Of a DNA stretch of 57,567 bases, positions 1 to 57,567 are shown in pieces; positions within the stretch are counted from its first letter, which is position 1, and each line of letters opens with the position of its first letter. The DNA is from Anaerolineales bacterium. GTDB lineage: Bacteria; Chloroflexota; Anaerolineae; Anaerolineales; E44-bin32. The notes beneath the pieces were generated by a model. It worked only from the letters and a program-made list of their open reading frames with translations, was not told the DNA's origin and searched no databases. The stretch covers positions 1 through 57,567 of the forward strand of contig JBJYWH010000134.1 in NCBI GenBank assembly GCA_046259355.1, written 5' to 3'. The position numbers were made by a program, and so were the translations under genes.

Positions 1-611
1 ATGCGCTTGCCCTGGGCGGCGCGTTCGCCGGCACCGCGCTCGCGGTTCATGGCCTCGCCGAGTTCCTGGCTCAAGTCCATCCAGTTCTCGGTAAAAAGCA
101 CCAGGCCAAGCTGATCATTGGCCAGCATCCATTTGCTGAAGAACAGCCGCAGCAACCAACGCGGCAATGGCCAATCGGTCAGGTTGATGCCCAGAGCCGT
201 TTCCCCGAGGAAAGGGGCCAGTTCTCGGCGCTGGGCGCGTGAAAGCCCGGAAGGAGGGATGATGTGGGCGACATCGATCGGGCGAGTGGAGCGGATGCGC
301 TGATAGGAGATTTTTAGACGATAGACCGGCGTCTGGATACGCAGGTGATCGGAGCGAGGTTGAACGTAGGCGGTGAGCGGGCCGATGGCGATGAAGAGCC
401 AGTAGGCGCTGGCGACCAACCCTCCGGCCAGCAGCCAGCGTTCGCCCCCTTCGGGCATCCACTTCACTAGCGGCGTCGTGCTGAGCAGCCAGAGGCCCAG
501 CAGCATGATCGCCAGCAGCATCACCACGCGGTATTGAAGTCGGACCACGTGGCGGTAGAGTCGGAGCGGGTAGCGGCGTCCTGCCCGGGGACGATTTCCC
601 GTCCGATCCAT
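1..611 (-). CDS. hypothetical membrane protein (partial; 3' end runs off the left edge)
   Basis: Open frame absent from the ORF track because it has no stop in the window. The ATG at 611..609 overlaps the TGA of the upstream kinase (ATGA). My translation is MDRTGNRPRAGRRYPLRLYRHVVRLQYRVVMLLAIMLLGLWLLSTTPLVKWMPEGGERWLLAGGLVASAYWLFIAIGP..., two hydrophobic helices followed by a soluble part. Confidence 0.5.
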   Translation of the reverse strand, partial: MDRTGNRPRAGRRYPLRLYRHVVRLQYRVVMLLAIMLLGLWLLSTTPLVKWMPEGGERWLLAGGLVASAYWLFIAIGPLTAYVQPRSDHLRIQTPVYRLKISYQRIRSTRPIDVAHIIPPSGLSRAQRRELAPFLGETALGINLTDWPLPRWLLRLFFSKWMLANDQLGLVLFTENWMDLSQELGEAMNRERGAGERAAQGKR

Positions 612-2410
612 CACGAAGCTCCCGTATTGGCTGCTGGAAGATCGATCCAAAAAGTGCTGCCGGCGCCCAGTTCGCTTTCCATGCCGATGGTTCCGCCCAT
701 CATCTCGATCAAGCGCCGCGTGACGTAGAGCCCCAAGCCCCACCCAGCCTGCTCGCGCACCTCCGGTTCTTCCGACCGGAAGAACTGGGTGAACAGGCGT
801 TTCTGGTCGGCCTCGCTCAGGCCGATGCCGGTGTCCTGGACGCTTAAACGCACCCCTTCGCCCCGCTTGATGGCGCTGACGGTCACGCGTCCGCCGTCAG
901 GCGTGTACTTGTTCGCATTGCTGAGCAGATTCGAAAGGATCTGCATCAGGCGATTGTAATCGGCCAGCACCATCGGCAGCCCCTGTTCGATGTCGAGGTG
1001 GACGTGCTGGTGCCTGGCATCAAACTGCGGCCGCATGCCGGCGGTCGTGTTGCGGACGAGCTCGCTCAGCGGCAGCGCTTCGAGCTGGATTCGCAGGCGG
1101 CCCGTGTCGATGCGTGAGATATCGGAAAGGTCCGAGACCAGGTCTGCCATCCGGTCGACGTTGTCGATGATCGTGTTGAGAAACTTGATCTGCTGGGGTG
1201 CGACATCACCGGCTGCACCCTGCCGAATGAGGTCGGCGTATCCCCGGATCGAGGTCATGGGGATTTTCAGTTCGTGCGAGACGATCGAAATGAACTGCGA
1301 CTTCGATTCGTCGGCCTGGCGCACAGCCCGGTAGAGGCGCGTATTCTCGATTGCAACGGCAGCGTGTTCAGCCAGGCGCAGCATAAACGACAGCGCTTCA
1401 TGAGCATGCGGGCTCTCTTTCCGTTGCAAGCCGATCAACGCAAGCGTCGCACCCTCCCGGCGGGCGGGTACAAGCAGCACATGGGGCGCCGGATCGTCGC
1501 CCCATTCGGTTTGCATCGCCCGGCCCTCACGCAGGGCTGCCTCAAGGCCGGGTTGATCCAGTGCGAGGTTGGCCCCTTTGCCCTCTCCAGCCGCAATGGC
1601 GAGTGAATGCCCGTCTTCTTCCACCAATCCGATCCAGCCCAGATCCGATTCGGTGCTGCGAAGCGCCCATTCCAGGGTCAGTTCGAGGACGCGTTCGAAA
1701 TCCAGGCTGGTGTTGAGCTCGCGGTCGATCCGTTCGAAGGTCTCGAGCTCTGCCACGCGGGCAGCCAGTTGGGTGTCGATCTGGGTGTAGAGGCGGGCGT
1801 TTTCAAGCGCGACCGCGGCTTGTGCCGCAAAGGCCTCCAGCAGCTCACGATCCCCTTCGTTGAACGCGCCGCTCTTGATGCGGTTGTCGACGTAGATCAC
1901 GCCGATGGCCTGGCCGCGCGCCAGCAGTGGTTGGCAGAGAATCGAACGCAGAGCGTAATGCTGGATCGATTCCCGATTCGAGTAGCGTTCATCCGTCTGG
2001 GCGTTGGTCGTGAGCGCGCCCTGGTTCGTCCGCAGCACTTCCTGGATAATGCTGCGGCTGACCTGCATATCCTCCCGGTCGAGGTTCTCGCGCTGAAAGT
2101 TGCGGGCTGCCTGAAGTTCCAGCTGGTCGGTCGCTTCATCCTGCAGCATGAGAAAGCCGCGCTCGGCGCCGGTGAGCTGGATCACGGCGTCCATCGTGTC
2201 GCGCAGGACCTGTTCGAGATTGAGGGACGAGCCCAGCGCGCGGGAAACCTGATAGAGCGCCGCCAGGCGCTGATGTTCATCGCTGCGCATCAGCCGGGAT
2301 TCGATCTCGGACAGCGCCTCGCCCGCCTGTCGGGCGAGCGACGGATCCTCGATCGCCCGGCGGAGCAGATCGAGGTTGCGGTTGACCTCTTCGGGATTGG
2401 AAACGGTCAT
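611..2410 (-). CDS. cytoplasmic GAF-domain sensor histidine kinase
   Basis: 599-aa ORF with two GAF-like regions, the H-box SHELKIPMTSIRGYADL and HATPase_c motifs (NLLSNANKYT, DTGIGL, GWGLGLYV). No TM segment. Confidence 0.85.
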   Translation of the reverse strand: MTVSNPEEVNRNLDLLRRAIEDPSLARQAGEALSEIESRLMRSDEHQRLAALYQVSRALGSSLNLEQVLRDTMDAVIQLTGAERGFLMLQDEATDQLELQAARNFQRENLDREDMQVSRSIIQEVLRTNQGALTTNAQTDERYSNRESIQHYALRSILCQPLLARGQAIGVIYVDNRIKSGAFNEGDRELLEAFAAQAAVALENARLYTQIDTQLAARVAELETFERIDRELNTSLDFERVLELTLEWALRSTESDLGWIGLVEEDGHSLAIAAGEGKGANLALDQPGLEAALREGRAMQTEWGDDPAPHVLLVPARREGATLALIGLQRKESPHAHEALSFMLRLAEHAAVAIENTRLYRAVRQADESKSQFISIVSHELKIPMTSIRGYADLIRQGAAGDVAPQQIKFLNTIIDNVDRMADLVSDLSDISRIDTGRLRIQLEALPLSELVRNTTAGMRPQFDARHQHVHLDIEQGLPMVLADYNRLMQILSNLLSNANKYTPDGGRVTVSAIKRGEGVRLSVQDTGIGLSEADQKRLFTQFFRSEEPEVREQAGWGLGLYVTRRLIEMMGGTIGMESELGAGSTFWIDLPAANTGAS

Positions 2411-3096
2411 GACTCTACCCCCGGCTGATCACGCACCGTGCGCTCATAGTATGCACATAAATCGCTCAAGAAGCACGCCCCGCACTGGGGATTGCGGGCA
2501 TGACAGATCTCGCGGCCATGCCGGATGAGGTTCAAATGGACTTCCTCGTAGCTGTCGGGTGGAAAGAGCCCAGCCAAATGCTGATGAGCCGCTTCCACGC
2601 TCATTGCTTCTGGACGCAAGCCCAGGCGACCGGTCACGCGGTAGATGTGCGTATCCACCGGGAAGTCGGGCTTCCCCAGCGAGAAGAGCAGCACAATGGC
2701 GGCTGTTTTGGGCCCGACGCCCTTGAAGCGCACCAGGTCTGCGCGTGCCGCCTCCAGCGGCATATCCCGCAGATAATCAAGACTCAATTCACCCTGCTCG
2801 GCCGTGATCTGCTTCAGCACGTCCTGGATGCGAGGTCCTTTCTGGTTTGCCAGGCCGGCCGGGCGGATCGCCTCGATGACATCGTCCGGACCGGCGTCGC
2901 GCACCGCCTCCCAGGATGGAAAACGGCTTGTAAGCGCTTCAAACGCTCGATCTCGATTGGTATCGTTGGTATTTTGCGAAAGGATGGTTGAGACGAGTTC
3001 ATCGATCGCAGGCAGCGGGTGGCGCCAGCTCGGCTGACCGTAGTGCTCGACCAGACGTTTTCGGACTTCACCGGCAAGCGAGGCGAGGGACTCCAC
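2407..3096 (-). CDS. nth: endonuclease III family DNA glycosylase/AP lyase (HhH-GPD)
   Basis: 229 aa with LSQNTND, GVGPKTAAIV and VDTHIYRV (Lys/Asp catalytic positions). C-terminal Fe-S loop C-X6-C-X2-C-X5-C (CHARNPQCGACFLSDLC). ATGA overlap with the kinase start. Confidence 0.8.
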   Translation of the reverse strand: MESLASLAGEVRKRLVEHYGQPSWRHPLPAIDELVSTILSQNTNDTNRDRAFEALTSRFPSWEAVRDAGPDDVIEAIRPAGLANQKGPRIQDVLKQITAEQGELSLDYLRDMPLEAARADLVRFKGVGPKTAAIVLLFSLGKPDFPVDTHIYRVTGRLGLRPEAMSVEAAHQHLAGLFPPDSYEEVHLNLIRHGREICHARNPQCGACFLSDLCAYYERTVRDQPGVES

Positions 3097-3130
3097 GCGC
3101 AGATTATAACCTGACGCTCATCAGGGTCAC

Positions 3131-3170
3131 ACAAAGCAAAGAGGAGCGCCTCCCCGTATCGGGGAGGCGC
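3131..3170 (-). terminator. rho-independent terminator downstream of icd
   Basis: Perfect 10-bp stem GCGCCTCCCC/GGGGAGGCGC (3146..3155 and 3161..3170) with a 5-nt loop. On the minus strand it is followed by TCCTCTTTGCTTTGT. Confidence 0.7.
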
Positions 3171-3176
3171 CGGGAG

Positions 3177-4478
3177 TCAGCCCATATGGGCGATAACCGC
3201 GTCACCGAACTCCGAGGTGGTGAGCAGTTCACCCGCCTCCATCAGGCGGTGGAAATCATAGGTGACAGTGCGGGCGCCGATGGCACCTTCCATGCCGCGA
3301 ATAATCCGATCGGCGGCCTCCGTCCAGCCCATGTAGCGCAGCATCATCTCGCCGCTCAGGATCACCGATCCGGGATTGACCTTGTCCTGATCGGCGTACT
3401 TTGGTGCTGTTCCGTGGGTTGCTTCGAAGATGGCGTGGCCGGTGTCATAGTTGATGTTGCCGCCCGGCGCGATTCCAATTCCGCCGACCTGGGCTGCCAA
3501 GGCGTCCGAGAGATAATCGCCGTTCAAGTTCATGGTGGCGATGACATCAAACTCGCGGGCGCGAGTGATCGTTTGCTGAAAGGCGATATCGGCGATGGCG
3601 TCCTTAACCAGCAGGCGGCCAGCATCGAGTGCCTGGCGCTGCTCGGCATTGGCAGCTTCTTCGCCCTGCTCTTCTTTCGTCCGTTCCCACTGTGCCCAGG
3701 TGTACACGTCATCGCTGAACTCGCGCTCGGCCAGTTCGTACCCCCAGTTGCGGAAAGCCCCCTCGGTGTACTTCATGATGTTGCCTTTGTGAACCAGGGT
3801 CACCGAGCGGCGCGCGTACTGCAGGGCATAGCGGATCGCCGCCCGCACCAGACGGTCGGTGCCTTCCTGCGAGACGGGCTTGATGCTGAAGCCGGCGCTG
3901 TCGGGGAAGCGGATCTTGCCGTACTCATCCGGGAAGCGTTCGCTCAGCCAGGCACGGAATTCACGATTGATCTCTGTGCCGTACTCGAATTCCACCCCGG
4001 TGTAGATGTCCTCAGTGTTCTCGCGAAAGATCACCATGTCGACATATTCCGGATGTTTGACCGGCGAAGGGACGCCTTCGAAGTAGCGCACCGGGCGCAG
4101 GCAGACGTACAGATCGAGTGCTTTGCGCAGGGCCACGTTCAGTGACCGGATGCCGCCGCCGACCGGCGTGGTGAGCGGGCCCTTGATTCCTACCAGGAAT
4201 TCGTCAAACGCTTCGACGGTCTCGGAAGGCAGCCATTCACCGAATCGGTCAAAGGCGTCCTGGCCGGCGTGAACCTCCATCCAGGCGATCTTGCGTGCAT
4301 CGCCGTAAGCATGTTGTACGGCCGAGTCGATCACGCGCACCGAGGCGCGCCAGATATCGGGGCCGGTGCCGTCGCCGATGATGAAAGGGATGATTGGGCG
4401 ATCCGGAACCTGAAGCGCGCCATGCTCGACAGAAATTTTCTTCCCATCACCGGGCACCACGACGTGCTGATATGGCAT
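3177..4478 (-). CDS. icd: NADP-dependent isocitrate dehydrogenase
   Basis: 433 aa with [30 protein letters not shown] and GTAPKYAG-like GTAPKYAD. Length is typical of the prokaryotic homodimeric IDH. SD AAGGAGGAG lies upstream. Confidence 0.92.
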
Positions 4479-4503
4479 ACCACTCCTCCTTGGCGGAATA
4501 CGA

Positions 4504-4529
4504 GCGGGGCAAGCACCGACTTGCCCCGC
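4504..4529 (-). terminator. GC hairpin between galE and icd (terminator or 5'-UTR structure)
   Basis: Stem GCGGGGCAAG/CTTGCCCCGC with a 6-nt loop. On the minus strand it is followed only by a weak T tract (TCGTATTCC). A TATAAT (4549..4544, minus) lies just upstream, so the hairpin may instead sit in the icd leader. Confidence 0.35.
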
Positions 4530-4588
4530 CTCAGGCGAGCGGGATTATAGCATGAGCGAACCCGGGATCGAATGGGATGGCGGGATGA

Positions 4589-5566
4589 TCAGGATGCGTA
4601 ACCCCGGGGGTGGTTTCGATGCCATTCCCAGGCGCTCCCAATGATGCGCTCCAGATCCGGAAATTTCGGTTTCCAGCCAAGTTCAGATCGAATCCGGCTC
4701 GAATCAGCCACCAGGCGCGGCGCATCGCCCGGTCGGCGGGGACCCTCGATGACGGGAATGTCGAAGCCAGTGACCCGGCAGGCGGTGTCAATCACCTCCC
4801 GCACGGAGTAGCCGGCGCCGTTGCCCAGGTTATATACCAGCTGCTTGCGGTCCCGCAGGGCATCCAGGGCGAGAACATGTGCGGAAATCAAGTCGGCGAT
4901 GTGGATATAGTCCCGCACGCAGGTGCCGTCCGGCGTGGGATAGTCCGTGCCGTTGATGTGTACTTCAGCCCGCTGGCCGAGCGGAACTTGCAGGACGAGC
5001 GGGATCAGGTGTGTCTCCGGCTGATGCGCCTCACCGAGCCCGGGCAGCGAGCCGGCGGCGTTGAAGTAGCGCAGTGCAGCGTAATGCAGGCCGTGGATCT
5101 GGCTGTACCACGACAGGGTTTGTTCGATCATAAGCTTCGTCTGCCCGTAGACATTGGAGGGCCCGAGCGGTGAGCTTTCTGAGAGCGGCTCGTCAGCCGA
5201 AGCATACACGGCCGCGGTTGACGATAGCACAAAGCGGGGAATGCCAGCGGCAACCACTTCCTCTATCAGGCCGAGCGAGAGTGCGAGGTTGTTGTGGAAA
5301 TACTTGCCGGGAAGCTGCATGCTTTCGCCGGCCTCAATAAAGGCCGCAAAATGCAGCACCGCCTCGAATGAGCCGGATTGGAGGGCGGCATGCAGTCTCT
5401 CCCGGTCGGCAAGATCGGCCTCGATGAATTCAGCTCCCTCGGGCACGGCGGATCGGTATCCCTTGACGAGCGAATCGTACACGGTGACAGCATGCCCGGC
5501 CTCCAGCAGTGTGGCGGCCGCGGCGGAGCCGATGTAGCCCGCCCCTCCGGTGATGAAGATATTCAT
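4589..5566 (-). CDS. galE: UDP-glucose 4-epimerase
   Basis: 325 aa with the N-terminal Rossmann motif MNIFITGGAGYIGS and the SDR catalytic YGQTK (YxxxK). Confidence 0.85.
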   Translation of the reverse strand: MNIFITGGAGYIGSAAAATLLEAGHAVTVYDSLVKGYRSAVPEGAEFIEADLADRERLHAALQSGSFEAVLHFAAFIEAGESMQLPGKYFHNNLALSLGLIEEVVAAGIPRFVLSSTAAVYASADEPLSESSPLGPSNVYGQTKLMIEQTLSWYSQIHGLHYAALRYFNAAGSLPGLGEAHQPETHLIPLVLQVPLGQRAEVHINGTDYPTPDGTCVRDYIHIADLISAHVLALDALRDRKQLVYNLGNGAGYSVREVIDTACRVTGFDIPVIEGPRRPGDAPRLVADSSRIRSELGWKPKFPDLERIIGSAWEWHRNHPRGYAS

Positions 5567-5575
5567 TTCGACCTC

Positions 5576-7747
5576 TCAGCCTTCAAGGATCTCAAGCGGT
5601 GCCAGGGATGCAACCAGGTGCTTTACGCCATCCTGTTCAAATTCAATTTCCAACTCCTCGTCATCGAACTCAAGTCGGGTTTCAACCACGATACCTTCCC
5701 CGAACGTGGGGTGCCGCACACGCATGCCCCTGCGGTAGCGGGGCTGAACCGTCGGCTGGACCGGGTTCTCCCAGCGCGTCTGGGCGCGGTACTCCCGCTG
5801 TGTCCACGTTTGAATCCCGGGTAGTTCGCCCTGCACCAGATCAGGAGGGATGTCATACAAGAAACGGGATGGCTCGCTCAGCATTGATGGCCCGGCAAGG
5901 CGACGGCGAAAAGCGCGCACGAGGAACAGCCGATCCTGCGCGCGCGTGACCCCGACGTAGAAGAGGCGTCGTTCCTCGGCCATTGCCTCCGGGTCGTCGA
6001 AGGAGCGCTGATGCGGCAGCACACCGTCGTCCATGCCGATAATCATCACGACGGGAAACTCGAGGCCCTTCGCGGCGTGCAGGGTGAGCAGCGTTGGGGC
6101 GTTCTGTTCGTCGCTGAGCGTGTCCTGATCGGAGACGAGCGCGACGTGCTCAAGGAAAGTTGTCAAATCCACCGTGCCGAACTCGTACGCTGCCCGGCGC
6201 AGTTCCTGTATATTCTCCCACCGTTCGGCGCCCTCTTCCGTGCCATCTTCGATATACGGTCGATAGCCGCTGCCTTCGAGCACCGAGTCGACCAGCTCGA
6301 TCAGCGTGAGTTGTTCGCGGACGTCGATCCAGCGCGCAAGCGGTTCGGCGAACGAAAGCAGCGCCGAACGAGCCCGGGTGTCGATCTGGTCGGCATAGGC
6401 GTGCTCGGGGTCGGCTGCCAGGTCGAGCAGGACCCGGCTTGGTTCCTGACCGTGCGCTTCGGCAAGCCGCAGCAGCAGTTCAACGGTTTTATCGCCAATG
6501 CCGCGCGGCGGCGTGTTCATGACGCGCAGCAGGCTGACCCGGTCCGAAGGGTTGTGGATCAACCGTAAGTACGCGATCAGGTCCTTGATCTCGCGCCGGC
6601 CGTAGAAGCGCTGTGCGCCAACGAGTTGATAGGGCAGGCCGGCCTGCAGGAACTTCTCTTCCAGCGCGCGCGATTGAGCATTCGTCCGATACATCACGGC
6701 GACGTCCCGCGGCTGGCGGCCTTCGTGCACCAGCCATGCGATGGTCTCGACGACGAAGGCGGCTTCATCACCTTCGTCGTAGCTTTCATGCAGCATCACC
6801 GGCTCGCCGCGTCCGCGCTCGGTGAAGAGCTGCTTCTTGCGGCGGTCTGGATTGCGGTCGATCACCGCCATGGCGACGTCGAGGATGGTCTGCTTGGAGC
6901 GGTAGTTCTGTTCGAGCAGGATGGTCTGGGCGGCTGGGAAATCCTGCTGAAAGCGGTGGACGTTCCGATAGTCCGCGCCGCGCCAGCGGTAGATGGATTG
7001 ATCGGGGTCGCCAACGACAAACAAATCCGGTTCAACGCCCGCCAGCAGCCGCAGCAGTGCATACTGGGCGCTATTCGTGTCCTGGAATTCGTCCACCAGT
7101 ATGTGTTGATAGCGCCGGCGGTAGGCCAACCGAACCTGATCCTGCGCCTGCAGCAGCCTGACTGCCCAGAAGAGCAGATCGTCGAAATCGAGTGCATTGT
7201 TGAGCAGCAGCAGCTCCTGGTAACGCGTATAAGCACGCCCGACGATCTCGTTGAAGTAGGTATCGCTGGCCAGGTCCTGGGGCTCAATCAGCTCGTTCTT
7301 GGCGCGAGAAATCGCGGCATGGATTCGCGCGGGCGACTGCTGTTTGGAATCGACCTGCAGCTGGCTGAGCACCTCGCGCAGCAGCGATTGCTGGTCAGAT
7401 TCGTCAAAGATGACGAACTCGCGCGTGAAGGGCAGGCGTTCAGATTCCCGCCGCAGCATGCGGGCGCAGAAAGCATGGAAGGTGCCCAGGCTTATTCCCG
7501 ACAAACGCTCGGGGCTTTCTTCCAGCAGGGCGGCCACCCGCAGTGCCATCTCGCGGGCGGCCTTGTTGGTGAACGTCACGGCCATGATCGAGGCGGGAAT
7601 ACTGCTGAGTTCCCGCACCAGGTAGGCCACGCGCTGGGTCAGGACGCGCGTTTTGCCCGAGCCCGGGCCGGCCAGGACCAGCACCGGACCCGGTGCTGCA
7701 GTAACAGCTGATTGCTGCGCGGGGTTCAATTCAGCAAGCCAATTCAT
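5576..7747 (-). CDS. pcrA: ATP-dependent DNA helicase, PcrA/UvrD (SF1) family
   Basis: 723 aa with Walker A AGPGSGKTRVLT, DEFQDTN, and a C-terminal UvrD_C plus Tudor-like tail (RVRHPTFGEGIVV). Confidence 0.9.
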   Translation of the reverse strand: MNWLAELNPAQQSAVTAAPGPVLVLAGPGSGKTRVLTQRVAYLVRELSSIPASIMAVTFTNKAAREMALRVAALLEESPERLSGISLGTFHAFCARMLRRESERLPFTREFVIFDESDQQSLLREVLSQLQVDSKQQSPARIHAAISRAKNELIEPQDLASDTYFNEIVGRAYTRYQELLLLNNALDFDDLLFWAVRLLQAQDQVRLAYRRRYQHILVDEFQDTNSAQYALLRLLAGVEPDLFVVGDPDQSIYRWRGADYRNVHRFQQDFPAAQTILLEQNYRSKQTILDVAMAVIDRNPDRRKKQLFTERGRGEPVMLHESYDEGDEAAFVVETIAWLVHEGRQPRDVAVMYRTNAQSRALEEKFLQAGLPYQLVGAQRFYGRREIKDLIAYLRLIHNPSDRVSLLRVMNTPPRGIGDKTVELLLRLAEAHGQEPSRVLLDLAADPEHAYADQIDTRARSALLSFAEPLARWIDVREQLTLIELVDSVLEGSGYRPYIEDGTEEGAERWENIQELRRAAYEFGTVDLTTFLEHVALVSDQDTLSDEQNAPTLLTLHAAKGLEFPVVMIIGMDDGVLPHQRSFDDPEAMAEERRLFYVGVTRAQDRLFLVRAFRRRLAGPSMLSEPSRFLYDIPPDLVQGELPGIQTWTQREYRAQTRWENPVQPTVQPRYRRGMRVRHPTFGEGIVVETRLEFDDEELEIEFEQDGVKHLVASLAPLEILEG

Positions 7748-7807
7748 CGCGCGATGATCCGGCCGTCATTCTACCGGGCGCCCGTACCGGCAGCAAGACA
7801 GAGAGCA

Positions 7808-9028
7808 TCAGTAGCCACGCGGTCCGATATCAAGCAGATCGGGAGACGCCAGGTATCCTTGCAGCCCCGGGGCGGGAAGCGCCATGATGGCGCTGTCGGC
7901 GAAGTAGGGGAAGTCAAAGTGGACCGGGTCGCCGACATCCTTGCCCGGAATCGGCATCAGGCGTGCCGTGAGGGGCTTCAGGTGGCGCAGCCCGACCGCA
8001 CCCAGATCAACCAGCAGGGCGGTGAGCGCGCTCTGGCTGATCGATCCAGGAAGTGGAATGGTGTCGAGCCCTGTCCCGCAGAGCGTGGAATACAGCAGCA
8101 GATCGCTTAAAGTGAGATGTCCTTCCGCTGCCCGCTGTGCAAGGACGCTGTCCTCCAGAACCGGGAGGAAGAGGCCGCAGAAGCCCGCCCGTGGAAAATC
8201 GGCCCCATCCAGGCTGTCGGCGAGGAATGCGGCAGCGGCTGCACTGCCCGGGGCCCCGACAGCAGATGCCCCCAGGGCTTCGATGGCTGTACCGATGGAT
8301 CGTCCGACTTCCGGGTAGGGCGCGAGCGAGAAATCGATGCCGGTGAAGCGCAAATCATTCTCGCGGGCAGCCCGGGAGGCAACTTGCTGGATCGCGGCGG
8401 CATGCGCTTCGACGCCCTGGATAAGCTTCTGGCGGATATCGCGCAGCGATCGGCCTTCTTTTGTCGCCTGCACGGCGAGATCAGCGGATTCGACCGCAAT
8501 CGCAACCGCTGCCGGGCCGCCCCGGTGGTAAGCGGCCGGAAAGAAAGGGGTCCCCGAGGGGACGTGGACCAGGGAGGCAAATCGCAGATTTCCAAATCCA
8601 TCGACAGAAAGGCCGGATATTCTCTGCACCGCCCGGGCACAGTCAGCCGCCGCCTGCAGCGAAAGGCCAAATGTAGGATCCGCATAGAGTGCCGAGGTGA
8701 AAATAACTTCGGTCCCGGCGATAATCTCCGGCAGAACTTCAAAACCCTCGCGATCATCGGGCAGCGCAGGTCCAATCGCGGCGTAATCGATTCCATGGAC
8801 GAAGGCCTCGGCCTCGAGATTGTGAGCCAGTTCCGGCCGCTTGGTGGCAGGGACGGGATGGTTCATCTCTGCCGGAGGCGGGGTGGCGAGTCGAGTGGTT
8901 TGGACCTGGTAGCCGGCTTCCCGGAGCTCTCGGGCGATGGCGTGAAGGCCCTTCGCTGTACGGCTGATGGCCGGGGTATCAAGCGGCCAGCCCGGATCCA
9001 TAAAGCCGGTTACTGCTCGGATCTGCAT
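7808..9028 (-). CDS. DUF711 (UPF0210) family protein
   Basis: 406 aa. The N-terminus MQIRAVTGFMDPG and overall Ala/Gly-rich alpha/beta pattern resemble UPF0210 as I recall it. Family assignment is by eye only. Confidence 0.55.
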   Translation of the reverse strand: MQIRAVTGFMDPGWPLDTPAISRTAKGLHAIARELREAGYQVQTTRLATPPPAEMNHPVPATKRPELAHNLEAEAFVHGIDYAAIGPALPDDREGFEVLPEIIAGTEVIFTSALYADPTFGLSLQAAADCARAVQRISGLSVDGFGNLRFASLVHVPSGTPFFPAAYHRGGPAAVAIAVESADLAVQATKEGRSLRDIRQKLIQGVEAHAAAIQQVASRAARENDLRFTGIDFSLAPYPEVGRSIGTAIEALGASAVGAPGSAAAAAFLADSLDGADFPRAGFCGLFLPVLEDSVLAQRAAEGHLTLSDLLLYSTLCGTGLDTIPLPGSISQSALTALLVDLGAVGLRHLKPLTARLMPIPGKDVGDPVHFDFPYFADSAIMALPAPGLQGYLASPDLLDIGPRGY

Positions 9029-9798
9029 TTCTCTCCTCGCTGTCGTGCAATTTCGAAAAGGATAACAGCACCGGCGATGGCGGCATTCAGCGATTCGGTA
9101 TTGTCCTGCATCGGGATGCGCACATAGCCGGTCGCGAGCCGGTCAAACTGCTGGCGGTGGCCGTGGGCCTCGCTGCCGATGACCAGCGCTGCTGGCGGAC
9201 CCCAATCGATGCAATCATACCGTTCTCCCCGGTTGGCGTCAGCCACCCAGAGCGGTATGCCAGCACTGACATCCTTCAGGTTTTCGAGTCGGCACTCGAC
9301 CAGGGGCAGATGGAAATGAGCTCCTGCTGCAGCCCGAATAACCTTCGGGTTGTAGGGGTCGACCGTGCCTTCCAGGAGAAAAACCGTCCCCACCCCGCAG
9401 GCGCGTGAGGTGCGCAGAATTGTCCCCAGGTTGCCCGGGTCGGCGATTCGATCCAGCACAAGTCCCAGGTCCAGCTCAGGATCCATGGATGGTGTCGGTC
9501 GTTCGACCACGGCCAGCATGCGCTGCGGCGTCTCCGTCGCCGACATGGATTTCAGCACATGCTCACTCACGGTTTCGCGTTCAATTCCGCGTATTACAAG
9601 CTCATTGATCAGGGATTGATCGTCGGGGTTGACCTGCTCGAGGTGGAAGATGGTCCGCACGCTTGCGTTCGCTCGGAGTGCCTCTTGCAGCAAGCGCGGC
9701 CCCTCGATGATGAATAGATTTTCGTCATCACGCTCAGATTTCTTCGTCTGGAGCACGCGCACCCACTTCACGCGCGGATTGGATGTGGACGTGATCAT
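9010..9798 (-). CDS. TrmH/SpoU family RNA 2'-O-methyltransferase
   Basis: 262 aa with SpoU motifs DRIADPGNLGTILRTSRACGV, LVIGSEAHG and ESLNAAIAGAVILFE. Overlaps the downstream gene by 19 nt. Confidence 0.85.
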   Translation of the reverse strand: MITSTSNPRVKWVRVLQTKKSERDDENLFIIEGPRLLQEALRANASVRTIFHLEQVNPDDQSLINELVIRGIERETVSEHVLKSMSATETPQRMLAVVERPTPSMDPELDLGLVLDRIADPGNLGTILRTSRACGVGTVFLLEGTVDPYNPKVIRAAAGAHFHLPLVECRLENLKDVSAGIPLWVADANRGERYDCIDWGPPAALVIGSEAHGHRQQFDRLATGYVRIPMQDNTESLNAAIAGAVILFEIARQRGEKCRSEQ

Positions 9799-10400
9799 GG
9801 CTGAGCTCCAGCTTCTGGCCAGCGGTGATCAAAGGCCTTGATAAAGCTTTCGAGGGTTGCTTGATCCCAGAGCACAAGCCAGATTTCATGCAGTGCGGGC
9901 TCGGGATTCCCGGCGGCAAAATCTTCCATGGCGGTAAGGATCTGAACGGCGGCTCGATCCCTGGGGAAGCCGAAGATCCCGGTGGAGATGGCTGGCAGCG
10001 CGATGCCCGTAAAGCCCTGGTCTTCGGCGAGCTGCAGCGCCGAGCGTACGGCTGTGAAGAGCTTGTGATCCTCCTCGCCTTCCCCCCACACGGGACCCAC
10101 GGCATGGATTACATAGCGACATGGCAGCTGGCCAGCGCCCGTCAATGCGGGCTGGTCGGCGCGAATAGGTCCGTGTTCACGGACCCAGGCATCACTCTCC
10201 TGCTGGATTGAATCCCCCCCACTTCGCAGGATGGCTCCCGCCACCCCGCCTCCGTGCCGAAGCCGGGCGTTTGCGGCGTTGACGATCGCATCAAGCGGAA
10301 CCTTTGTGATATCACCGCGCATCAGCGCCAGCTTTGTGCCGTTCAAGAGCGATGTCTCCCGGATGTGGTCGTCGATGACGCCCTCCTGCAACTGAGGCAT
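9795..10400 (-). CDS. macro domain protein (ADP-ribose / O-acetyl-ADP-ribose hydrolase family)
   Basis: Motifs GDITKVPLDAIVNAAN, GGGVAGAI and VIHAVGP. I start it at the ATG at 10400 (MPQLQEG...), because the 56 codons upstream in the 257-aa ORF look non-coding. ATGA overlap with trmH-like gene. Confidence 0.8.
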   Translation of the reverse strand: MPQLQEGVIDDHIRETSLLNGTKLALMRGDITKVPLDAIVNAANARLRHGGGVAGAILRSGGDSIQQESDAWVREHGPIRADQPALTGAGQLPCRYVIHAVGPVWGEGEEDHKLFTAVRSALQLAEDQGFTGIALPAISTGIFGFPRDRAAVQILTAMEDFAAGNPEPALHEIWLVLWDQATLESFIKAFDHRWPEAGAQP

Positions 10401-10570
10401 GCGGAATGGAGGCTGGTTTGATTGTAACACCGGCCTGGAGCAGGGCTGGATCCGGCATGGCTGTAAAACCACAGTCCTATGGAAGCGAAGGTGCAGAGAC
10501 TCTAGAATCAGTTTGATACCCTGCCTTGTTTTCCAACGGTTGCCAGCCAGAATGTACAGGAGGATCATCC

Positions 10571-11053
10571 ATGCGCAGAGGCGTCCTGCTGGTCGCGACG
10601 CTTTCCACGTTAACCGGCTTCCTGATCGTGCTCCTGGCAGCTGACGCCCTGCCGCTGACGGACCCGCTCAGGAACGGGCCGCGCTGGGTGATCATTCTCT
10701 CTGGACTCGCATTCCTGCTGGCCGGGGTACTCACGGTGCTGGTCGAGCTTCAACGCCACGAGGCAGCGACGGGAGCGGTATCGCTGGTGGGGATCCTGAG
10801 AACGCTTATCGGGCTGCTGCTGGTTCTGATCTTTCTCACGCTCGGCAATTGGGTAGCGTTTGGCCCGGGCGATCGTGATATCCAGGCCACGCTTTCCACC
10901 CCGCTTTTCGGAGCTGCCTCCGGTTCGAGCAGCTTCCTCGGAAGGGCAGCCTTTGGAATCGGCGCGGTGATCCTCGATTTATTCCTGCTGTATGGACTGG
11001 TGATGAGTGTCTGGCGGCGAGCGCGGGAGAAGACGTCCGCCAACCAGCTTTAG
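10571..11053 (+). CDS. hypothetical integral membrane protein
   Basis: ATG at 10571 preceded by CAGGAGGA. About four hydrophobic helices. No recognisable family. Confidence 0.55.
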   Translation: MRRGVLLVATLSTLTGFLIVLLAADALPLTDPLRNGPRWVIILSGLAFLLAGVLTVLVELQRHEAATGAVSLVGILRTLIGLLLVLIFLTLGNWVAFGPGDRDIQATLSTPLFGAASGSSSFLGRAAFGIGAVILDLFLLYGLVMSVWRRAREKTSANQL

Positions 11054-11192
11054 CATTCCCCCCACAGACCAAAAAGGAACAAGTTGACCCTCTCGCGGCA
11101 TCCCCCCGCTCGCTCGATTCGGGGACGGATCATGTCAGCCGCTCCCCCCTCCGCAATTTGCAGGAAATTTACATCCCGGTCATGCCCGCCTA

Positions 11193-11234
11193 ATCACAGG
11201 ATGGGATGCTCTTGATTGAAAATCATCCTGTGAT
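11193..11234 (+). promoter_or_regulatory. 11-bp perfect inverted repeat abutting the SD of the 11246 gene
   Basis: ATCACAGGATG (11193..11203), 20 nt, CATCCTGTGAT (11224..11234). The right arm runs directly into GGAGGT-N6-ATG. Confidence 0.3.
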
Positions 11235-11245
11235 GGAGGTAAATC

Positions 11246-11818
11246 ATGAACACTCGATCAAAACCCACACCGTTTTTCCAGAAGCTGCTCGGGATTTTGC
11301 TGGTTGCTGCCCTGGGGTTCGGCACATTCGTCCTTGCGGCTCCGGCCTACGCCGATGAAGGCGAACCGCCGCAGCCGGAAAAATTCGGAACCCGAATCGA
11401 TGAGCGACTGGAGATCTGCCTCGAGAAGCTCAACGAGTGGTACCGAATCCAGGACGGCAACGTGGCCAAGGCCAACCATGCCATTCAGCGGGTTGAGGAT
11501 GCGCTGACGAAGGCCGCTGAGCTGGGGCTTGACACCTCCGAAATCGAAGCCTTGATGCCGGGATTGTACGCCGCCGTCGATAACGCAGAGGCCTATCACG
11601 CCAGGGCGGAGCAGATTCTATCGGAGCATGACGGATTCAACGGGGGCGGCAAAGTCGTCGATCGTTCGCAGGCGATGGATACCTGCCGCTCGGCTCGCGA
11701 AGTTCTGGCTACGGCCAGGGACTCCCTGCTCGCAGCACGCGACAGCGTGCGGGAAATCATCGAGCTGGTCAGGCAGATGCGTCAGGACTACATTCCCTCA
11801 ACGGAAGGCGTGAGCTGA
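11246..11818 (+). CDS. secreted hypothetical protein (signal peptide, helical)
   Basis: 190 aa. N-terminal signal KLLGILLVAALGFGTFVLAAPAYA followed by a charged helical sequence. Good SD. Confidence 0.6.
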   Translation: MNTRSKPTPFFQKLLGILLVAALGFGTFVLAAPAYADEGEPPQPEKFGTRIDERLEICLEKLNEWYRIQDGNVAKANHAIQRVEDALTKAAELGLDTSEIEALMPGLYAAVDNAEAYHARAEQILSEHDGFNGGGKVVDRSQAMDTCRSAREVLATARDSLLAARDSVREIIELVRQMRQDYIPSTEGVS

Positions 11819-11830
11819 ACGAGACCGGCC

Positions 11831-12160
11831 ATGCACAAGCGGGCATTCCTTCTCGCCATCGTGCTGGGTGCAGTCGCCTTGAGCGGCTGCACCCGCGCCA
11901 ACGCTCACAAGACAGCAAACAACCCGAACACCGCTGTGGAAACGCCAAGTCCGCTGCAGGCTGGCGAGAATGGACACACGCATGGCATCTCATCCCCGGC
12001 TCCACGCGAGAGCCCGCCGCCTGTGAATACCGAAACGCCGGCGATACCCGCGACGGACGCTGAGGATCCGGAAGCGGTGCTCAACGAACTCGAATCAGCC
12101 CTGCGCGATTTGGAGGGCCTCCTGGGAGCGACCGCGGACTGGGATATTGATGCTCCATGA
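11831..12160 (+). CDS. small lipoprotein, hypothetical
   Basis: 109 aa with lipobox AVALSGC after a hydrophobic h-region. Starts 12 nt after the previous gene. Confidence 0.55.
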   Translation: MHKRAFLLAIVLGAVALSGCTRANAHKTANNPNTAVETPSPLQAGENGHTHGISSPAPRESPPPVNTETPAIPATDAEDPEAVLNELESALRDLEGLLGATADWDIDAP

Positions 12161-12450
12161 AATTCAAAGGGCGAAAAAGACCGGCGGCCGGGGCTGTACC
12201 ATATGGGCAGCCCCCTGCCGCTTCCAGGGAGGTGGCGAGACGGAAATAGGGACCTCATGCACCCCGAACGGATATCGAAGAACCAGGGGATGCGGACCGT
12301 GTATACGGCTATCGGGAAAATGGGCTCGAATCCGCTGCTGAAGCGATTCAAAGGGGGTACGTCAAGTGCGGAGGTTAGGCCTGCCTCTTTCGGATTGCAT
12401 TTTCCCGGCAGCGCGCCTGTCCACGAGCCGCTTTAATCCAGCTTCTGATG

Positions 12451-12481
12451 AAATAAAAGCCGCCCTGACCTTCAGGGCGGC
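12451..12481 (-). terminator. rho-independent terminator of infC-rpmI-rplT
   Basis: Perfect 10-bp stem GCCGCCCTGA/TCAGGGCGGC (12459..12468 and 12472..12481) with a 3-nt loop. On the minus strand it is followed by TTTTATTT. Confidence 0.85.
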
Positions 12482-12521
12482 TCCCTGTCTCGAATGAATT
12501 TCGCACATCCACCGGGTGGAA

Positions 12522-12869
12522 TCACCCGCCTGCAGACTTCACAACCTCGGAGAACGCTTTCGGATCGCGTACGGCCAGGTCAGCGAGCATCTTGCGGTTC
12601 AGCCGGATCCCGGCACCCTTCATGTCATGGACCAGGCGGCTGTAGGTGGTGCCGTTCTGGCGCGCAGCGGCATTGATGCGTGCAATCCACAATCGGCGCA
12701 GGTCGCGTTTTCGAGTCCGGCGATCGCGGTAGGAGTACCAGAGGCTCTTCAGCATGGCTTCATTTGCACGGCGGAAAAGTTTGCTGCGGGTACCGTACAT
12801 ACCGCTGGTGATCTTGAGAATTTTCTTATGGCGTTTGCGGGTAACAACCCCGCCTTTGACACGAGTCAC
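12522..12869 (-). CDS. rplT: 50S ribosomal protein L20
   Basis: 115 aa, [19 protein letters not shown]...[10 protein letters not shown], a textbook L20 sequence. Confidence 0.95.
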
Positions 12870-12951
12870 GTTTCACTCTCCAGTGAACCCCTGGGCGCCA
12901 GCGCCGGGCAGGCGCTCGTTGCATGCACCCAACGGCCACAACAATCGGCGG

Positions 12952-13227
12952 CTACTTCGATGATCCGCCGGAACGGGCATTCGGATTGGCTTTGTATTTC
13001 TTCAGGTAGGGCGCCAGGCGCATGACACGTTTGGCGATGCCCTTCGATTCGACCGGCAGCATTTCGGTGTACAGGCGCTTCACGCGCGCCGACTTCTTGC
13101 GGCGCAGGTGGCTTTGCGCGCCCTTGGTGCGGACCAGCTTGCCCGACCCCGTCAAGCGGAATCGTTTAGCGGTCGCCTTGTGTGTCTTGAGCTTGTACTT
13201 ACCCTTTTTTGTTGACTTGCGCGGCAC
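12952..13227 (-). CDS. rpmI: 50S ribosomal protein L35 (with N- and C-terminal extensions)
   Basis: Core KLKTHKATAKRFRLTGSGKLVRTKGAQSHL...RLAPYL is L35. I prefer the GTG at 13227, 8 nt after AGGAGGG, over the ATG at 13251. Confidence 0.85.
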   Translation of the reverse strand: MPRKSTKKGKYKLKTHKATAKRFRLTGSGKLVRTKGAQSHLRRKKSARVKRLYTEMLPVESKGIAKRVMRLAPYLKKYKANPNARSGGSSK

Positions 13228-13351
13228 GGTTCGTACCCTCCTGTCCTGCATTTGGTTCTATCTTCGGTCGATCCTGAGAACCAAGCCCGCGGACGGTCCA
13301 GCTGTCCGCGGAGACGTCATGCTGAATTGGTGGCGCCAGCTTGTCCTGGCG

Positions 13352-13912
13352 CTATTTTGATTTCCCCGGCGCGAGCATCATAAGCATCGTCCGGCCTTCC
13401 ATCATCGGAGCTTGCTCGATCACGCCAACGTCGGATAATTCTTCTGCGATAGACTGCAGATCCTGGAGCGCGATTTCGGGGTAGTGGATCTCCCGGCCTC
13501 GAAAACGGATGCGCACCCGGACCTTCTTGCCTTCCGTCAACCAGCGACGGGCATCGCGAACTTTAAATGAGCGGTGGTGATCGGAAGTCTTCGGCCGCAG
13601 CCGGACCTCCTTGATTTCTACCTTTGTCTGCGCCTTGCGCGCCTCCCGGTCCTTCTTGGCCTTCTCGTACAGGAATTTGCCATAATCCAGGACTCGGCAC
13701 ACGGGCGGATCAGAGTTGGGTGCGACCTCAACCAGGTCGAGGTCTGCTTCCCGAGCGACTCGCAGCGCTTCCTCAATCGACACTACACCGACGTTGTCGC
13801 CGTCTGGGCCGATGAGGCGAACCTCGCGGACACGGATATCCTCATTAATTCGATAATCTGATGCGCTGATTTTCAGCTCCTCCGACACAGACACATAGGC
13901 CGCCCGGTCCAT
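13352..13912 (-). CDS. infC: translation initiation factor IF-3
   Basis: RINEDIRVREVRLIGPDG...VVSIEEALRVAREADLDLVEV plus the IF3 C-domain. The true start may be the in-frame ATC at 13870, which has GGAGGAG 6 nt upstream; the ATG at 13912 has no SD. Confidence 0.9.
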   Translation of the reverse strand: MDRAAYVSVSEELKISASDYRINEDIRVREVRLIGPDGDNVGVVSIEEALRVAREADLDLVEVAPNSDPPVCRVLDYGKFLYEKAKKDREARKAQTKVEIKEVRLRPKTSDHHRSFKVRDARRWLTEGKKVRVRIRFRGREIHYPEIALQDLQSIAEELSDVGVIEQAPMMEGRTMLMMLAPGKSK

Positions 13913-14056
13913 TGTCGAGCGGCCCTAGGACGCGCGGATGATACCACGGGTTCGCTTGAATCGTCAAATGATTGCGAGCTCTCCCACGCGTTCTGCGCCT
14001 GTGAAGCATTCAGTCGTCGGCCAGTCCACCGGAAGTAAAAATTCGGAGAGAGACAA

Positions 14057-14086
14057 TTGAGCCGGATCTCTACCGATCCGGCTCAA
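14057..14086 (-). terminator. hairpin downstream of the sigma/anti-sigma operon
   Basis: Perfect 12-bp stem TTGAGCCGGATC/GATCCGGCTCAA with a 6-nt loop, 48 nt after the stop at 14134. On the minus strand it is followed by TTGTCTCTCTCCGAATTTTT. Confidence 0.55.
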
Positions 14087-14133
14087 CGGAAGCATCGCGA
14101 GGCGGCAGAGGAGGGGCGCCGCCGGATGCTTTG

Positions 14134-15003
14134 CTATGGCCTGCCGCTTCCGCCTCCTGAGTTCGATCCGTTGGGGCCCTGCGGTTCACCGGGGCCTTTC
14201 GGGCCGCTGCCCTCACCATTCGATCCGGGTGGAGCGAAATCTGGCTGATCGGGAGCTTCGTCGGATCGCTCTGTCCCCAGGCGCAGGCGAAAGGTGGTTG
14301 GATCCTCGATCGCATCCTGCGCCGTATTTCGGATCCGCAGGAGAGCCTGTTCTGTTTGTCGAAGGGCTTCATCCTGGTCTTCGGGTGCATTCGTGCGCAG
14401 CTGCTGCATGATTTGAAGCTGCTGTTCGGCCCGGGTCCGGATTTGCTCCATGGTTTGTATCAGCTGTGGATCGTCAAGCTGGGCTGATTGCTGCAGTGCG
14501 AGTCTCAGGTGCGTTTCAAGCCGGTTCATCAATTGGAGGTTGATCGGCTCACCCTGACGAACGAGCGCACCAATCTCTTCCAGGCGGGTTTCGACCAGAT
14601 CCTCCAGCAGCAGCACTTCATGCTGTGGATCACGGGTCAGGCCCAGGCGAAAGTCTTCCAGCGCCAATTTCACTCCGTAGAGTGGATCACCGGGCAGGCT
14701 AGATTGCGCGGCGTAGGCTGCGGTGGTGCCGGTGCCTCCAAGGGCCAGGGCGAGTACGATCAGGATGCGGGCAAAACTGAACATGGGTGAACGCTCCTTT
14801 CGGAATTTTGACATCCACCCTTTATGACGCCCTGCATCGACTCCGGATACGGGTTCTCTGATTTCTTCAACGGCCTGAAGGTAAGCCTGCCGTCCTTCAG
14901 CGGCACGTGTCGCGTCGCGTTCGGGCACTTCCTGCAGCGCGTCCAGCCAGCGCGGGCCGGCATCCTGTGGATCTTTGTTCGACATGAGATCACTCCTCGG
15001 CAT
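14134..15003 (-). CDS. putative anti-sigma factor (single-pass membrane, DUF5667-like ectodomain, Gly/Pro-rich tail)
   Basis: 289 aa. The start overlaps the sigma gene stop. One TM (FSFARILIVLALALGGTGTTAAYA), a helical repeat ectodomain, and a C-terminal GSNGEGSGPKGPGEPQGPNGSNSGGGSG tail. Confidence 0.55.
   Translation of the reverse strand: MPRSDLMSNKDPQDAGPRWLDALQEVPERDATRAAEGRQAYLQAVEEIREPVSGVDAGRHKGWMSKFRKERSPMFSFARILIVLALALGGTGTTAAYAAQSSLPGDPLYGVKLALEDFRLGLTRDPQHEVLLLEDLVETRLEEIGALVRQGEPINLQLMNRLETHLRLALQQSAQLDDPQLIQTMEQIRTRAEQQLQIMQQLRTNAPEDQDEALRQTEQALLRIRNTAQDAIEDPTTFRLRLGTERSDEAPDQPDFAPPGSNGEGSGPKGPGEPQGPNGSNSGGGSGRP
14819..14852 (-). promoter_or_regulatory. ECF-type promoter-like motif copy 2 (inside the anti-sigma gene)
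   Basis: Minus strand reads CCGTATC-N15-GCGTCATAAAGG, the same words and spacing as the copy at 15574..15607. It ends 4 nt before the in-frame ATG at 14814. Confidence 0.4.
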
Positions 15004-15566
15004 CAGGCCTCCATCTCGTCCCAGCCGTGATCCCGCTTCAACATCCTTCGCATCGCCGACAGGCCCCGGTGCTGGAGCGCCTTGACGGCGCCGACCGGTT
15101 TCTCGAGGGCGGCGGCAACCTCGTCGTTGCTCAGGCCCTGGAAGAATTTGAGCAGGATGACCTGGCGCTGGTCGGGCGTGAGGCGCCAGATCAACCCCCG
15201 GGCAATCTCAGCTGAGATCCGATCTTCGGCCTGCCGGGCCGGATCATCACTCAATGGCGCCACCGGAACGTCAGGATCCGGCGCATCAGCATCGGCCGGG
15301 CTGCGGCGGTGAACGTCCATCGCCAGGTTGTGCGCAATGCGGTAGAGGTAGGCCCGCAGGTTATCGCGCGGGCCGCCTCCTGCTTCGATCGCACGCAGGA
15401 AGCGCAGGAAGGTCTCGCTGACGATATCCTCGGCTGCATCCGCGGCGCCCAGCAGGCGATAGGCATAACGGTAAAGCTCCGGACTGAGCTCGTCATAAAT
15501 CTCAGCCAGGACCTTCCGATCTCGTCTTCGGGCATCCTGCAGCCATTTCGCGTCCTGCGCCGACAT
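15003..15566 (-). CDS. ECF-family RNA polymerase sigma-70 factor
   Basis: Region 2 (YRYAYRLLGAADAAEDIVSETFLRFL, YLYRIAHN) and region 4 HTH (LSNDEVAAALEKPVGAVKALQHRG). Start is the ATG at 15566 or the GTG at 15569. Confidence 0.9.
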   Translation of the reverse strand: MSAQDAKWLQDARRRDRKVLAEIYDELSPELYRYAYRLLGAADAAEDIVSETFLRFLRAIEAGGGPRDNLRAYLYRIAHNLAMDVHRRSPADADAPDPDVPVAPLSDDPARQAEDRISAEIARGLIWRLTPDQRQVILLKFFQGLSNDEVAAALEKPVGAVKALQHRGLSAMRRMLKRDHGWDEMEA

Positions 15567-15573
15567 CACTCAA

Positions 15574-15607
15574 CCTTTATGACGCACTGGAGTGGAAATC
15601 GATACGG
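15574..15607 (-). promoter_or_regulatory. ECF-type promoter-like motif copy 1 (upstream of the sigma gene)
   Basis: Minus strand reads CCGTATC-N15-GCGTCATAAAGG. The CGTC -10-like element lies 16 nt after CGTATC. The sigma ATG follows 7 nt after the motif. Confidence 0.45.
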
Positions 15608-15807
15608 CCCGAGTTCTACCCTGCCCTGCCGCCACAAACGAATCCTGACTTTACCCATTGATTGGGAAGTGACCGAATCTGCTGGGCTGATTATACGTTA
15701 AGGCATACCCCCTCCAGCCCAATTTATGGATAAAGATTACCTATATGACCATTTTCCCACAGCCGTGCAAGATTCCATGTGGCATGCTCAATCCATTCAT
15801 GCGTTAA

Positions 15808-16092
15808 TTGGATCTCGATCCGGGGCTACTTGCGATGCTGGGTGAGTTATTTCAACGCGATGCAAGCCGCAGGCGTGTAATGGCGGCTGCAACAGTCATT
15901 CCTGAATCGCGGCGCTGTGTGCAGTGCGGCATCTGCTCCTATAACTGTCCGCTGGGAGTGGATGTTCGACGGTACGCGCGACTGGGCCAATCGATAGCTG
16001 AGCAAGCCTGCCTGACATGCGGTGAGTGCGTCGCCCGTTGCCCGCGCGGTGCGCTGCGTTTTGAATCGCACGAAGTCGGGCTGCGGGACTGA
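15808..16092 (+). CDS. 2x[4Fe-4S] ferredoxin-like protein
   Basis: CVQCGICSYNCP and CLTCGECVARCP cluster motifs. The start codon is uncertain (TTG 15808, ATG 15835 or ATG 15880). Confidence 0.7.
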   Translation: MDLDPGLLAMLGELFQRDASRRRVMAAATVIPESRRCVQCGICSYNCPLGVDVRRYARLGQSIAEQACLTCGECVARCPRGALRFESHEVGLRD

Positions 16093-16096
16093 GCCG

Positions 16097-17425
16097 ATGG
16101 CCCGACGATTCGTGATCGTTGGAAGCGGCGCGGCCGGCATTGCCGCGGCGGAGAGCCTGCGCCAGCGGGATAGCGCGGCGAAGATTGCCCTGGTCACCCA
16201 CGATCCGGATGGGTACTATTCGCGGCCTGGGCTGGCTTATCTGCTGACAGGGCATCTGCCCGAAAATCAGCTCTTCCCGCTCTCAGCGCGCGAGCTCAGT
16301 GATCTCCATATAGAGTTCATTCACGATCGGGCTGTTTCGATCGATTCGGATGCTCATCGCTTGGGGTTGCTGCGGCACGACCCAGTACATTATGACCGAT
16401 TGCTTCTGGCGGTTGGAGCGCAAGCCAGCATGCCGGTCGTGGAGGGTGTCGAACTGCAGGGCGTGGTAAAGCTCGACACCCTGCAGGATGCCCGCATCAT
16501 CGCGAAGCTCGCTCGACGGGCGCGCCGTGCGGTCGTGGTCGGAGGCGGAATCACAGCCGTCGAGCTGGTCGAAGGGCTTGCGGCACGGGGCGTGGAGACA
16601 CACTACTTCCTGCGCCGAGAGCGCTACTGGCCCGGGGTATTGGATGAACACGAATCACGGCTTGTGGAGCATTGCCTGACGCAGGAAGGGGTGCAGATCC
16701 ACCACCACACCGAGCTTCGACGGATCCTCGGCCGGCGGGGCAGGGTGATCGGCGTGGAGACGGCGGCGGGGGTGACGCTGGCATGCCAGATGGTTGCTTT
16801 TGCCATCGGGATCCGCCCTCGGCAGAAGCTGGCGCGTTCAGGAGGGGTAGAGGTGCAGCGCGGTATCCTGGTGGACGAACAGCTGCGGACGAGCGGGACG
16901 GATATCTACGCGGCTGGTGATGCGGCGCAGGTTTTCGATCCGGTTCGGAATGAGCACCTGCTCGACAGCCTGTGGTGGCCCGCTGTCGAGCAGGGGCGGA
17001 TCGCGGGCATCAATATGGCCGGCGCCTCGCAGGAATACAGGAAACCGCTCGCGATGAACGTGACCCGCATCGGCGGTCTGACGACAACGTTGATTGGAGC
17101 GCTGGGGGCCGGCCAGGCAGATGATGACCTGCTCTCGATCGCGCGAGGTGACAGTGAGGCATGGCGCAGAGCACCACACGCCTTCGCGGTCGAGCGGGAG
17201 CGCGAAGCAAACCGAATCCGCCTGCTGCTGGATGAGACCAACATCATCGGAGCCCTCGTGATGGGAGACCAGACGCTTTCGTATCCACTGCAGGATTTGA
17301 TCCTTCAGCGAGCAGACATCCGGCCAATTCGTGGGAAGTTGCTCGCAGCGAGCGAACCCGTTGGCGAGCTGCTCACCGATTTCTGGCTGAATTGGAAGGA
17401 GAACGAAGGTGCGCTCGAGTCGTGA
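16097..17425 (+). CDS. FAD/NAD(P)-dependent pyridine nucleotide-disulfide family oxidoreductase
   Basis: Starts MARRFVIVGSGAAGIAAAE (GxGxxG), with a second dinucleotide fold RRAVVVGGGITAVE and a GD motif AAGDAA. The ATG is 4 nt after the ferredoxin stop. Confidence 0.85.
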   Translation: MARRFVIVGSGAAGIAAAESLRQRDSAAKIALVTHDPDGYYSRPGLAYLLTGHLPENQLFPLSARELSDLHIEFIHDRAVSIDSDAHRLGLLRHDPVHYDRLLLAVGAQASMPVVEGVELQGVVKLDTLQDARIIAKLARRARRAVVVGGGITAVELVEGLAARGVETHYFLRRERYWPGVLDEHESRLVEHCLTQEGVQIHHHTELRRILGRRGRVIGVETAAGVTLACQMVAFAIGIRPRQKLARSGGVEVQRGILVDEQLRTSGTDIYAAGDAAQVFDPVRNEHLLDSLWWPAVEQGRIAGINMAGASQEYRKPLAMNVTRIGGLTTTLIGALGAGQADDDLLSIARGDSEAWRRAPHAFAVEREREANRIRLLLDETNIIGALVMGDQTLSYPLQDLILQRADIRPIRGKLLAASEPVGELLTDFWLNWKENEGALES

Positions 17426-18197
17426 ACTGCTCCTGGCCGCAACCGCGATGGTGCTGATCGGTGGCCTCTATGTCGGCGTGGTGATGGCGATAGGGACACC
17501 CACTGCAAGCGGGTTGATCGGTCACAGCCTGGGCGTGGTGGGTTTCATCCTGATGCTGGCTACCGAGACACTCTATTCGCTGCGCAAGCGATCGACCCGT
17601 GCGCGCTGGGGACGCATGAGCAGCTGGATGCAGTTTCATATTTTTACCGGGATCGTTGGCCCGTACCTCGTCCTGCTCCACACCGCGTGGCGTTTCCAGG
17701 GCCTGGCGGGAATCGTCACGTTGCTGACCTTGATTGTCGTGCTGAGCGGATTTGTGGGACGCTACATTTACACTGCAGTGCCACGCACAGCGGACGGCGT
17801 CATGGTGGAAGTCGATCAACTGCAAGCAGAGTTGGATCGGCTCGAAATCGATCTCAGGAATCAATTCGCATCCGAGAATATCCTGCTGAATGATTTGACC
17901 TCCCGGGTTGAGAGTGGGAGCAAAGCTGTCCTTGGCCGAGCCTTATTCGCGAGGGGCGAACGGCGACGCTGGCGAGCACTGCTCAACAAGATCGGCGTTC
18001 CGCCGGGCGAGACGGAACGAATCCTCTCGCTGCTTTCCCGCCGCAGCGACCTGGCAAGGCAGGTACGATCGACTCAGACTGCACGGCGTCTGCTGGCGGT
18101 ATGGCACAGTGTTCATATTCCGATCGGGATGGCGCTGTTTGCAGCCGCGTTTGTGCACATTGGCGCCGCCCTTTACTACGCCACATTACAACCTTGA
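17409..18197 (+). CDS. polytopic membrane protein with conserved intramembrane His (possible b-type haem/electron-transfer subunit)
   Basis: GTG at 17409, 7 nt after GGAAGGAG, overlapping the previous gene by 17 nt. Helices carry GHSLGVVGF, MQFHIFTG..LLHTAW and WHSVHIPIG..FVHIG. Confidence 0.55.
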   Translation: MRSSRELLLAATAMVLIGGLYVGVVMAIGTPTASGLIGHSLGVVGFILMLATETLYSLRKRSTRARWGRMSSWMQFHIFTGIVGPYLVLLHTAWRFQGLAGIVTLLTLIVVLSGFVGRYIYTAVPRTADGVMVEVDQLQAELDRLEIDLRNQFASENILLNDLTSRVESGSKAVLGRALFARGERRRWRALLNKIGVPPGETERILSLLSRRSDLARQVRSTQTARRLLAVWHSVHIPIGMALFAAAFVHIGAALYYATLQP

Positions 18198-18205
18198 GAG
18201 ACGGG

Positions 18206-19642
18206 ATGATGCGCAGGAAACCGCTGGGTTGCCTCACAAGTATCGGGTTGCTCGCAAGCGTAATCACGCTGGCTTTGGTCGCCGTGTCCGCGGCTGCCAC
18301 CGGGAATGGAATCTTCAGCCCCGGCGAACTAAACGCGCAGAGCATGGGTATGAACTTCGGAGGCGTTGTGAGCCACGTGGAGCTCGAAGACGAATGTTCT
18401 GCCTGTCATCCTGCGTTCTGGAGCGGGACGAGCATGCGTGATCGCTGCCTGGAGTGCCATCAATCCGTAGCTGTTGAGCTGGAAACATCAGGCAGCCTGC
18501 ACGGGTCCTTCGACGTTTCGCTTACCTGCCAGGACTGTCACCACGAGCATCGCGGCCCCAATGCCGCACTGACGGATTTCACAAATGTTGAATTTCCGCA
18601 CGAGACGGTCGGGTTTTCGCTGCAGGAGCACCACGGGCCGCTGGGTCAGAAAAGGTTTACGTGCCATGCCTGCCATACGCTGAGCGTGCGGGTGTTCGAC
18701 ACATCAACCTGCCGCGCATGTCATCTTTCCCGTGATATGGCCGCTCACGACAAGGCATTTGGCCTCCGTTGCTTGAATTGCCATGACGGGGTGGATCGCT
18801 TTGAGCGGGGCGCTTTCAATCACCAGCGGGCCTCCTTTCCGCTGGAAGGAGCTCACCATCTGCTGGCATGCGCTGAGTGCCACCAGGATGCCAATTCCAT
18901 TGCTGTGCTCCAATCCACGCCGCAAGGCTGTGCAGCCTGTCACGCGGATCGGGATGCACATGCTGGCCGCCTGGGCAATCGCTGCGAGGATTGTCATGCC
19001 CCGACCACCTGGGATCATGCCACGATTGACCACGACCTCACGCGCTATCCCCTGGTCGGCGCACATCTGCAGGTCGATTGCGAAGCGTGCCACGTTGACC
19101 GGGCCTGGACCGGCCTGCCGTTGAACTGCGCGGGATGTCACGTCAGCGATGATGCGCACGAAGGACGCTACGGCGACCAGTGCGAGGCCTGTCACCAGCC
19201 GACGGCCTGGCAGGATGCGACCTTTGATCACGATCTTTCGCGCTTTCCGCTGACGGGTGCCCATACCCTATTGGCCTGCGAGAGCTGCCACGCCAGTGGA
19301 TCGTTTGGTGGGCTTTCCGCCGCCTGCGTGTCTTGCCATGCAGACCCCACGTATCACCGCGGCCTGTTCGGATACTCCTGCGCGTCGTGCCACAACACAT
19401 GGGCCTGGCGGCCGACGCCCTACAACGGACCGCACAGTTTCCCCTACAACCATGGTGGGGCGGACGGCACCTGCTCGACCTGCCACCCCAGCGCGCTCAC
19501 GGGTTATACCTGCTACAGCTGTCACGAACACAACCAGGGCGAAATCGCCAACAAACACCGTGAGGAGGGGATCGGCAACCTGAACAACTGTGTTCGCTGT
19601 CATCCTTCGGGACGCGAGGCAGAGGGCGGAGAGGAGGACTGA
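18206..19642 (+). CDS. multihaem c-type cytochrome (18 CxxCH), secreted or anchored
   Basis: Start MMRRKPLGCLTSIGLLASVITLALVAV (signal or anchor). I count 18 CxxCH motifs, with repeated units FxHxxxxFPLxGxHxxxxCxxCH (doubled-CXXCH / c7-like). Confidence 0.9.
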   Translation: MMRRKPLGCLTSIGLLASVITLALVAVSAAATGNGIFSPGELNAQSMGMNFGGVVSHVELEDECSACHPAFWSGTSMRDRCLECHQSVAVELETSGSLHGSFDVSLTCQDCHHEHRGPNAALTDFTNVEFPHETVGFSLQEHHGPLGQKRFTCHACHTLSVRVFDTSTCRACHLSRDMAAHDKAFGLRCLNCHDGVDRFERGAFNHQRASFPLEGAHHLLACAECHQDANSIAVLQSTPQGCAACHADRDAHAGRLGNRCEDCHAPTTWDHATIDHDLTRYPLVGAHLQVDCEACHVDRAWTGLPLNCAGCHVSDDAHEGRYGDQCEACHQPTAWQDATFDHDLSRFPLTGAHTLLACESCHASGSFGGLSAACVSCHADPTYHRGLFGYSCASCHNTWAWRPTPYNGPHSFPYNHGGADGTCSTCHPSALTGYTCYSCHEHNQGEIANKHREEGIGNLNNCVRCHPSGREAEGGEED

Positions 19643-20094
19643 TCGCGTCCCTGCTCGCGGGCAAGCAGCAGCGGCCCAAGCACCTCGCCCAATACCATCA
19701 AGCCCAGCGCAGCGAACGGTGTACAGAACCAGGCCAGGCCGAGGGCAATCATCCAACGCTGCAGGGTGCCCTCGGGCCTGAAGATCACCGCGCCCGCCAG
19801 CAGATAAAGCCACAGCGTCAGGGCGGGCAGGGTGGCCAGCGCCGTCAGCAGGAAGCGCGCGCCGCGCGCTGTCTCCTTCCTGCTGGACGAATGCCCCGCC
19901 CTGCGCCAAACCCACACTGACCACACCAACAGGGCATAAGCCAGCGTGAGGAACGATCCGGTGACCAGCAAGCCCGGATCCGGCCGCCACCCTGCCAGGA
20001 TTCCATCGGCATCGAAGTAGCCGGCAATCGCGAGCACATTCGCAACCAGGCTCACCATACCGCTGAACAACAGGAACGCGTTATAACGTCTCAT
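19600..20094 (-). CDS. hypothetical membrane protein, last gene of the PolB cassette
   Basis: 164 aa with about four TM helices. The ATG is 22 nt after the polB stop and has GGTGGAGAAAG upstream. The 3' end overlaps the convergent cytochrome gene by 43 nt. Confidence 0.5.
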   Translation of the reverse strand: MRRYNAFLLFSGMVSLVANVLAIAGYFDADGILAGWRPDPGLLVTGSFLTLAYALLVWSVWVWRRAGHSSSRKETARGARFLLTALATLPALTLWLYLLAGAVIFRPEGTLQRWMIALGLAWFCTPFAALGLMVLGEVLGPLLLAREQGRDQSSSPPSASRPEG

Positions 20095-20116
20095 CTTTCT
20101 CCACCTGTGCAGTGTT

Positions 20117-22486
20117 CTAGGCTGCCAGCAGCAGCTTGTTGTCTGCCGACGGCTGGCGATCCTTGTAGATGGCCGAGGCCGGTCGAATGCCCGTCCAGCT
20201 CTTCACGCGACCCGCCAGCAGCGGCACTCCGGGATCCACCCCCGGGGGCGGCAGCACACCGGGTGGACCCCAGTAGCCGGCGTTCGCCAGCAGCCAGGTC
20301 TCGAGCATGTTCCGGTTGACGCCGATCGGCGACACGATGCTCTCGATCGCCCGCAGCAGCAGCTCGCGGTACGCGGCGCGGTCGTAGTGCACATCGCCCT
20401 CGATCAGCTCCCAGGCCAGTGCCTTTTCCGGGCCGGGCACGAACAGGAAGTTCAGCCGCTCGCCGGGGTGGAGCTCGACCCCGGTCCCTGCCAGCTGCTG
20501 GGCGACGCGCGCGGCCGCGGTGCGCACGGTGTATTCCTCCGGCTTGCGGGACAGGCGGTGGGCGACGACCAATTCGGCGGGATTGACCTGGCCGGTGCAC
20601 AGCGCCGCCAGCCGCTGGCGGGCGTAGTCCAGCGCTTCCGGCAGTGCGGCGCGAAAGCCGGCCGCATCCTCGCCGGTCGCCAGGATCTCCAGCATCTCCA
20701 GTTGGGTCTGCTTGATGAAGCGCGGCGTATCGTGGCGGCGCGCTTCGATGCCGCGCACCTTCAGCGTGCGGTCCTCGTACGCGCCGAAGTAGCGGTTGGC
20801 GACCGCCACGCGCGGCTCGCTGCGCGAGGGCAGGAAGGCCAGCCAGCGGTAGACCCCCTCCAGCCCGATGTGCAGCCCGGTGCGATTGTGAATCTGCTCC
20901 AGCAGCGCCTCGTAATCCGGGCGCTGGCGCGCGCCGGGTTTGTAGATCCACAGCCCATCGACATACAGGTGCAGCACGCGAAAGCCCTGTGCTTCGACCA
21001 GCTCCTTGGTCTGCAGCAGGATCTCCCGGCCGTAGGCATTCACGGCCTCGTGCGCCTCGATGCGCCCGAAGCGGGCGTTCTTGTAGCCCAGGTAACCGAA
21101 GCAGGTCACCAGCAGCCACTTGTGGGCCGAGTAGCGCCGGCGGAACGGCTCCCGGCGCGGGTCGTGCGGCTCCATGGCGCGTATCAATTCCTTGTAGCGG
21201 CGGCGCTTTTCGAGCAGCGGCGCCAGCGTTTCCGGCACCAGCCCCAGGCGGTGGCGGCAGACCGGAGTGCCCAGCTCGGGGATCGGCTCGCCTTCGCAGC
21301 AGCGCGCCCCGACAGTCTCGGGCGAGATATTGAAGTGCACCATGATGCTGGGGTACATGGCGCTGAAGTCGAGCTCGGCGACGTGTTCGTGCAGGCCGGC
21401 GATCGGCGTGTAGACCAGCCCGCCCTTGTCTGCCGTGAGCAGGTCGAGTCCGCTCTTCAGGTCCTCTGGCTGGCGCTTCTGCCATGGCACCAGCACGTCG
21501 CGGCGCAGCGCGGTCGCGACCTGCATGGCGCTGATGCCGGTGCCGGTTGAAACGCGGGCGACGGTCTGCGGCGGCAGCCCGGAGAGGCGGGCGATCTCGA
21601 GAATGCCGTCGATGCCGTAATCATTCGCTAGGAATGCGTTCTGGCGGTCGAGGTGCCAGCGCCCGAAGAGCAGGTGCTGCTCATTGCGGAAGACCACCCG
21701 ACCGTAGGAGAAGTAGGAGGAGGCCGATTTGCGCTGCACGGCATACCCCGGGTCGCGGTTGAGCGGCAGCGGGATGCCGTAGTGCTCCGCCAGCTGGATC
21801 AGGCGCGGCAGGATGTAGTTGTCGCCGTAGGTCGAGACGATTACATCCGGGTCGTACGCCTCGAGCAGATGGCGCATGCCCAGCACCAGCTGCCGGCTGC
21901 GGCGGCGGGGGAAGCGCAGCGTCTCGCCCTCGATCTCGACCAGCAGGTCGGCCCGGTGGCCGCGGCCAGGGTCGCGCATGTCGCCGGCCAGGCGCAGCGC
22001 CATCGTGCGCAGCGGCGGCAGCGCGTAGTCGATCTCCCAGGGCGAATCGAGCGAGCGGATCTCACGCACCTGTTCCCCGTCGACCTCCAGCGCGCAGTAC
22101 GCCAACGGGAAGACTCCGCGCGTCAGCACGTAGCGCTGGGCGAGCGAGATATCGGCGTTGTAGTAGGTCAAGTCGGGAAAGGCATCGGCTGTTCGGCGGA
22201 AGAGGGCCGGCAGCTGCCCAGGCTGAGGTACGCCCACCTCGAGCACCTCCACCGGGCGGTCGAGGAACAGATCGCGGTGCTCGCCGCTCGCCAGCGTCAC
22301 CGGCGTACGCCCCCGGCGCAGCCACTGGCAGAGCGCGTGCAGTTCCGGGCGCGGGCCGCGGGCATAGAACGTGGCCGTGAACGAATCGCGCAGCTTGTGG
22401 CTGCGGCCCTGCGCGTCGAGCACCCAGACCGTCATGCCCTGGCCGTCCGGGTAGGTGTCGAACAGCCAGCCGAAGAGGGTGGTCAT
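20117..22486 (-). CDS. family-B DNA polymerase, archaeal-like, exonuclease motifs degenerate
   Basis: 789 aa. Motif A is LDFSAMYPSIMVHFNISPET. The motif B region is KWLLVTCFGYLGY. Motif C is GFRVLHLYVDGLWIYKPG (compare Pfu GFKVLYIDTDGLYATIPG). The ExoI position reads LRTMALRLAG and ExoII reads DPDVIVSTYGDNYILPRL. Confidence 0.85.
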   Translation of the reverse strand: MTTLFGWLFDTYPDGQGMTVWVLDAQGRSHKLRDSFTATFYARGPRPELHALCQWLRRGRTPVTLASGEHRDLFLDRPVEVLEVGVPQPGQLPALFRRTADAFPDLTYYNADISLAQRYVLTRGVFPLAYCALEVDGEQVREIRSLDSPWEIDYALPPLRTMALRLAGDMRDPGRGHRADLLVEIEGETLRFPRRRSRQLVLGMRHLLEAYDPDVIVSTYGDNYILPRLIQLAEHYGIPLPLNRDPGYAVQRKSASSYFSYGRVVFRNEQHLLFGRWHLDRQNAFLANDYGIDGILEIARLSGLPPQTVARVSTGTGISAMQVATALRRDVLVPWQKRQPEDLKSGLDLLTADKGGLVYTPIAGLHEHVAELDFSAMYPSIMVHFNISPETVGARCCEGEPIPELGTPVCRHRLGLVPETLAPLLEKRRRYKELIRAMEPHDPRREPFRRRYSAHKWLLVTCFGYLGYKNARFGRIEAHEAVNAYGREILLQTKELVEAQGFRVLHLYVDGLWIYKPGARQRPDYEALLEQIHNRTGLHIGLEGVYRWLAFLPSRSEPRVAVANRYFGAYEDRTLKVRGIEARRHDTPRFIKQTQLEMLEILATGEDAAGFRAALPEALDYARQRLAALCTGQVNPAELVVAHRLSRKPEEYTVRTAAARVAQQLAGTGVELHPGERLNFLFVPGPEKALAWELIEGDVHYDRAAYRELLLRAIESIVSPIGVNRNMLETWLLANAGYWGPPGVLPPPGVDPGVPLLAGRVKSWTGIRPASAIYKDRQPSADNKLLLAA

Positions 22487-22815
22487 GCGTCCCCGGCCTC
22501 ATGAGCCGTCCGGTTCGCAGGCGTGTCGGGCGGCAGCGCCGGCTGCTCGGTTTTGCCCTGCCCGGAACGCAGCACCTCGACCTCCTGCTGCAGCAGCAGG
22601 ACCTGTTTGTGCTCCTCGACCAGCATGGCGAGCAGCATGACCTCGAATGGCAGCAGGTGGGAGGCGTAGGCGGCCGCCGCCAGGTGACGGCGGGAGGCGC
22701 CCAGCAGGTCATCGAGCGCGCGCTGGTCTTCACGGCGCAGCGCCCGGCGGAAGCGAGCCAGCGATTGCTGCTCGTGTAAAAAAGCCTGTGTAATCGATGG
22801 CAGTGTGCGTCCCAT
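22483..22815 (-). CDS. small helical protein of unknown function, translationally coupled to polB
   Basis: 110 aa with strong GC3 bias. SD GAGGT. The stop overlaps the polB ATG (ATGA). No family recognised. Confidence 0.6.
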   Translation of the reverse strand: MGRTLPSITQAFLHEQQSLARFRRALRREDQRALDDLLGASRRHLAAAAYASHLLPFEVMLLAMLVEEHKQVLLLQQEVEVLRSGQGKTEQPALPPDTPANRTAHEAGDA

Positions 22816-22953
22816 GCATACCTCGCAGTGTGTGAGATGGAATCGATTGATCCGCTGTCGTCGGCGGGCGGGACACGGAAGCCGGGTGGAGGGAAGGGCG
22901 GCGGCCGCTCGTAGATTGCCCGGCTTCCGGTCCCATGCGCCGGGAGGGCGGCG

Positions 22954-23568
22954 TCAGTTGAACAAGCGCAGTTGCTCGCGGGATGTGTCCTCGGGCGCCC
23001 GCAGCAGCCAGGCGGCGTCGGCCGCGACCTGCAGTTGATCGAGCAGCGACCAGCGCTCCTTGACCAACACGCGCGGCTCGCGCGCGCCGACAATCACCGG
23101 CCCGCTCGACGCCAGGCGTTTCAGGTGGGCGATGGTCTTTGTCAGCAGGTGCTCGGATTCGCGCAGCGGGACGCTCTCGTCGTAAAAGGTGGTGAGCAGA
23201 TCGAGCACAAAGAGCACCTCGCCCGAAGAATGCAGGGCGGCGGGCGCGTTTTCAATCAGCTGCGCCAGCTGGAAGCAGGTGAAGGCGCGCGAGAGCTGCA
23301 CGCGTTCCAGCACGGCGTGTGGATTCGGGCTCAGGCGGCGCGCCAGGCGGGCGATGAAATACCCATCGAAGCGGTTGCCGCCGTCGAAGACGCGCACCTG
23401 CTGGCCGCGCGCTGCGATCAGCGTCAGAGCCGCCAGCAGCGACCGGGTGGGCGTCTCGGCGCCCCAGAAGAGCGACAGGCGCGGTTGCAGCAGCATCTCC
23501 AGCGTGGATGGATCGTCCAGAACCCGCGGCAGCGGCGGCAGTTCGGTGGAAACGAGCGTTGATGACAT
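22954..23568 (-). CDS. RecA-superfamily-fold protein with degenerate P-loop (ImuA/SulA-like, inferred)
   Basis: ATG at 23568, 5 nt after GGAGGT. It shows strand-loop-helix LSLFWGAETPTRSLLAALTLIAA where GxxxxGK[ST] would sit, a Walker-B-like VLFVLDLLTTFYDE, and LSRAFTCFQL. Confidence 0.5.
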   Translation of the reverse strand: MSSTLVSTELPPLPRVLDDPSTLEMLLQPRLSLFWGAETPTRSLLAALTLIAARGQQVRVFDGGNRFDGYFIARLARRLSPNPHAVLERVQLSRAFTCFQLAQLIENAPAALHSSGEVLFVLDLLTTFYDESVPLRESEHLLTKTIAHLKRLASSGPVIVGAREPRVLVKERWSLLDQLQVAADAAWLLRAPEDTSREQLRLFN

Positions 23569-23598
23569 CACATACCTCCGGGAGCGGTGAGGCGCCCA

Positions 23599-23626
23599 AT
23601 AGTAGAACAAATGTGCTAACAGTCTA
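23599..23626 (-). promoter_or_regulatory. promoter-like element with LexA (Cheo-type) box upstream of the PolB cassette
   Basis: Box GAACAAATGTGC at 23605..23616 (11/12 to GAAC-N4-GTTC), flanked on the minus strand by TAGACT (-35-like) and TACTAT (-10-like) with a 16-nt spacer. It shares the 12-mer TAGAACAAATGT with the box at 29371..29382. Confidence 0.6.
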
Positions 23627-23666
23627 TCTCTGGACGATTGCGCCGCAATCCCGTGGGGGGTGGAAC

Positions 23667-23698
23667 CGCGCGGGTGATTCGCGAATCACCCGCGCGGG
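23667..23698 (-). terminator. 32-bp perfect GC-rich palindrome downstream of the plsC-like gene
   Basis: CCGCGCGGGTGATTCG/CGAATCACCCGCGCGG, 16+16 nt with no mismatches, 33 nt after the stop at 23732. No U tract on either strand. Confidence 0.35.
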
Positions 23699-23731
23699 GG
23701 AGCGAGAAAGAACCGATTTGGAATGATGGGC

Positions 23732-24400
23732 TCAGGAACTGGAACGGGCGAGCAGTTCCTGCAGGCGGGGATGATCAGCGTAGTAGCCGCGGTACCGGGG
23801 AGGAAGCATGACGGCGATGCGGCACATCACTTCGTCGGCGTTGGCTCGCAGGCTGGCGTTGCGATCCGTTTCATCGAGCGGGGGCAGCCGGAAGGATTTT
23901 CCAACCCACATGGTGAACTTCGGACGGCGCAGCCGACGCCAACAGGCGATTGTGTTTTCGGTGCCGGCGACGGCAATGGGCACGATCGGGACATCGACCT
24001 CGCTGGCCAGGTAGGCGACGCCTGTCTTGGCGCGCGCCATGGCGCCGGTCTTGCTGCGTGTCCCCTCGGGCGCAATGCCGAACATGTTGCCGCGCTGGAT
24101 CCAGGCCACGGCCGCCTCGATTGCGTGCCGGTCAACCTGGCCGCGTTCGATGAAGATGGCATTGCCCATGCGCAGGATGAGCCCGAAAAGCGGGTGGCGG
24201 GCGTACTTTTCAGCCGCCCAGCCGGTGACGTTCTCGCCGCCGACCAGTCCGAAGACGAGCGGCAGGTCGAAGATGCTGAGGTGGTTGATGGCCAGAATGC
24301 ACGGTCCCTGTGCAGGAAAATTCTCGAGCCCCTGGACCTCACGGCGGGCGAGGAGTGAGGCCAGAAAATTGAAGCTCCAGCGCAAGAAGCGTGAAAACAT
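23732..24400 (-). CDS. 1-acyl-sn-glycerol-3-phosphate acyltransferase family (PlsC-like)
   Basis: ATG at 24400 after GGAGAGG. Motifs NHLSIFD (HX4D), FIERG and APEGTRS. Only the C-terminal 222 codons of the 617-aa track ORF are coding. Confidence 0.85.
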   Translation of the reverse strand: MFSRFLRWSFNFLASLLARREVQGLENFPAQGPCILAINHLSIFDLPLVFGLVGGENVTGWAAEKYARHPLFGLILRMGNAIFIERGQVDRHAIEAAVAWIQRGNMFGIAPEGTRSKTGAMARAKTGVAYLASEVDVPIVPIAVAGTENTIACWRRLRRPKFTMWVGKSFRLPPLDETDRNASLRANADEVMCRIAVMLPPRYRGYYADHPRLQELLARSSS

Positions 24401-24425
24401 CGATCCTCTCCTGATCGGGCTTTGA

Positions 24426-24454
24426 TTGTAGACGCATTTCCACGGTGCTACAAT
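24426..24454 (+). promoter_or_regulatory. sigma-70-like promoter for the GNAT-like gene
   Basis: TTGTAG-N17-TACAAT with an extended -10 TGc (GGTGCTACAAT). Confidence 0.4.
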
Positions 24455-24481
24455 GACTCCGATCCGTACAGGGCAACGGCC

Positions 24482-25609
24482 GTGATCGAGATCCAGCAAA
24501 TTGAAACCCGATCCAGGAGCGAGGTTGAACGGTTCGTCCGTCTGCCGTTCAAGCTGTACCGCGGCCACCCGTTGTGGGTGCCGCCGATCCGCATGGATGT
24601 GCGCACCCGGCTCAACCGTGAAAAGCACCCTTTCCATGAACATTCGCAGGCCGATTTCTTCATCGCCCGGCAGAATGGTGAGGATGTGGGCCGCATCGCA
24701 GCCATTGAAAACAAACCCTACAACGAGTACCACGGGACCCGCCAGGCGCAGTTCTATTTCTTCGAATGCGTGGAAGACCTGGAGGTCGCACGCGCACTGC
24801 TTGAGCGGACCTTTGAGTGGGCGCGTGTGCGGGGCCTGAACGCCGTAGTGGGCCCGAAGGGTTTCGGACCGCTCGACGGCTACGGTATGTTGGTGGAAGG
24901 TTTCGAGTTCCGGCCGGCCATGACGATGATGAATTACAACCCGCCGTATTATCCGGCGTTCATGGAATCGCTGGGGTTCCGAAAAGAGGTCGATTTCGTA
25001 TCCTGCTATTTGAGCGCGCAGAAGTTCCATCTTCCGGAGCGAGTGCACCGCATTGCCGGACGGGCGGCGAAGCGCAGCGGGCTGGCGGTGAAGCGCTTTC
25101 GCAACAAGCGCGAGCTGCTGGACTGGGCTCCGCGCATCGGGGTGACTTACAACAACACCTTCATCAACAATTGGGAGTATTACCCGCTCAGCGAGCGTGA
25201 GATCGACTATGTCATCAGCGAGATTCTCACCATTGCCGATCCGCGCCTGATCAAGATCATCACCCACGGCGAGGATGTAGTCGGCTTCCTGTTCGGGTTT
25301 CCCGATGTCTCGGCTGCCATTCAGCGCAGCAAGGGGCGATTGTTCCCCTTCGGCATCATCGACCTGCTGATCGAGATGAGGCGCACCCGCTGGATCGCCC
25401 TGAACGGGGCCGGGGTACTTCCGGAGTACCATGGCCGGGGCGGCAACGCGCTGCTCTACAGCGAGATGGAAAAGACGATCCACGAGTTCGGATTCCGACA
25501 CGCGGATCTGACTCAGGTGGCGGAAAGCGCGGTGCAGATGCGCAGCGACCTGGAGAATGTGGGCGGCGTGGCTTACAAAAACCACCGCGTTTTCATTCGC
25601 GAAATCTAA
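24482..25609 (+). CDS. large GNAT-like acyl/acetyltransferase family protein
   Basis: About 375 aa from the GTG at 24482, downstream of the predicted promoter. The C-terminal GNAT core is NGAGVLPEYHGRGGNALLYSEM (Q/RxxGxG/A-like). The N-terminal half looks like a second degenerate GNAT fold. Confidence 0.6.
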   Translation: MIEIQQIETRSRSEVERFVRLPFKLYRGHPLWVPPIRMDVRTRLNREKHPFHEHSQADFFIARQNGEDVGRIAAIENKPYNEYHGTRQAQFYFFECVEDLEVARALLERTFEWARVRGLNAVVGPKGFGPLDGYGMLVEGFEFRPAMTMMNYNPPYYPAFMESLGFRKEVDFVSCYLSAQKFHLPERVHRIAGRAAKRSGLAVKRFRNKRELLDWAPRIGVTYNNTFINNWEYYPLSEREIDYVISEILTIADPRLIKIITHGEDVVGFLFGFPDVSAAIQRSKGRLFPFGIIDLLIEMRRTRWIALNGAGVLPEYHGRGGNALLYSEMEKTIHEFGFRHADLTQVAESAVQMRSDLENVGGVAYKNHRVFIREI

Positions 25610-25694
25610 ACCCTCCTAATCAGCCGGGTAGAAACGTTTTCACCGTGGGCGCCTGCCGCGCCCTGTGGTATCGTTTAATTTGGAGGGTAATGGT

Positions 25695-27170
25695 ATGGAA
25701 TTGACCGCATCACCCGGGGTGGCAGTGCGAAACCGGCATGATTGGTGGCGGCAGATCAAGGCCGCATACGTTCCGGGCCCGCAGCGCGAAACCGTCGAAC
25801 CCTATGTCCGGCGGGTGCTCGAAGCGCTCGAACAGCTCGGACATACCGTGCTGGATGAACCGGCTCCGGGGCTCGACCTGCTGCTGACGAGTGCGGGCTT
25901 TGAGCAGGCTGTGCCGTGGCGCAAAGCGCTGATGTTCACCGCCCGCAAACGATTCGGGCTGGACCGGAACCCGACCGTCATCACAATGCTGCATACTTCG
26001 CGGGCCGAGTTTGACCGTGCGCTGAAGCGCCTGGAACGGGGTCTTGGGCATGAACTACCGAATCCGGCCGCTTTCGCTGCCGAGGGCCTTGCTCCAGAAG
26101 CCTGGCGCGTGCTGCTGGAGCAGGGCAAGCGCGGCGGTCCGATCCTGTCGCTCGTGCGCCAGGTTCAGGGTCAGGCGATGTGCATCCGGAATGTGATCTT
26201 CATCAGCGAGGGAGATCACCTGTGGGCGACGTACTTCGACCTGGTCGGTGCGCATCCGGTTGTGGAAGCGGTGGCGCCTCAGGACTTCTACACCGATGCT
26301 GCGCTGCGTCTGATCACAGCCGTCAGCACGCGGCCGGTGACCGATCACGAGGTCGTCGAACCCGAGATTGATCGCTCCACGTGGGAGCGTGCGAGCACTC
26401 CCGCAGCAATGGTGCGGGCGGCGACCGAGTTTGACCGGCGGGGTTTCTTCACCGAGATGATCCGGATCCACGACCTGGTTCACGTTCCGGCGCTGGAGCA
26501 GGCCGTCGCCAGCCAGTACAGCGAAGGCTGCTTCGCCACCTGGGACCCCGGGTTGAAGGCGCTGATCTCGACGGTCACCGGCAGCGCCCGCCCGGTCGAT
26601 AAGGGCCGGATCGGTGAAGCGGATCTGGCGGTCATTGTTGGGGTGCGGAAGAATGGGCGCGGGGCGCTTGTTCGCCATGTCGCCGGGAAAGTCAACGATC
26701 CTCCGTCCTCCGAGGCGGTCGAGCTGATGGATATGGATGCTGACCTGCCGCGCATTCACCTGGACGCAGCCTTCGGCCTCGCTGGGGAGGTGCCGGTGGC
26801 GCGCTCCAAGCTTCACGGGCACCGCGGGGTGCGGTCCTTTGATGCTGCGCGGGTTGAATTCGTGCCGCTGGATCCGGCGTACTACGATTACCCGGTTTCA
26901 TGCTCCACCGATGCACAGGCGCGCGCCATCAAGCATACCTTTGCCCGGGCTCAATCACTTCTCAACCCGGCCGATGACCGCTCGATTGCATTTACCGTGC
27001 TGCCCGGACACGGACTGGTGGCGGTGGAGAAGTGGGTCCCGGGACATAAACCGTTCGAGGTGCTGTGGAAAGCGATGGATGATCATTCGCTGGAAATTGA
27101 CTCGATCGTCCCGCAGGGTCGGCACGACTACCGCATCGAAGCCGGGCGGGGTGAACTGGTGGAATTTTAA
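25695..27170 (+). CDS. hypothetical protein, 491 aa, no recognisable motif
   Basis: ATG at 25695, 7 nt after GGAGGG. Soluble and mixed alpha/beta by composition. Consistent codon bias. Confidence 0.6.
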   Translation: MELTASPGVAVRNRHDWWRQIKAAYVPGPQRETVEPYVRRVLEALEQLGHTVLDEPAPGLDLLLTSAGFEQAVPWRKALMFTARKRFGLDRNPTVITMLHTSRAEFDRALKRLERGLGHELPNPAAFAAEGLAPEAWRVLLEQGKRGGPILSLVRQVQGQAMCIRNVIFISEGDHLWATYFDLVGAHPVVEAVAPQDFYTDAALRLITAVSTRPVTDHEVVEPEIDRSTWERASTPAAMVRAATEFDRRGFFTEMIRIHDLVHVPALEQAVASQYSEGCFATWDPGLKALISTVTGSARPVDKGRIGEADLAVIVGVRKNGRGALVRHVAGKVNDPPSSEAVELMDMDADLPRIHLDAAFGLAGEVPVARSKLHGHRGVRSFDAARVEFVPLDPAYYDYPVSCSTDAQARAIKHTFARAQSLLNPADDRSIAFTVLPGHGLVAVEKWVPGHKPFEVLWKAMDDHSLEIDSIVPQGRHDYRIEAGRGELVEF

Positions 27171-27198
27171 TTCGGAATTCGATCCCGACTGGAATCAA

Positions 27199-27230
27199 GA
27201 AAGCCCCCGAGCGCTCGGGGGCTTTTCTCC
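27199..27230. terminator. bidirectional rho-independent terminator between convergent genes
   Basis: AGCCCCCGAGC/GCTCGGGGGCT (27202..27223), flanked by AAA on the left and TTTTCTCC on the right, giving a U tract in both orientations. Confidence 0.8.
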
Positions 27231-27241
27231 TCAGGATGCGG

Positions 27242-27814
27242 CTAACGTAAGATTTCGGTCGCGGTACGCACGCCGAACCCGAACAGCCCGATGACGGCCG
27301 TGGCGATCAAGCTCAGGATGACGTAGACGATGAAGCCGATGACGACCGTGACAAGGGTCTGAACCCATTCCAGATCGAGCGCTTCCTTGGCCGCGATCAA
27401 CCAGGCCGCGAGCGAGAGCAGCGCAGCCACGACCCGCACCGGGGCCGTGATGCAGTTCAGGGCCGGGGAGAACGCGGCGAAAATTCCAAGCACCGCCACA
27501 GCCTGCCAGACGTATGCCAGGCCCAGCGTGCGGACCAATTCGTCAAAGGTCACCTCGGCCTTGAAGACTTCCCGCCCGACCAGGGCGATAATGTATGCGC
27601 CGAGGGCGAAGCCGATCACGGCGAATACGGTGCCGATCAGCGCGGCGATGATAATCCGGAACAAGCCGGTCGCATGCACCGTGCCGAGCTGGTTCAGGAA
27701 GGCGACGACCGCGATCAGGACCCAGGCGGTCGAGGTGAAGCTGGCGTCGTCCTCGACTTCCTTGTAGACATCGCTGCGGAATGTGAAAGCGCCCATGATT
27801 CGATTCATCAACAT
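27242..27814 (-). CDS. Yip1-domain membrane protein
   Basis: ATG at 27814 after AAGGAG. N-terminus MLMNRIMGAFTFRSDVYKEVEDDASFTSTAW followed by five hydrophobic helices, a Yip1/DUF1282-like layout. Confidence 0.6.
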   Translation of the reverse strand: MLMNRIMGAFTFRSDVYKEVEDDASFTSTAWVLIAVVAFLNQLGTVHATGLFRIIIAALIGTVFAVIGFALGAYIIALVGREVFKAEVTFDELVRTLGLAYVWQAVAVLGIFAAFSPALNCITAPVRVVAALLSLAAWLIAAKEALDLEWVQTLVTVVIGFIVYVILSLIATAVIGLFGFGVRTATEILR

Positions 27815-27934
27815 TGTGATATCGCTCCTTCTTCTGGTGTTTGAGCACCATGCCTGAAAGAATTGGGATCGTGCAGCGAACCAGGGGGTATAACCCCCCG
27901 TCACGGACCGGGTTGCGCAGGCTGCGGCCAGGAT

Positions 27935-28759
27935 TCAAGGGGCGAGGGCTGCTGATCCAGTGGAGCGAGACAACCATTTCTGGGCGAAGTCGACCGCGGC
28001 TGGCTGCGAGAACAGGCGGCTCTCGGCGGAACCGACCCGGCCCATTTTAACGGGATGCTGCTCTTCGAACTCCGCTCCGATCTGTGCAAAAGGCGTTTCG
28101 TCGAGATCGACGTCCCGGTAGGTGACCCAGGTTCGCGTGCCGTTCCGCATGACCGGTGCACCCTGGGCGATGTCCCGCCGGCGTCCAATGCGGTACTCCG
28201 CCAGGTGGAAGGAGGTGTTATTGCCGTAGCCGACGCCGAGCAGCAGCACGTATCCCTGCAGATCGTAAATACGTGCCAGCGGCGAACCTTCGCCGAGCGG
28301 ATCCTCGAGCTGATGGCCGCGCGTGATCTCCTGCGCCCGCGCCCCCCAGGCGCTGAAGGAGAGCGCCGGGTGATCGCTGCGCAGCACGTCTGGCCAGGTG
28401 CGGAAGTGTTCGGGAATGCGGCCCATGCCGCGCGTAGGCGTGAGGCGTGGATCGTAAGCCGGCATGGTTTCCCGCACGGGATCCACCCAATCGGTCGGGA
28501 CGGGCGGATTTTTCCAGAGGGCAGGCTCGGAAAGATCGCCGGAGTGAGCTGGCATGACCAGCGTGCCCGCGGGTGTGAGCACATCCTGCAAGGCCTGAAT
28601 CACGGCCACCGAACCGCCATTGACCCACCCGAGCGCAGAGAGCGAGCTGTGCACGAGAACAATCATGCCCGGCTCGAGTCCCAGGCGGTGCAGGTCCGCC
28701 GCAAGGCTCTGGCGGGTGCGCGGTTCCGGTGTGGCGGCGATCAGATCCGATTCGGCCAT
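27935..28759 (-). CDS. aminoglycoside N3-acetyltransferase (AAC(3)/Antibiotic_NAT) family protein
   Basis: ATG at 28759 after GGAGGGA. Motifs LHRLGLEPGMIVLVHSSLSALGWVNGG, GTLVMPAHS and NTSFHLAEYR. The 458-aa track ORF is an artefactual 5' extension. Confidence 0.8.
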   Translation of the reverse strand: MAESDLIAATPEPRTRQSLAADLHRLGLEPGMIVLVHSSLSALGWVNGGSVAVIQALQDVLTPAGTLVMPAHSGDLSEPALWKNPPVPTDWVDPVRETMPAYDPRLTPTRGMGRIPEHFRTWPDVLRSDHPALSFSAWGARAQEITRGHQLEDPLGEGSPLARIYDLQGYVLLLGVGYGNNTSFHLAEYRIGRRRDIAQGAPVMRNGTRTWVTYRDVDLDETPFAQIGAEFEEQHPVKMGRVGSAESRLFSQPAAVDFAQKWLSRSTGSAALAP

Positions 28760-28833
28760 CGTCCCTCCGACCGGGATTATACCTGTCCTCCCTTCTGCCC
28801 GGTGCCCAACCAGTGATCCCGATCCGGGGGATA

Positions 28834-29313
28834 TCAACCAGCCTCCTGCCGCCACCAACGCAGGCCGAGATCGAGCAGCAGCATGCGCAGGTCGGACTTG
28901 CTGTGCAGGCCGAATTTGCTCAGCACGCTGCGCACGTGCGACTTGACGGTTTCGGGTGAGATGACCAGCTTTTCGGCGATCTCCTGGTTGGTGCGGCCGC
29001 GTGCCGCCAACCAGGTGATCTCGCGTTCGCGCGGTGTGAGCGACGCCAGCACCGCTTCCGCATGCCGGCGCAGTGCCTCGCGCTCGAGTGCGCTTGAGAG
29101 CAGTTCCTGCGCCAGGGCCTGCGGGGACCGGTTGCGGACGCGGGCCGCACGGCGCAGAAGAAGTGCCAGCTGCCCCTCCAGCTCGACGGTCAGGCCGGGA
29201 TGGCTGGAATCGGGCGCCAGCCGGCGCAGACGCGCCAGCCATCCCACCCGGCCGGGTGATGACGTGGAAGGTCGTTCGGTGCTGGCGGAGTTCAACCGGC
29301 GAAAAAACCACAC
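28834..29313 (-). CDS. LuxR/GerE-family HTH transcriptional regulator
   Basis: C-terminal LTPREREITWLAARGRTNQEIAEKLVISPETVKSHVRSVLSKFG. The start is uncertain; I favour the GTG at 29313, 6 nt after GGGAG and downstream of the predicted TSS. Confidence 0.7.
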   Translation of the reverse strand: MWFFRRLNSASTERPSTSSPGRVGWLARLRRLAPDSSHPGLTVELEGQLALLLRRAARVRNRSPQALAQELLSSALEREALRRHAEAVLASLTPREREITWLAARGRTNQEIAEKLVISPETVKSHVRSVLSKFGLHSKSDLRMLLLDLGLRWWRQEAG

Positions 29314-29364
29314 AGGGCGCTCCCGGGCGTGCTGAGCTGGAAGAGGAGGAACACGCCCAACCCG

Positions 29365-29393
29365 ATTATATAGAACAAATGTTCGTATGTCAA
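29365..29393 (-). promoter_or_regulatory. consensus sigma-70 promoter with an embedded perfect LexA (Cheo) box
   Basis: Minus strand reads TTGACA (29393..29388), then the 17-nt spacer TACGAACATTTGTTCTA, then TATAAT (29370..29365). The spacer contains the perfect palindrome GAACAAATGTTC (29373..29384). Confidence 0.75.
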
Positions 29394-29471
29394 TCGATGG
29401 ACAGGCGTCATAGACCTGTGCTGGCTTCCCTGATAGACTCGGCCGGTAGCGATCGATCAATGGGAGGGTGA

Positions 29472-30293
29472 ATGAGAAGAATGCGTCGCATGCCATGGTT
29501 CCTGGTGCTCATCCTGGTCAGTTGCAGCGGCCAGGCGGCAGGCCCCGGAGCAACAGGTACGCCTGCTGTCCCAGCACAGTCGCCGAGCTCCCCTCCAGCG
29601 GTGACGGAGTCGCTGCCCACGGCGATCGCTGTGCCGGAGGCGATCATGGTCCTCGAGCCGGGTCCGGGCTCGCGGGTTGTCAGCCCGCTCCACCTGGCCG
29701 GAATGGCAGATTCGACGTTTGAGCAGGTCCTGAGCGTCCAACTGGTTTCGTTCGAAGGCGGGCTGCTCGAAGAGCTGGCGCCGGTGATGATTCAGTCCGA
29801 AATGGGACAGCGCGGCCCATTCTCAGCCGACCTGGAGTTCTCGATCGACCGGGAGCAGAATGCGCTGATCCAGGTGCTGGCCCACAGCCCGCGCGACGGT
29901 GGCGTGACGCACCTCTCTTCGGTCGGCGTGACGCTGCTGCCCGCCGGCGAAGCGCAGATTAAATCGCGCCAGCCCTATTCTGAGCAGATCATCATCATGC
30001 AGCCCTCACCGGGTGAGGGGGTCAGCGGAGGTATGCTGCACGTGGGAGGGGTGGGTACTCCCACCTTCGAGGGTACGCTGGTCGTCCAGCTGTTCGACGC
30101 GAAGGGGACCCTGCTTGCTACGCAGCCATTGATCGTGAATGCCCCCGACATGGGGCAGCCCGGGGATTTCTCACTCGACCTGTCCTACAGCGTGTCTGTT
30201 GCCGGGCCGGGCCGGGTGGTAGTATCGGATCCGAGCCCGGCCTTCGATGGCTTGAATCATCTTGCCAGCGTCGAGATCAAGCTGGAGCCCTGA
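29472..30293 (+). CDS. lipoprotein with two Gmad2-like Ig-fold domains
   Basis: Lipobox LILVSC. Two about 100-aa repeats (PGPGSRVVSPLHLAGMA...THLSSVGVTL and PSPGEGVSGGMLHVGGVG...NHLASVEIKL). The Gmad2 assignment is from memory. Confidence 0.5.
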   Translation: MRRMRRMPWFLVLILVSCSGQAAGPGATGTPAVPAQSPSSPPAVTESLPTAIAVPEAIMVLEPGPGSRVVSPLHLAGMADSTFEQVLSVQLVSFEGGLLEELAPVMIQSEMGQRGPFSADLEFSIDREQNALIQVLAHSPRDGGVTHLSSVGVTLLPAGEAQIKSRQPYSEQIIIMQPSPGEGVSGGMLHVGGVGTPTFEGTLVVQLFDAKGTLLATQPLIVNAPDMGQPGDFSLDLSYSVSVAGPGRVVVSDPSPAFDGLNHLASVEIKLEP

Positions 30294-30342
30294 TTCGAGC
30301 GATGAAGATCGAGGAGCGACCCGGGAAAGGCGGGTGATCTTG

Positions 30343-31344
30343 ATGGACGAACAAACAGCACCCCTTCGGCGGAAGGAGAAGGAACAGGCCGCCTCCGGCC
30401 GACCGTACAGCCGCGTGCTGGCAGCCCTGGTGCTGGTTCCGGCCGTTCCAATGCTGCTGCTTTCCGTGGGCACGCTGCTGCTCTTTTACCTGGCACCGGT
30501 CCGCTTTGGAGATCTGCTGGCGCGGCTGCCTGGCGAGTCGTTCATCCGCACGGCACTGATCTTTGCACCCGCAACCCTATTTGCGGTTGTCGTGCTGGCA
30601 CTGCTGTATGCGGTTGAAAAGCCGGCTGGTGCGCAGGATGAGCCGGCGCAGCCAGCCCGGAAGGCCGCTGTGGCAACGCGCGCAATGGTCATGCGCCCGG
30701 CAGCCCGTCTGGCGTTGGCAATTGCTGTGCCGCTGTGGCTGTTCGCCCTGGGCTTGTGGAGCCTGTCCTTCATCTCACCGGGTCGGTTCGACCGACTGCT
30801 CTCCCCGCTTCCAGGCGATTCCTATCTGCGGCCGCTGATCCCATACGCACCCTGGGTGCTGTTCCTGATCGTGATCGCGGCGGCCTCGTTCGCATTCGCC
30901 CCACAAAGAGCGGAGGACGAGGCGGGCGTCGCCAGCCGCCGGCCAGCCCGGGGGGCGGCGCAGCTGCTGCGTCCAGCGGTTTCGGCCGTGCTGATCTCCT
31001 CGCTGCCGGCGCTGCTCGGTTCGCTGGCTGCGCTGGCGCTGTACTGGCTGCGGCCGGAGAGCTTTGCCCGCATGCTGGAGCGGCTGCCGTTTGACACCCT
31101 CGTTCGAGCCGCCATGGTCTTTGTGCCGCCGACTTCATTCGTCGTCGTGGTCCTGGCCTCGATGTACTTATTGGGCACAAGCAGGTTGCGGCGTATCCCC
31201 ACATCGGAGATCACGCCATCGCGGGCGTTCGCCCCATCGCTGCGGTCGAACCTGGGCATGCTGGTTCTGACGGCTGGATTGAGCCTCTCGGCGGCGCTCG
31301 GGTTGGGTCTGCTCGGGGCGCTGATCTATCTCATCTTACGCTAG
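30343..31344 (+). CDS. membrane protein built from three internal repeats
   Basis: ATG at 30343. The unit [LxPxRFxxLLxxLPGxSxxR...AP...F..V] occurs three times (FYLAPVRFGDLLARLPGESFIR, SFISPGRFDRLLSPLPGDSYLR, YWLRPESFARMLERLPFDTLVR), each flanked by TM helices. Confidence 0.55.
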   Translation: MDEQTAPLRRKEKEQAASGRPYSRVLAALVLVPAVPMLLLSVGTLLLFYLAPVRFGDLLARLPGESFIRTALIFAPATLFAVVVLALLYAVEKPAGAQDEPAQPARKAAVATRAMVMRPAARLALAIAVPLWLFALGLWSLSFISPGRFDRLLSPLPGDSYLRPLIPYAPWVLFLIVIAAASFAFAPQRAEDEAGVASRRPARGAAQLLRPAVSAVLISSLPALLGSLAALALYWLRPESFARMLERLPFDTLVRAAMVFVPPTSFVVVVLASMYLLGTSRLRRIPTSEITPSRAFAPSLRSNLGMLVLTAGLSLSAALGLGLLGALIYLILR

Positions 31345-31353
31345 GAGATAACG

Positions 31354-31914
31354 ATGGCAGGGACGTTATCTGCGTATCCATTTGTTCTGGCTTTGCTGGC
31401 TGCGGGACTGGCCGAGTTGAGCGCCATCCTCCTGCGGCGGGTCGCGTCCACAATCGGCAGCTGGCTGTATTGGTTGGCTGGACTGCTTTCTCTGGTGGCG
31501 GCTGGCAGTCTGATCTGGTCTTACACCTGGGCGATGAGCATCAGCCCGACCTCACCCTGGGGTAATGCTCTCACCCAGGCGCTGGGTGCGATCCTGCTTC
31601 TGGCCGGCGGAGGGCTGCTGCTGTGGTCTCTGGCCACGCTCGGGGTCCAGAGCCTGCTCGCACAGGAGACGTCCCGCTTGATCTCGCATGGGCCCTACCG
31701 GTTCCTGCGCCGGCCGATGGGAGTCGCCGTCGGCCTGCTGGGGATTGGCGGCGCGCTCACCAGCGCAAGCCCGGCGATGTGGGTCTGGTTCTTCGGCTGG
31801 CTGATTCTCTCCCAGCCGCTGTTCGAGCTCGAAGAATGGGAGCTGCAGGCGCGCCTCGCCGGTGCGGACGAGTACCTGCGGCGCACGCCGCGCTACCTGC
31901 CGCGCCGCCGCTAG
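31354..31914 (+). CDS. ICMT/PEMT-like membrane methyltransferase family protein
   Basis: 186 aa and polytopic. Motif LISHGPYRFLRRPMGVAVGLLGIG matches the isoprenylcysteine carboxyl / phospholipid methyltransferase signature. SD AGGAG. Confidence 0.6.
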   Translation: MAGTLSAYPFVLALLAAGLAELSAILLRRVASTIGSWLYWLAGLLSLVAAGSLIWSYTWAMSISPTSPWGNALTQALGAILLLAGGGLLLWSLATLGVQSLLAQETSRLISHGPYRFLRRPMGVAVGLLGIGGALTSASPAMWVWFFGWLILSQPLFELEEWELQARLAGADEYLRRTPRYLPRRR

Positions 31915-33167
31915 CGAGCCGGATCCAGCCGGTACATGCCGCCGTTCAGATCCGCCAGGTAGACCTGCCCGGCTGCGTCCAGCCCAAAGGAGCTGATTTG
32001 ATAGGCGGTTCCCCATAGATCGGCCTGCAGCCAGCCGCCGTTCCCATCGGTACGCAACCCCCAAATTTGACCGGTGCAGAAATCACCATAAAGGTACACC
32101 CCGGCCCACTCCGGCAGGCGTGAGTCCCGAATGACAACCCCGCCGGTGACCGAGCATCCGCGGGAATGGTCATACTCGGCGACCGGGTCAACCATGGCGG
32201 GCGCCGCAGCGCCGGCATATGCCAGCGTCCCCTCCCGCAGGTTCCAGCCGTAGTTCTGTCCTCCCGGATCGCCGGCTGGTTGGTAATCGATCTCCTCCAT
32301 ACTGCCCTGGCCGACGTCGCCAATGTAGAGATCCCCACGGATCGTGTCGAAAGCAATTCGCCAGGGGTTGCGCAAGCCATATGCCCAGATTTCGGGTCGT
32401 CCACCGCCGTCGGCCAATGGATTGCTTTCAGGAATTGCGTAGGGAGCACCGCCGTCCACATCAATCCGGAGAATCTTACCCAGCAGCGTATCCAGACGCT
32501 GTCCATTGCCCTGGGGATCGCCGGCCGACCCGCCGTCGCCCACGCCGATGTAGAGATATCCATCCGGTCCAAACGCAAGCACCCCGCCGTTGTGGTTGGC
32601 ATAGGGCTGGTCGACGAGGAGCAGTTGTTGCTCGCTGGATGGATCCGCCCGGTTCGTATCGCCGCTGACACGATAGCGGACGATGTGGGTGGTGCCGCCG
32701 GCGCCGGTGTAATTGAGGAAGAACGAGCCGTTCGTCATGTACGCCGGGTGAAACGCCAGGCCGAGCAGCCCCTGTTCATTGCCGCGATCCTCCACCCTGG
32801 AGCGGATATCCAGGAATGGTTCCGGCTGCCGCTCACCATCCTGCACAATCCAGATCATGCCGCGCTGCTCGACGACGAACAGGCGGCTATCGCCGGCGTT
32901 GGTGATCGCGACCGGACGGTTGAATCCATCGAGGACACGGGTCCAGACCGCCGACGCCGGGTCAGGAATGATCGGCGGCGTTGTCGGAGGCAGGGCGCTC
33001 GCGGTCCCACCGCGTATCGTTTGCGGGGTATCCGCTGCCGTCGCTGGAAGGGGTTGAAATGAAGTTGCCGCCGGGATTGCATCCGGTGGCGTCTCAGCCG
33101 GCGTCGAACAGGCAGTCAGTGCAATCATGAGGATCATCAGTACATACCCAAAACGAACCATAAACAC
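31911..33167 (-). CDS. PQQ-dependent (soluble) sugar dehydrogenase family lipoprotein
   Basis: Lipobox ALTAC. Motifs GLLGLAFHPAY, ANHNGGVLAFGPDGYLYIGVGDGG and GLRNPWR. Confidence 0.85.
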   Translation of the reverse strand: MFMVRFGYVLMILMIALTACSTPAETPPDAIPAATSFQPLPATAADTPQTIRGGTASALPPTTPPIIPDPASAVWTRVLDGFNRPVAITNAGDSRLFVVEQRGMIWIVQDGERQPEPFLDIRSRVEDRGNEQGLLGLAFHPAYMTNGSFFLNYTGAGGTTHIVRYRVSGDTNRADPSSEQQLLLVDQPYANHNGGVLAFGPDGYLYIGVGDGGSAGDPQGNGQRLDTLLGKILRIDVDGGAPYAIPESNPLADGGGRPEIWAYGLRNPWRIAFDTIRGDLYIGDVGQGSMEEIDYQPAGDPGGQNYGWNLREGTLAYAGAAAPAMVDPVAEYDHSRGCSVTGGVVIRDSRLPEWAGVYLYGDFCTGQIWGLRTDGNGGWLQADLWGTAYQISSFGLDAAGQVYLADLNGGMYRLDPAR

Positions 33168-33183
33168 CTTCCCGATTGATCGT

Positions 33184-34248
33184 ATGGCTTACAATTGTAC
33201 CGTGCTGGTCCACCCTCACCGTGCTGGAGGTCGATCCGTGTTCACGACATACGCCCAGGAAACCGACTTTGCCCTGAAAGCTGTACGTTCAACAGCCGCC
33301 TTATGCCGCTCGATTCAGCAGGAGATGGTCGCCCCGGCCCTGGCCAAATCGGACCATTCACCGGTGACGGTCGCCGATTACGCCAGCCAGGCGGTTTTCG
33401 CCCGGATGCTGGATGACCATTTTCCGGATGATCCCCTGGTTGCCGAGGAGGACAGCCGAGCGCTGCGGACTCCGGAGCATGCCCGCATGCTGCAGGCGGT
33501 GACGAAATACGTGAGCCGAATCGCCCCGGATGCCAGCACGGACCAGGTCTGCACCTGGATCGATCGTGGGGGCGGTACCTCGGCCTCGCGTTTCTGGACG
33601 TGCGATCCGATTGATGGGACGAAGGGATTCCTGCGCGGCGATCAGTATGTCTCCGCGCTGGCACTGATCATTGATGGGGAGGTTGTCGTTGCGGCGCTGG
33701 GATGTCCCAATCTGAACGCGCAGATGGAGCCTGATATTGGTGGGCGTGGAAGCGCTGTGATTGCGGCTCGAGGCCAGGGTGCCTGGGCCATGCCGCTTGA
33801 AGGCGAGGGGGCTCATAAGCTGAGCGTTTCAACGACCGCCGACCCAAAGGAAGCGCGTGTGCTGCGATCGTTCGAATCCGGCCACACCGACAGCGAAAAA
33901 ATCCGCTCCCTGCTGAACGAGCTCGGCATCGAAACGCAGCCCGTGTTAATGGACAGCCAGGCGAAGTATGCGTTGCTCGCCAGCGGTTTGGGCGAGCTGC
34001 TGTTCCGGCTGCTCTCACCGAGTCGGCCGGACTACCGCGAGAAGATCTGGGACCAGGCGGCTGGATCGCTGGTCGTTGAGGAAGCCGGCGGGCGTGTCAC
34101 GGATCTGCGAGGCAGGGCGCTCGATTTCACACTTGGACGGCAGCTGGAGTCGAATTTCGGTGTCCTGGTCTCGAACGGCTGGCTGCACCAGGCCGCGCTC
34201 GACGCCATCCATGCCGTCGGCGCGGATCAGCGGCCGGAGTCCATGTGA
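33184..34248 (+). CDS. inositol monophosphatase family, 3'(2'),5'-bisphosphate nucleotidase (HAL2/CysQ-like)
   Basis: Motifs SPVTVADY, VAEEDS and WTCDPIDGTKGF. The start (ATG 33184) was chosen to clear the divergent gene; a GTG near 33238 is also possible. Confidence 0.75.
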   Translation: MAYNCTVLVHPHRAGGRSVFTTYAQETDFALKAVRSTAALCRSIQQEMVAPALAKSDHSPVTVADYASQAVFARMLDDHFPDDPLVAEEDSRALRTPEHARMLQAVTKYVSRIAPDASTDQVCTWIDRGGGTSASRFWTCDPIDGTKGFLRGDQYVSALALIIDGEVVVAALGCPNLNAQMEPDIGGRGSAVIAARGQGAWAMPLEGEGAHKLSVSTTADPKEARVLRSFESGHTDSEKIRSLLNELGIETQPVLMDSQAKYALLASGLGELLFRLLSPSRPDYREKIWDQAAGSLVVEEAGGRVTDLRGRALDFTLGRQLESNFGVLVSNGWLHQAALDAIHAVGADQRPESM

Positions 34249-35744
34249 AAACTCGCCTGCCGGCCGTGCTGGCGCTCACGCTTGCACTGCTTGCCGTGGC
34301 GCTTTCGGCTTATATTTCCTCTTCCGTCTTCGAGCGCATGCCGCATCTTGAGGACGAGTTCGCCAACCTCTGGCAGGCGCAGGTGTACGCTCAGGGGCAT
34401 CTTTCGCTGCCCTCACCGGAAGAGCCGCGCTCCTACCTGGTACCCTTTGTGATCGACTTTCAAGGTCAGCGGTTTGGGAAATATCCGCCGGGTTGGCCGG
34501 CGGCACTCTCGCTTGGTGCGCGAGCGGGCGCAGCGTGGCTGGTCAATCCGATCCTAGCCGGTTTGGCGGTCTGGCTGACATTCCGGCTGGGGTCGAAGCT
34601 GCTGGGGGAGTGGCCCGGCTTCCTGGCTGCGCTGCTGCTGCTCAGTTCGCCGATGTTCCTGATGCTCTCTGCCTCGCTGATGTCGCACACATTCAGCCTG
34701 GTGCTCGGTCTTGTCTTCACCCTGGCCTGGTTGGATCTCTTCCTGCATCCCGAACAGCCGGCGGCGCGCCGGGGCTCGCGACCTGCGCTGCTGACAATCT
34801 TGAGCGGTATGTCCCTCGGCCTGCTCGCGCTGACACGGCCGTGGACGGCGGCTGCGCTTGCGGCACCGTTTCTTATCCATGCTTTGTTTCGCTTTGTGCG
34901 AGGCGGCAGAATCGATCGCCTTCGCTTGACCGCGATTGCTGCGCTGGCCGGTGTACTGGCCGCCGGGATTCCATTATGGCAGTTTGCCGTGACCGGCGAT
35001 CCATTTCTCAACCCCTACACCCTCTGGTGGCCATATGACAGGCTCGGGTTCGGCGCCGGCATTGGTGTAACCGAGAGCGGGCACAGCCTGTACTGGGCGT
35101 GGTACAACACGCGCTTCAGCCTGCGGGCTGGCATGCACGATCTGTTCGGCTGGCCGTATCTCTCCTGGCTGTTCATTCCCCTGGGCTGCTGGGCACTCCG
35201 CCGCGATCGGCGGGTGTGGCTGTTGCTCGGGATCCCCCTGGCGTTGATTCTCTTCTATGCTGCCTACTGGATCGGGTCATGGCTGTTCGGCCCGCGCTAC
35301 TATGCTGAAGCGCTGCCAGCGCTGGCGGTTTTCAGCGCGGCCGGGATCGCCTGGCTGGGAGGCTGGATCGACTCGGCCGCGCGCGTCAGCCGCTGGCGCA
35401 GGTTGGCGATCTTCGGGCTGGCAGCCCTGCTGCTATCGGTCGATGCGGTCGGATATATCCCGGCGCGCGTCGCCGGCATGCGCGGCCTGTACCATATTAC
35501 AAGGCGTCCGAGCGCGTGGATCGCCGAGCAGCACCTCGGATCTGCACTCATCATCGTGCATGCCGAGCGCTGGTTCCAGTACGCGCAGCTGCTGCCGCTG
35601 GTGCCGCCTTTTTCGAAGAGCGATCTGCGGGTGGCCTGGAGCCGAAGCCCGGAAGCAGATGCCGCCCTGGTCGAGACGGAGCCCGGTCGGATGGTCTATC
35701 GATATGATGCCATCACGGGGAGCCTCTCGGTCTATACGCCCTGA
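34245..35744 (+). CDS. GT-C fold glycosyltransferase (family 39 / ArnT-PMT-like) membrane protein
   Basis: 499 aa with more than 10 TM helices. First-loop acidic motif HLEDEF. ATGA-type overlap with the previous gene. Confidence 0.55.
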   Translation: MKTRLPAVLALTLALLAVALSAYISSSVFERMPHLEDEFANLWQAQVYAQGHLSLPSPEEPRSYLVPFVIDFQGQRFGKYPPGWPAALSLGARAGAAWLVNPILAGLAVWLTFRLGSKLLGEWPGFLAALLLLSSPMFLMLSASLMSHTFSLVLGLVFTLAWLDLFLHPEQPAARRGSRPALLTILSGMSLGLLALTRPWTAAALAAPFLIHALFRFVRGGRIDRLRLTAIAALAGVLAAGIPLWQFAVTGDPFLNPYTLWWPYDRLGFGAGIGVTESGHSLYWAWYNTRFSLRAGMHDLFGWPYLSWLFIPLGCWALRRDRRVWLLLGIPLALILFYAAYWIGSWLFGPRYYAEALPALAVFSAAGIAWLGGWIDSAARVSRWRRLAIFGLAALLLSVDAVGYIPARVAGMRGLYHITRRPSAWIAEQHLGSALIIVHAERWFQYAQLLPLVPPFSKSDLRVAWSRSPEADAALVETEPGRMVYRYDAITGSLSVYTP

Positions 35745-35747
35745 GTC

Positions 35748-35788
35748 CTAAGAAACCTTAACCTGCCCGAAAGTTTTCTACCTATAAT
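35748..35788 (+). promoter_or_regulatory. Pho-box-like direct repeat plus perfect -10, leaderless promoter of the response regulator
   Basis: CTAAG-N5-TTAAC (35748..35762). TATAAT at 35783..35788 lies exactly 6 nt before the ATG at 35795. No SD. Confidence 0.55.
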
Positions 35789-35794
35789 CAAGAT

Positions 35795-36469
35795 ATGGCC
35801 TCGATCCTGATCGTTGAAGATGACGCCACGCTGCGCGACACCATTGCCCTCAACTTATCGGCGGAAGGCTATCAGGTACTCACGGCCGGAGACGGCGAGT
35901 CGGGTTTGCAGCAGGCGCGCGAGCTCACACCTGACCTGATCATCCTGGATGTCATGCTGCCCGAGCTGGATGGCCTGACGGTCTGCCGGGTGCTGCGGAA
36001 GGAGAGCCAGATGCCGATCATCCTGCTCACGGCGCGCGGCATGGAGACGGATAAGATCATCGGCCTGGAGAGCGGTGCGGATGATTACATCGTCAAGCCG
36101 TTTTCGCTCGGCGAGTTCATGGCACGCGTGCGCGCCGCGCTGCGGCGTGGTGCCGGCATGGAACCCGGCACAGAGGTCCGTGCCGGCGAACTGCGGCTTG
36201 ATTTGATCGCCCGCCGCGCTTTCCGCGGCGAACAGGAGCTTCAGCTCGCACCGCGCGAATTCGAACTGCTTGCGATTTTAATGCGCAGCCCGGGGGTGGT
36301 GCTCACGCGTGAGACCCTGCTATCACGGGTGTGGGGTTCGGATTATCTCGGCGACTCCCGCACCGTCGACGTCCACATCCGCTGGCTGCGAGAAAAGATT
36401 GAGCCCGATCCCTCTCACCCGCAATGGATTCAAACCGTGCGGGGCGTGGGCTACCGATTCGAGGCCTGA
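35795..36469 (+). CDS. OmpR/PhoB-family response regulator
   Basis: Receiver domain (ILIVEDD..., DLIILDVMLP, ILLTAR) plus a winged-helix tail (RTVDVHIRWLREKIE, IQTVRGVGYRF). Adjacent to the pst operon. Confidence 0.92.
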   Translation: MASILIVEDDATLRDTIALNLSAEGYQVLTAGDGESGLQQARELTPDLIILDVMLPELDGLTVCRVLRKESQMPIILLTARGMETDKIIGLESGADDYIVKPFSLGEFMARVRAALRRGAGMEPGTEVRAGELRLDLIARRAFRGEQELQLAPREFELLAILMRSPGVVLTRETLLSRVWGSDYLGDSRTVDVHIRWLREKIEPDPSHPQWIQTVRGVGYRFEA

Positions 36470-37623
36470 TGATCGATCCCATCTGGCTCATCATTGTGGG
36501 CTTGATCGGCATGGTCCCGGTTGGGCTCTGGCAGCGTGAACGTATGCGCCGGCAGGATTACGAACGACAGCTGAGGCGCCGAACGCAGGAGCTGGGTTCT
36601 ACCCTGGATCGCATCGAGGAGAAAAACCGCCGGATGACGGCCGCCCTCGACAGCAGCTTTCACCCCCTGATCGTCGTGAACCGCGAGCTCGAAGTGCAGT
36701 TCGCCAACCAGCAGAGCATCGATCGATTTGGCGCTTTCCAGCCCGGGATGAGCCTGATCAGCCTGACCCGGACGACGGCGCTGGAGCAGATCGCACGCGA
36801 CGCGTGGGAAATCGGCGCGAGCGGCAATCTCGAACGGACCATCCGCATCGAAGACCGGCCATTTAAAGTAAACGCAGTGACAAGCGGAGAATACGTTGGG
36901 ATCTCGCTGGAGGATGTCACTGAAGTTCAGCGATTGAGCCGGGCCCGCCAGGACATGATCGCCAACCTGTCGCACGAACTGCGCACCCCGATCGCCTCAA
37001 TCCGCCTGCTGGCCGAAACCCTGGTCAGCCCGGCCGGCAAAGCCCCCGGCGTCGCGGAGGCGTTGATCACCAAGATCGTCTCTGAGGTTGAGGTGCTGGA
37101 GCAGATGACGCAGGAAATGCTCGATCTGTCGTCGATCGAATCGGGCCAGCAGCCCGTAAGCCTGCATGCGCTTTTCGTTTCAGAAATCCTCGCCAGCCCG
37201 CTTGCAAGGCTGGAAGACCAGGCCGCCCGCAAATCGATCGAGATCGAGATCGAGCATCCCGGCGGGCTGCAAATCCTCGGCGACCGGGCGCTGGCGGAGC
37301 GTGCCGTCCTGAATGTGCTGCACAATGCGATCAAATTTTCCGCGGAACATGGAATCGTGAGCATCTCGGCTGCGCGCGACGAGCAGGCCGGCATGGTGAC
37401 ACTCTCGATCCAGGACAGCGGGCCCGGAATCCACCCGGAGGATCTGGAGCGCATCTTCGAACGTTTCTACCGCGCCGATCGCGCCCGTTCCACGCCGGGC
37501 ACCGGTCTGGGGCTCTCGATCGCCCACCACATCATGCGGGCGCACGGTGGCTCGATATCGGCCGAGAATCTCCGACCGCCCGAAGTCGGTGCCGTTTTTC
37601 ACCTCAGCTTTCGCTCGACTTGA
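36469..37623 (+). CDS. PhoR-type sensor histidine kinase
   Basis: ATG at 36469 overlapping the regulator stop (TGATG). N-terminal TM, a PAS-like region, the H-box SHELRTPIASI, and HATPase motifs (HNAIKFS, DSGPGI, GTGLGLSI). Confidence 0.88.
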   Translation: MIDPIWLIIVGLIGMVPVGLWQRERMRRQDYERQLRRRTQELGSTLDRIEEKNRRMTAALDSSFHPLIVVNRELEVQFANQQSIDRFGAFQPGMSLISLTRTTALEQIARDAWEIGASGNLERTIRIEDRPFKVNAVTSGEYVGISLEDVTEVQRLSRARQDMIANLSHELRTPIASIRLLAETLVSPAGKAPGVAEALITKIVSEVEVLEQMTQEMLDLSSIESGQQPVSLHALFVSEILASPLARLEDQAARKSIEIEIEHPGGLQILGDRALAERAVLNVLHNAIKFSAEHGIVSISAARDEQAGMVTLSIQDSGPGIHPEDLERIFERFYRADRARSTPGTGLGLSIAHHIMRAHGGSISAENLRPPEVGAVFHLSFRST

Positions 37624-37672
37624 TTCCTCTGCATCCGGCACATCCGAGTGCTGTTTCCCGGAATACGGAGCA

Positions 37673-37725
37673 TTAAGGACGTTTAACTCGTTCTTGAAAT
37701 GGGCTTAATCGCTGCCTGCTATGCT
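37673..37725 (+). promoter_or_regulatory. four-unit Pho-box-like array plus extended -10 upstream of small ORF A
   Basis: TTAAG 37673, TTAAC 37683, TTGAA 37694 and TTAAT 37705 (10/11/11-bp phasing). TGcTATGCT has its -10 at 37720..37725, 6 nt before the ATG at 37732. Confidence 0.5.
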
Positions 37726-37731
37726 CCGGGC

Positions 37732-37950
37732 ATGGAAAATCAGCTTTTTCTCACACAGTCAGTTCGAACCGCAGAACGACAGGATGCGACTCCCGGATTT
37801 GCGGTTGAAGCCGAACCGGTTTCAGGCATGTACAGCATCGGCCATCAGCAAGCCATGATGGCCTTGCACAGCTTGGCGGCACCGCCGCGCAGCCTATCCG
37901 GATGGATTACCTGGAACAGCACGCTGCGCGCCGTTGGAGCGCTGGCATGA
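37732..37950 (+). CDS. small hypothetical protein (ORF A, 72 aa), predicted leaderless
   Basis: In frame with track ORF 37699..37950. The ATG at 37732 sits at the predicted TSS. The stop overlaps the ORF B start (ATGA). Confidence 0.35.
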   Translation: MENQLFLTQSVRTAERQDATPGFAVEAEPVSGMYSIGHQQAMMALHSLAAPPRSLSGWITWNSTLRAVGALA

Positions 37951-38186
37951 TGCAGCCGATGTCAGACTTGATGCCTTATGCCGGCATAAAGCTGCGCTGC
38001 CCGGCATGTCATGCAAAGCTGCGTACGTTCGAAGTGCATTCACTCGGACGCAATCTCCGGCTCGAAGGAATCTGCCACCGCTGCGGTACACGCATTTTTG
38101 CGATCCGACGGACACCCGCCTGGATGTTGGAAGGCCATCTCGAGAAGAAGCAGCGGATGCTGGACTTCATCGATCAGGCTGCATAG
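37947..38186 (+). CDS. small zinc-ribbon protein (ORF B, 79 aa)
   Basis: CPACH...(22 aa)...CHRCG four-Cys ribbon. ATG at 37947, in frame with track ORF 37902..38186. Confidence 0.4.
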   Translation: MMQPMSDLMPYAGIKLRCPACHAKLRTFEVHSLGRNLRLEGICHRCGTRIFAIRRTPAWMLEGHLEKKQRMLDFIDQAA

Positions 38187-38219
38187 AGCGGCTGGCTTTC
38201 TCTCTCTTTTCTCCACCAT

Positions 38220-38252
38220 GGACACCTGGCGCGGTCGGCGCGCCAGGTGTCC
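38220..38252 (+). terminator. 13-bp GC hairpin after ORF B (terminator or insulator before the pstS promoter)
   Basis: GGACACCTGGCGC/GCGCCAGGTGTCC with a 7-nt loop. No clear U tract. Confidence 0.4.
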
Positions 38253-38257
38253 GTGGG

Positions 38258-38310
38258 TTAAGAAAGCTTAAACCGATCTTGACCTGTCCTTAAGCAGCTC
38301 TCGTTATCCT
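38258..38310 (+). promoter_or_regulatory. four-unit Pho-box-like array plus -10 upstream of pstS
   Basis: TTAAG 38258, TTAAA 38268, TTGAC 38279 and TTAAG 38290 (10/11/11-bp phasing). TATCCT at 38305..38310 lies 15 nt after the fourth unit, the same offset as at 37705 to 37720. Confidence 0.55.
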
Positions 38311-38347
38311 GTAAAGCGATGCAACCATCCTGAGGAGGATTCGAAGC

Positions 38348-39535
38348 ATGTCGTTAAAACGTTCAGCCCTTTTTGTAAGTCTTGTCCTGGCGCTCGTGCT
38401 CTCTGCCTGCGGCTCACAACCGGCAGCCGTGTCCACCGTGGAAGTCACACGGATGGTGGAGGGGACGCCGCAGGTCATGGTGATCACGGCAACCCCCGCA
38501 CCCCAGGTTGCGGCAGGGTCAATCCAGATCAACGGCGCCGGCGCGACCTTCCCGCTTCCGGTCTACACCGAGTGGACCTATGCCTACCAGTATGTTGATC
38601 CATCGGTTGCGATCAACTACCAGGGCATCGGTTCCGGCGGCGGCAAGAAAGCCATCGTCGACCGCACCGTCGATTTTGCCGGTTCCGACTCGCTCCTGAG
38701 CGACGACGAGTACACCGCCGGCGGCGACCTGCAGATGTACCCGATGATCGCCGGTGCCGTCGTACCGATCTACAACGTCGAAGGGCTCACCAGTGACGAT
38801 CCCGCCCTCATCCTGAGCCGCGAATTGCTGGTCGGCATCTATGACGGCACGATCAATACGTGGAATGATCCCGCGATCGTGGCGCTCAACCCGTCGCTGA
38901 CCGACAAGCTGCCGAAGACCGGGATCACCGCCGTGCATCGCTCGGACGGCTCCGGTACAACCGAGATCTTCACCAAGGCGCTCTCCTCGTTCAGCCCGGA
39001 GTGGAAGGCGAACGTTGGCGCCGGTTCATCGATTGAATGGCCCGTCGACAAGGCTGGCAACGGCGTCGGTGGCAAGGGCAACCAGGGCGTGGCGGCAGCG
39101 GTCCAGAACACCGCCAACAGCATCGGCTACGTTGAACTCTCCTACGCCGTGTCGAACAAGATTCCCTTCGCCCAGATGACCAACAAGGCGGGGAGCACCG
39201 TCACGGCCGATGCGGCCAGCCTGCAGTCTGCCATGGCGGACTTCGCCGGCAGCTTCAGCGACCGCCTGACGACGGATATCGTTGATGGCTCGGGAGCAGG
39301 CTCGTGGCCGATCGCCGGCTACACCTACCTGGTGCTGCACACCTCCACGATGGAGGACTGCGCCAAGGCGGCCAAGCTGCTCGAGTACGTTCGTTGGACG
39401 CTGACCGACGCCGGCGCAGCGCAGCGCGCCTCGGATCTCGGCTACGCCGTCCTGCCCGATGCCGTGCGCGAGCAGGTCCTGGCCAAGCTGGGCGAGGTCA
39501 CCTGCGGCGGCGCGCCGGTGATGAGCGGCGGCTAG
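38348..39535 (+). CDS. pstS: phosphate ABC transporter substrate-binding lipoprotein
   Basis: Lipobox LVLSAC. Motifs GAGATFPLPVY, YQGIGSGGGKK and HRSDGSGTT. SD GAGGAGG. Confidence 0.93.
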   Translation: MSLKRSALFVSLVLALVLSACGSQPAAVSTVEVTRMVEGTPQVMVITATPAPQVAAGSIQINGAGATFPLPVYTEWTYAYQYVDPSVAINYQGIGSGGGKKAIVDRTVDFAGSDSLLSDDEYTAGGDLQMYPMIAGAVVPIYNVEGLTSDDPALILSRELLVGIYDGTINTWNDPAIVALNPSLTDKLPKTGITAVHRSDGSGTTEIFTKALSSFSPEWKANVGAGSSIEWPVDKAGNGVGGKGNQGVAAAVQNTANSIGYVELSYAVSNKIPFAQMTNKAGSTVTADAASLQSAMADFAGSFSDRLTTDIVDGSGAGSWPIAGYTYLVLHTSTMEDCAKAAKLLEYVRWTLTDAGAAQRASDLGYAVLPDAVREQVLAKLGEVTCGGAPVMSGG

Positions 39536-39563
39536 AAAACAAGTTTCCTGCGGTTTTTCCCGC

Positions 39564-39594
39564 CAGGGGAACCCAGAAATGAAGGGTTCCCCTG
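39564..39594 (+). terminator. intercistronic hairpin between pstS and pstC (attenuator or mRNA stabiliser)
   Basis: Perfect 11-bp stem CAGGGGAACCC/GGGTTCCCCTG with a 9-nt loop, followed by AGGGCTTTCATTTTGC. Confidence 0.5.
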
Positions 39595-39628
39595 AGGGCT
39601 TTCATTTTGCAGGCTTGGAGGCAGGACC

Positions 39629-40642
39629 TTGAACGCAATTCATCCGACCGAAAGGACACCGTCATCCGGATTGAGATCCTGGGTGGAGAACCGCTGGCAG
39701 CATGGCGATCTGGTCTGGCGGGTGTTGATCGGCCTGGCAGCAGCCGGTGTGCTTCTTTTAATTCTGGCCATCGGCTGGCTCCTGTGGCGCGATTCGGCCG
39801 CCGCGCGCCAGGCATTCGGTTGGTCGTTTATCCTGCCGACCTCCGATGCCTCATGGAATCCCGTTTTCGATAAATTTCAGGCCTGGCCGTTCATTTACGG
39901 CACGCTTCAGACCTCCTTTGTCGCCCTGCTTCTCGCCATTCCGGTGAGCCTGGGGATTGCAATCTTCCTGGCAGAACTCAGCCCGGCGTGGCTGCGGACG
40001 CCGCTGGGGTGGATGATCGAGCTTTTGGCCGCCATTCCCAGCGTGGTGTACGGCCTGTGGGGGATCTTCGTTTTCCTCCCGGTGGTTGTGACACCGCTGG
40101 GGAATGGCCTGGCACAGGCCCTGGCCGGTGTACCCGGACTGGGCGCCTTCTTTACCGGGCCGATTCCACAGAGCGGATCGAGCCGCCTGGCAGCCAGCCT
40201 GATCCTGACCATCATGATCATTCCCACCATCGCAGCCGTCAGCCGGGATGTCTTTCGCGCCATTCCGCAGTCGCAGCGCGAAGCGGCGATGGCGTTGGGT
40301 GCAACATCGTGGGAGATGATTGGGCAGGTGCTGGTGCCTTACGGGCTGTCGGGCATCCTGGGGGCCGTCATCCTTGGGCTGGGCCGGGCGCTGGGGGAGA
40401 CGATGGCCGTGACGATGGTGATCGGCAACAGCATCGAAGGGTCGCTTTCCCTGCTCAGGCCGGGATATACCATGTCCAGCATCATCGCCAACGAATTCGC
40501 CGAGGCGGTGACCGAACTGCACACCGAAGCGTTGGTAGAGATCGGTTTGGTGCTGTTCGTCATGACGCTGCTCTTGAATATCCTGGCTCGCTTCCTGGTC
40601 TGGCGCGTGGCCCGCAGGACCCCGCAGGAGGCACGAGCATGA
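39629..40642 (+). CDS. pstC: phosphate ABC transporter permease PstC
   Basis: 337 aa. TTG start 7 nt after GGAGG. Six TM helices and the EAA-like loop REAAMALGAT. Confidence 0.9.
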   Translation: MNAIHPTERTPSSGLRSWVENRWQHGDLVWRVLIGLAAAGVLLLILAIGWLLWRDSAAARQAFGWSFILPTSDASWNPVFDKFQAWPFIYGTLQTSFVALLLAIPVSLGIAIFLAELSPAWLRTPLGWMIELLAAIPSVVYGLWGIFVFLPVVVTPLGNGLAQALAGVPGLGAFFTGPIPQSGSSRLAASLILTIMIIPTIAAVSRDVFRAIPQSQREAAMALGATSWEMIGQVLVPYGLSGILGAVILGLGRALGETMAVTMVIGNSIEGSLSLLRPGYTMSSIIANEFAEAVTELHTEALVEIGLVLFVMTLLLNILARFLVWRVARRTPQEARA

Positions 40643-41592
40643 GTTCCTCCACCTTGCCGCTGAAACGACACATCACATTTAGCCGTGCTGGCTACAATCG
40701 GCGCAGGATCACCAACCTGCTGATGCTTGGTTTGACAGGCTTGATGGCCGCCCTGGCGCTCGTTCCCCTGATCTGGATCATCGCCTACGTCATCCTGCGC
40801 GGCGGCAGCTCGATCAACCTGGCATTTTTCACACAGTTACCACGACCGCTGGGTGCTGCGGGTGGAGGTGTTCTGCATGCAATCCAGGGCACGCTGATTC
40901 TCACGGCGCTGGCCGGTCTTTTTGCCATCCCCCCGGGCATATTGGCGGCGATTTATGCTGCCCGTCACCCCAATTCTCCACTGGGGATCGCGGTACGCTT
41001 CGCGACCGACGTGCTCTCGGGCGTGCCTTCCATTGTGGTCGGGTTGTTTGGGTACGCCTTGATCGTCAAAACCCAGGGTCATTACTCGGCCCTGGCCGGA
41101 GGGCTGGCGCTGGCGATCTTGATGCTGCCGATCATCGTGCGGACGACGGAGGAGATGATCAAACTCGTTCCCCACACGCTGCGGGAAGGATCGCTGGCGC
41201 TGGGTGCGCCGGAATGGAAAACGACCTTGAGCGTCATCCTGCCGGCGGCGGCCAATGGCATCATCACCGGCCTCTTGCTGGGGCTGGCCCGCGCCTCGGG
41301 CGAGACCGCTCCGCTGCTGTTCACGGCACTTGGAAATGAACGCTACGATGCGTTTCGAATCGTGAAGATCGGGGTGCAGACCGGCCAGGGTCCGCTCTCG
41401 ATCCTGAATGCCCTAATTGAACAGCCGATCGACTCGCTGCCGCTGACGCTCTGGAAGTACGCCCAGCAGCCCTACCCGGAACGGATCGACCAGGCCTGGG
41501 GCGTGGCCTTGATCCTGATGGCGATCGTCCTGGCAACGAACATCGGCGCCCGGCTCTGGGTCGAACGGCGGTCGGCTCGCTTGAAGGGATAG
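40639..41592 (+). CDS. pstA: phosphate ABC transporter permease PstA
   Basis: ATG at 40639 overlapping the pstC stop (ATGA). EAA loop [14 protein letters not shown]. The 5' part of the 534-aa track ORF is just the pstC region read in another frame. Confidence 0.9.
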
Positions 41593-41597
41593 AACCG

Positions 41598-42470
41598 GTG
41601 ACCTTACAGATCATGAATGGAGAACTGAATTTGGAAAAGGATGGATTGGCTCCGATGAATCTTCCGACGAAGGCTTCGATTGACATGGTGCTTGCCGATC
41701 TTGAAATGAAGATGGAGATTCGAGATCTCTCGGTGTTTTACGGCGAGTTCCGGGCCCTGGCGGGAGTATCGCTCAAAATCCCGAGCCAAAAAATCACAGC
41801 CATTATCGGCCCCTCCGGCTGTGGAAAATCGACTCTGCTCCGCTCCTTGAACCGGATGAATGACCTCACGTCGAATACACGAACCGAGGGTGAAGTATGT
41901 CTCGATGAGCAGAACATCTACGCGCAAGGTGTTGACGTGGTCGATGTGCGGAGGCGAGTCGGCATGGTCTTTCAGCGCCCCAACCCGTTTCCGAAGAGTA
42001 TTTACGACAACGTAGCCTATGGACCGCGGCTGTACGGAGTGCGGCGGCGCTCGGAATTGGATGAGATCATCGAAAATAGCCTGCGCCAGGCCGCGCTCTG
42101 GGACGAGGTTAAGGACAAGCTGCACCAATCTGGCCTGGCGCTCTCCGGCGGACAGCAGCAGCGCTTATGCATTGCCCGCGCCCTGGCGGTCGAGCCAGAG
42201 GCCATCCTGATGGACGAACCAGCCTCCGCCCTGGATCCGGTGGCGACGCTGCGGATCGAGGAATTGATGCAGAACCTGGTCGAGCACTACACGATCGTTA
42301 TCGTGACTCATAATATGCAGCAGGCAGCGCGCGTTTCCGATTTCACGGGCATGATGATGATGCGGGACGATCGCGCCGGTGAACTGATCGAGTTTGACCG
42401 GACCGATCTGATCTTCACACGTCCCAAGGACAAGCGCACGGAAGATTACGTGACCGGCCGCTTCGGCTAG
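41598..42470 (+). CDS. pstB: phosphate ABC transporter ATP-binding protein PstB
   Basis: Motifs [34 protein letters not shown] and [11 protein letters not shown] at 41598, 7 nt after GAAGGGA; a later ATG start is possible. Confidence 0.92.
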
Positions 42471-42491
42471 AATATGAATCGAGGGTATTCG

Positions 42492-43253
42492 ATGAAGCTT
42501 GCGTTCTTTTCCGACATCCATGCCAATATCCACGCACTTCAGGCGGTGTGGAACGATATCGAAGCACAGGCTCCGGATGCGGTCTACTGCCTGGGCGACC
42601 TGGTTGGCTACGGCGCCTACCCGAATGAAGTGATCGATTTCCTGCGCCAGCGCCAGGTGCCAACGCTGATGGGTAATTACGACGAGGGCGTGGGTTTCGA
42701 CATGGATGACTGCGGCTGTGCCTATCGGGAGCCAGAGCAGGAAGCCCTTGGGCATCAGTCGCTGCTATGGACGCGCGAGCAAACTCGTGCGGAAAACAAG
42801 GCCTACCTGCGTTCGCTGCCGCTGCAGATTCGACTGGAGGAGCACCGGCCGAGCATGCTCCTGGTACACGGCAGCCCGCGCCGGATCAACGAATACCTGT
42901 TTGAAGATCGTCCCGAGGCGAGCTTCGAGCGGTTGGCAAAACTCGCCGGGACCCAGGTGCTGCTCTTCGGTCATACGCACATCCCTTATCAAAAAGCAAT
43001 TCATGGTACGCTGTTCGTGAACACCGGCAGCGTAGGGAAACCCAAGGACGGCGATTCGCGTGCCGGGTATGTCCTCCTGAGCACGGGCCCGCGGCCGGGT
43101 GTGGAATTTCGCCGGGTCGAATACGACCTTCAAGCTGCAGCAGGCGGGATCCGTTCAAGCGGTTTACCGGTGGAGTTCGCGAGGCAGTTGGAATCCGGGG
43201 GTGTTATCGAGGATCGTGAAACGCTGGGCAGCGAACACAGGAGAGCGGTATGA
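42492..43253 (+). CDS. calcineurin-like metallophosphoesterase (YfcE/MJ0936-type) embedded in the pst operon
   Basis: MKLAFFSDIHAN, CLGDLVGYG, GNYD and LFGHTH metal-ligand motifs. ATG at 42492 after GAGGG. The stop overlaps the phoU ATG. Confidence 0.85.
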   Translation: MKLAFFSDIHANIHALQAVWNDIEAQAPDAVYCLGDLVGYGAYPNEVIDFLRQRQVPTLMGNYDEGVGFDMDDCGCAYREPEQEALGHQSLLWTREQTRAENKAYLRSLPLQIRLEEHRPSMLLVHGSPRRINEYLFEDRPEASFERLAKLAGTQVLLFGHTHIPYQKAIHGTLFVNTGSVGKPKDGDSRAGYVLLSTGPRPGVEFRRVEYDLQAAAGGIRSSGLPVEFARQLESGGVIEDRETLGSEHRRAV

Positions 43254-43954
43254 CGGATAAACCCATGGGTTCCTCACCTCGGGCAGCCCTGGACAGCGAA
43301 CTTGCCAAGATCAAGGATGAGATCCTGCGCATGGGCGATCAGGTCGATTCGGCTCTGGCGCAGGCGGTCACTGCGCTACGGGAGCGCGATACGGATTCGG
43401 CGCACGAAATCATCGCGCATGACGCCGAGATCAACGCCAAGCGTTTTGAGGTCGAAGAGCACTGCCTGAGCCTGATCGCCACGCAGCAGCCGGCCGCCAG
43501 CGACCTGCGTGCGATCGTGGCGGCGATGAATATGGTCAATGACCTCGAGCGGATGGGCGATCATGCCGTCGGGATCTCCAAGGCGGTTATCCGCATGCAG
43601 GACGACCCTCCGCTCGAGATTCCGGTCGAATTCACGCGCATGTACGATCTGGCGCGCGGCATGCTGCACGATGCCCTGCTCTCCTATCGCGATACGGACC
43701 TCAAGCTGGCGCGAAAAGTGGCCGATCAGGATGACGAGATCGATGTGCACTACCGCAAGCTTTTCCGCGATCTGCTGGCCGTCATGGCCCGCTCGCCGGA
43801 AAACTCCGGCGCGGCGGTGCGGCTGCAGTTCGCCAGCCACAACCTGGAACGCATCGCTGACCGCTCCACGAACCTGGTCGAGCGGGTCATCTTTCTCTCG
43901 AGCGGCGAGATGGAAGAGTTGAATCCCGAACCTGACGAAACCGGACTCAACTAA
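43250..43954 (+). CDS. phoU: phosphate signalling complex protein PhoU
   Basis: 234 aa with two PhoU repeats carrying DLERMGDHA and NLERIADRS (E/DxxxD). Confidence 0.92.
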   Translation: MTDKPMGSSPRAALDSELAKIKDEILRMGDQVDSALAQAVTALRERDTDSAHEIIAHDAEINAKRFEVEEHCLSLIATQQPAASDLRAIVAAMNMVNDLERMGDHAVGISKAVIRMQDDPPLEIPVEFTRMYDLARGMLHDALLSYRDTDLKLARKVADQDDEIDVHYRKLFRDLLAVMARSPENSGAAVRLQFASHNLERIADRSTNLVERVIFLSSGEMEELNPEPDETGLN

Positions 43955-43970
43955 CCTCCTGCCCCTTTCA

Positions 43971-44004
43971 ATCGCCCCGGCTGGACTTGGCCGGGGCGAT
44001 TTTG
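43971..44004 (+). terminator. rho-independent terminator of the pst-phoU operon
   Basis: Perfect 11-bp stem ATCGCCCCGGC/GCCGGGGCGAT with an 8-nt loop, followed by TTTTG. Confidence 0.8.
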
Positions 44005-44177
44005 ATGCTACAATACGGCGCCCGTGCCCGTCTTCGGGCTGGAGCGGCAGGCCTTCAGCCGGCATGCCGACGCCCAGGACACGGTTACAACGCATCGGTC
44101 CGCTGGCGGGTGACGCATCGCCCGGCTCGCACGCCGGATCCGTCCCCGGCCAACTCCTGAGAAAAGGACATCAATCC

Positions 44178-45392
44178 ATGGATCTTCCTCTTCGACGCGT
44201 GGACGACTTTCGGGGCGTTGTTCCGGATTCGGCCCTGGCCGAACTGCGCGCGGCGGCAGAACCACTGCAGGGCGCGACCGTTGTCCATGTCAACGCGACC
44301 AGTTACGGCGGGGGTGTAGCCGAGATCCTCGATAACTTCGTGCTGTTGATGAATGACCTCGGACTGCGCACGGATTGGCGCGTGATACACGGCATTCCAG
44401 AATATTTTGACGTGACGAAGAAGTTCCACAACGCCCTTCAGGGTGGGAAGCTGGAGTTTTCGGCGGACGAACTCTCGCTCTACAAGGCGATCAACGAAAG
44501 ATTCGCGGCCTTCGCGTTCCTCGATCATGACTATGTCATCATTCACGATCCGCAGCCCTGTGCGCTGGTCGAATATGTCGACCATCAGTCGCCATGGGTC
44601 TGGCGCTGCCACATCGACATCACCCATGCCAACCGGCAGGCATGGGAGTTCATGGAGCCGTTCATCTCGCGCTACGACCGCATGGTGGTCTCATCCGAGA
44701 TTTACCGTGTCCAGGATTTGAAGCTGCAGCAGGACATCATCTCGCCTTCCATCGACCCGCTTTCCGCGAAGAACATGGACCTGCCGCAGGAGACGATTGA
44801 GGAATATCTCGCCCAGTACCGGATTCCGATGGATAAGCCCATCATGACCCAGGTCTCGCGCTTCGATCCATGGAAAGACCCCGAGGGGGTGTTGAAGGTT
44901 TTCGACCGGGTCAAAGAAGCGGTCGACTGCCGGTTGATCTTCGTCTACAACATGGCCAGTGATGATCCCGAGGGGGTCAAGATCCTTTCACAGATGCTCG
45001 AGGCGGCCAAGAACTATCTTGAAGCGGGAGAGGTGCTCTTTATTCGCGGGGACGATCCGGTGCTGGTGAATGTCATGCAGCGAATTTCGGATGTCGTCGT
45101 TCAAAAGTCGACCCGGGAGGGCTTCGGACTCGTTATCACCGAGGCGATGTGGAAGGGAACGCCGGTCGTGGCTTCGAACGTGGGCGGCATCCCCACCCAG
45201 ATGGTGGATGGCGTGACGGGCTACATGCTCCCCCCGAAGGATTATGATGGCTTCGCGGAGAAGATCGTGAAACTGCTCGAAGACCGGGAGCTGGCCGCGC
45301 AGCTCGGCGAGCAGGCCCGGGAGCACGTGCGCGATAATTTTCTTGTCACGCGCCACCTGATGGATTATCTCGAGCTGCTCGCGAGCCTGTAG
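44178..45392 (+). CDS. GT4 glycosyltransferase, TreT (trehalose synthase)-like
   Basis: N-terminus VVHVNATSYGGGVAEIL...FDVTKKFHNALQG and C-terminal GT1 core (STREGFGLVITEAMWKGTPVVASNVGG). ATG at 44178. Confidence 0.7.
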   Translation: MDLPLRRVDDFRGVVPDSALAELRAAAEPLQGATVVHVNATSYGGGVAEILDNFVLLMNDLGLRTDWRVIHGIPEYFDVTKKFHNALQGGKLEFSADELSLYKAINERFAAFAFLDHDYVIIHDPQPCALVEYVDHQSPWVWRCHIDITHANRQAWEFMEPFISRYDRMVVSSEIYRVQDLKLQQDIISPSIDPLSAKNMDLPQETIEEYLAQYRIPMDKPIMTQVSRFDPWKDPEGVLKVFDRVKEAVDCRLIFVYNMASDDPEGVKILSQMLEAAKNYLEAGEVLFIRGDDPVLVNVMQRISDVVVQKSTREGFGLVITEAMWKGTPVVASNVGGIPTQMVDGVTGYMLPPKDYDGFAEKIVKLLEDRELAAQLGEQAREHVRDNFLVTRHLMDYLELLASL

Positions 45393-45438
45393 AACGCAAA
45401 GATCGCGGACCCTGAGAATTGCTTTTGGAAGGGACTGG

Positions 45439-45465
45439 CAGGGGCACGGTGTCGCCGTGCCCCTG
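45439..45465 (+). terminator. terminator hairpin after the GT4 gene
   Basis: Perfect 11-bp stem CAGGGGCACGG/CCGTGCCCCTG with a 5-nt loop, followed by TGGATTTTAAAT. Confidence 0.65.
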
Positions 45466-45488
45466 TGGATTTTAAATGGAATTCGATT

Positions 45489-46211
45489 CTACCCGCCTGC
45501 CGCAGCCACAAAATCCAGTTCAAGCTGCACCTGTTCGGAAACTCCCGCCACCTGCGGAACGGAGGGTATTTGAAGATCGAAATCGGCGCGCTGAACGGTG
45601 GCCTGCGCGCGGCCGGAAATTCGAGTTCCGCTCTCGATATTCACGCTTACATCAAAGGTGACCGGCCGGATGATATCCCGTATCGCCAGCTGACCGGCGA
45701 CCTGGAAGGAGATTGCGTCCCCAACGGATACGGCCGAGGGGAGACCGACGATCGATTCCGGCGTGAAGGTGATCGTGGGGTAATCGCCAGTCTGCAGGAT
45801 GAAGTTGGCGATCGCCCGGTTGCGGAAATTGTTATCCGTCGCCAGCGAATCGGCGCCGATCATGATCGGGCCGATTGAGGCCTCGGTCGGGTGGGCAGGA
45901 TCGATGCGAATCTGCCCCTGCACGTCGCGGGTGGCACCAACGACGGTTTTGGGCGAGCCGGCCAGGACTTCATCGATGATAAAGCGCGCTTCGCTCTCGG
46001 CTGGCACGATGGAGAACATGAGTTCGCCGCTTCCCGACGCGCCCGACGATTCTGGCACCGTGGTCGGCGCCGGTCCCGTTGGGGCTGCAGGGGTTTCTTT
46101 TGCTGCCGGGAGCTCGGTGGCTGTGGCCGGCGCCTCACTGCTGCAGGCAGCAAGCAGCACGGCTGCGAGTATCAAGAAGGAGAAATTGCGCACAGCAACG
46201 GGTTTCTTCAT
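45489..46211 (-). CDS. YceI-family lipoprotein
   Basis: Lipobox LLAAC. A Pro/Thr/Ala linker followed by a YceI-like core (ESEARFIIDEVLAGSPKTVVGATRDVQGQI). Confidence 0.7.
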   Translation of the reverse strand: MKKPVAVRNFSFLILAAVLLAACSSEAPATATELPAAKETPAAPTGPAPTTVPESSGASGSGELMFSIVPAESEARFIIDEVLAGSPKTVVGATRDVQGQIRIDPAHPTEASIGPIMIGADSLATDNNFRNRAIANFILQTGDYPTITFTPESIVGLPSAVSVGDAISFQVAGQLAIRDIIRPVTFDVSVNIESGTRISGRAQATVQRADFDLQIPSVPQVAGVSEQVQLELDFVAAAGG

Positions 46212-46332
46212 GTGAATTTCAATCCTTTGGCAAGGGTTTGGGATTATCGTGTGCCGATATCACGGCGACACGTATTGGGGCATTGTATCAAAGCGCAGCG
46301 AGGCGGAGAATTCTCCGCCCCGCTGTTTGATT

Positions 46333-47049
46333 TCATCCCTGTGGGGTGGCGGTCGCGGCGGCGCGCTCTTCCAGCCAGGTGATCAGCGGTTCGATCAGCA
46401 TCGTATTCGCTCGCCGCTGGAAGGTGCCACCGTTGGCCTCGATCATGGCCTGGCGCGTGGCCTGCATCTCGGGCGTCAAACCCTCTCCCCCCGCGAATTC
46501 CCCACCGCCAGGCCCGCCCGCGAAACCGCCACCGCCCGGACCGCCTTCACCGGGCACGAAATCCGGCCGCCCGCCCCCCTGGCCGGCGTTGCCGGAGAAG
46601 CGGTTGGTGGAGGTGCCGGACGAGTCGGATGGGCTGAGGCCCAACTGCTGCATCATCTGGAACATATTCTGGCTGCTGAAATCCTGGTTTGCAATCCAGG
46701 TCAACTGATCGCCGGTCATCTCGACGTTGATCTGCTTGAGCACGGCGTCGATCTCGGCCTGTACGCTGGTGTCGCTCTCCATCAAGGTCTTCATCAACTG
46801 CCAGAGGGGCAGCAATCTGGCCGCCTGTTCGGGCGTAACCGCCTGGTCGCTGTTTTCCAGCATGAGCGTGCCGATCAGCAGTTGGTCAGTGGCGGGAAGC
46901 TGGAAATTGAATTCGGTCGCGGCCGGCGTGCCGGTTATGGAGGCCTGGACGCCGGTTGCGGTGGTCCCGGAGGATTCGCTCGATCCGGCGGAGCAGGCCG
47001 TCAATGCGGCCAGGACACCCAGGACCATCAAACGGTAAAACGGTTTCAT
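46333..47049 (-). CDS. hypothetical lipoprotein with Gly-rich low-complexity segment
   Basis: Lipobox ALTAC. Segment GQGGGRPDFVPGEGGPGGGGFAGGPGGGEFAGGEG. Lies downstream of the MacAB-like genes on the same strand. Confidence 0.55.
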   Translation of the reverse strand: MKPFYRLMVLGVLAALTACSAGSSESSGTTATGVQASITGTPAATEFNFQLPATDQLLIGTLMLENSDQAVTPEQAARLLPLWQLMKTLMESDTSVQAEIDAVLKQINVEMTGDQLTWIANQDFSSQNMFQMMQQLGLSPSDSSGTSTNRFSGNAGQGGGRPDFVPGEGGPGGGGFAGGPGGGEFAGGEGLTPEMQATRQAMIEANGGTFQRRANTMLIEPLITWLEERAAATATPQG

Positions 47050-47112
47050 AACAACACCTCACAAGAAGGCAACCCCAAACGGGTTGTCGAAATTTCGCCT
47101 GCCGGACAGGAT

Positions 47113-48344
<1,232 letters not shown>

Positions 48345-48348
<4 letters not shown>

Positions 48349-49070
48349 GATGCCACCTCGATCTCACGCCCGCCGTGACCGTTTTGTATCTCGCGCTCCA
48401 ATTTTCCGTCCAGCATGTGGACCGTGCGCTGGGTGTGGGCTGCGATGTCGGGGTCATGTGTCACCATGACGATCGTGCGGCCCTGCTGGTGCAGGTCATG
48501 CAGCAGGGCCATGATCTCCTCGCCGGAGCGGCTGTCCAGGTTTCCTGTCGGTTCATCCGCCAGGAGCAAGGCCGGGTCATTGACCAGTGCCCGAGCGATC
48601 GCAACCCGCTGCTGCTGACCGCCCGAGAGCTCCTGCGGTTCGTGGTCGACCCGGTCGCCCAGGCCGACCGATTCAAGTGCGGCACGAGCCCTCTCTTCTC
48701 GCGCCGGGTGAGGCATGTGGTCCTGGTTGTAGAGCAGCGGCAGCATCACATTCTGCAGGGCCGACGTGCGGGCCAACAGGTTGTAGGACTGGAAGACAAA
48801 ACCGATCGTGCGGTTGCGAATCTGCGCCCGCTGCACGCGGTCAAGATTGCTGACTTCCATGCTGTCCAGCTGGTAACTTCCCTGTGTGGGCCGGTCGAGG
48901 CAGCCGAGGATGTTCATCAAGGTGCTCTTTCCGGATCCCGACGGCCCCATGATGGCCACGAATTCGCCGTGCTCGATACGCAGGCTGACCCCGTCCAGCG
49001 CCCGGACCTGGATGCCGTTCATCCCATAGACCTTTTCAAGGTCCTCGGTGGCAATGATAGCCTTACCCAT
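48345..49070 (-). CDS. ABC transporter ATP-binding protein (MacB/LolD-type)
   Basis: Motifs [35 protein letters not shown] and VTHD. ATGA overlap with the permease. Confidence 0.92.
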
Positions 49071-50482
49071 TACTGAGTCTCCACGATGCCGGTCGAGACC
49101 ACCTCGCCGCGCTGCAGTCCTTCGGACACGGCTGCGTAGGTGACATCCATCAGATCAACCTTGACCATGCGCAGTTCCAGGTCACCGTTCTGCACGACAA
49201 AGACAGCATAGTTCCCTGGAGAGACCTCGCGCAGGGCCTCCACCGGCACCAGGGCTTCGCCTATCGCTCGGCCGGCAATCACATCAACCGCCGCGCTCAC
49301 GCCAAGCGGGAGCACGGAGACCTGCCCCGCATAGGTGTCATCGACCAGGGCAAGCGCCTTGATGGCCGAGACGTTGCCCGAGCGGTACAGGCTGGGATCG
49401 ATCTGGACCACGCGGCCGCTGAAAACAGTATCCGGGATGGCGTCAAAGGTGATCTCCACCTCGTAACCCAGGGCGATCTTGTCGAGATCGGTCTCGTCCA
49501 GATAGAACTCGATATGCGGCTGGCTGAGGTCGGCCAGCGTGATGAAACCGCCCGAAGCCACCTCGCCGACAGCCGCATTGATGGACAGAATCGTCCCGGA
49601 GAAGGGAGCCTCGATCACAGCCTGATCGAGGTTGCTCTGGGCTTCTTCCAGCGATGCCCGGGCGTTGGAAAGCTGCAACTCGGCTTTCGCCAGCTCATCC
49701 GGGTCAGGTCCGGAGGCAACCTGCTCAAATGCTCGCTGGGCCTCCCCCACTTTGGCCTGGGCCAGGGCGACCTGTGCTTCAAGCTGAGCCTGTTCGATGT
49801 CGGTCGGTTGGCCGTTGTACCAGTTCCAGCTCCAGAGGGCGGAGTTGTATCGCTTTTCGGCATTGGCAACATTCAGTTTTAAGAAATCGTTCTCTGGATC
49901 CAGGTCGAGCTGGCTCTTTGCGCGTTCCAGATTGGATTCGGCCAGCGCCAGCTCCGCCTTGGCGGCTTCAAGCGTCGCCTCACTGGCGCGGTTGCCCTGC
50001 TGCGCGACCGACCATTCGCGCTGCGCGTCCTTTAAATCCTGCTGGGCGTTCGCCAGATCGAGCTGGGCCTGGGCTTTTACCATGTCGGCGTTGGCCTTCA
50101 GCGTGTCCAGCGCCTGCTGGGCGTTGAGGACTTCGAGCTGGCTGGATGAGACAGCGGCCGTAAGCTTCTCCTGTTCGCCTTCGACAGCTAGCACATCCCC
50201 TTCCTGCACCTTGTCGCCGACCTGAACGTGGAGTTCGTCGACCGGCCCGGCGGCGCCGAAGCTGAGCTGTACCTCATCGTTCGAGATGAGCGTCCCGGTT
50301 CCGCTGGCGCGCAGAACAAGGTCGCCCTGGCGGACGGTTGCCGTTTGCATCTGAGGTTCGGCCGATGCTGCTTCGGATGTGGGCCGCAGGAATCCATAGG
50401 CCGCAGCCGCTGCGGCCAGCACGATGACCAGGATCAGGACGACCCAATGCCACCGCCGCAGACGGGCCAATATTCTTCGCAT
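49070..50482 (-). CDS. HlyD/MacA-family periplasmic adaptor subunit
   Basis: ATG at 50482 after AAGGAG. N-terminal anchor [19 protein letters not shown], then a lipoyl / long coiled-coil / beta-barrel layout. Confidence 0.85.
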
Positions 50483-50759
50483 GGCGAACTCCTTCTTCTT
50501 AAAAAAACGGATATCAATCCAGCCTGAACGATAGCCCTGCCGCATGTGGAATATATGTCTGCGGTGTGAAGAACCTGTGAATGAAGCAGGATCGATTTGG
50601 GAGTGATGCTCCCGTGAACCTGCCGCCTGCTCTTCGAAAGCCTGTCGGAAAGTTGGGACGTCGATGTCAGCTTCCTGCACAGGCCGCCATGCTATAATGC
50701 GCGCGGTGGGGCGGAAGCCCCACAGCTGTTATCCGCTCAAGGAGCATACGAACTTGACC

Positions 50760-53588
50760 ATGGAAAATACCCCCGCCGAGAAATCTCCGGGTGAGGCATT
50801 GGGTCAGGATGTCGCAGAGAACGAAATCTGGCACGCCCTGGAAACATCCGCGGTCGTACAGGCCCTAAAAACTTCACCGAAGGAAGGGTTGAGTTCCTCG
50901 GAAGCGGAAAGGCGCATCAGCACCTTCGGCGTCAACGAACTGGCGGGTGCGCCGCCACCATCCTTGCTGCAGTTGATCCTGGAGCAGTTCAACAACTTCA
51001 TCGTGATTGTCCTGATTGTCGCCGCGGTGCTGTCCGCCATTCTGGGCGACTACATCGAGGCCGGCGCGATCCTGGCGATCGTGGTGCTCAATGCCCTGCT
51101 GGGCGTGATCCAGGAGCGGCGGGCCGAGCAAGCCCTGGCGGCGCTGCGGCGTCTGGCAGCACCGGATGCCCAGGTGATTCGCGACGGGCACCGGCAGACG
51201 GTGCCGGCACGAGAACTGGTCCCGGGCGACCTGGTGCTGCTGGAAGCGGGGAATTTCGTCCCGGCCGATATGAGGCTGACGGAGACGGTCAACCTGCGTA
51301 TTGAAGAGGCCGCGCTGACCGGCGAATCGGTGCCGGTCAACAAAGATGCCCGCCTGGTGCTCACCCAGGAAATTTCACTCGGCGATCGGCGCAACACCGC
51401 ATTCAGCGGCACGCTGGTAGCCTACGGGCGCGGCAGCGGCGTGGTCGTGAGTACCGGCATGCGCACGCAGATTGGCATGATTGCCGCTATGCTGCAGTCC
51501 GTTCACGAAGAGCCCACACCGCTACAGCGCAAGCTGGATGACCTGGGCCGGACCCTCGGCTGGGCGGCCCTGATCGTGTGCGGGTTGGTCTTCGGGATCG
51601 GCTGGATGCGCGGCATCGAGCCGGTGGAGATGTTCCTGACGGCGGTGAGTCTGGCGGTCGCCGCTGTGCCGGAAGGCCTGGCGGCCGTCGTGACGATCAC
51701 GCTGGCGATGGGTATGCGCGAGATGATCACGCGCCACGCGCTGATTCGACGCCTGGCTTCGGTCGAGACCCTGGGCTCGACGACGGTCATATGCTCCGAC
51801 AAGACCGGCACCCTGACACAAAACCAGATGACCGTCACCCGCATCTGGGTGGATGGGGTAGATTTCGAGGTGACCGGGGGTGGATTTGAGCCGGTGGGCG
51901 ACTTTCGGGTCAGGGGTGAGCCGATCGAGTTCAGCAAGTATCCTGCCCTGACTTCGGCATTGTGGGTGGCTGCTCTGGCGAATGATGCCGAGATCGAAAC
52001 CTCACAGGGCGAGGATGGCGGCCAATCGACGCGCGTCGTCGGCGACCCAACCGAAGCGGCTCTGCTGATCGCCGCCGGGAAGGCAGGGGCCTTCCGCCCC
52101 GCCCTCGAGCAGGCCTACCCGCGCATCGACGAAATCCCGTTCGATTCGGCCCGCAAACGCATGACAACGGTTCACAAGATCCTGGCGCCCGACCCGGATG
52201 ATGTCAGCCCGTTCTACGATAAAAACCTGCAGGAATGGGAAGTCGCCGCGATCAAAGGCGCCCCGGATGTGGTGCTCAACCTGTGCACGCACTATCAATC
52301 GATGAACGATGAGCAGGCGGTCATGACAGAAGAAGTGCGCGATCGCATCTTCGAGGTCAATGCGAGCATGGCGCGTTCCGCACTGCGCGTGATCGCGGTC
52401 GCATATCGAGTAGAACGTGACGTCCCGGATGAAGCCACGCCGGAAAAGGTGGAGCACGACTTCATCTTCCTGGGCTTGATCGGTATGATCGATCCCCCGC
52501 GCCGGGAGGCTGCGCCGGCCATCGACCGTGCCCGACGGGCCGGCATCCGCACCCTGATGATCACCGGCGACTACCCGGATACGGCCGAGGAAATCGCCGA
52601 GGAAATTGGCCTGCTTCGCCAAGGGCACGGTGTGCTGACGGGCAACGAGCTCAACAAGCTCGAAGATGAGAGCTTGATGGCAGCGGTTGGCCATACGGAT
52701 GTGTTTGCGCGTGTCTCACCCGAGCACAAAGTGCGCATTGTCGACGCGCTGAAGAAGCGCGGTGAAGTCGTCGCCATGACCGGCGACGGCGTAAACGACG
52801 CCCCGGCGCTCAAGCGGGCCGACATCGGCATTGCCATGGGCGTGACCGGCACGGATGTCGCCAAGGAAACAGCCGACATGGTGCTGACAGACGACAACTA
52901 CGCCAGCATCGTGGCTGCCGTCGAGCAGGGCCGGGTGATCTACTCGAACATTCGGAAATTCGTTTTCTATCTGCTTTCCTGCAACCTGGCCGAAATTGCG
53001 GTCATCTTCATCGCCATTTTGATCGGCCTGCCGGCGCCGCTGACTCCCATTCAGTTGCTGTGGCTGAACCTGATCACGGACGGAGCCCCGGCGCTTGCGC
53101 TGGGCATGGAGAAGGGGGATCCCGACACGATGGATCGGCCGCCGCGACCGCCGAGCGAACCGGTCATCAACCGGCCGATGCGGCTGGGAATCGGTATCCA
53201 GACGGTCGCCATCGCCGGGGTCACGCTGGCCGCATACCTGCTGGGAATCCAGCTTTACCCGGGCATCCCCGAAGAAGCCAAGACGATGGCTTTCGTGACG
53301 CTTTCCTTTTCGGAACTGCTGCGGGCATTCACAGCCCGGTCGGAAAACTACCCGCTGCTGCGGGTGGGCGTGTTCAGCAACCGCTGGATGGTCGTGGCGG
53401 TGCTCACATCGCTTGCGCTGCTGGCGGGTGTGGTTTACATACCGTTCCTGCAGCCGATTTTCAACACCGTGCCCCTGGGGTGGTTGGAGTGGGAAATTGT
53501 GCTGCCGCTGCTGCTTGTCCCAGCGGTTGTCGCCGAACTCACGAAATTCATCCGGACTCGGATGGCGGGAAGCGTCCAGCCCGCATAA
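50760..53588 (+). CDS. P-type cation-transporting ATPase (type II, Ca2+/Mg2+-like)
   Basis: Motifs TGES, PEGLAAV, CSDKTGTLT, MITGD and TGDGVNDAPALK, with 10 TM helices. Start is the ATG at 50760 (or the TTG at 50754). Confidence 0.92.
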   Translation: MENTPAEKSPGEALGQDVAENEIWHALETSAVVQALKTSPKEGLSSSEAERRISTFGVNELAGAPPPSLLQLILEQFNNFIVIVLIVAAVLSAILGDYIEAGAILAIVVLNALLGVIQERRAEQALAALRRLAAPDAQVIRDGHRQTVPARELVPGDLVLLEAGNFVPADMRLTETVNLRIEEAALTGESVPVNKDARLVLTQEISLGDRRNTAFSGTLVAYGRGSGVVVSTGMRTQIGMIAAMLQSVHEEPTPLQRKLDDLGRTLGWAALIVCGLVFGIGWMRGIEPVEMFLTAVSLAVAAVPEGLAAVVTITLAMGMREMITRHALIRRLASVETLGSTTVICSDKTGTLTQNQMTVTRIWVDGVDFEVTGGGFEPVGDFRVRGEPIEFSKYPALTSALWVAALANDAEIETSQGEDGGQSTRVVGDPTEAALLIAAGKAGAFRPALEQAYPRIDEIPFDSARKRMTTVHKILAPDPDDVSPFYDKNLQEWEVAAIKGAPDVVLNLCTHYQSMNDEQAVMTEEVRDRIFEVNASMARSALRVIAVAYRVERDVPDEATPEKVEHDFIFLGLIGMIDPPRREAAPAIDRARRAGIRTLMITGDYPDTAEEIAEEIGLLRQGHGVLTGNELNKLEDESLMAAVGHTDVFARVSPEHKVRIVDALKKRGEVVAMTGDGVNDAPALKRADIGIAMGVTGTDVAKETADMVLTDDNYASIVAAVEQGRVIYSNIRKFVFYLLSCNLAEIAVIFIAILIGLPAPLTPIQLLWLNLITDGAPALALGMEKGDPDTMDRPPRPPSEPVINRPMRLGIGIQTVAIAGVTLAAYLLGIQLYPGIPEEAKTMAFVTLSFSELLRAFTARSENYPLLRVGVFSNRWMVVAVLTSLALLAGVVYIPFLQPIFNTVPLGWLEWEIVLPLLLVPAVVAELTKFIRTRMAGSVQPA

Positions 53589-53652
53589 ATCGGCCCAACG
53601 TCTGCATGCTCAGGTTCCCAACTCGAAGGGAGCGAAAGCCTTCCGGTTCGAA

Positions 53653-54483
53653 TCAGGGTACATTGCGCTCGGTCAGGGTGTGGTAAAGCTCTGGCCGGCG
53701 GTCTCCGAGCAGATCGAGTTCATATTCGCCTGGGACGAAGATGCGTCGTTTTTCGTCGCTGGCGGATAGATCGACATCGGCGATGAGCAGCTCGGCTTGA
53801 TCTTCGCTTCCCTCCGCCAGGATCGCACCGGCGGGATCGATGATCAGGCTCCGACCGAGGTACTTCGTGCCGCCCTCGCGGCCGATCCGATTGGCAGCCG
53901 CCAGGAAAACCCCGTTTTCCGCGGCCCGTGTGGGGGCAAGGAATTCGGGGTAGAGCGTGGCACTATCCGGCCAGGCGGTTGAAAGCAAGACAACCTGCGC
54001 CCCGAGCAAGGCCAGCACTCGGGCCGGCTCGGGAAAACGAAGGTCGTAGCAGATGAGCGGTCCGATCCGGGCGAGACCGGTATCGAGCACCGGACCGATT
54101 CGCCCGCCGGGCTGCAGGTAGCGATCGACACCCAGGAAGGGAAGATGCGTCTTGCGGTAACTCCCGAGCAGCCCATGCGGGGAAACGAGTATGCAGCTGT
54201 TGTAGATCTCTCCCGACGGAGCCAGTTCGAGCAAGCCGATCTGGAACGTCCGGCGGTGCCTTCGGGCCAAATCCACCAGCGCTTCGCTCTGCGGCCCCGG
54301 GATTGGATGTGCAAAGTGCGCAGCTTCGGCCGCGGAGAGCTCGTATCCGCTGAGTGCACATTCCGGGAAGACCGCCAGCCCTACATCCTGATCGGCGAGT
54401 TCCCCCAGCCAGCGGTCGACCTGCGCCAGGTTCGCCACTTCATCCTTCCATGCTGGTTCCATCTGCACGACGGCGATTCGCAT
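53653..54483 (-). CDS. carbon-nitrogen hydrolase (nitrilase superfamily) protein
   Basis: MRIAVVQMEP. E-K-C triad contexts FPECAL, RKTHLP and LICYDLRFPE. ATG at 54483. Confidence 0.85.
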   Translation of the reverse strand: MRIAVVQMEPAWKDEVANLAQVDRWLGELADQDVGLAVFPECALSGYELSAAEAAHFAHPIPGPQSEALVDLARRHRRTFQIGLLELAPSGEIYNSCILVSPHGLLGSYRKTHLPFLGVDRYLQPGGRIGPVLDTGLARIGPLICYDLRFPEPARVLALLGAQVVLLSTAWPDSATLYPEFLAPTRAAENGVFLAAANRIGREGGTKYLGRSLIIDPAGAILAEGSEDQAELLIADVDLSASDEKRRIFVPGEYELDLLGDRRPELYHTLTERNVP

Positions 54484-54587
54484 ATCACCACCGGACTTTC
54501 TGCGGAGACGATTGCCCGCAAGGCTGCGTTTCACGGCAGAGTATACAAGACCTCCGGGAGGTACATGACATTGAGAAGGAGGCCATC

Positions 54588-55877
54588 ATGAACATCCTCA
54601 ATGCCTTCGAGCCCTGGTGGCGCTTCGCTGCCGCTGTCTTAATCGGAGCCTTGATCGGTCTTGAACGCGAATTCGTGCAGCAGCGCAGCGGTGAGCGGGA
54701 ATTTGGCGGGATCCGCACCTTCGCGCTGACGGCGCTGCTGGGAGCCATTGCGGCGCACTTCACCCAGCGCTTTGGGCTGCTGATCTTCATGGGCGCCTAC
54801 GTTGGCCTGGTTCTGATGCTTTGGGCCAGCAACCTCGCCCCGGCATTACGTGGGGAGGAAGAAGGCATTACAACCGAGATCGCGGCGTTGATGACGCCGC
54901 TGCTCGGGGCGATGGTCGTCTGGGATGAAGCGGAGCTCGCGGCCGCGCTTGGGGTGGTAACCGCCCTGATCCTGGCCTTGAAGCCCGGCCTGCATAACCT
55001 GGCTCGCCGGATGAGCGCCGAAGATCTGCGCGCCACGCTTGAATTCGCCATTATCACGGCCGTGATTCTGCCGCTGCTGCCCAACCAGGGCTATGGACCC
55101 TTCCAGCTGCTCAACCCGTTCCTGATCTGGCTGCTGGTCGTCTTCGTTTCAGGGATTGGATTCATCGGGTACGTCTTGATGAAGGTGCTGGGCGCCGAGG
55201 AGGGCATCGGCCTGACCGGGCTGCTGGGCGGCCTGGTGAGCAGCACGGCCACGACCCTCAGCTTTGCCGGGCGCAGCAAGTCCAGCCTGGGACTGACCGA
55301 TGCCCTGGCACAGGGCATCCTGCTGGCATCGAGCGTGATGTTTCCGCGCGTGCTGATCGAGGTGGCGGTCGTCAATCGGGAACTGCTGCCTCTCGTCAGC
55401 ATCCCGTTGGGAGCGATGACACTCCTCGGTGCCGTGCTGGTGGGTCATTATTGGTTTCGACACCGGGCTCAGCATCACGAAGAGCAGCCGTCCCGGGTGA
55501 AGCTGGGAAACCCGCTCCGGCTGCAGACCGCGATCGGTTTCGGCTTGCTCTTTGCGTTGGTGCTGGTCGCCGTGCGGGCGGCAAATGAGTATCTGGGGAC
55601 AGCCGGTGTCTACGCCGCCAGCGTGCTCACGGGGATCACCGACGTGGACTCGATCACATTGAGCGTATCCGACCTTTCCGCCAAGGGTGCACTCGAACCG
55701 CGCGTCGCCGCTTTCGCCGTCGTGCTCGCAACGCTGGTGAACACGACGACCAAGGCGGTCACCGCCGGCGTGCTCGGTTCACCCGGACTGCGGCGCATCA
55801 TCGGGCGTTCCTTCGGGCTCGTCCTGCTGATCGGAATCATCACCAGCACGCTGACATTCCTCATGATGACCGGTTGA
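54588..55877 (+). CDS. MgtC/SapB family plus DUF4010 membrane protein
   Basis: ATG at 54588 after GAAGGAGG. N-terminus AAAVLIGALIGLEREF is the MgtC signature. About 12 TM helices. Confidence 0.75.
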   Translation: MNILNAFEPWWRFAAAVLIGALIGLEREFVQQRSGEREFGGIRTFALTALLGAIAAHFTQRFGLLIFMGAYVGLVLMLWASNLAPALRGEEEGITTEIAALMTPLLGAMVVWDEAELAAALGVVTALILALKPGLHNLARRMSAEDLRATLEFAIITAVILPLLPNQGYGPFQLLNPFLIWLLVVFVSGIGFIGYVLMKVLGAEEGIGLTGLLGGLVSSTATTLSFAGRSKSSLGLTDALAQGILLASSVMFPRVLIEVAVVNRELLPLVSIPLGAMTLLGAVLVGHYWFRHRAQHHEEQPSRVKLGNPLRLQTAIGFGLLFALVLVAVRAANEYLGTAGVYAASVLTGITDVDSITLSVSDLSAKGALEPRVAAFAVVLATLVNTTTKAVTAGVLGSPGLRRIIGRSFGLVLLIGIITSTLTFLMMTG

Positions 55878-55892
55878 AGCCCGGGCAGGTGA

Positions 55893-57053
55893 TTAAGGGA
55901 TTACCCGTTCCAGGATGGTCGCGGTGCCCATGCCGTGCCCGATGCACATCGCCTGCAGCCCCCAGTGGGCCTGGCGCTGCTCCAGTTCGTACACCAGCTT
56001 CGTCATCAGCACGGCTCCGGTCGCCCCAAGCGGGTGACCGTGGGCGATCGCACCGCCATCCGGGTTGACGCGCTCCAGGTCCGCATCGAATTCCTTCGCC
56101 CAGGCGAGCACGACGCTGGCGAAGGCTTCGTTCATTTCCACCACGTCCATGTCATCCAGGCTCATCCCGGCTTGTGCGAGCACAGCGCGCGTAGCATGCA
56201 TCGGCCCATCCAGCATCAGGACCGGGTCCGATCCGACTACAGCCCGGGCGGCGACGCGCGCCATCGGTTTTAGTGAATAGCGCTCGATGGCCTCATCGGA
56301 GGCAACGAGCAGTGCAGCTGCGCCGTCGCTGATCTGGCTGCTGTTGCCGGCGGTGACGACACCATCCTCCTTGAAGACCGGTTTCAAGACCGACATCTTC
56401 GCCCGGTCAGCATCTCTGCGCACCCCTTGATCGTGTTCGACCCGGCGGGTGCCGCTTTCACAGGGGACATCGACCGGCACGATTTCCTCCGCGCTGCGCC
56501 CGGTGTCCATTGCGGACGAGGCCCGCCGGTGACTCTCGAAGGCATAGTCATCGAGTTCTTCCCGCCCCAGCTTCCAGCGCTCAGCCATCATCTCGGCGCT
56601 GATGCCTTGATGGACCAGCTGGTAGGGGAAATTGTCCGGCCACGACTCGGGATAATCCGCGCCCAGCGGCTGGTGCGACATCATCTCGATCCCGCCAGCC
56701 AGGACCAGGTCCATGTCACCGGCCAGGATGGCCTGGCTGGCGAAGTGCACCGCCTGCTGCCCTGAACCACACATGCGGTTCAACTGCACCCCCGGGATCG
56801 TGTAGGGAAAACCAGCCTGCAGCAAAGCCAGACGGGCGATATTGGCGCCCTGATCGAAAATCGGTGTCACGCAGCCCAGGATCACATCCTCTACCTGCCC
56901 TGCCCGGATCCCGACGCGGTCGATGACTGCGTTCAGGACGTGGGCCGCCAGATCGACGGGTGCGACCGGAGCCAACGCCCCCTTCTCGGGCTTCCCGATT
57001 CCAATCGGCGTACGGGCGGCGGCTACGATGTATGCATTGCGAGTCATCTTCAC
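55893..57053 (-). CDS. acetyl-CoA C-acetyltransferase (thiolase II)
   Basis: 386 aa with NRMCGSGQQAV (active Cys), GHPLGATG and CIGHGMG. Confidence 0.92.
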   Translation of the reverse strand: MKMTRNAYIVAAARTPIGIGKPEKGALAPVAPVDLAAHVLNAVIDRVGIRAGQVEDVILGCVTPIFDQGANIARLALLQAGFPYTIPGVQLNRMCGSGQQAVHFASQAILAGDMDLVLAGGIEMMSHQPLGADYPESWPDNFPYQLVHQGISAEMMAERWKLGREELDDYAFESHRRASSAMDTGRSAEEIVPVDVPCESGTRRVEHDQGVRRDADRAKMSVLKPVFKEDGVVTAGNSSQISDGAAALLVASDEAIERYSLKPMARVAARAVVGSDPVLMLDGPMHATRAVLAQAGMSLDDMDVVEMNEAFASVVLAWAKEFDADLERVNPDGGAIAHGHPLGATGAVLMTKLVYELEQRQAHWGLQAMCIGHGMGTATILERVIP

Positions 57054-57180
57054 ACTCTCCGAAGGGATTCGCGCCTAAAGGCTTTCTCGCAGAAGTCCAC
57101 CTGAGCATAGGGCTCGTCGTATGGCAAGTCAAGCCTCCCGGCTGAAGCGGATCCGCCCGCCTGCGGAGTACAATTAAGCG

Positions 57181-57567
57181 ATGCCAGCCCGACGTTGTCG
57201 TATGCGTTCTCGCAGCTATTCCGGACCGCTGCGTATACTGTGCCTGGTTTTACTGGGCGTGCTCCCCGCCTGCGGGGGAGCGCCCGCTTCGCCTGTACGT
57301 GCGATCACGAGCGGCGAGGAATTGGAGCGTGCCCTGCGCCAGGCGGGAGCAGACATCGAAGAAGCCCGGGGCGAACTCCTGATCCCATCCGTGCCGGGCA
57401 AGATGCTGCGCGTCAATGGCGAGTTGCTTCAGATTGGCGACCTTGATCCGGAAGATGACGTTATCGAGGCTGCGCTGCAGGAATCGGCCGTACCCACCGA
57501 CCGCCGCGCCGTCCCGCTGATCTGGATCGGATCCGGATGGTTTGCCGTGTATGATGGACAGGATGGC
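57181..57567 (+). CDS. hypothetical lipoprotein (partial, continues past the right edge), predicted leaderless
   Basis: Open frame not in the track (no stop). MPARRCRMRSRSYSGPLRILCLVLLGVLPACGG has a lipobox. TACAAT at 57169..57174 lies exactly 6 nt before the ATG. Confidence 0.5.
   Translation, partial: MPARRCRMRSRSYSGPLRILCLVLLGVLPACGGAPASPVRAITSGEELERALRQAGADIEEARGELLIPSVPGKMLRVNGELLQIGDLDPEDDVIEAALQESAVPTDRRAVPLIWIGSGWFAVYDGQDG

What the first reader, a model, noticed from the sequence alone, without database searches (positions are those of the whole stretch)
19600..23626. LexA-box-fronted cassette: RecA-fold (ImuA/SulA-like) protein, small helical ORF, proofreading-degenerate family-B polymerase, membrane protein
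Seen in the sequence: four minus-strand genes are packed as one apparent transcription unit.
- 22954..23568, followed by a 138-nt structured spacer.
- 22483..22815, which overlaps the next gene by ATGA.
- 20117..22486, followed by a 22-nt gap with a GGTGGAG SD.
- 19600..20094.

Directly upstream sits GAACAAATGTGC (23605..23616) inside a promoter-like TAGACT-N16-TACTAT.

Established knowledge: GAAC-N4-GTTC is the Cheo-type LexA operator of Firmicutes and has also been reported for Dehalococcoides (Chloroflexota). The classic LexA-controlled mutagenesis cassette is imuA-imuB-dnaE2, in which ImuA is a RecA/SulA-fold protein without a functional P-loop.

Inference: the polymerase slot is filled here by an archaeal-like PolB that has lost its exonuclease acidic residues. 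There is no Y-family ImuB; an unrelated 110-aa helical protein is translationally coupled to the polymerase instead. I do not know of a described ImuA-like + PolB SOS cassette, but I cannot search the literature or databases here.
Basis: partly seen in the sequence, partly recalled or inferred. Interest (0 to 1): 0.88.

Follow-up and report, generated by a model that had tools for sequence, protein, structure and literature searches.

The report
Bacterial PolB2 mutasome operon, SOS-box fronted
This is a Chloroflexota copy of an already described three-gene cassette (inactive RadA, small helical partner, proofreading-dead family-B polymerase) thought to copy past DNA damage, so it is a known system and not a new one, with a few undescribed regulatory and accessory extras.

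Summary

The cassette is not new. It is the bacterial "PolB2 mutasome" operon, iRadA-PPB2-PolB2. It was first noted by Makarova and Koonin (PMC4104785) and named and modelled by Timinskas et al. 2025 (PMC11791011), whose tables already list Anaerolineales operons of this type.

Every sequence-level hallmark is met:
- PPB2 starts with MGRT.
- The 204-aa protein models as a Rad51/RadA core, not RecA, ImuA or SulA. It lacks GK[ST] and ends in a beta-clamp motif, QLRLF.
- The polymerase has YVD in place of DxD and has lost the Exo I and Exo II acidic residues.

The trio is syntenic in 80 genome loci. A TAGAAC-N4-GTTCTA box lies upstream of iRadA in 62 of 77 loci, which supports SOS control.

Features I did not find described or discussed:
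- A small 4-TM protein family found only directly downstream of PolB2.
- A conserved C-rich element upstream of the box.
- A linked GerE/NarL-type regulator gene with its own consensus promoter and box.
- A hairpin between iRadA and PPB2.

Verdict: a known system; moderate-to-low interest.

The parts
23645..23702 (-). Conserved C-rich upstream element (ctCCCCCGCGCGGGTGAT-tcgcga-ATCACCCGCGCGGTTCCACC-ccccac-GGGATTGC). It may be an array of regulator binding sites and includes the -35 region. Its function is unknown.
   Evidence: Present at fixed spacing from the box in about 60 of 63 loci. Of 136 matches to CC[AC]CC-N3-9-GGGAT in 1.08 Mb, 66 lie on the operon strand within 400 nt upstream of iRadA. 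It stays with the operon where other genes separate plsC from iRadA. No Rfam match.
23621..23626 (-). TAGACT hexamer. It is a candidate -10, paired with -35 TTGCGG at 23643..23648 and a 16-nt spacer.
   Evidence: A TAnnnT-like hexamer sits 2-3 nt upstream of the box in nearly all orthologous loci. The consensus scan calls no promoter here. Not resolved.
23603..23618 (.). SOS (LexA, Cheo-type) box. It reads TAGCACATTTGTTCTA on the operon strand, one mismatch from TAGAAC-N4-GTTCTA.
   Evidence: Conserved upstream of iRadA in 62 of 77 loci. The TAGCAC variant is shared by the closest relatives.
22954..23568 (-). iRadA: catalytically inactive Rad51/RadA homologue, 204 aa, ATPase core only, with a C-terminal beta-clamp motif (EQLRLFN).
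   Evidence: Pfam Rad51, E = 3e-5. RadA in PDB by sequence. AF2 model pLDDT 84; all 50 listed Foldseek matches are RadA/Rad51 family. The P-loop position reads GAETPTRS. 37% identity, E = 4e-25, to the paper's Longilinea iRadA. C-termini read Q[LP]xLF across loci.
22816..22953 (-). Intercistronic spacer with a long stable hairpin between iRadA and PPB2.
   Evidence: -62.2 kcal/mol, z = -3.9. Hairpins are predicted in relatives with long spacers, often with unrelated sequence. Weak covariation: 5 of 10 consensus pairs show compensatory changes. The spacer length varies from -1 to 268 nt across the family, median 38.
22483..22815 (-). PPB2 (arCOG07300; 'Partner of PolB2'): small helical subunit with the conserved MGRT N-terminal arm. 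It overlaps PolB2 by ATGA.
   Evidence: MGRTLPSIT is invariant in 79 loci. 64% identity, E = 1e-28, to the paper's Longilinea PPB2. 3465 homologues, all carrying precomputed PF26485. The model is all-helical over residues 4-89.
20117..22486 (-). PolB2: family-B DNA polymerase with a decayed exonuclease domain and YVD in place of the DxD catalytic motif.
   Evidence: Pfam DNA_pol_B; NCBIfam NF004416 and NF004418, E about 1e-118. Best PDB match is Pyrococcus PolB, aligned well only over residues 297-728, with the Exo I and Exo II acidic residues replaced. HLYVDGLWI is identical to 16 entries in the paper's table. YVD in 66 of 69 loci. WHLDR, the D(K/R) motif, is at 277-281.
19600..20094 (-). Lineage-restricted 4-TM membrane protein (164 aa), the fourth gene of the operon, lying 22 nt after PolB2 and preceded by GGTGGAG.
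   Evidence: No Pfam, NCBIfam, PADLOC or PHROG family. Only 26 representative clusters among 1.84 billion proteins. Found directly downstream of PolB2 in 17 of 59 genome loci, sometimes overlapping by ATGA. Also directly downstream in all 20 metagenome loci that have upstream sequence. Conserved W95, W122 and P126-F127.
29365..29394 (-). Second SOS box (29371..29386, ACGAACATTTGTTCTA on the minus strand). It fills the 17-nt spacer of a consensus promoter, TTGACA-N17-TATAAT.
   Evidence: The same TTGACA-box-TATAAT architecture precedes the orthologous GerE gene in every locus examined.
28834..29313 (-). Small GerE/NarL-type HTH regulator (about 159 aa; start codon uncertain), linked to the operon.
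   Evidence: Pfam GerE, E = 3.5e-17. Best NCBIfam match is the NarL DNA-binding domain, E = 1e-11. Found 3.3-7 kb upstream on the same strand in about 24 loci; as the first gene of the operon (box-gerE-iRadA-PPB2-PolB2) in 7 divergent loci; and divergently adjacent in 2 loci. GerE is listed seventh in the paper's Supplementary Table S1 and I found no mention of it in the main-text sections I read.

Best explanation
The cassette is a bacterial PolB2 mutasome operon, in an Anaerolineales bacterium (Chloroflexota).

Components, from homology to the published family:
- PolB2 is the catalytic subunit. It has no proofreading and a non-canonical YVD active-site motif.
- iRadA is an ATPase-dead Rad51/RadA core.
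- PPB2 is a small helical protein.

Mechanism, inferred from published AlphaFold models and not tested here:
- One PolB2, one iRadA and a PPB2 trimer assemble into a heteropentamer.
- The MGRT arm of one PPB2 inserts between PolB2 and iRadA, near the DNA.
- The QLRLF tail of iRadA tethers the complex to the beta sliding clamp.

Function, inferred from Sulfolobus Dpo2 genetics and biochemistry: the complex extends mismatched or lesion-distorted primer termini, giving damage tolerance and targeted mutagenesis.

Regulation, inferred from a conserved operator: transcription is held off by a repressor, most likely LexA, bound to the TAGCAC-N4-GTTCTA box at the promoter or start site, and is released after DNA damage.

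The downstream 4-TM protein is a clade-specific accessory of unknown role that is co-expressed with the complex.
For: Literature:
- The operon type, gene order, motifs and lexA association are described in PMC11791011, PMC4104785 and PMC12926913.

Direct homology to the paper's members:
- PPB2: 64% identity.
- iRadA: E = 4e-25.
- PolB2 N-terminal half: 56% identity.
- Motif-C string identical to 16 table entries.

Hallmarks:
- MGRT arm.
- YVD and loss of the exonuclease residues.
- DR motif.
- iRadA has a Rad51/RadA fold, no N-terminal domain and no GK[ST].
- Q[LP]xLF C-termini.

Context:
- The trio is syntenic in 80 genome loci.
- The SOS box is conserved upstream in 62 of 77 loci.
- GAACN4GTTC is the B. 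subtilis LexA operator (PMC4234289).
- Dpo2 is damage-inducible and acts in translesion synthesis in Sulfolobus (abstracts of PMC7390963 and PMC8764526).
Against: - No bacterial PolB2 complex has been studied experimentally, so function is extrapolated from Sulfolobus and from AlphaFold models.
- No lexA gene lies in the window or in the ±8 kb flanks of the 80 loci. This rests on a tblastn search with a B. subtilis LexA sequence written from memory.
- I could not check that the same box precedes recA or lexA in these genomes.
- The window's box carries one mismatch (GCAC for GAAC).
- The promoter position is ambiguous.
- Complex formation could not be modelled here. The PPB2 monomer model has pTM 0.36.
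- The role of the membrane protein is unknown.
Confidence: 0.85

Rival explanations
1. A new variant of the imuA-imuB-dnaE2 SOS mutagenesis cassette, in which an ImuA/SulA-like protein pairs with a family-B polymerase and ImuB is replaced by an unrelated helical protein.
For: The logic is shared: a RecA-superfamily protein without a P-loop, an error-prone polymerase and an SOS box.
Against: - The 204-aa protein is Rad51/RadA-like by sequence and fold, not RecA- or ImuA-like.
- No Y-family or C-family polymerase is in the operon.
- All three proteins are homologous to the archaeal-derived iRadA, PPB2 and PolB2 set.
- The published phylogeny derives the whole operon from a single archaea-to-bacteria transfer.
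Confidence: 0.03
2. PolB2 is catalytically dead, and the complex has a non-polymerase role, such as regulating replication or sensing stalled forks. This was the original view of the PolB2 group.
For: The first catalytic Asp of motif C is lost (YVD) and the exonuclease site is gone. Makarova et al. 2014 proposed inactivation.
Against: - The CSBJ paper summarises evidence that Sulfolobus Dpo2, with IID at the same position, is an active polymerase required for targeted mutagenesis (PMC7390963 and PMC8764526).
- Motif A (DFSAMYPS), the motif B lysine and the second Asp are conserved across 66-69 loci.
Confidence: 0.08
3. The 16-bp box is not a LexA operator. It would instead be a 7-2-7 palindrome bound by the linked GerE/NarL-type regulator, which would then autoregulate and control the mutasome independently of LexA.
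For: - The box reads as TAGAACA-NN-TGTTCTA.
- In 1 Mb of loci, the perfect boxes (0 mismatches to the 16-mer) occur only in front of the gerE gene and the mutasome operon.
- No lexA gene was found nearby.
- GerE is common in Anaerolineae PolB2 neighbourhoods.
Against: - The core is exactly the Gram-positive-type LexA consensus GAAC-N4-GTTC. From memory, this motif has also been reported for Dehalococcoides LexA.
- In other phyla lexA itself sits in the PolB2 operon.
- The box overlaps the core promoter, as repressor sites do.
- LuxR/NarL-type proteins more often act from upstream sites, which fits the C-rich element better.
Confidence: 0.12
4. The cassette belongs to a mobile element, a prophage replication module or an anti-phage defence system, rather than to chromosomal DNA repair.
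For: - iRadA and PPB2 hit PHROG families of unknown function.
- The operon's GC content (65-68.5%) is somewhat above that of its immediate flanks (59-61%).
- The published scenario involves horizontal transfer from archaea.
Against: - No PADLOC defence match.
- I saw no integrase among the neighbours scanned, and no tRNA gene is in the window.
- The chromosomal neighbourhood (plsC, GNAT and others) is conserved across dozens of Anaerolineales genomes.
- The polymerase lacks features of protein-primed or replicative PolBs.
Confidence: 0.03

Closest known systems
PolB2 mutasome operon (iRadA-PPB2-PolB2), bacterial group '1a' of Timinskas, Timinskas and Venclovas 2025; archaeal prototype Sulfolobus islandicus Dpo2 with arCOG07300 and the inactive RadA
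   Same: Same three protein families and the same bacterial gene order. Also shared are the MGRT arm, the YVD motif, the dead exonuclease, the D(K/R) motif, the beta-clamp motif on the iRadA C-terminus and the link to the SOS system.
   Different: - No lexA gene next to the operon; an operator is present instead.
- An extra translationally linked 4-TM gene.
- A conserved C-rich upstream element.
- A linked GerE-type regulator that the paper only tabulates.
- A long hairpin between iRadA and PPB2.
E. coli Pol V mutasome (UmuD'2C-RecA-ATP)
   Same: Both are SOS-controlled multisubunit translesion polymerases with a RecA/Rad51-family subunit, a small subunit whose N-terminal arm reaches the active site, and clamp binding. 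Membrane sequestration of UmuC (PMC4552617) is a possible analogy for the 4-TM gene.
   Different: Pol V uses a Y-family catalytic subunit, active RecA borrowed from the cell, and activation by UmuD cleavage. The components are not homologous, apart from the distant RecA/Rad51 relationship.
ImuA-ImuB-DnaE2 (ImuC) mutagenesis cassette
   Same: Both are LexA-regulated operons that pair a RecA-superfamily accessory protein with an error-prone polymerase.
   Different: That cassette has a C-family polymerase and an inactive Y-family ImuB, and ImuA is RecA-like rather than Rad51/RadA-like. None of its defining components is present here.
E. coli Pol II (polB)
   Same: A family-B, LexA-regulated 'extender' polymerase with a beta-clamp motif.
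   Different: Pol II is a single subunit with an active DEDDy exonuclease and an intact DxD motif. It is only a distant match (E about 1e-9).
Eukaryotic Pol zeta (Rev3-Rev7-Pol31-Pol32)
   Same: A multisubunit, exonuclease-dead family-B extender polymerase used in translesion synthesis. The analogy is drawn in PMC11791011.
   Different: The accessory subunits are unrelated, and it is eukaryotic.

Membership tests
PolB2 mutasome operon | Catalytic subunit is a family-B polymerase of the PolB2 group with an inactivated or decayed 3'-5' exonuclease | tested here: met
   DNA_pol_B; NF004416 and NF004418, E about 1e-118. Only residues 297-728 align well to Pyrococcus PolB. Exo I FDIET corresponds to LRLAG by my reading of the unaligned region, and Exo II NFDF is replaced by NYIL in the alignment. 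No phylogenetic tree was built here.
PolB2 mutasome operon | First Asp of the motif C DxD is replaced, while motif A and the second Asp are kept | tested here: met
   HLYVDGLWI (YVD) at 506-514 and DFSAMYPS at 373. YVD in 66 of 69 loci. The string is identical to 16 entries in the paper's table.
PolB2 mutasome operon | Conserved D(K/R) loop motif in PolB2, preceded by an iRadA-binding beta-alpha segment | tested here: met
   WHLDR at 277-281; DR in 53 loci. The preceding SYFSYG (257-262) is also present in the bacterial and archaeal PolB2 sequences shown in the paper's tables. Its binding role was not tested.
PolB2 mutasome operon | PPB2: small (about 90 aa) alpha-helical protein with a conserved N-terminal MGRT arm | tested here: met
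   MGRTLPSIT. Helical over residues 4-89. 64% identity to the paper's PPB2.
PolB2 mutasome operon | iRadA: Rad51/RadA ATPase core without the N-terminal helical domain and without ATPase active-site residues | tested here: met
   204 aa. pLDDT 84. All 50 listed Foldseek matches are RadA, Rad51 or DMC1 family cores. GAETPTRS occupies the GxxxxGK[ST] position.
PolB2 mutasome operon | Bacterial gene order iRadA-PPB2-PolB2 in one orientation | tested here: met
   The order is the same in all 80 genome loci and in the metagenome loci where the contig allows.
PolB2 mutasome operon | Beta-clamp binding motif at the C-terminus of iRadA or of PolB2, rarely both | tested here: met
   iRadA ends in EQLRLFN, and orthologues end in Q[LP]xLF. 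PolB2 ends in ...NKLLLAA, with no clear motif. This is a sequence-level test only.
PolB2 mutasome operon | Forms a PolB2:iRadA:PPB2(3) heteropentamer | not testable with these tools
   Only single-chain prediction is available. It needs AlphaFold-Multimer or AlphaFold3, or co-purification.
PolB2 mutasome operon | Induced by DNA damage | not testable with these tools
   Only indirect evidence: a conserved SOS box.
LexA (SOS) regulon, Cheo-type operator | GAAC-N4-GTTC palindrome overlapping the promoter | tested here: met
   There is one mismatch in the window. Orthologues carry perfect or one-mismatch boxes in 62 of 77 loci.
LexA (SOS) regulon, Cheo-type operator | The cognate LexA binds the site, and the same motif precedes recA or lexA in the genome | not testable with these tools
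   No lexA or recA locus from these genomes is available. tblastn found no LexA in the window or the loci.
imuA-imuB-dnaE2 cassette | Contains an inactive Y-family ImuB and a C-family DnaE2 | tested here: not met
   Neither family is in the operon.
imuA-imuB-dnaE2 cassette | The accessory protein is ImuA (RecA-like) | tested here: not met
   The best sequence and fold matches are Rad51, RadA and DMC1. No RecA, ImuA or SulA appears among the 50 listed matches.
E. coli-type Pol II | Single-subunit PolB with an active DEDDy exonuclease and an intact DxD | tested here: not met
   Exonuclease residues lost, YVD in place of DxD, and only a weak match to Pol II models.

The most novel reading that the evidence does not exclude
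In Anaerolineales the PolB2 mutasome may be under two-tier control and may have a dedicated membrane partner.

- LexA would repress a strong consensus promoter driving a small GerE/NarL-type regulator.
- That regulator would then act on the conserved C-rich inverted-heptamer element next to the weak -35 of the mutasome promoter.
- The mutasome promoter is itself box-occluded, so the two controls form a feed-forward AND-gate that delays mutagenic synthesis.
- The operon-specific 4-TM protein would control the complex in space, by analogy with membrane sequestration of UmuC, or would act as an SOS growth or division brake.
Probability: 0.2. Interest if true: 0.55.

Novelty: already known. Interest (0 to 1): 0.28.

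Why it matters
The core finding re-discovers a published system, so its main value is correct annotation. Source annotations call these genes 'hypothetical protein' or 'DNA polymerase-2'; they can instead be named iRadA, PPB2 and PolB2.

No bacterial PolB2 mutasome has been tested experimentally. This survey adds concrete handles for such work:
- A conserved operator, which makes SOS control directly testable.
- A candidate second regulator and its candidate binding array.
- A membrane protein found only next to PolB2.

If these extras prove functional, they would show how bacteria domesticated an archaeal mutagenic polymerase and placed it under layered damage control, in parallel with Pol V.

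Tried and rejected
- ImuA/SulA reading: rejected by Pfam, NCBIfam, PDB sequence and fold searches.
- Defence system or mobile element: no PADLOC system, no tRNA gene, conserved chromosomal synteny.
- Structured RNA family in the spacer or leader: no Rfam match in 19300..24000.
- C-rich element as terminator of the upstream plsC-like gene: rejected, because the element stays with the operon where other genes intervene. RNA structure versus protein sites could not be separated, because the stems are invariant in sequence.
- lexA near the operon: none found by tblastn, using a B. subtilis LexA written from memory as probe.
- PPB2 in PDB by sequence: nothing. The monomer model is too extended (pTM 0.36) for a meaningful fold search, so none was run.
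- Metagenome scan with the 15-sequence membrane-protein alignment failed because no stretch was conserved enough. It was repeated with 6 closer sequences.
- The Dehalococcoides LexA-box paper could not be found in the library, so that statement rests on memory.
- First regex for motif C was mis-registered and was corrected.
- Coordinates given to one upstream DNA alignment were imprecise, so it was not used.


Full report
**Observation**

The four minus-strand ORFs are exactly as described: 22954..23568 (204 aa), 22483..22815 (110 aa), 20117..22486 (789 aa) and 19600..20094 (164 aa).

- The 110-aa gene overlaps the polymerase gene by ATGA.
- The polymerase gene is followed by a 22-nt gap containing GGTGGAG.
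- The 138-nt spacer after the first gene folds into a long hairpin of -62.2 kcal/mol, z = -3.9, and 0 of 200 shuffles fold as well.
- The box is at 23603..23618, reading TAGAACAAATGTGCTA on the plus strand. That is one mismatch from TAGAAC-N4-GTTCTA.
- The 57.6-kb window holds three matches at up to two mismatches, against 0.30 expected.

**What the proteins are**

*Polymerase (789 aa)*
- It matches Pfam DNA_pol_B and the NCBIfam 'type B DNA polymerase' models NF004416 and NF004418 at E about 1e-118. It matches E. coli Pol II models only weakly.
- In the PDB its best relatives are euryarchaeal PolBs (E = 1e-53). Only residues 297-728 align well.
- In that alignment motif A is intact (LDFSAMYPS) and the motif B lysine is present.
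- Motif C reads HLYVDGL where Pyrococcus has YIDTDGL, so the first catalytic Asp is a Tyr.
- The Exo II segment reads GDNYILP where the native enzyme has GDNFDFP. The Exo I position appears to be MALRLAG in place of FDIET; this is my reading of an unaligned region.

*First gene (204 aa)*
- It passes the Pfam Rad51 threshold (E = 3e-5) and weakly matches Pyrococcus RadA core constructs.
- An AlphaFold2 model built on 43 homologues has pLDDT 84 and pTM 0.81.
- All 50 listed (top) Foldseek matches in the PDB are RadA, Rad51, DMC1 or Rad51 paralogues.
- The protein covers only the ATPase core.
- It has GAETPTRS where a Walker A GxxxxGK[ST] should be.
- It ends in EQLRLFN.

*Second gene (110 aa)*
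- It has no hit in the local Pfam copy. It has 3465 homologues, and all of those listed carry the precomputed family PF26485.
- Its first 75 residues are nearly invariant and begin MGRTLPSIT.

**It is a named system**

A literature search led to Timinskas, Timinskas and Venclovas 2025 (PMC11791011). That paper describes the 'PolB2 mutasome':
- PolB2, an archaeal-derived family-B polymerase with a dead exonuclease and usually a substituted first Asp of DxD.
- iRadA, a Rad51/RadA homologue lacking the N-terminal domain and the ATPase residues.
- PPB2, a small helical protein formerly called arCOG07300. Its conserved N-terminal 'MGRT' arm is modelled to insert between PolB2 and iRadA.

According to the paper, bacteria have only the gene order iRadA-PPB2-PolB2. 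A beta-clamp motif (QLxLF-like) usually sits on the C-terminus of iRadA. lexA is enriched in bacterial neighbourhoods.

The association, including lexA in the same operon in Leptospirillum, was already reported by Makarova, Krupovic and Koonin 2014 (PMC4104785). It is restated in a 2026 survey of bacterial polymerases (PMC12926913).

The paper's supplementary tables list many Chloroflexota and Anaerolineales operons of group '1a'. These have motif 'YVD' and iRadA tails such as QPRLF. Sixteen entries carry exactly the window's string HLYVDGLWI.

Direct comparison with sequences taken from those tables:
- PPB2: 64% identity, E = 1e-28.
- iRadA: 37% identity, E = 4e-25.
- PolB2 N-terminal half: 56% identity, E = 5e-147.

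All sequence-level defining features are therefore met. Complex formation and damage induction could not be tested here.

**Relatives and synteny**

- The closest homologues come from Anaerolineales MAGs.
- A scan of one genome per species with the PPB2 alignment confirmed 270 stretches encoding a PPB2 relative. I kept 80 loci, almost all Anaerolineales or Chloroflexota.
- In every locus where the contig allows, iRadA, PPB2 and PolB2 are adjacent in that order.
- Across these loci, motif C is YVD in 66 of 69, the loop motif is DR in 53, and PPB2 starts (M/V)GRTLPSIT in 79 of 79.
- The iRadA P-loop position is A[HE]TPTR-like, and most iRadA C-termini read Q[LP]xLF.

**Regulation**

- A TAGAAC-N4-GTTCTA box (up to 2 mismatches in 12 specified bases) lies within 300 nt upstream of iRadA in 62 of 77 loci.
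- 63 of the 105 matches in 1.0 Mb fall in that 2.3% of the sequence.
- The window's variant, TAGCAC...GTTCTA, is shared by its closest relatives.
- The core equals the B. subtilis LexA operator GAACN4GTTC (PMC4234289). That the same motif serves Dehalococcoides LexA is my recollection; I could not find the paper in the library.
- Orthologues conserve a TAnnnT hexamer just upstream of the box (TAGACT here) and a GGGAT(T/G)G segment 16-18 nt further up (TTGCGG here). The box may therefore lie at the transcription start rather than in the spacer.
- Either placement is compatible with repression. Neither is proven, and the consensus scan calls no promoter.

**Things beyond the published description**

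*(1) The fourth gene*
- It encodes a 4-TM protein with no known family.
- It has only 26 representative clusters among 1.84 billion proteins.
- In genome loci it, or a shorter relative, lies directly after PolB2 in 17 of 59 cases, sometimes overlapping by ATGA.
- A metagenome scan seeded with the membrane protein itself gave 22 loci. All 20 that have upstream sequence have PolB2 immediately upstream.
- It is thus a dedicated, clade-restricted accessory. Its role is unknown.
- Two speculative ideas are membrane sequestration, as shown for E. coli UmuC (PMC4552617), and an SOS growth or division brake.

*(2) A C-rich element*
- An element of about 58 nt (23645..23702) precedes the box at fixed spacing in about 60 of 63 loci. 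It contains inverted CCCCC/GGGGGAT-like heptamers.
- It stays with the operon where genes are inserted between it and the usual upstream neighbour, so it is not that gene's terminator.

*(3) A second box and a linked regulator*
- A second box at 29371..29386 fills the 17-nt spacer of a perfect TTGACA/TATAAT promoter.
- That promoter drives a small GerE/NarL-type HTH gene, about 28834..29313.
- The same promoter-box-gene unit lies 3.3-7 kb upstream in about two dozen loci.
- In seven divergent loci it is the first gene of the operon (box-gerE-iRadA-PPB2-PolB2). In two loci it is divergently adjacent.
- GerE appears seventh in the paper's neighbourhood table, and I found no mention of it in the main-text sections I read.
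- From memory, NarL-type proteins bind C-rich heptamers in 7-2-7 arrangement. That makes the C-rich element a plausible target, but this is inference only.
- The converse rival is that the GerE protein, not LexA, binds the 16-mer box. It cannot be excluded here.

*(4) Hairpins in the iRadA-PPB2 spacer*
- Stable hairpins recur in the spacer in relatives, often with unrelated sequence. The spacer length ranges from -1 to 268 nt.

**Rivals considered**

- An imuABC variant is rejected on homology.
- A defence system or mobile element is unsupported.
- Catalytic inactivity of PolB2 is unlikely given the Sulfolobus Dpo2 work, but it is untested for any bacterial enzyme.

**Verdict**

The cassette is an ordinary member of the already described bacterial PolB2 mutasome operon family.

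The residual interest lies in three things: the conserved operator, the GerE-type regulator with its candidate binding array, and the PolB2-specific membrane protein. I did not find any of these analysed in the papers I read.

Noticed in passing
window 29365..29394 and 28834..29313 (minus strand): A second SOS box (ACGAACATTTGTTCTA) fills the spacer of a perfect TTGACA-N17-TATAAT promoter in front of a small GerE/NarL-type HTH gene. The same unit is linked to the PolB2 operon in three arrangements across loci: 3-7 kb upstream, first gene of the operon, or divergent neighbour.
   Followed up: partly
window 23645..23702 (minus strand); same position in about 60 loci, e.g. L010, L014, L051: A conserved C-rich element with inverted CCCCC/GGGGGAT-like heptamers sits at fixed distance upstream of the SOS box of the operon. 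It is absent from the gerE promoters. It could be regulator binding sites or a structured leader.
   Followed up: partly
window 22816..22953; spacers of L003, L007, L009, L014-L017, L024, L031, L076, L079: The iRadA-PPB2 spacer carries a long stable hairpin (z = -3.9). Relatives with long spacers also have strong hairpins, often with unrelated sequence. The closest relatives share a CCGCCCTTCCCTC loop that resembles an anti-Shine-Dalgarno sequence. This may tune subunit stoichiometry or mRNA stability.
   Followed up: partly
window 23603..23618 and orthologous boxes: The left arm of the box is TAGCAC rather than TAGAAC in the window and in roughly 25 related loci. The asymmetry is conserved, which suggests a second constraint (promoter or start-site overlap, or tuned repressor affinity).
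   Followed up: no
window 22954..23568 and 22483..22815: iRadA and PPB2 match PHROG families of unknown function: phrog_16666 (E = 1e-10) and phrog_26583 (E = 2e-8, full length). Some viral or proviral records therefore carry homologues.
   Followed up: no
window 19000..24000 versus flanks: The operon is 65-68.5% GC, against 59-61% in the adjacent 12-19 kb and 24-26 kb stretches. Other parts of the window also reach 65%.
   Followed up: no
L004, L008, L013, L040: Contigs binned as Burkholderiales, Planctomycetota, Eisenbacteria and Bathyarchaeota carry PPB2 that is 71-91% identical to the Anaerolineales protein, with the same operon. These are probably mis-binned Chloroflexota contigs rather than recent transfers.
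   Followed up: no
PPB2 homologues P0241-P0360: All carry the precomputed Pfam accession PF26485. The local Pfam-A library gave no such hit for the window protein, so a Pfam family for PPB2 seems to exist that the local copy lacks.
   Followed up: no
window 19600..19642: The 3' end of the membrane gene overlaps, convergently and by 43 nt, the 3' end of a 513-aa multihaem cytochrome c gene (18101..19642, plus strand). The cytochrome is in the same convergent position in L003 and L011.
   Followed up: no
window 27935..28750 and 27242..27904 (minus strand): An aminoglycoside 3-N-acetyltransferase-family gene (Pfam Antibiotic_NAT, E = 1.5e-94) and a 220-aa membrane protein follow the box-fronted gerE gene on the same strand. 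They are syntenic in many loci, so they might be SOS-controlled as well.
   Followed up: no

Follow-up and report, generated by a model that had tools for sequence, protein, structure and literature searches.

The window analysed here, the whole 57,567-nt stretch of Anaerolineales DNA, carries three co-oriented genes, iRadA, PPB2 and PolB2, which follow each other on the minus strand (22954-23568, 22483-22815 and 20117-22486, respectively), with PolB2 last. The PolB2 ORF, whose exact bounds had already been given by an earlier sequence-only reading of the region, encodes 789 aa and overlaps the stop codon of PPB2 with its own start (ATGA). The gene order is kept in approximately 70 of 80 related loci and has been described as the sole order of these genes in bacteria (PMC11791011). 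Downstream of PolB2, a small membrane-protein gene is co-syntenic with the operon.

The 20117-22486 ORF is a genuine family-B DNA polymerase. It matches Pfam PF00136 (E = 1.8e-27), finds P. abyssi PolB as a single sequence (E = 1e-53) and, as a profile searched against the archaeal PolBs of the PDB, aligns with P. abyssi PolB over both halves (E = 4e-113); more than 6000 homologues were recovered. A first AF2 model built from 35 close homologues was discarded (pLDDT 66, pTM 0.39, Foldseek TM ~0.35-0.4). The model built with 91 more diverse sequences (pLDDT 88.7, pTM 0.86) compares with the 9N and KOD polymerases at TM 0.69-0.72 and has the complete family-B architecture, consisting of an N-terminal domain, an exonuclease-like domain, palm, fingers and thumb. 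The best NCBIfam models were NF004416 and NF004418 (396 and 393 bits), followed by PolB1/B3-type models at 129 bits and Pol II models at 39-68 bits, and two archaeal relatives from Thermoplasmatota gave the same ranking. As all of these scores are below the NCBI curated cut-offs, they provide a ranking rather than formal membership, and the ranking favors a bacterial PolB2, or "G2", polymerase, a family-B enzyme of archaeal origin. Relatives of the ORF are labelled "DNA polymerase II" or "DNA polymerase-2" by JGI.

As aligned, the exonuclease domain of PolB2 is inactivated, with Exo I degenerate, the Exo II Asp lost and Exo III missing. In the Exo II remnant, Y220-GDNYILPRL-229 (21800..21829, minus strand), alignment to the P. 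abyssi and Deep Vent PolBs places I225 at the catalytic Asp (NGDxFDFPYL vs YGDNY-I225-LPRL), the same Asp-to-Ile change that the sequence-only reading had reported. Across 120 diverse relatives with 32-60% identity to PolB2, which we used for all conservation columns, this position is L, I or V in 99/120 and Asp in 5/120. The reported lack of an Exo III YxxxD also holds: none can be aligned upstream of the EIARLSG helix, the segment between Exo II and this helix is ~45 residues shorter than in Pyrococcus, and hhalign over the region yields only Y290-x-x-D293. An ungapped placement of Exo III (YSMED) on H278-LDR-Q282 was dropped, GRWHLD being a conserved GRxHxD hairpin. For Exo I, the earlier claim that both acidic residues of the motif were lost at LRTMALR stands for the Glu, which is missing in every register, but where exactly the motif falls is ambiguous; FDIET aligns with R141-E142-I-R144-S in the HMMER pairwise and profile alignments, whereas hhalign puts the Asp on D147 and the Glu on M162, near LRTMALR. 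No register contains a conserved DxE, and D136-G-E138, the sole DxE in the region, was considered as a cryptic Exo I but rejected, since even close relatives do not conserve it. The concern that the by-eye alignment had simply been shifted was examined with HMMER pairwise, profile and hhalign alignments, all of which lack the Exo II Asp, Exo III and the DTD of motif C.

The polymerase motifs show a different pattern. Motif A, D373-FSAMYPS (21347..21370, minus strand), is intact, as had been noted, and contains the first catalytic metal-ligand Asp (D373, 120/120) and the steric-gate Tyr378. Motif B reads K456-WLLVTCFG (21095..21121, minus strand) vs KILANSYYG in the reference, with the Lys retained (K in 118/120; family consensus KWLLV[TV][CS]FG). 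The substitution proposed here from the sequence is real but falls one residue away from the register first read, with Asn-Ser replaced by Val-Thr and Tyr by Cys, not Asn-Ser by Thr-Cys. We count the replaced motif-B Asn against the explanation favoured below. Motif C, YIDTDGL in the consensus, is H506-L-Y508-V-D510-G-L (20951..20971, minus strand; H 111/120, D 119/120), such that Tyr takes the place of the first Asp and the second Asp is kept, in agreement with the original observation; among the 120 relatives the first position is never Asp but I, L, Y, N or V. An HxxxD motif C is a PolB2 signature (PMC8764526). The KKY of the KxY region likewise corresponds to N564-R-Y, the NRY seen previously. 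In substance, all the changes listed by the sequence-only reading hold, with the registers of Exo I and motif B as the two corrections. Given that D373, D510 and K456 are essentially invariant, the substitution pattern is not due to chance, and the conservation of both metal-binding Asp residues together with the motif-B Lys favors an active enzyme over a dead scaffold.

Two further segments lie upstream of motif A. D353-K354-G-G (21419..21430, minus strand) is the PolB2-specific D(K/R) loop defined previously (PMC7544198); it is conserved in the relatives (D 119/120, K/R 108/120, GG 119/120) and has reduced pLDDT (66-79) in the AF2 model. E341-D-L-K-S-G346 (21449..21466, minus strand) is the local form of the family E-x-F-K-[TS]-A, or FxxA-like, segment (F 67, K 101, T 58 plus S 45, and A 75, all of 120), reading LKSG in PolB2 vs FK[TS]A in the family. 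A 2025 model predicts it to be the iRadA-binding site, engaged as Rad51 engages its neighbor (PMC11791011). With HxxxD, the D(K/R)GG loop and the exonuclease changes, the ORF as aligned carries exactly the published PolB2/G2 signature (PMC7544198, PMC8764526).

The two upstream genes encode the expected partners. PPB2 (22483..22815, minus strand) is a putative small helical partner of 110 aa that begins MGRTLPSIT. The N-terminus is MGRT[LVI] in 72/75 homologues, with one VGRTL explained by an alternative start codon; this matches the MGRT motif defined for PPB2 (PMC11791011), and PF26485 is carried by 3465 PPB2 homologues. iRadA (22954..23568, minus strand) has 204 aa corresponding to a RadA/Rad51-like core lacking the N-terminal domain and the Walker A P-loop. 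It matches Pfam Rad51 at 3.6e-5, and its profile matches P. furiosus RadA at 1.6e-5 in an alignment that begins past the P-loop; no GxxxxGK[ST] was found in iRadA, and the corresponding segment is variable across homologues. The likely start is the ATG at 23568, which has a GGAGG upstream, and the alternative TTG at 23610 in the ORF listing is probably too far upstream. iRadA ends EQLRLFN, in which Q199-L-R-L-F203 (22960..22974, minus strand) is a candidate beta-clamp-binding motif of the QLxLF type; Q[LP]xL[FL] is present at the extreme C-terminus of most of 70 homologues. A C-terminal clamp motif was also looked for in the PolB2 tail and is absent there, in line with the report that the motif, QLxLF-like in bacteria, occurs on iRadA or PolB2 but rarely on both (PMC11791011).

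Upstream of iRadA, we identified a LexA-type palindrome, TAGCACATTTGTTCTA (23603..23618), 35-50 nt from the ATG, that corresponds to TAGAAC-N4-GTTCTA with one mismatch (GCAC). A box of this type occurs in the 250 nt preceding iRadA in 59/70 sequences compared to 14/2153 control windows, and most of those 14 are operon boxes sited further upstream; overall, the palindrome precedes the PolB2 operon in 71 of 81 sequences (80 related loci and the window). Across the whole window, GAAC-N4-GTTC with one mismatch is not enriched (25 found vs 18.6 expected), and the significance of the box therefore comes only from its footprint across loci. A putative promoter with a -35 TTGCGG, a 16-nt spacer and a -10 TAGACT (23621..23648, minus strand) ends 2 nt before the box. 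In most loci, the box is directly preceded by TA-rich -10-like hexamers, while a sigma-70 consensus scan called no promoter in the upstream region of the operon, and we consider the assignment tentative. Further upstream, after the acyltransferase gene, a perfect 32-nt palindrome (23666..23697, minus strand) is predicted to form a hairpin with a 14-bp stem (-32.9 kcal/mol, z = -5.8) that probably serves as a terminator or insulator marking the 5´ boundary of the operon; given that it has no T-run, the terminator function is an inferred one.

Binding of LexA to the 23603-23618 box is suggested by its sequence, but the palindrome could instead be the operator of a GerE/LuxR-type or other regulator, in which case the operon would answer a non-SOS signal. 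In a tblastn search with an approximate E. coli LexA query, neither the window nor the 4 kb around each related locus yielded a lexA gene, such that LexA control is read from the operator-like motif itself. In at least 10 divergent loci, iRadA is separated from the box by a GerE-type gene, and at one locus such a gene lies divergently from iRadA. The GerE-type gene of the window is unlinked to the operon, 5.7 kb away, and is driven from a separate, perfect sigma-70 promoter whose spacer contains the SOS-type box also found at the operon, an arrangement expected for autoregulation. GerE is also a commoner neighbor than LexA in the published Table S1 (PMC11791011). Against these points, the sequence follows the canonical GAAC-N4-GTTC LexA box, known from Firmicutes and Actinobacteria (PMC3323433), and lexA is enriched beside bacterial polB2 in other phyla (PMC11791011). 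The archaeal homologues are damage-induced. In the Chloroflexi, LexA of Dehalococcoides binds the GAAC-N4-GTTC box. We thus consider control by a regulator other than LexA unlikely, and repression by LexA the preferred reading of the box.

The nature of the polymerase also can be questioned. The sequence-only reading had raised the option of a catalytically crippled scaffold, which is the superseded "inactivated PolB" hypothesis of 2008, whereby PolB2 is catalytically dead and purely structural. The family was indeed first annotated as inactivated (PMC2527604), and the destroyed exonuclease site together with the substituted first motif-C Asp, motif-B Asn-Ser and KKY fit this idea. However, the metal-ligand Asps, motif-B Lys, steric-gate Tyr and motif-C His are near-invariant among relatives of 32-60% identity, conservation for which a pure scaffold has no need, and Sulfolobus Dpo2, which also has HxxxD, matches the replicase in activity (PMC8764526), making a dead protein very improbable. 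An ordinary Pol II-like (G1) proofreading polymerase for repair or replication, obscured by a shifted alignment, would have the same overall domain order and size, and would agree with the JGI labels, but it can be practically dismissed given the three independent alignments, the 39-68 bits of the Pol II models vs 396 for B2-type models, and the missing clamp motif at the C-terminus of the polymerase. Family-B polymerases also occur in casposons and pipolins, and the PolB2 family reached bacteria by horizontal transfer (PMC7544198), which could point to an origin in a mobile element or in anti-phage defence, for instance in a defence island. Yet synteny of the flanking acyltransferase gene and of the membrane-protein gene downstream extends across many Anaerolineales genomes, the GC content is just slightly over the window average, no integrase or terminal repeats were seen, and the single PADLOC match is to an intein-type homing-endonuclease model that overlaps the polymerase sequence and is irrelevant. 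A mobile or defence origin is accordingly highly improbable.

Collectively, these data make it very probable that the ORF encodes a bacterial PolB2 that lacks proofreading, has a working polymerase center and is the last gene of an SOS-controlled iRadA-PPB2-PolB2 operon. By homology to Sulfolobus Dpo2, PolB2 most likely provides catalysis within an SOS-induced translesion complex that is tethered to the clamp and acts as a mismatch or lesion extender. In undamaged cells, LexA bound to the GAAC-N4-GTTC-type palindrome, 2 nt past the putative -10, would repress the operon. DNA damage would lift this repression, allowing the three translationally coupled proteins to assemble, with iRadA, as an inactive RadA paralogue, docking on the FxxA-like loop of PolB2 and its C-terminal QLRLF tethering the complex to the beta sliding clamp. 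The polymerase then could extend mispaired or lesion-opposed primer termini that the replicase is unable to use, providing damage tolerance at the cost of mutations. The present analysis itself establishes the fold, the motif pattern with its conservation, the arrangement of the operon, the motifs of the partner proteins and the conserved operator-like palindrome. From homologues and the literature we infer that PolB2 polymerises without exonuclease activity, acts as an extender and forms the complex, and that the clamp and LexA are bound. Published AlphaFold models have PolB2, iRadA and a PPB2 trimer in a heteropentamer (PMC11791011). Dpo2 is an active polymerase that has no exonuclease and serves as a mismatch and lesion extender, inserting accurately yet extending mismatched or lesion-paired termini (PMC8764526), while a literature search for biochemical characterisation of any bacterial PolB2 yielded in silico work only.

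Of the options in the sequence-only reading, a proofreading-free specialised polymerase is thus supported, both by the PolB2/G2 hallmarks and by the operon. The accompanying term "error-prone" is imprecise: Dpo2, the characterised archaeal homologue, is accurate at insertion and extends mismatched or lesion-paired ends (PMC8764526). The enzyme had also been called unusual for a bacterial SOS gene, which is correct insofar as B-family translesion polymerases are uncommon in bacteria, but the bacterial group and its association with lexA have been published (PMC7544198, PMC11791011, PMC12926913). The operon as such is real and not new, having been described already (Kazlauskas 2020, PMC7544198; Feng 2022; Timinskas 2025, PMC11791011), the last of these reporting the mutasome model together with the gene order restricted to bacteria and the enrichment of lexA, and this literature fully explains the motif-by-motif observations that drew attention to the locus. 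PolB2 provides a textbook-quality case of a family wrongly labelled "inactivated" for a decade. For these Chloroflexota, the operon may supply SOS-inducible translesion synthesis by a B-family polymerase instead of a Y- or C-family one, and the locus is clean and compact, combining an operator-like box and a putative promoter with a clamp motif and a possible degron.

Our small additions are a conserved C-terminal LAA tail and the co-regulated GerE-type regulator. L-A-A (20120..20128, minus strand) closes the disordered PolB2 tail (residues 755-789, pLDDT <50). The C-terminus is AA in 44/120 and LAA in 25/120 close relatives, compared to AA endings in 1/136 and 4/78 of two sets of distant relatives, and by its sequence LAA is a candidate ssrA-like degron. 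A conserved GYWGPPG...PLL extension also is specific to this subclade. It is conceivable, though doubtful, that the PolB2 mutasome of this Anaerolineales subclade has extra layers of control not discussed in published descriptions. If so, the (L)AA tail could make PolB2 a constitutive ClpXP substrate, with turnover limiting the duration of mutagenesis as proteolysis does for UmuD and UmuC, and the GerE/LuxR-type regulator with its SOS-type box would form a second regulatory tier.

In comparison with the published bacterial PolB2/"G2" mutasome (PMC7544198, PMC11791011, PMC12926913), nothing essential differs here. HxxxD, the D(K/R) loop, the gene order, the PPB2 MGRT, an exonuclease domain that is both dead and shortened, and the P-loop-less iRadA with its C-terminal clamp motif are all shared, and the LexA-type box suggests the same link to a DNA-damage regulon. 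Anaerolineae members with an HLYVDG motif C are listed in the 2025 supplementary table (PMC11791011), and culturable Anaerolineae in that supplement include Bellilinea, Ornatilinea, Pelolinea and Longilinea. The differences are minor: lexA is not adjacent, the FxxA-like segment is LKSG, the subclade has the GYWGPPG...PLL extension and the C-terminal (L)AA, and the GerE-type gene of the window is unlinked. Dpo2 of Sulfolobus islandicus and S. solfataricus (PMC7390963, PMC8764526) is a homologous catalytic subunit that shares HxxxD and the loss of the Exo motifs, and is damage-inducible from an operon with a RadA paralogue and a small helical protein, inducibility being predicted for the window. 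In contrast to PolB2, Dpo2 is much smaller, its exonuclease domain is more decayed, its regulatory link is to an Orc1/Cdc6 homologue instead of LexA, it works with PCNA rather than the beta clamp, and its activity was demonstrated experimentally.

The resemblance to other polymerases is more distant. E. coli DNA polymerase II (PolB, G1) likewise is an SOS-regulated bacterial polymerase with the family-B fold that uses the beta clamp, but it is an accurate single-subunit enzyme in which Exo I-III are intact, motif C reads YxDTD and the polymerase itself carries a C-terminal clamp motif, three features absent from the window PolB2. The Pol V mutasome (UmuD'2C-RecA-ATP) and ImuA-ImuB-DnaE2 are LexA-controlled, clamp-tethered, multi-subunit translesion machines in which, as proposed here, a polymerase is paired with a RecA-family protein, either RecA itself or the inactive ImuA; with catalytic subunits from the unrelated Y and C families, respectively, they represent an analogy and not membership. 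Eukaryotic Pol zeta (Rev3) is a B-family polymerase that also has an inactivated exonuclease domain and carries out the extender step of translesion synthesis, but it has Rev7, Pol31 and Pol32 subunits, an Fe-S C-terminal domain and an intact DTD, and is not closely related to PolB2 within family B.

The interval 20117-22486 on the minus strand is exactly one ORF of 789 aa, which matches Pfam DNA_pol_B (E=1.8e-27). Homologues of this polymerase, PolB2, number >6000 at E below 1e-10, and the nearest, at 68-90% identity, come from Anaerolineales/Chloroflexota MAGs. Clustering at 50% identity gave 850 clusters with E below 1e-30. These matches indicate a real and strongly conserved gene. A sequence-only reading had described an intact motif A alongside substituted exonuclease and polymerase motifs, and pairwise HMMER alignments with the PolB proteins of P. 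abyssi and Deep Vent agree in most respects. Motif A (DFSAMYPS) is present, with D373. In motif C (H506-LYVD510-GL), the first Asp is replaced by Tyr and the second retained, KKY of the KxY region is NRY, and Exo II (YGDNY-I225-LPRL) carries Ile for the catalytic Asp, all as described. Motif B (K456-WLLVTCFG) is indeed substituted, but the proposed change of Asn-Ser to Thr-Cys should read Asn-Ser to Val-Thr, followed by Tyr to Cys. For Exo I, loss of the Glu holds in every register, but the register read by eye, LRTMALR, needs correcting to an ambiguous one: HMMER places FDIET over R141-E142-I-R144-S, whereas hhalign against Pfu Pol (775/775 identical to PDB 3A2F) aligns the Asp with D147 and the Glu with M162, close to LRTMALR. 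The sole DxE near Exo I, D136-G-E138, was rejected, as it varies even among close relatives. Because the motif list is borne out, no register keeps the Exo I Glu, and the segment from Exo II to the EIARLSG helix, where Exo III was said to be missing, lacks YxxxD and is ~45 residues shorter than in Pyrococcus, the alignments confirm the observation.

A first AF2 model of PolB2, which used close homologues, was poor. The second drew on 91 more diverse sequences (pLDDT 88.7, pTM 0.86) and resembled 9N/KOD/Pfu-type polymerases over its whole length (TM ~0.7), with lower confidence limited to the 340-360 loop (the D(K/R)/FxxA region) and a disordered C-terminal tail, residues 755-789 (20120-20224), ending in LLLAA. 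The tail preceding the terminal (L)AA is hypervariable among close relatives. Terminal AA is found in 44/120 and LAA in 25/120 relatives of at least 68% identity, with terminal AA in 1/136 and 4/78 distant relatives, making (L)AA a candidate ssrA/ClpX-like C-terminal degron. Past the end of the canonical thumb, GYWGPPGxLPPxGxDxxxPLL (residues 737-757, 20216-20278) is conserved only in an Anaerolineales subclade. Some family members of 1200-1300 aa (P0257, P0285, P0316, P0318, P0331, P0335, P0349, P0363 and others) match the query in two stretches split at residue 463-464, within motif B (KWLLVTC and FG), consistent with an intein inserted at a conserved site.

Directly upstream of PolB2 on the same strand lie the genes for PPB2 (22483-22815, minus strand, 110 aa), whose stop codon shares ATGA with the start of the polymerase, and iRadA (22954-23568, minus strand), which has profile matches to Pfam Rad51 (3.6e-5) and P. 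furiosus RadA (1.6e-5); iRadA has neither an N-terminal domain nor a Walker A P-loop. The locus corresponds to the iRadA-PPB2-PolB2 operon described by Timinskas et al., 2025 (PMC11791011), who report this gene order as the sole one in bacteria. In that study, MGRT is the key arm of PPB2 and a QLxLF-type clamp motif is usually on iRadA, not PolB2 (PMC11791011); here PPB2 begins with MGRT and iRadA ends in QLRLF-N. Among 80 related loci, taken from species-representative genomes that are nearly all Anaerolineales/Chloroflexota MAGs, ~70 keep the order, MGRT[LVI] begins 72/75 PPB2 homologues (VGRTL one more), and Q[LP]xL[FL] ends most iRadA homologues. The PolB2 segment predicted to bind iRadA in the manner of Rad51 has the FxxA-type consensus E-x-F-K-[TS]-A, and reads E-D-L-K-S-G in the window protein. 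Precomputed PF26485 domains were present on all PPB2 homologues listed; our local Pfam-A search did not report PF26485 for the window PPB2, and that library seems to be without this newer model. In two divergent Chloroflexota loci (L069, L076), PolB2 is directly preceded by a LexA-type box (~3935-3950) and neither iRadA nor PPB2 was detected in the 4 kb upstream of PolB2; the genomes may lack the two partners or encode them at other sites. Starting 22 nt after the PolB2 stop, a hydrophobic 164-aa ORF (19600-20094, minus strand) without a match in Pfam, NCBIfam or PADLOC occupies the same position in ~15 close loci; it may be a fourth gene of the operon, or its position may reflect synteny alone. 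A 513-aa multihaem cytochrome c with c7/c3 domains (18101-19642, plus strand) also lies near the operon.

A LexA-type palindrome, TAGCACATTTGTTCTA (23603-23618; TAGAAC-N4-GTTCTA with one mismatch), begins 50 nt before the ATG of iRadA. One-mismatch GAAC-N4-GTTC sites number 25 in the window versus 18.6 expected, and the box alone is not significant. The comparison of loci, however, reveals a strong phylogenetic footprint: the box occurs in 59/70 upstream windows versus 14/2153 control windows, most of the latter matches being operon boxes further upstream, and it precedes PolB2 in 71/81 sequences (the related loci plus the window). Its consensus is T-AG[A/C]AC-N4-GTTCT-A-T-T, usually just 3´ of a TA-rich -10-like hexamer. 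A Chloroflexi LexA, that of Dehalococcoides, binds GAAC-N4-GTTC. The motif also serves as LexA box in Firmicutes and Actinobacteria (PMC3323433). Since neither the window nor the 4 kb around each related locus yielded a lexA gene, we infer LexA binding from the box itself. Between the operon and the upstream acyltransferase gene, which it follows, a perfect GC-rich 32-nt palindrome (23666-23697; 14-bp stem, -32.9 kcal/mol, z = -5.8, no T-run) forms a hairpin that probably acts as terminator or insulator ahead of the promoter of the operon. A UvrD/PcrA-type helicase gene (5576-7747, minus strand) has no one-mismatch LexA-type box in its ~60-nt upstream region.

We consider it very probable that the operon would be repressed by LexA, that damage would induce three translationally coupled proteins that assemble into a PolB2 complex, that QLRLF of iRadA would tether this complex to the beta clamp, and that proofreading-free PolB2 would extend termini unusable by the replicase. 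Our analysis itself shows the fold, the motifs and their conservation, the operon architecture, the partner motifs and the operator footprint, while activity, assembly, clamp binding and LexA binding are predictions. The palindrome might instead be the site of a GerE-type regulator. A second LexA-type box, a perfect GAACAAATGTTC (29371-29386), occupies the 17-nt spacer within a 12/12 consensus sigma-70 promoter (TTGACA, TATAAT; 29365-29393, minus strand) that drives a GerE/LuxR-type gene (~28834-29305, minus strand). Homologues of this GerE-type gene, with 42% identity over 116 aa, separate the box from iRadA in at least 10 divergent loci (L063, L064, L066, L068, L071, L073-L075, L077, L079), and one is divergent from iRadA in L038. 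GerE is a frequent neighbour in Table S1 of PMC11791011; a term search did not turn it up in the main text. We judge a GerE site unlikely next to LexA control.

That PolB2 is a dead scaffold, the crippled alternative of the sequence-only reading, is improbable, because both metal-ligand carboxylates are under selection: among 120 aligned diverse representatives (32-60% identity), D373 is kept in 120/120 and D510 in 119/120, along with K456 (118/120), Y378 and H506 (111/120 each). It is improbable also because the archaeal homologue Sulfolobus Dpo2 is a robust polymerase without exonuclease that inserts accurately and efficiently extends mismatched or lesion-paired termini (PMC8764526). In the same alignment, motif C position 1 is I/L/Y/N/V and Asp in none, in line with the summary of the PolB2 change as YxDTD to HxxxD (PMC8764526). 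At the catalytic Exo II position, 99/120 have L/I/V and only 5/120 Asp, and a D353-(K/R)-G-G loop is essentially invariant. A mobile-element or defence polymerase is very improbable, given negative PADLOC results and syntenic flanks. Least credible of all is a Pol II-like enzyme, as the locus lacks the features that define Pol II (G1). Two NCBIfam 'type B polymerase' models (NF004416, 396 bits; NF004418, 393 bits) scored far above the PolB1/B3-type model (129 bits) and the one for Pol II (68 bits), all below curated cut-offs; the ranking was identical for two Thermoplasmatota archaeal relatives.

All testable features of PolB2 (G2) and operon membership appear in the locus, with only indirect support for the G2 phylogenetic placement and for damage induction. 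The operon is already known, because the 2025 supplement contains Anaerolineae operons in which motif C is HLYVDG and iRadA has a clamp motif (PMC11791011). Our literature search found no experimentally characterised bacterial PolB2 member, and the remaining value of such loci lies there. Pol V, ImuA-ImuB-DnaE2 and eukaryotic Pol zeta would be functional analogues of the locus, which belongs to none of these families.

Follow-up and report, generated by a model that had tools for sequence, protein, structure and literature searches.

Why should a promoter built like that of a strongly induced SOS gene precede a gene for a LuxR/GerE-type regulator? This question is raised by positions 29365-29393 of the window, that is, the whole 57,567-nt stretch of DNA from an Anaerolineales bacterium (Chloroflexota) that was analysed here. 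An initial sequence-only reading had described the site as a textbook promoter with a perfect LexA palindrome in its spacer, and its target as a regulator outside the canonical SOS functions. Anaerolineae are abundant in sludge, sediments and the subsurface, and our literature survey found no paper on the SOS regulon of this class. A LexA binding study has reportedly been carried out for Dehalococcoides.

Promoter and operator of the luxR-like gene

The luxR-like gene and its predicted control elements are located as follows.

29388..29393, minus strand: -35 hexamer TTGACA of the luxR-like gene promoter (read from the sequence and motif scan)
29365..29370, minus strand: -10 hexamer TATAAT of the same promoter (read from the sequence and motif scan)
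29373..29384, no strand assigned: LexA-type operator GAAC-N4-GTTC, plus-strand GAACAAATGTTC, within the 17-nt spacer 29371-29387
29320..29324, minus strand: Shine-Dalgarno sequence GGGAG, 6 nt 5' of the GTG start (read from the sequence)
28834..29313, minus strand: luxR-like gene, 159 aa, GerE/LuxR-type HTH (Pfam PF00196, family alignment, AF2, Foldseek)

Read on the minus strand, 29393..29365 gives TTGACA TACGAACATTTGTTCTA TATAAT, with consensus bases at all 12 hexamer positions. The spacer is exactly 17 nt and the gene lies downstream on the same strand, so that the initial description of a textbook σ70 promoter is borne out. It is the sole TTGACA-N17-TATAAT match in the 57.6-kb window, even with one mismatch allowed (0.01 expected from shuffles), and promoter scoring of the 22-31 kb region returned no other promoter-like site. 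The GTG start is found 52 nt 3' of the -10 hexamer, and transcription is predicted to start near 29358. The operator overlaps the core promoter. Its arms, GAAC and GTTC, are perfect, as had been claimed for the whole palindrome, while the centre, AAAT, is not self-complementary.

Perfect GAAC-N4-GTTC sites occur twice in the window (0.49 expected; at least two in 11 of 100 shuffles), a count that is not significant by itself. The 12-mer TAGAACAAATGT is present in exactly two copies, at 23603 and 29371, 5768 bp apart, against 0.05 expected. When the window was scanned with a PSSM built from 81 related boxes, 29370-29387 scored 25.4 bits and 23602-23619 scored 19.2 bits, the next best score being 7.2 bits. 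A candidate further LexA box at 46014, GAACATGAGTTC, was rejected as a chance match, given its position inside a gene and its PSSM score of 7.2 bits. No box precedes uvrD/pcrA (5576-7747), and tblastn with E. coli LexA and RecA detected neither lexA nor recA in the window or in 80 genome loci.

Conservation was evaluated by footprinting across 80 orthologous Anaerolineales loci. The box upstream of the luxR-like orthologue is perfect in 67 of these 80 and has one mismatch in nine more, i.e. it is kept in 76 of the 79 loci evaluable for its presence, which backs the placement of an operator within a strong promoter. It lies between a -35 element (at most one mismatch) and a -10 element (at most two mismatches) in 57 of the 80, and a -35 element with at most one mismatch is kept in most of them. 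The 806 kb of fetched loci contain 82 perfect boxes, where approximately 12 are expected by chance, and only about 10 of the 82 fall outside the regions upstream of luxR and iRadA. This conservation strongly supports the reading of the box as a LexA site.

The same conclusion is suggested by the identity of the motif, since GAAC-N4-GTTC is the LexA motif of Gram-positive bacteria (PMC3323433), and by its occurrence in front of other genes. In a metagenome scan, the same promoter design precedes lexA itself on six contigs, as well as genes encoding a Y-family/ImuB-like polymerase, a short RecA paralogue, a radical-SAM/HhH protein and a LysM (yneA-like) protein; the lexA promoters of this sample come from contigs of lower GC content and from taxa other than the clade of the window. 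The design also heads iRadA-PPB2-PolB2 cassettes without a nearby luxR (L214, L224 and L264), and in a Chloroflexia MAG (L049) a similar box is found upstream of an operon for a prophage terminase. The interpretation of the spacer motif as a LexA box is thus supported, and LexA binding and damage induction at 29365-29393 would be expected. Compared with the Cheo-box promoters of B. subtilis and other Gram-positive bacteria (PMC3323433), the operator core is the same and likewise overlaps core promoter elements, whereas the flanks differ: CGAAC...GTTCG there, and a preference for TAGAAC...GTTCTA in the clade of the window. Moreover, the organism here belongs to the Chloroflexota, and no paper on its SOS regulon was found.

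The luxR-like protein and the PolB2 cassette

The assignment of the target to the LuxR/GerE-type regulators was confirmed by a match to PF00196 (E=4.7e-17; 61.8 bits, gathering cut-off 23.5). The GTG start at 29313 is backed by GGGAG and by a conserved N-terminus, M-W-F-x-R-R, in 39 homologues. The protein consists of a disordered, basic N-terminus (MWFFRR...), a ribbon-helix-helix (RHH)-like segment at about residues 41-75, a long helix and a GerE/NarL-type HTH at residues 91-143 (AF2 model, pLDDT 79). According to Foldseek, the C-terminal domain resembles the DNA-binding domains of NarL, LiaR and FixJ at about 1 Å rmsd, the four-helix HTH superposing on 1je8 and 4wsz at 1.0-1.3 Å. Unlike NarL, FixJ and LiaR, the protein has no receiver and no autoinducer- or ligand-binding domain (Pfam, NCBIfam, AF2 model). 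This excludes both a response regulator and a quorum-sensing LuxR and leaves a small, stand-alone protein of the GerE type. Nor was an S24 peptidase or another damage-sensing module found in it (Pfam, AF2 model).

In comparison with the NarL/FixJ/LiaR regulators and stand-alone GerE, the N-terminal half is family-specific. No Pfam or NCBIfam model covers this segment. It aligns in register with the RHH proteins CopG and PutA, albeit weakly (hhalign P=0.005 and 0.0008, probability 8-24%), a PDB profile search gave PutA 2jxg at E=0.16, and the monomer AF2 model contains the two helices and lacks the strand. An RHH fold is possible for this half.

The second copy of TAGAACAAATGT lies in front of a polymerase cassette, whose genes and predicted control elements are listed below.

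23641..23700, minus strand: GC-rich element CCCCCGCGCGGGTGA-N8-TCACCCGCGCGG-TTCCACC-N6-CGGGATTGC, abutting or overlapping the cassette -35
23621..23648, minus strand: weak cassette promoter, TTGCGG (23648-23643), 16-nt spacer, TAGACT (23626-23621), proposed from conservation
23603..23618, no strand assigned: second LexA-type box TAGAACAAATGTGCTA (minus strand TAGCACATTTGTTCTA), 19.2 bits, overlapping the predicted cassette transcription start
22954..23568, minus strand: iRadA, inactivated RadA/Rad51 homologue, 204 aa (Pfam Rad51 E=3e-5; operon identity via PMC11791011)
22483..22815, minus strand: PPB2, arCOG07300-like small helical protein, 110 aa, its stop overlapping the polB2 start by 4 nt
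20117..22486, minus strand: PolB2, family-B DNA polymerase, 789 aa (Pfam DNA_pol_B E=1.8e-27; NCBIfam type-B polymerase E=2e-118)

The bacterial PolB2 operon consists of three genes, iRadA-PPB2-PolB2 (Timinskas et al. 2025, PMC11791011), and all three are found here adjacent, in the expected order and on the minus strand. iRadA is preceded by GGAGG 6 nt 5' of its ATG, ends in ...EQLRLFN and reads GAETPTRS in the P-loop region, without GKT/S (judged by eye, with no alignment to RadA). PPB2 shows 51-75% identity in tblastn to its positional counterpart, flanked by iRadA and PolB2, in other cassettes and matches no Pfam or NCBIfam model, as expected for the PPB2 family. In PolB2, HLYVDGLWI places YVD at the canonical DxD position, which matches the 'YVD' rows of the published supplement (PMC11791011). 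No IMS or DnaE domain was detected in the cassette with Pfam and NCBIfam, so it is not a member of the imuA-imuB-dnaE2 group. By its gene content and order, the cassette is a bacterial PolB2 translesion 'mutasome' operon. It shares with the described operons (PMC4104785, PMC11791011) the gene order, YVD in place of DxD, a PPB2 without Pfam family, a RadA homologue without the Walker-A lysine and an SOS link. In some bacteria, the PolB2 operon is headed by lexA (Makarova et al. 2014, PMC4104785). Here, by contrast, the head gene is a GerE-type regulator, LexA control is deduced from an operator and not from gene adjacency, and the regulator gene no longer adjoins the cassette in the lineage of the window.

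This relationship between the luxR-like gene and the cassette becomes apparent from comparison of the loci. In 38 loci, iRadA is located downstream of the luxR-like gene on the same strand; 23 of these are adjacent and 15 split. The adjacent arrangement comes from 23 more distant genomes, in which the luxR-like gene is directly upstream of iRadA-PPB2-PolB2 behind a single box, with no box between luxR and iRadA. Spacing is tight, with a luxR-iRadA gap down to 4 nt or a 17-nt overlap (L045, L076). Anaerolineae genomes with the luxR-like gene include CP070708, CP070785, CP070639, OY969578 and that of Thermanaerothrix solaris (NZ_JAUHMF01, locus L032). In the clade of the window, 3-5 kb of unrelated genes separate the two halves, each with its own box: a second box upstream of iRadA is present in the window and in all 15 split loci, where it is perfect in five and carries, as in the window, the GCAC variant in ten. 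The intervening genes in the window encode an AAC(3)-like protein, a membrane protein, two products on the opposite strand and an acyltransferase.

These arrangements support a common origin of the luxR-like gene and the PolB cassette from a single ancestral operon, of which each now forms one half. The sequence-only reading had argued from the shared 12-mer that both boxes belong to one regulon. This proposal is supported, because TAGAACAAATGT is present at both sites and because the genes behind them are such halves. The 12-mer is indeed identical; the cassette box as a whole, GAACAAATGTGC, has a mismatch in one arm. In turn, the view that the target lies outside canonical SOS functions has to be revised: judged by gene order, the luxR-like gene is a conserved and so far undiscussed first gene of the PolB2 cassette in Anaerolineae, and we propose it as a fourth, lineage-specific member of the PolB2 operon. 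The association of GerE with polB2 is, so far, one line in a 2025 supplementary table (PMC11791011): GerE is recorded as a frequent polB2 neighbour in Supplementary Table S1 only, in 127 of 1375 cases in group 1a, and neither this neighbour nor any operator is discussed in that paper. Ornatilinea apprima, Bellilinea and Brevefilum fermentans are among the bacteria for which it records PolB2 operons.

At 20 loci whose downstream sequence extends for at least 5.6 kb, a boxed luxR-like gene has no cassette nearby, and the genes 3' of it (encoding a sensor kinase, an ABC/HlyD transporter, a glycosyltransferase and others) have no common SOS theme. The luxR-like protein may therefore have targets beyond the cassette.

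Control of the cassette and alternative explanations

The split loci direct attention to the promoter of the cassette itself. Its TTGC and TAnAcT elements are conserved among them, and TTGCGG-16-TAGACT is the probable cassette promoter. Next to it, the GC-rich element shows 72% mean column identity across 15 genomes and occurs once per locus, solely at the cassette -35 position. It has no match in Rfam, and the RNAalifold covariation term is approximately zero, so that a conserved RNA structure or attenuator is not supported; a plain hairpin terminator at this position is possible. We regard the element as a candidate activator site, perhaps for the luxR-like protein, or insulator; a role as insulator or as a site for some other factor is just as likely. 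Where iRadA itself heads the cassette and no luxR is nearby, the promoter is a consensus one. In operon-type loci, no second operator is conserved close to the promoter.

Sequence and comparison show how promoter and box are built and conserved, how the genes are linked and what the cassette is. The joint explanation that we consider likely is that the luxR-like gene, as the ancestral head of the PolB2 cassette, is transcribed from a LexA-repressed SOS promoter and encodes a second-tier regulator. LexA bound to GAAC-N4-GTTC in the spacer would exclude RNA polymerase from the consensus σ70 promoter, and upon DNA damage LexA would be cleaved and the luxR-like promoter would fire strongly. In the lineage of the window, inserted unrelated genes would have parted luxR from the cassette, which would carry its own LexA-type box at the transcription start. 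The luxR-like protein, made only during the SOS response, would act on the cassette promoter, which combines a presumably weak TTGCGG-16-TAGACT, a weaker operator with a GCAC arm and, at -35, the conserved GC-rich element. LexA and the luxR-like protein together would thus form a feed-forward loop that gates or delays the error-prone polymerase, the luxR-like protein being, as we infer, an SOS-induced second-tier regulator of the cassette.

The direction of this second tier is more tentative. The luxR-like protein may be a dedicated SOS-induced activator that binds GGGTGA-N8-TCACCC/TTCCACC/CGGGATTGC at the cassette -35 and switches on iRadA-PPB2-PolB2, with LexA holding both regulator and cassette off until damage; we hold this to be possible rather than probable. 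If true, a coherent feed-forward loop would limit mutagenic synthesis to sustained damage. E. coli delays mutagenic synthesis by slow UmuD cleavage; here, the delay would be set at transcription. In that case, the archaeal-derived PolB2 system would also have its first assigned transcription factor in bacteria, namely the luxR-like protein, with a possibly undescribed architecture combining a ribbon-helix-helix segment and a GerE HTH.

A negative role is the main competitor to activation. In this case the promoter would still be repressed by LexA, and the luxR-like protein would act as a negative-feedback repressor or co-repressor, in line with the second repressor under which error-prone polymerases are often placed (PMC12242105, PMC11332147); parallels are EppR or DdrR/UmuDAb in Acinetobacter and gp7 of phage GIL01 (PMC4551915). 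The strong promoter of the operon-type loci needs no activator, and the RHH fold that is possible for the N-terminal half is typical of repressors. However, the cassette promoter of the split clade is non-consensus and has its conserved element at the -35-proximal upstream position typical of activators, whereas the iRadA-headed cassettes without a nearby luxR have a consensus promoter, and we therefore judge a repressor unlikely. We give still less weight to roles other than transcriptional control of the cassette, in which the protein would bind DNA as an accessory subunit of the PolB2 mutasome, or would regulate unrelated SOS-phase functions and have no more than the operon in common with the cassette. 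The tight gene order, with the 4-nt gap or 17-nt overlap with iRadA (L045, L076), a short conserved N-terminal motif and the 20 boxed loci without a nearby cassette are compatible with such roles, but published models describe the mutasome as a heteropentamer that requires nothing beyond PolB2, iRadA and three PPB2 copies (PMC11791011), GerE is a neighbour in merely 127 of 1375 group 1a PolB2 operons (PMC11791011), and the C-terminal domain is a standard NarL-type, DNA-reading HTH.

LexA itself could be dispensed with if GAAC-N4-GTTC were the luxR-like protein's own operator, the protein being a cassette-embedded autoregulator like LexA2 of P. putida. In the loci examined, the box is nearly confined to the regions upstream of luxR and iRadA, inverted repeats are bound by dimers of GerE-type proteins, the repressor gene lexA comes first in the operon in other phyla (PMC4104785), and the P. 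putida cassette is controlled by its own LexA2 (PMC3901139). Nevertheless, we find this very improbable: the protein lacks an S24 peptidase or damage-sensing module, the motif is exactly the Gram-positive LexA box (PMC3323433), and the box is invariant although the protein diverges to 37% identity. Besides, the design precedes lexA, other SOS genes and PolB2 cassettes without a nearby luxR (L224, L264), and a similar box is found before the prophage terminase operon (L049, Chloroflexia MAG). Practically no credence is left for a chance juxtaposition of promoter and palindrome in an AT-rich intergenic stretch, devoid of regulatory meaning. One GAAC-N4-GTTC site in 57 kb would be no surprise (0.49 expected), but the full promoter match is expected 0.01 times and the shared 12-mer 0.05 times, and the preservation of the arrangement in about 76 independent genomes refutes this explanation.

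The likely arrangement, a LexA-repressed gene for a second-tier regulator at the ancestral head of a translesion cassette, can be compared with two known systems. Like imuA-imuB-dnaE2 (imuABC), including lexA2-imuA-imuB-imuC of P. putida (PMC3901139), it is a multi-gene translesion cassette with an SOS box that would be damage-inducible, and a regulator gene can come first. Split imuABC cassettes that keep one SOS box per part provide a precedent for the split loci described here (PMC3901139). The proteins differ, however: family-C DnaE2, Y-family-like ImuB and ImuA there, and family-B PolB2, iRadA and PPB2 here. In addition, the embedded regulator here is GerE-type and itself under predicted LexA control, which would yield two tiers. 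SigN (ZpdN) of plasmid pBS32 in B. subtilis (PMC6751061) is a LexA-repressed transcription regulator in a two-step damage cascade, and sigma-70 region 4 models (Pfam) give weak scores for the luxR-like protein. In contrast, SigN is a full, plasmid-borne sigma factor that triggers cell death, while the luxR-like gene encodes an HTH protein of 159 aa and is linked to a polymerase cassette.

Significance and neighbouring genes

That PolB2 mutasomes are active in translesion synthesis has been recognised only recently, and all that is known of their regulation in bacteria is that lexA is sometimes a neighbouring gene. In Anaerolineae, the cassette appears to be headed by a LexA-type operator and a GerE-type regulator of its own, and both are kept when the operon breaks. 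This offers a first view of an SOS box and of regulon members in a phylum for which almost nothing published was found, and it makes the luxR-like protein a concrete candidate for second-tier control of damage-induced mutagenesis. The operon and split arrangements constitute a natural experiment on operator retention during operon fragmentation. A consensus promoter with the operator in its spacer would also be a useful tight, damage-inducible part for Chloroflexota genetics.

Two neighbouring regions deserve mention. A 617-aa ORF at 23732-25585 on the minus strand is an artefact in which the genuine acyltransferase gene (minus strand, about 23732-24409) is joined to a shadow ORF; the genuine gene on the opposite strand is 24422-25609 (plus). 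Directly downstream of the luxR-like gene lies the following gene.

27935..28762, minus strand: AAC(3)-family acetyltransferase homologue (Pfam PF02522, E=1.5e-94), 71 nt 3' of luxR

Its product scores 200 bits against NCBIfam AAC_3, under the 270-bit cut-off. There is no terminator-like site between the two genes, and the order luxR then AAC(3)-like is also found in L001-L006, L018, L048 and L065. Judging from this layout, the predicted LexA-controlled promoter may also serve the AAC(3)-like gene, on the same transcript.

The luxR-like promoter and its box

The luxR-like gene (28834..29313, minus strand) is preceded by TTGACA-TACGAACATTTGTTCTA-TATAAT at 29393..29365 (minus strand), with, as the sequence-only reading had it, two consensus hexamers 17 nt apart. 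A promoter scan of 22-31 kb gave a 12/12 match here and nothing else comparable, and no second TTGACA-N17-TATAAT-type site exists in 57.6 kb with one mismatch allowed (0.01 in shuffles). Within the spacer, at 29373-29384, lies GAAC-N4-GTTC, of which the window has only one other perfect copy. The palindrome claimed for this box holds for the arms GAAC and GTTC only, as the central AAAT is not self-complementary. The 12-mer said to recur in front of the polymerase cassette, TAGAACAAATGT, is indeed present in just two places, 29371 and 23603, 5768 bp apart (expected 0.05), but the second box, GAACAAATGTGC before iRadA, carries one arm mismatch. Using a PSSM from 81 related boxes, the luxR-like and iRadA boxes scored 25.4 and 19.2 bits, respectively, and no other site in the window exceeded 7.2 bits. 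Two further sites were considered:

46014-46025, inside ORF 45489-46211 (minus strand): perfect GAAC-N4-GTTC, GAACATGAGTTC, GC-rich flanks, 7.2 bits
29411-29439, plus strand: probable promoter of the divergent Gmad2-domain lipoprotein gene (29472-30293), TAGACC-N17-TAGACT with extended -10 TG (TGATAGACT, 29431-29439)

The former was rejected as an operator and taken as chance, given its intragenic position, flanks and score. The latter is separated from the LexA-type box by 27 nt and is therefore probably not under LexA control; its block GAGTCTA(A/T)CAGGGA is kept in about 10 related loci. No other obvious repair gene occurs in the window except one for a UvrD/PcrA-type helicase (5576-7747, minus strand), which is part of an apparent operon and has no LexA-type box upstream.

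Scanning one genome per species yielded 80 related loci, mostly from Anaerolineales/Anaerolineae MAGs, plus Thermanaerothrix solaris. A perfect GAAC-N4-GTTC precedes the orthologue in 67 of these and a box with one mismatch, in the same promoter setting, in 9 more; the remaining four are two Dietzia loci, rejected as orthologues since they encode unrelated actinobacterial GerE proteins, one locus without upstream DNA and one with the box further upstream. The box is flanked by a -35 (≤1 mismatch) and a -10 (≤2 mismatches) in 57 loci. Altogether, the 806 kb of loci contain 82 perfect boxes (chance expectation ∼12), all but ∼10 of which precede the LuxR-like gene or iRadA. Four loci with typical Anaerolineae synteny around the LuxR-like gene come from bins labelled Methanosarcinales, Thermoguttaceae, Planctomycetota and Methanofastidiosum (L021, L024, L048 and L073, respectively) and are probably mis-binned contigs.

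The luxR-like gene and the PolB2 cassette

The ORF has a GTG start with a GGGAG Shine-Dalgarno sequence 6 nt before it, and relatives share the N-terminus M-W-F-x-R-R, which supports this start. In the 159-aa product, residues 91-143 correspond to a GerE HTH (Pfam PF00196, 61.8 bits), confirming the proposed LuxR/GerE-type target; no receiver or ligand-binding domain was found, and no NCBIfam model covers the protein. A database search returned about 70 full-length relatives, nearly all metagenomic and one named "Chloroflexota bacterium". In their alignment the N-terminus is followed by a variable linker, an LTVE(L/V)..L...LRRAAR.R.RSP..L..DLL..GLE.E block and the HTH. The middle block may adopt a ribbon-helix-helix-like form, with in-register but weak alignments to the CopG and PutA domains of this type. 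In an AF2 model (pLDDT 79), a disordered N-terminus precedes helices 47-59 and 64-91 and a canonical four-helix HTH, which superposes on the DNA-binding domains of NarL, LiaR, VraR and GerE at 1.0-1.3 Å rmsd.

After clustering of all ORFs of the loci, 23 loci, here termed operon-type, were found to have three genes, for a Rad51-like protein, a small protein and a family-B polymerase, on the same strand immediately downstream of the LuxR-like gene (gaps of -17 to ∼770 nt). Their LuxR-like proteins are the most distant from that of the window (37-47% identity). In 15 split loci and the window, the three genes lie 3-5 kb further downstream, beyond conserved AAC(3)-like, membrane protein, GNAT-like (opposite strand) and PlsC-type acyltransferase genes. 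Relevant features in the window are:

27935-28762, minus strand: AAC(3)-family acetyltransferase homologue, 71 nt downstream of the luxR-like gene
24422-25609, plus strand: gene with a weak GNAT match, conserved in related loci, shadowed by a minus-strand ORF
23732-24409, minus strand: PlsC-type acyltransferase gene (∼225 aa), the C-terminal part of an artefact ORF
22960-22974, minus strand: iRadA C-terminus ...EQLRLFN, in which QLRLF resembles the beta-clamp-binding motif QLxLF

The 617-aa ORF 23732-25585 (minus strand) was rejected as a single gene, being composed of the plus-strand gene's shadow and the real acyltransferase.

Gene order in the cassette is identical to that of the bacterial PolB2 mutasome operon iRadA-PPB2-PolB2 (Makarova et al. 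2014, PMC4104785; Timinskas et al. 2025, PMC11791011). Together with HLYVDGLWI in the polymerase (YVD at the DxD position), the loss of the P-loop lysine and the QLRLFN end in the RadA homologue, and a middle protein (PPB2) without Pfam family, this identifies the three genes as a PolB2 mutasome operon. In mutasomes of this kind, clamp-binding motifs have been reported for either iRadA or PolB2 (PMC11791011), and lexA heads the operon in some bacteria (PMC4104785, PMC11791011). In PMC11791011, GerE is listed only in Supplementary Table S1 (line 7), with 131 neighbours, 127 of them in bacterial-type group 1a; the main text does not discuss them. From its neighbourhoods, the luxR-like gene is predicted to belong to the PolB2 translesion cassette as its fourth, lineage-specific member, which resolves the apparent oddity of a regulator as SOS target. 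The novelty lies in a regulator of the GerE type, under predicted LexA control, that heads a family-B mutasome operon.

In operon-type loci only one box is present, in front of the LuxR-like gene, and the stretch from that gene to iRadA lacks one, whereas all 15 split loci have a second box immediately before iRadA (perfect in 5, GCAC-N4-GTTC in 10 and in the window). This bears out the suggestion that both boxes belong to one regulon. In the window, transcription from the luxR-like promoter cannot serve the cassette because two opposite-strand genes (24422-25609 and 25665-27170) intervene. Like imuABC cassettes, whose separated parts keep an SOS box each (PMC3901139), the split PolB2 cassette has a box for each part. 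Thus, the luxR-like gene and the cassette appear to have separated in this genome with both under the same operator, and the shared 12-mer would reflect the retention of a box by each.

Many operon-type relatives (L041, L045, L052, L060, L066, L069, L074 and L076) have the LuxR-like start codon 5-9 nt past the -10, so their mRNA is probably leaderless, unlike that of the window, with its ∼45-nt leader and Shine-Dalgarno sequence. No terminator-like site was found in the window between the luxR-like gene and the AAC(3)-family homologue, an order also present in 9 related genomes; given the 71-nt gap, read-through may make the latter DNA damage-inducible. At 200 bits against the NCBI AAC_3 cut-off of 270, resistance activity is not implied.

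Control of the box and of the cassette promoter

A GAAC-N4-GTTC-type motif has reportedly also been shown for Dehalococcoides LexA. In Gram-positive bacteria it is the LexA box (PMC3323433). Since neither lexA nor recA was found in the window or the 80 genome loci, metagenomes were scanned for TTGACA-N2-4-GAAC-N4-GTTC-NN-TANAAT, and 80 contigs among the matches listed were analysed. Among these, the first downstream ORF encodes LexA (at least 6), a LuxR-like protein (at least 7), iRadA (at least 3), a short RecA paralogue, a Y-family/ImuB-like polymerase, a radical-SAM/HhH protein or a yneA-like LysM protein (at least 2 each); others encode an FtsK-like protein and an integrase. In at least three of the listed contigs, iRadA-PPB2-PolB2 follows the design directly, with no luxR on the contig. 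The box might be bound by the LuxR-like protein itself, but its occurrence before lexA, other SOS-type genes and luxR-less cassettes argues against this and for a general SOS promoter, whose box would be independent of the LuxR-like gene. The LexA-operator reading thus stands at the level of sequence: the box is kept in relatives and the design also precedes lexA. The luxR-like promoter would be an ordinary, though unusually perfect, member of this class.

In a Chloroflexia MAG (L049:10091-10102), genes for a conserved small protein and for the large subunit of a phage terminase (Pfam Terminase_6C) also follow a box in promoter-like context, and a metagenome contig (L276) has a homologue of the small protein behind the same design. 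This arrangement may be an SOS-controlled prophage module.

In the split clade, iRadA is preceded by TTGCGG-16 nt-TAGACT-4 nt-box, so that the box covers the predicted cassette transcription start. A conserved element at this promoter is also new:

23641-23700, minus-strand orientation: GC-rich element, 60 nt, CCCCCGCGCGGGTGA-N8-TCACCCGCGCGG-TTCCACC-N6-CGGGATTGC

It follows the acyltransferase stop codon and precedes the iRadA promoter, abutting the cassette -35, and is present in all split-clade genomes (mean identity 72%, 15 genomes), once per locus and at that position only. It could be a protein-binding (activator) site, an insulator after the co-directional acyltransferase gene, or a terminator. 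Conservation, the lack of an Rfam match and the lack of covariation beyond sequence conservation point to a protein site or insulator rather than a conserved RNA structure. Cassettes with iRadA at the head (metagenome contigs among the matches listed) have a consensus promoter; in the split-clade cassette, by contrast, the promoter is weak and the operator weaker, and the GC-rich element is present. For this reason an activator role is preferred for the LuxR-like protein, although the full feed-forward model, with this protein activating the cassette, is put forward only tentatively, as less likely than not.
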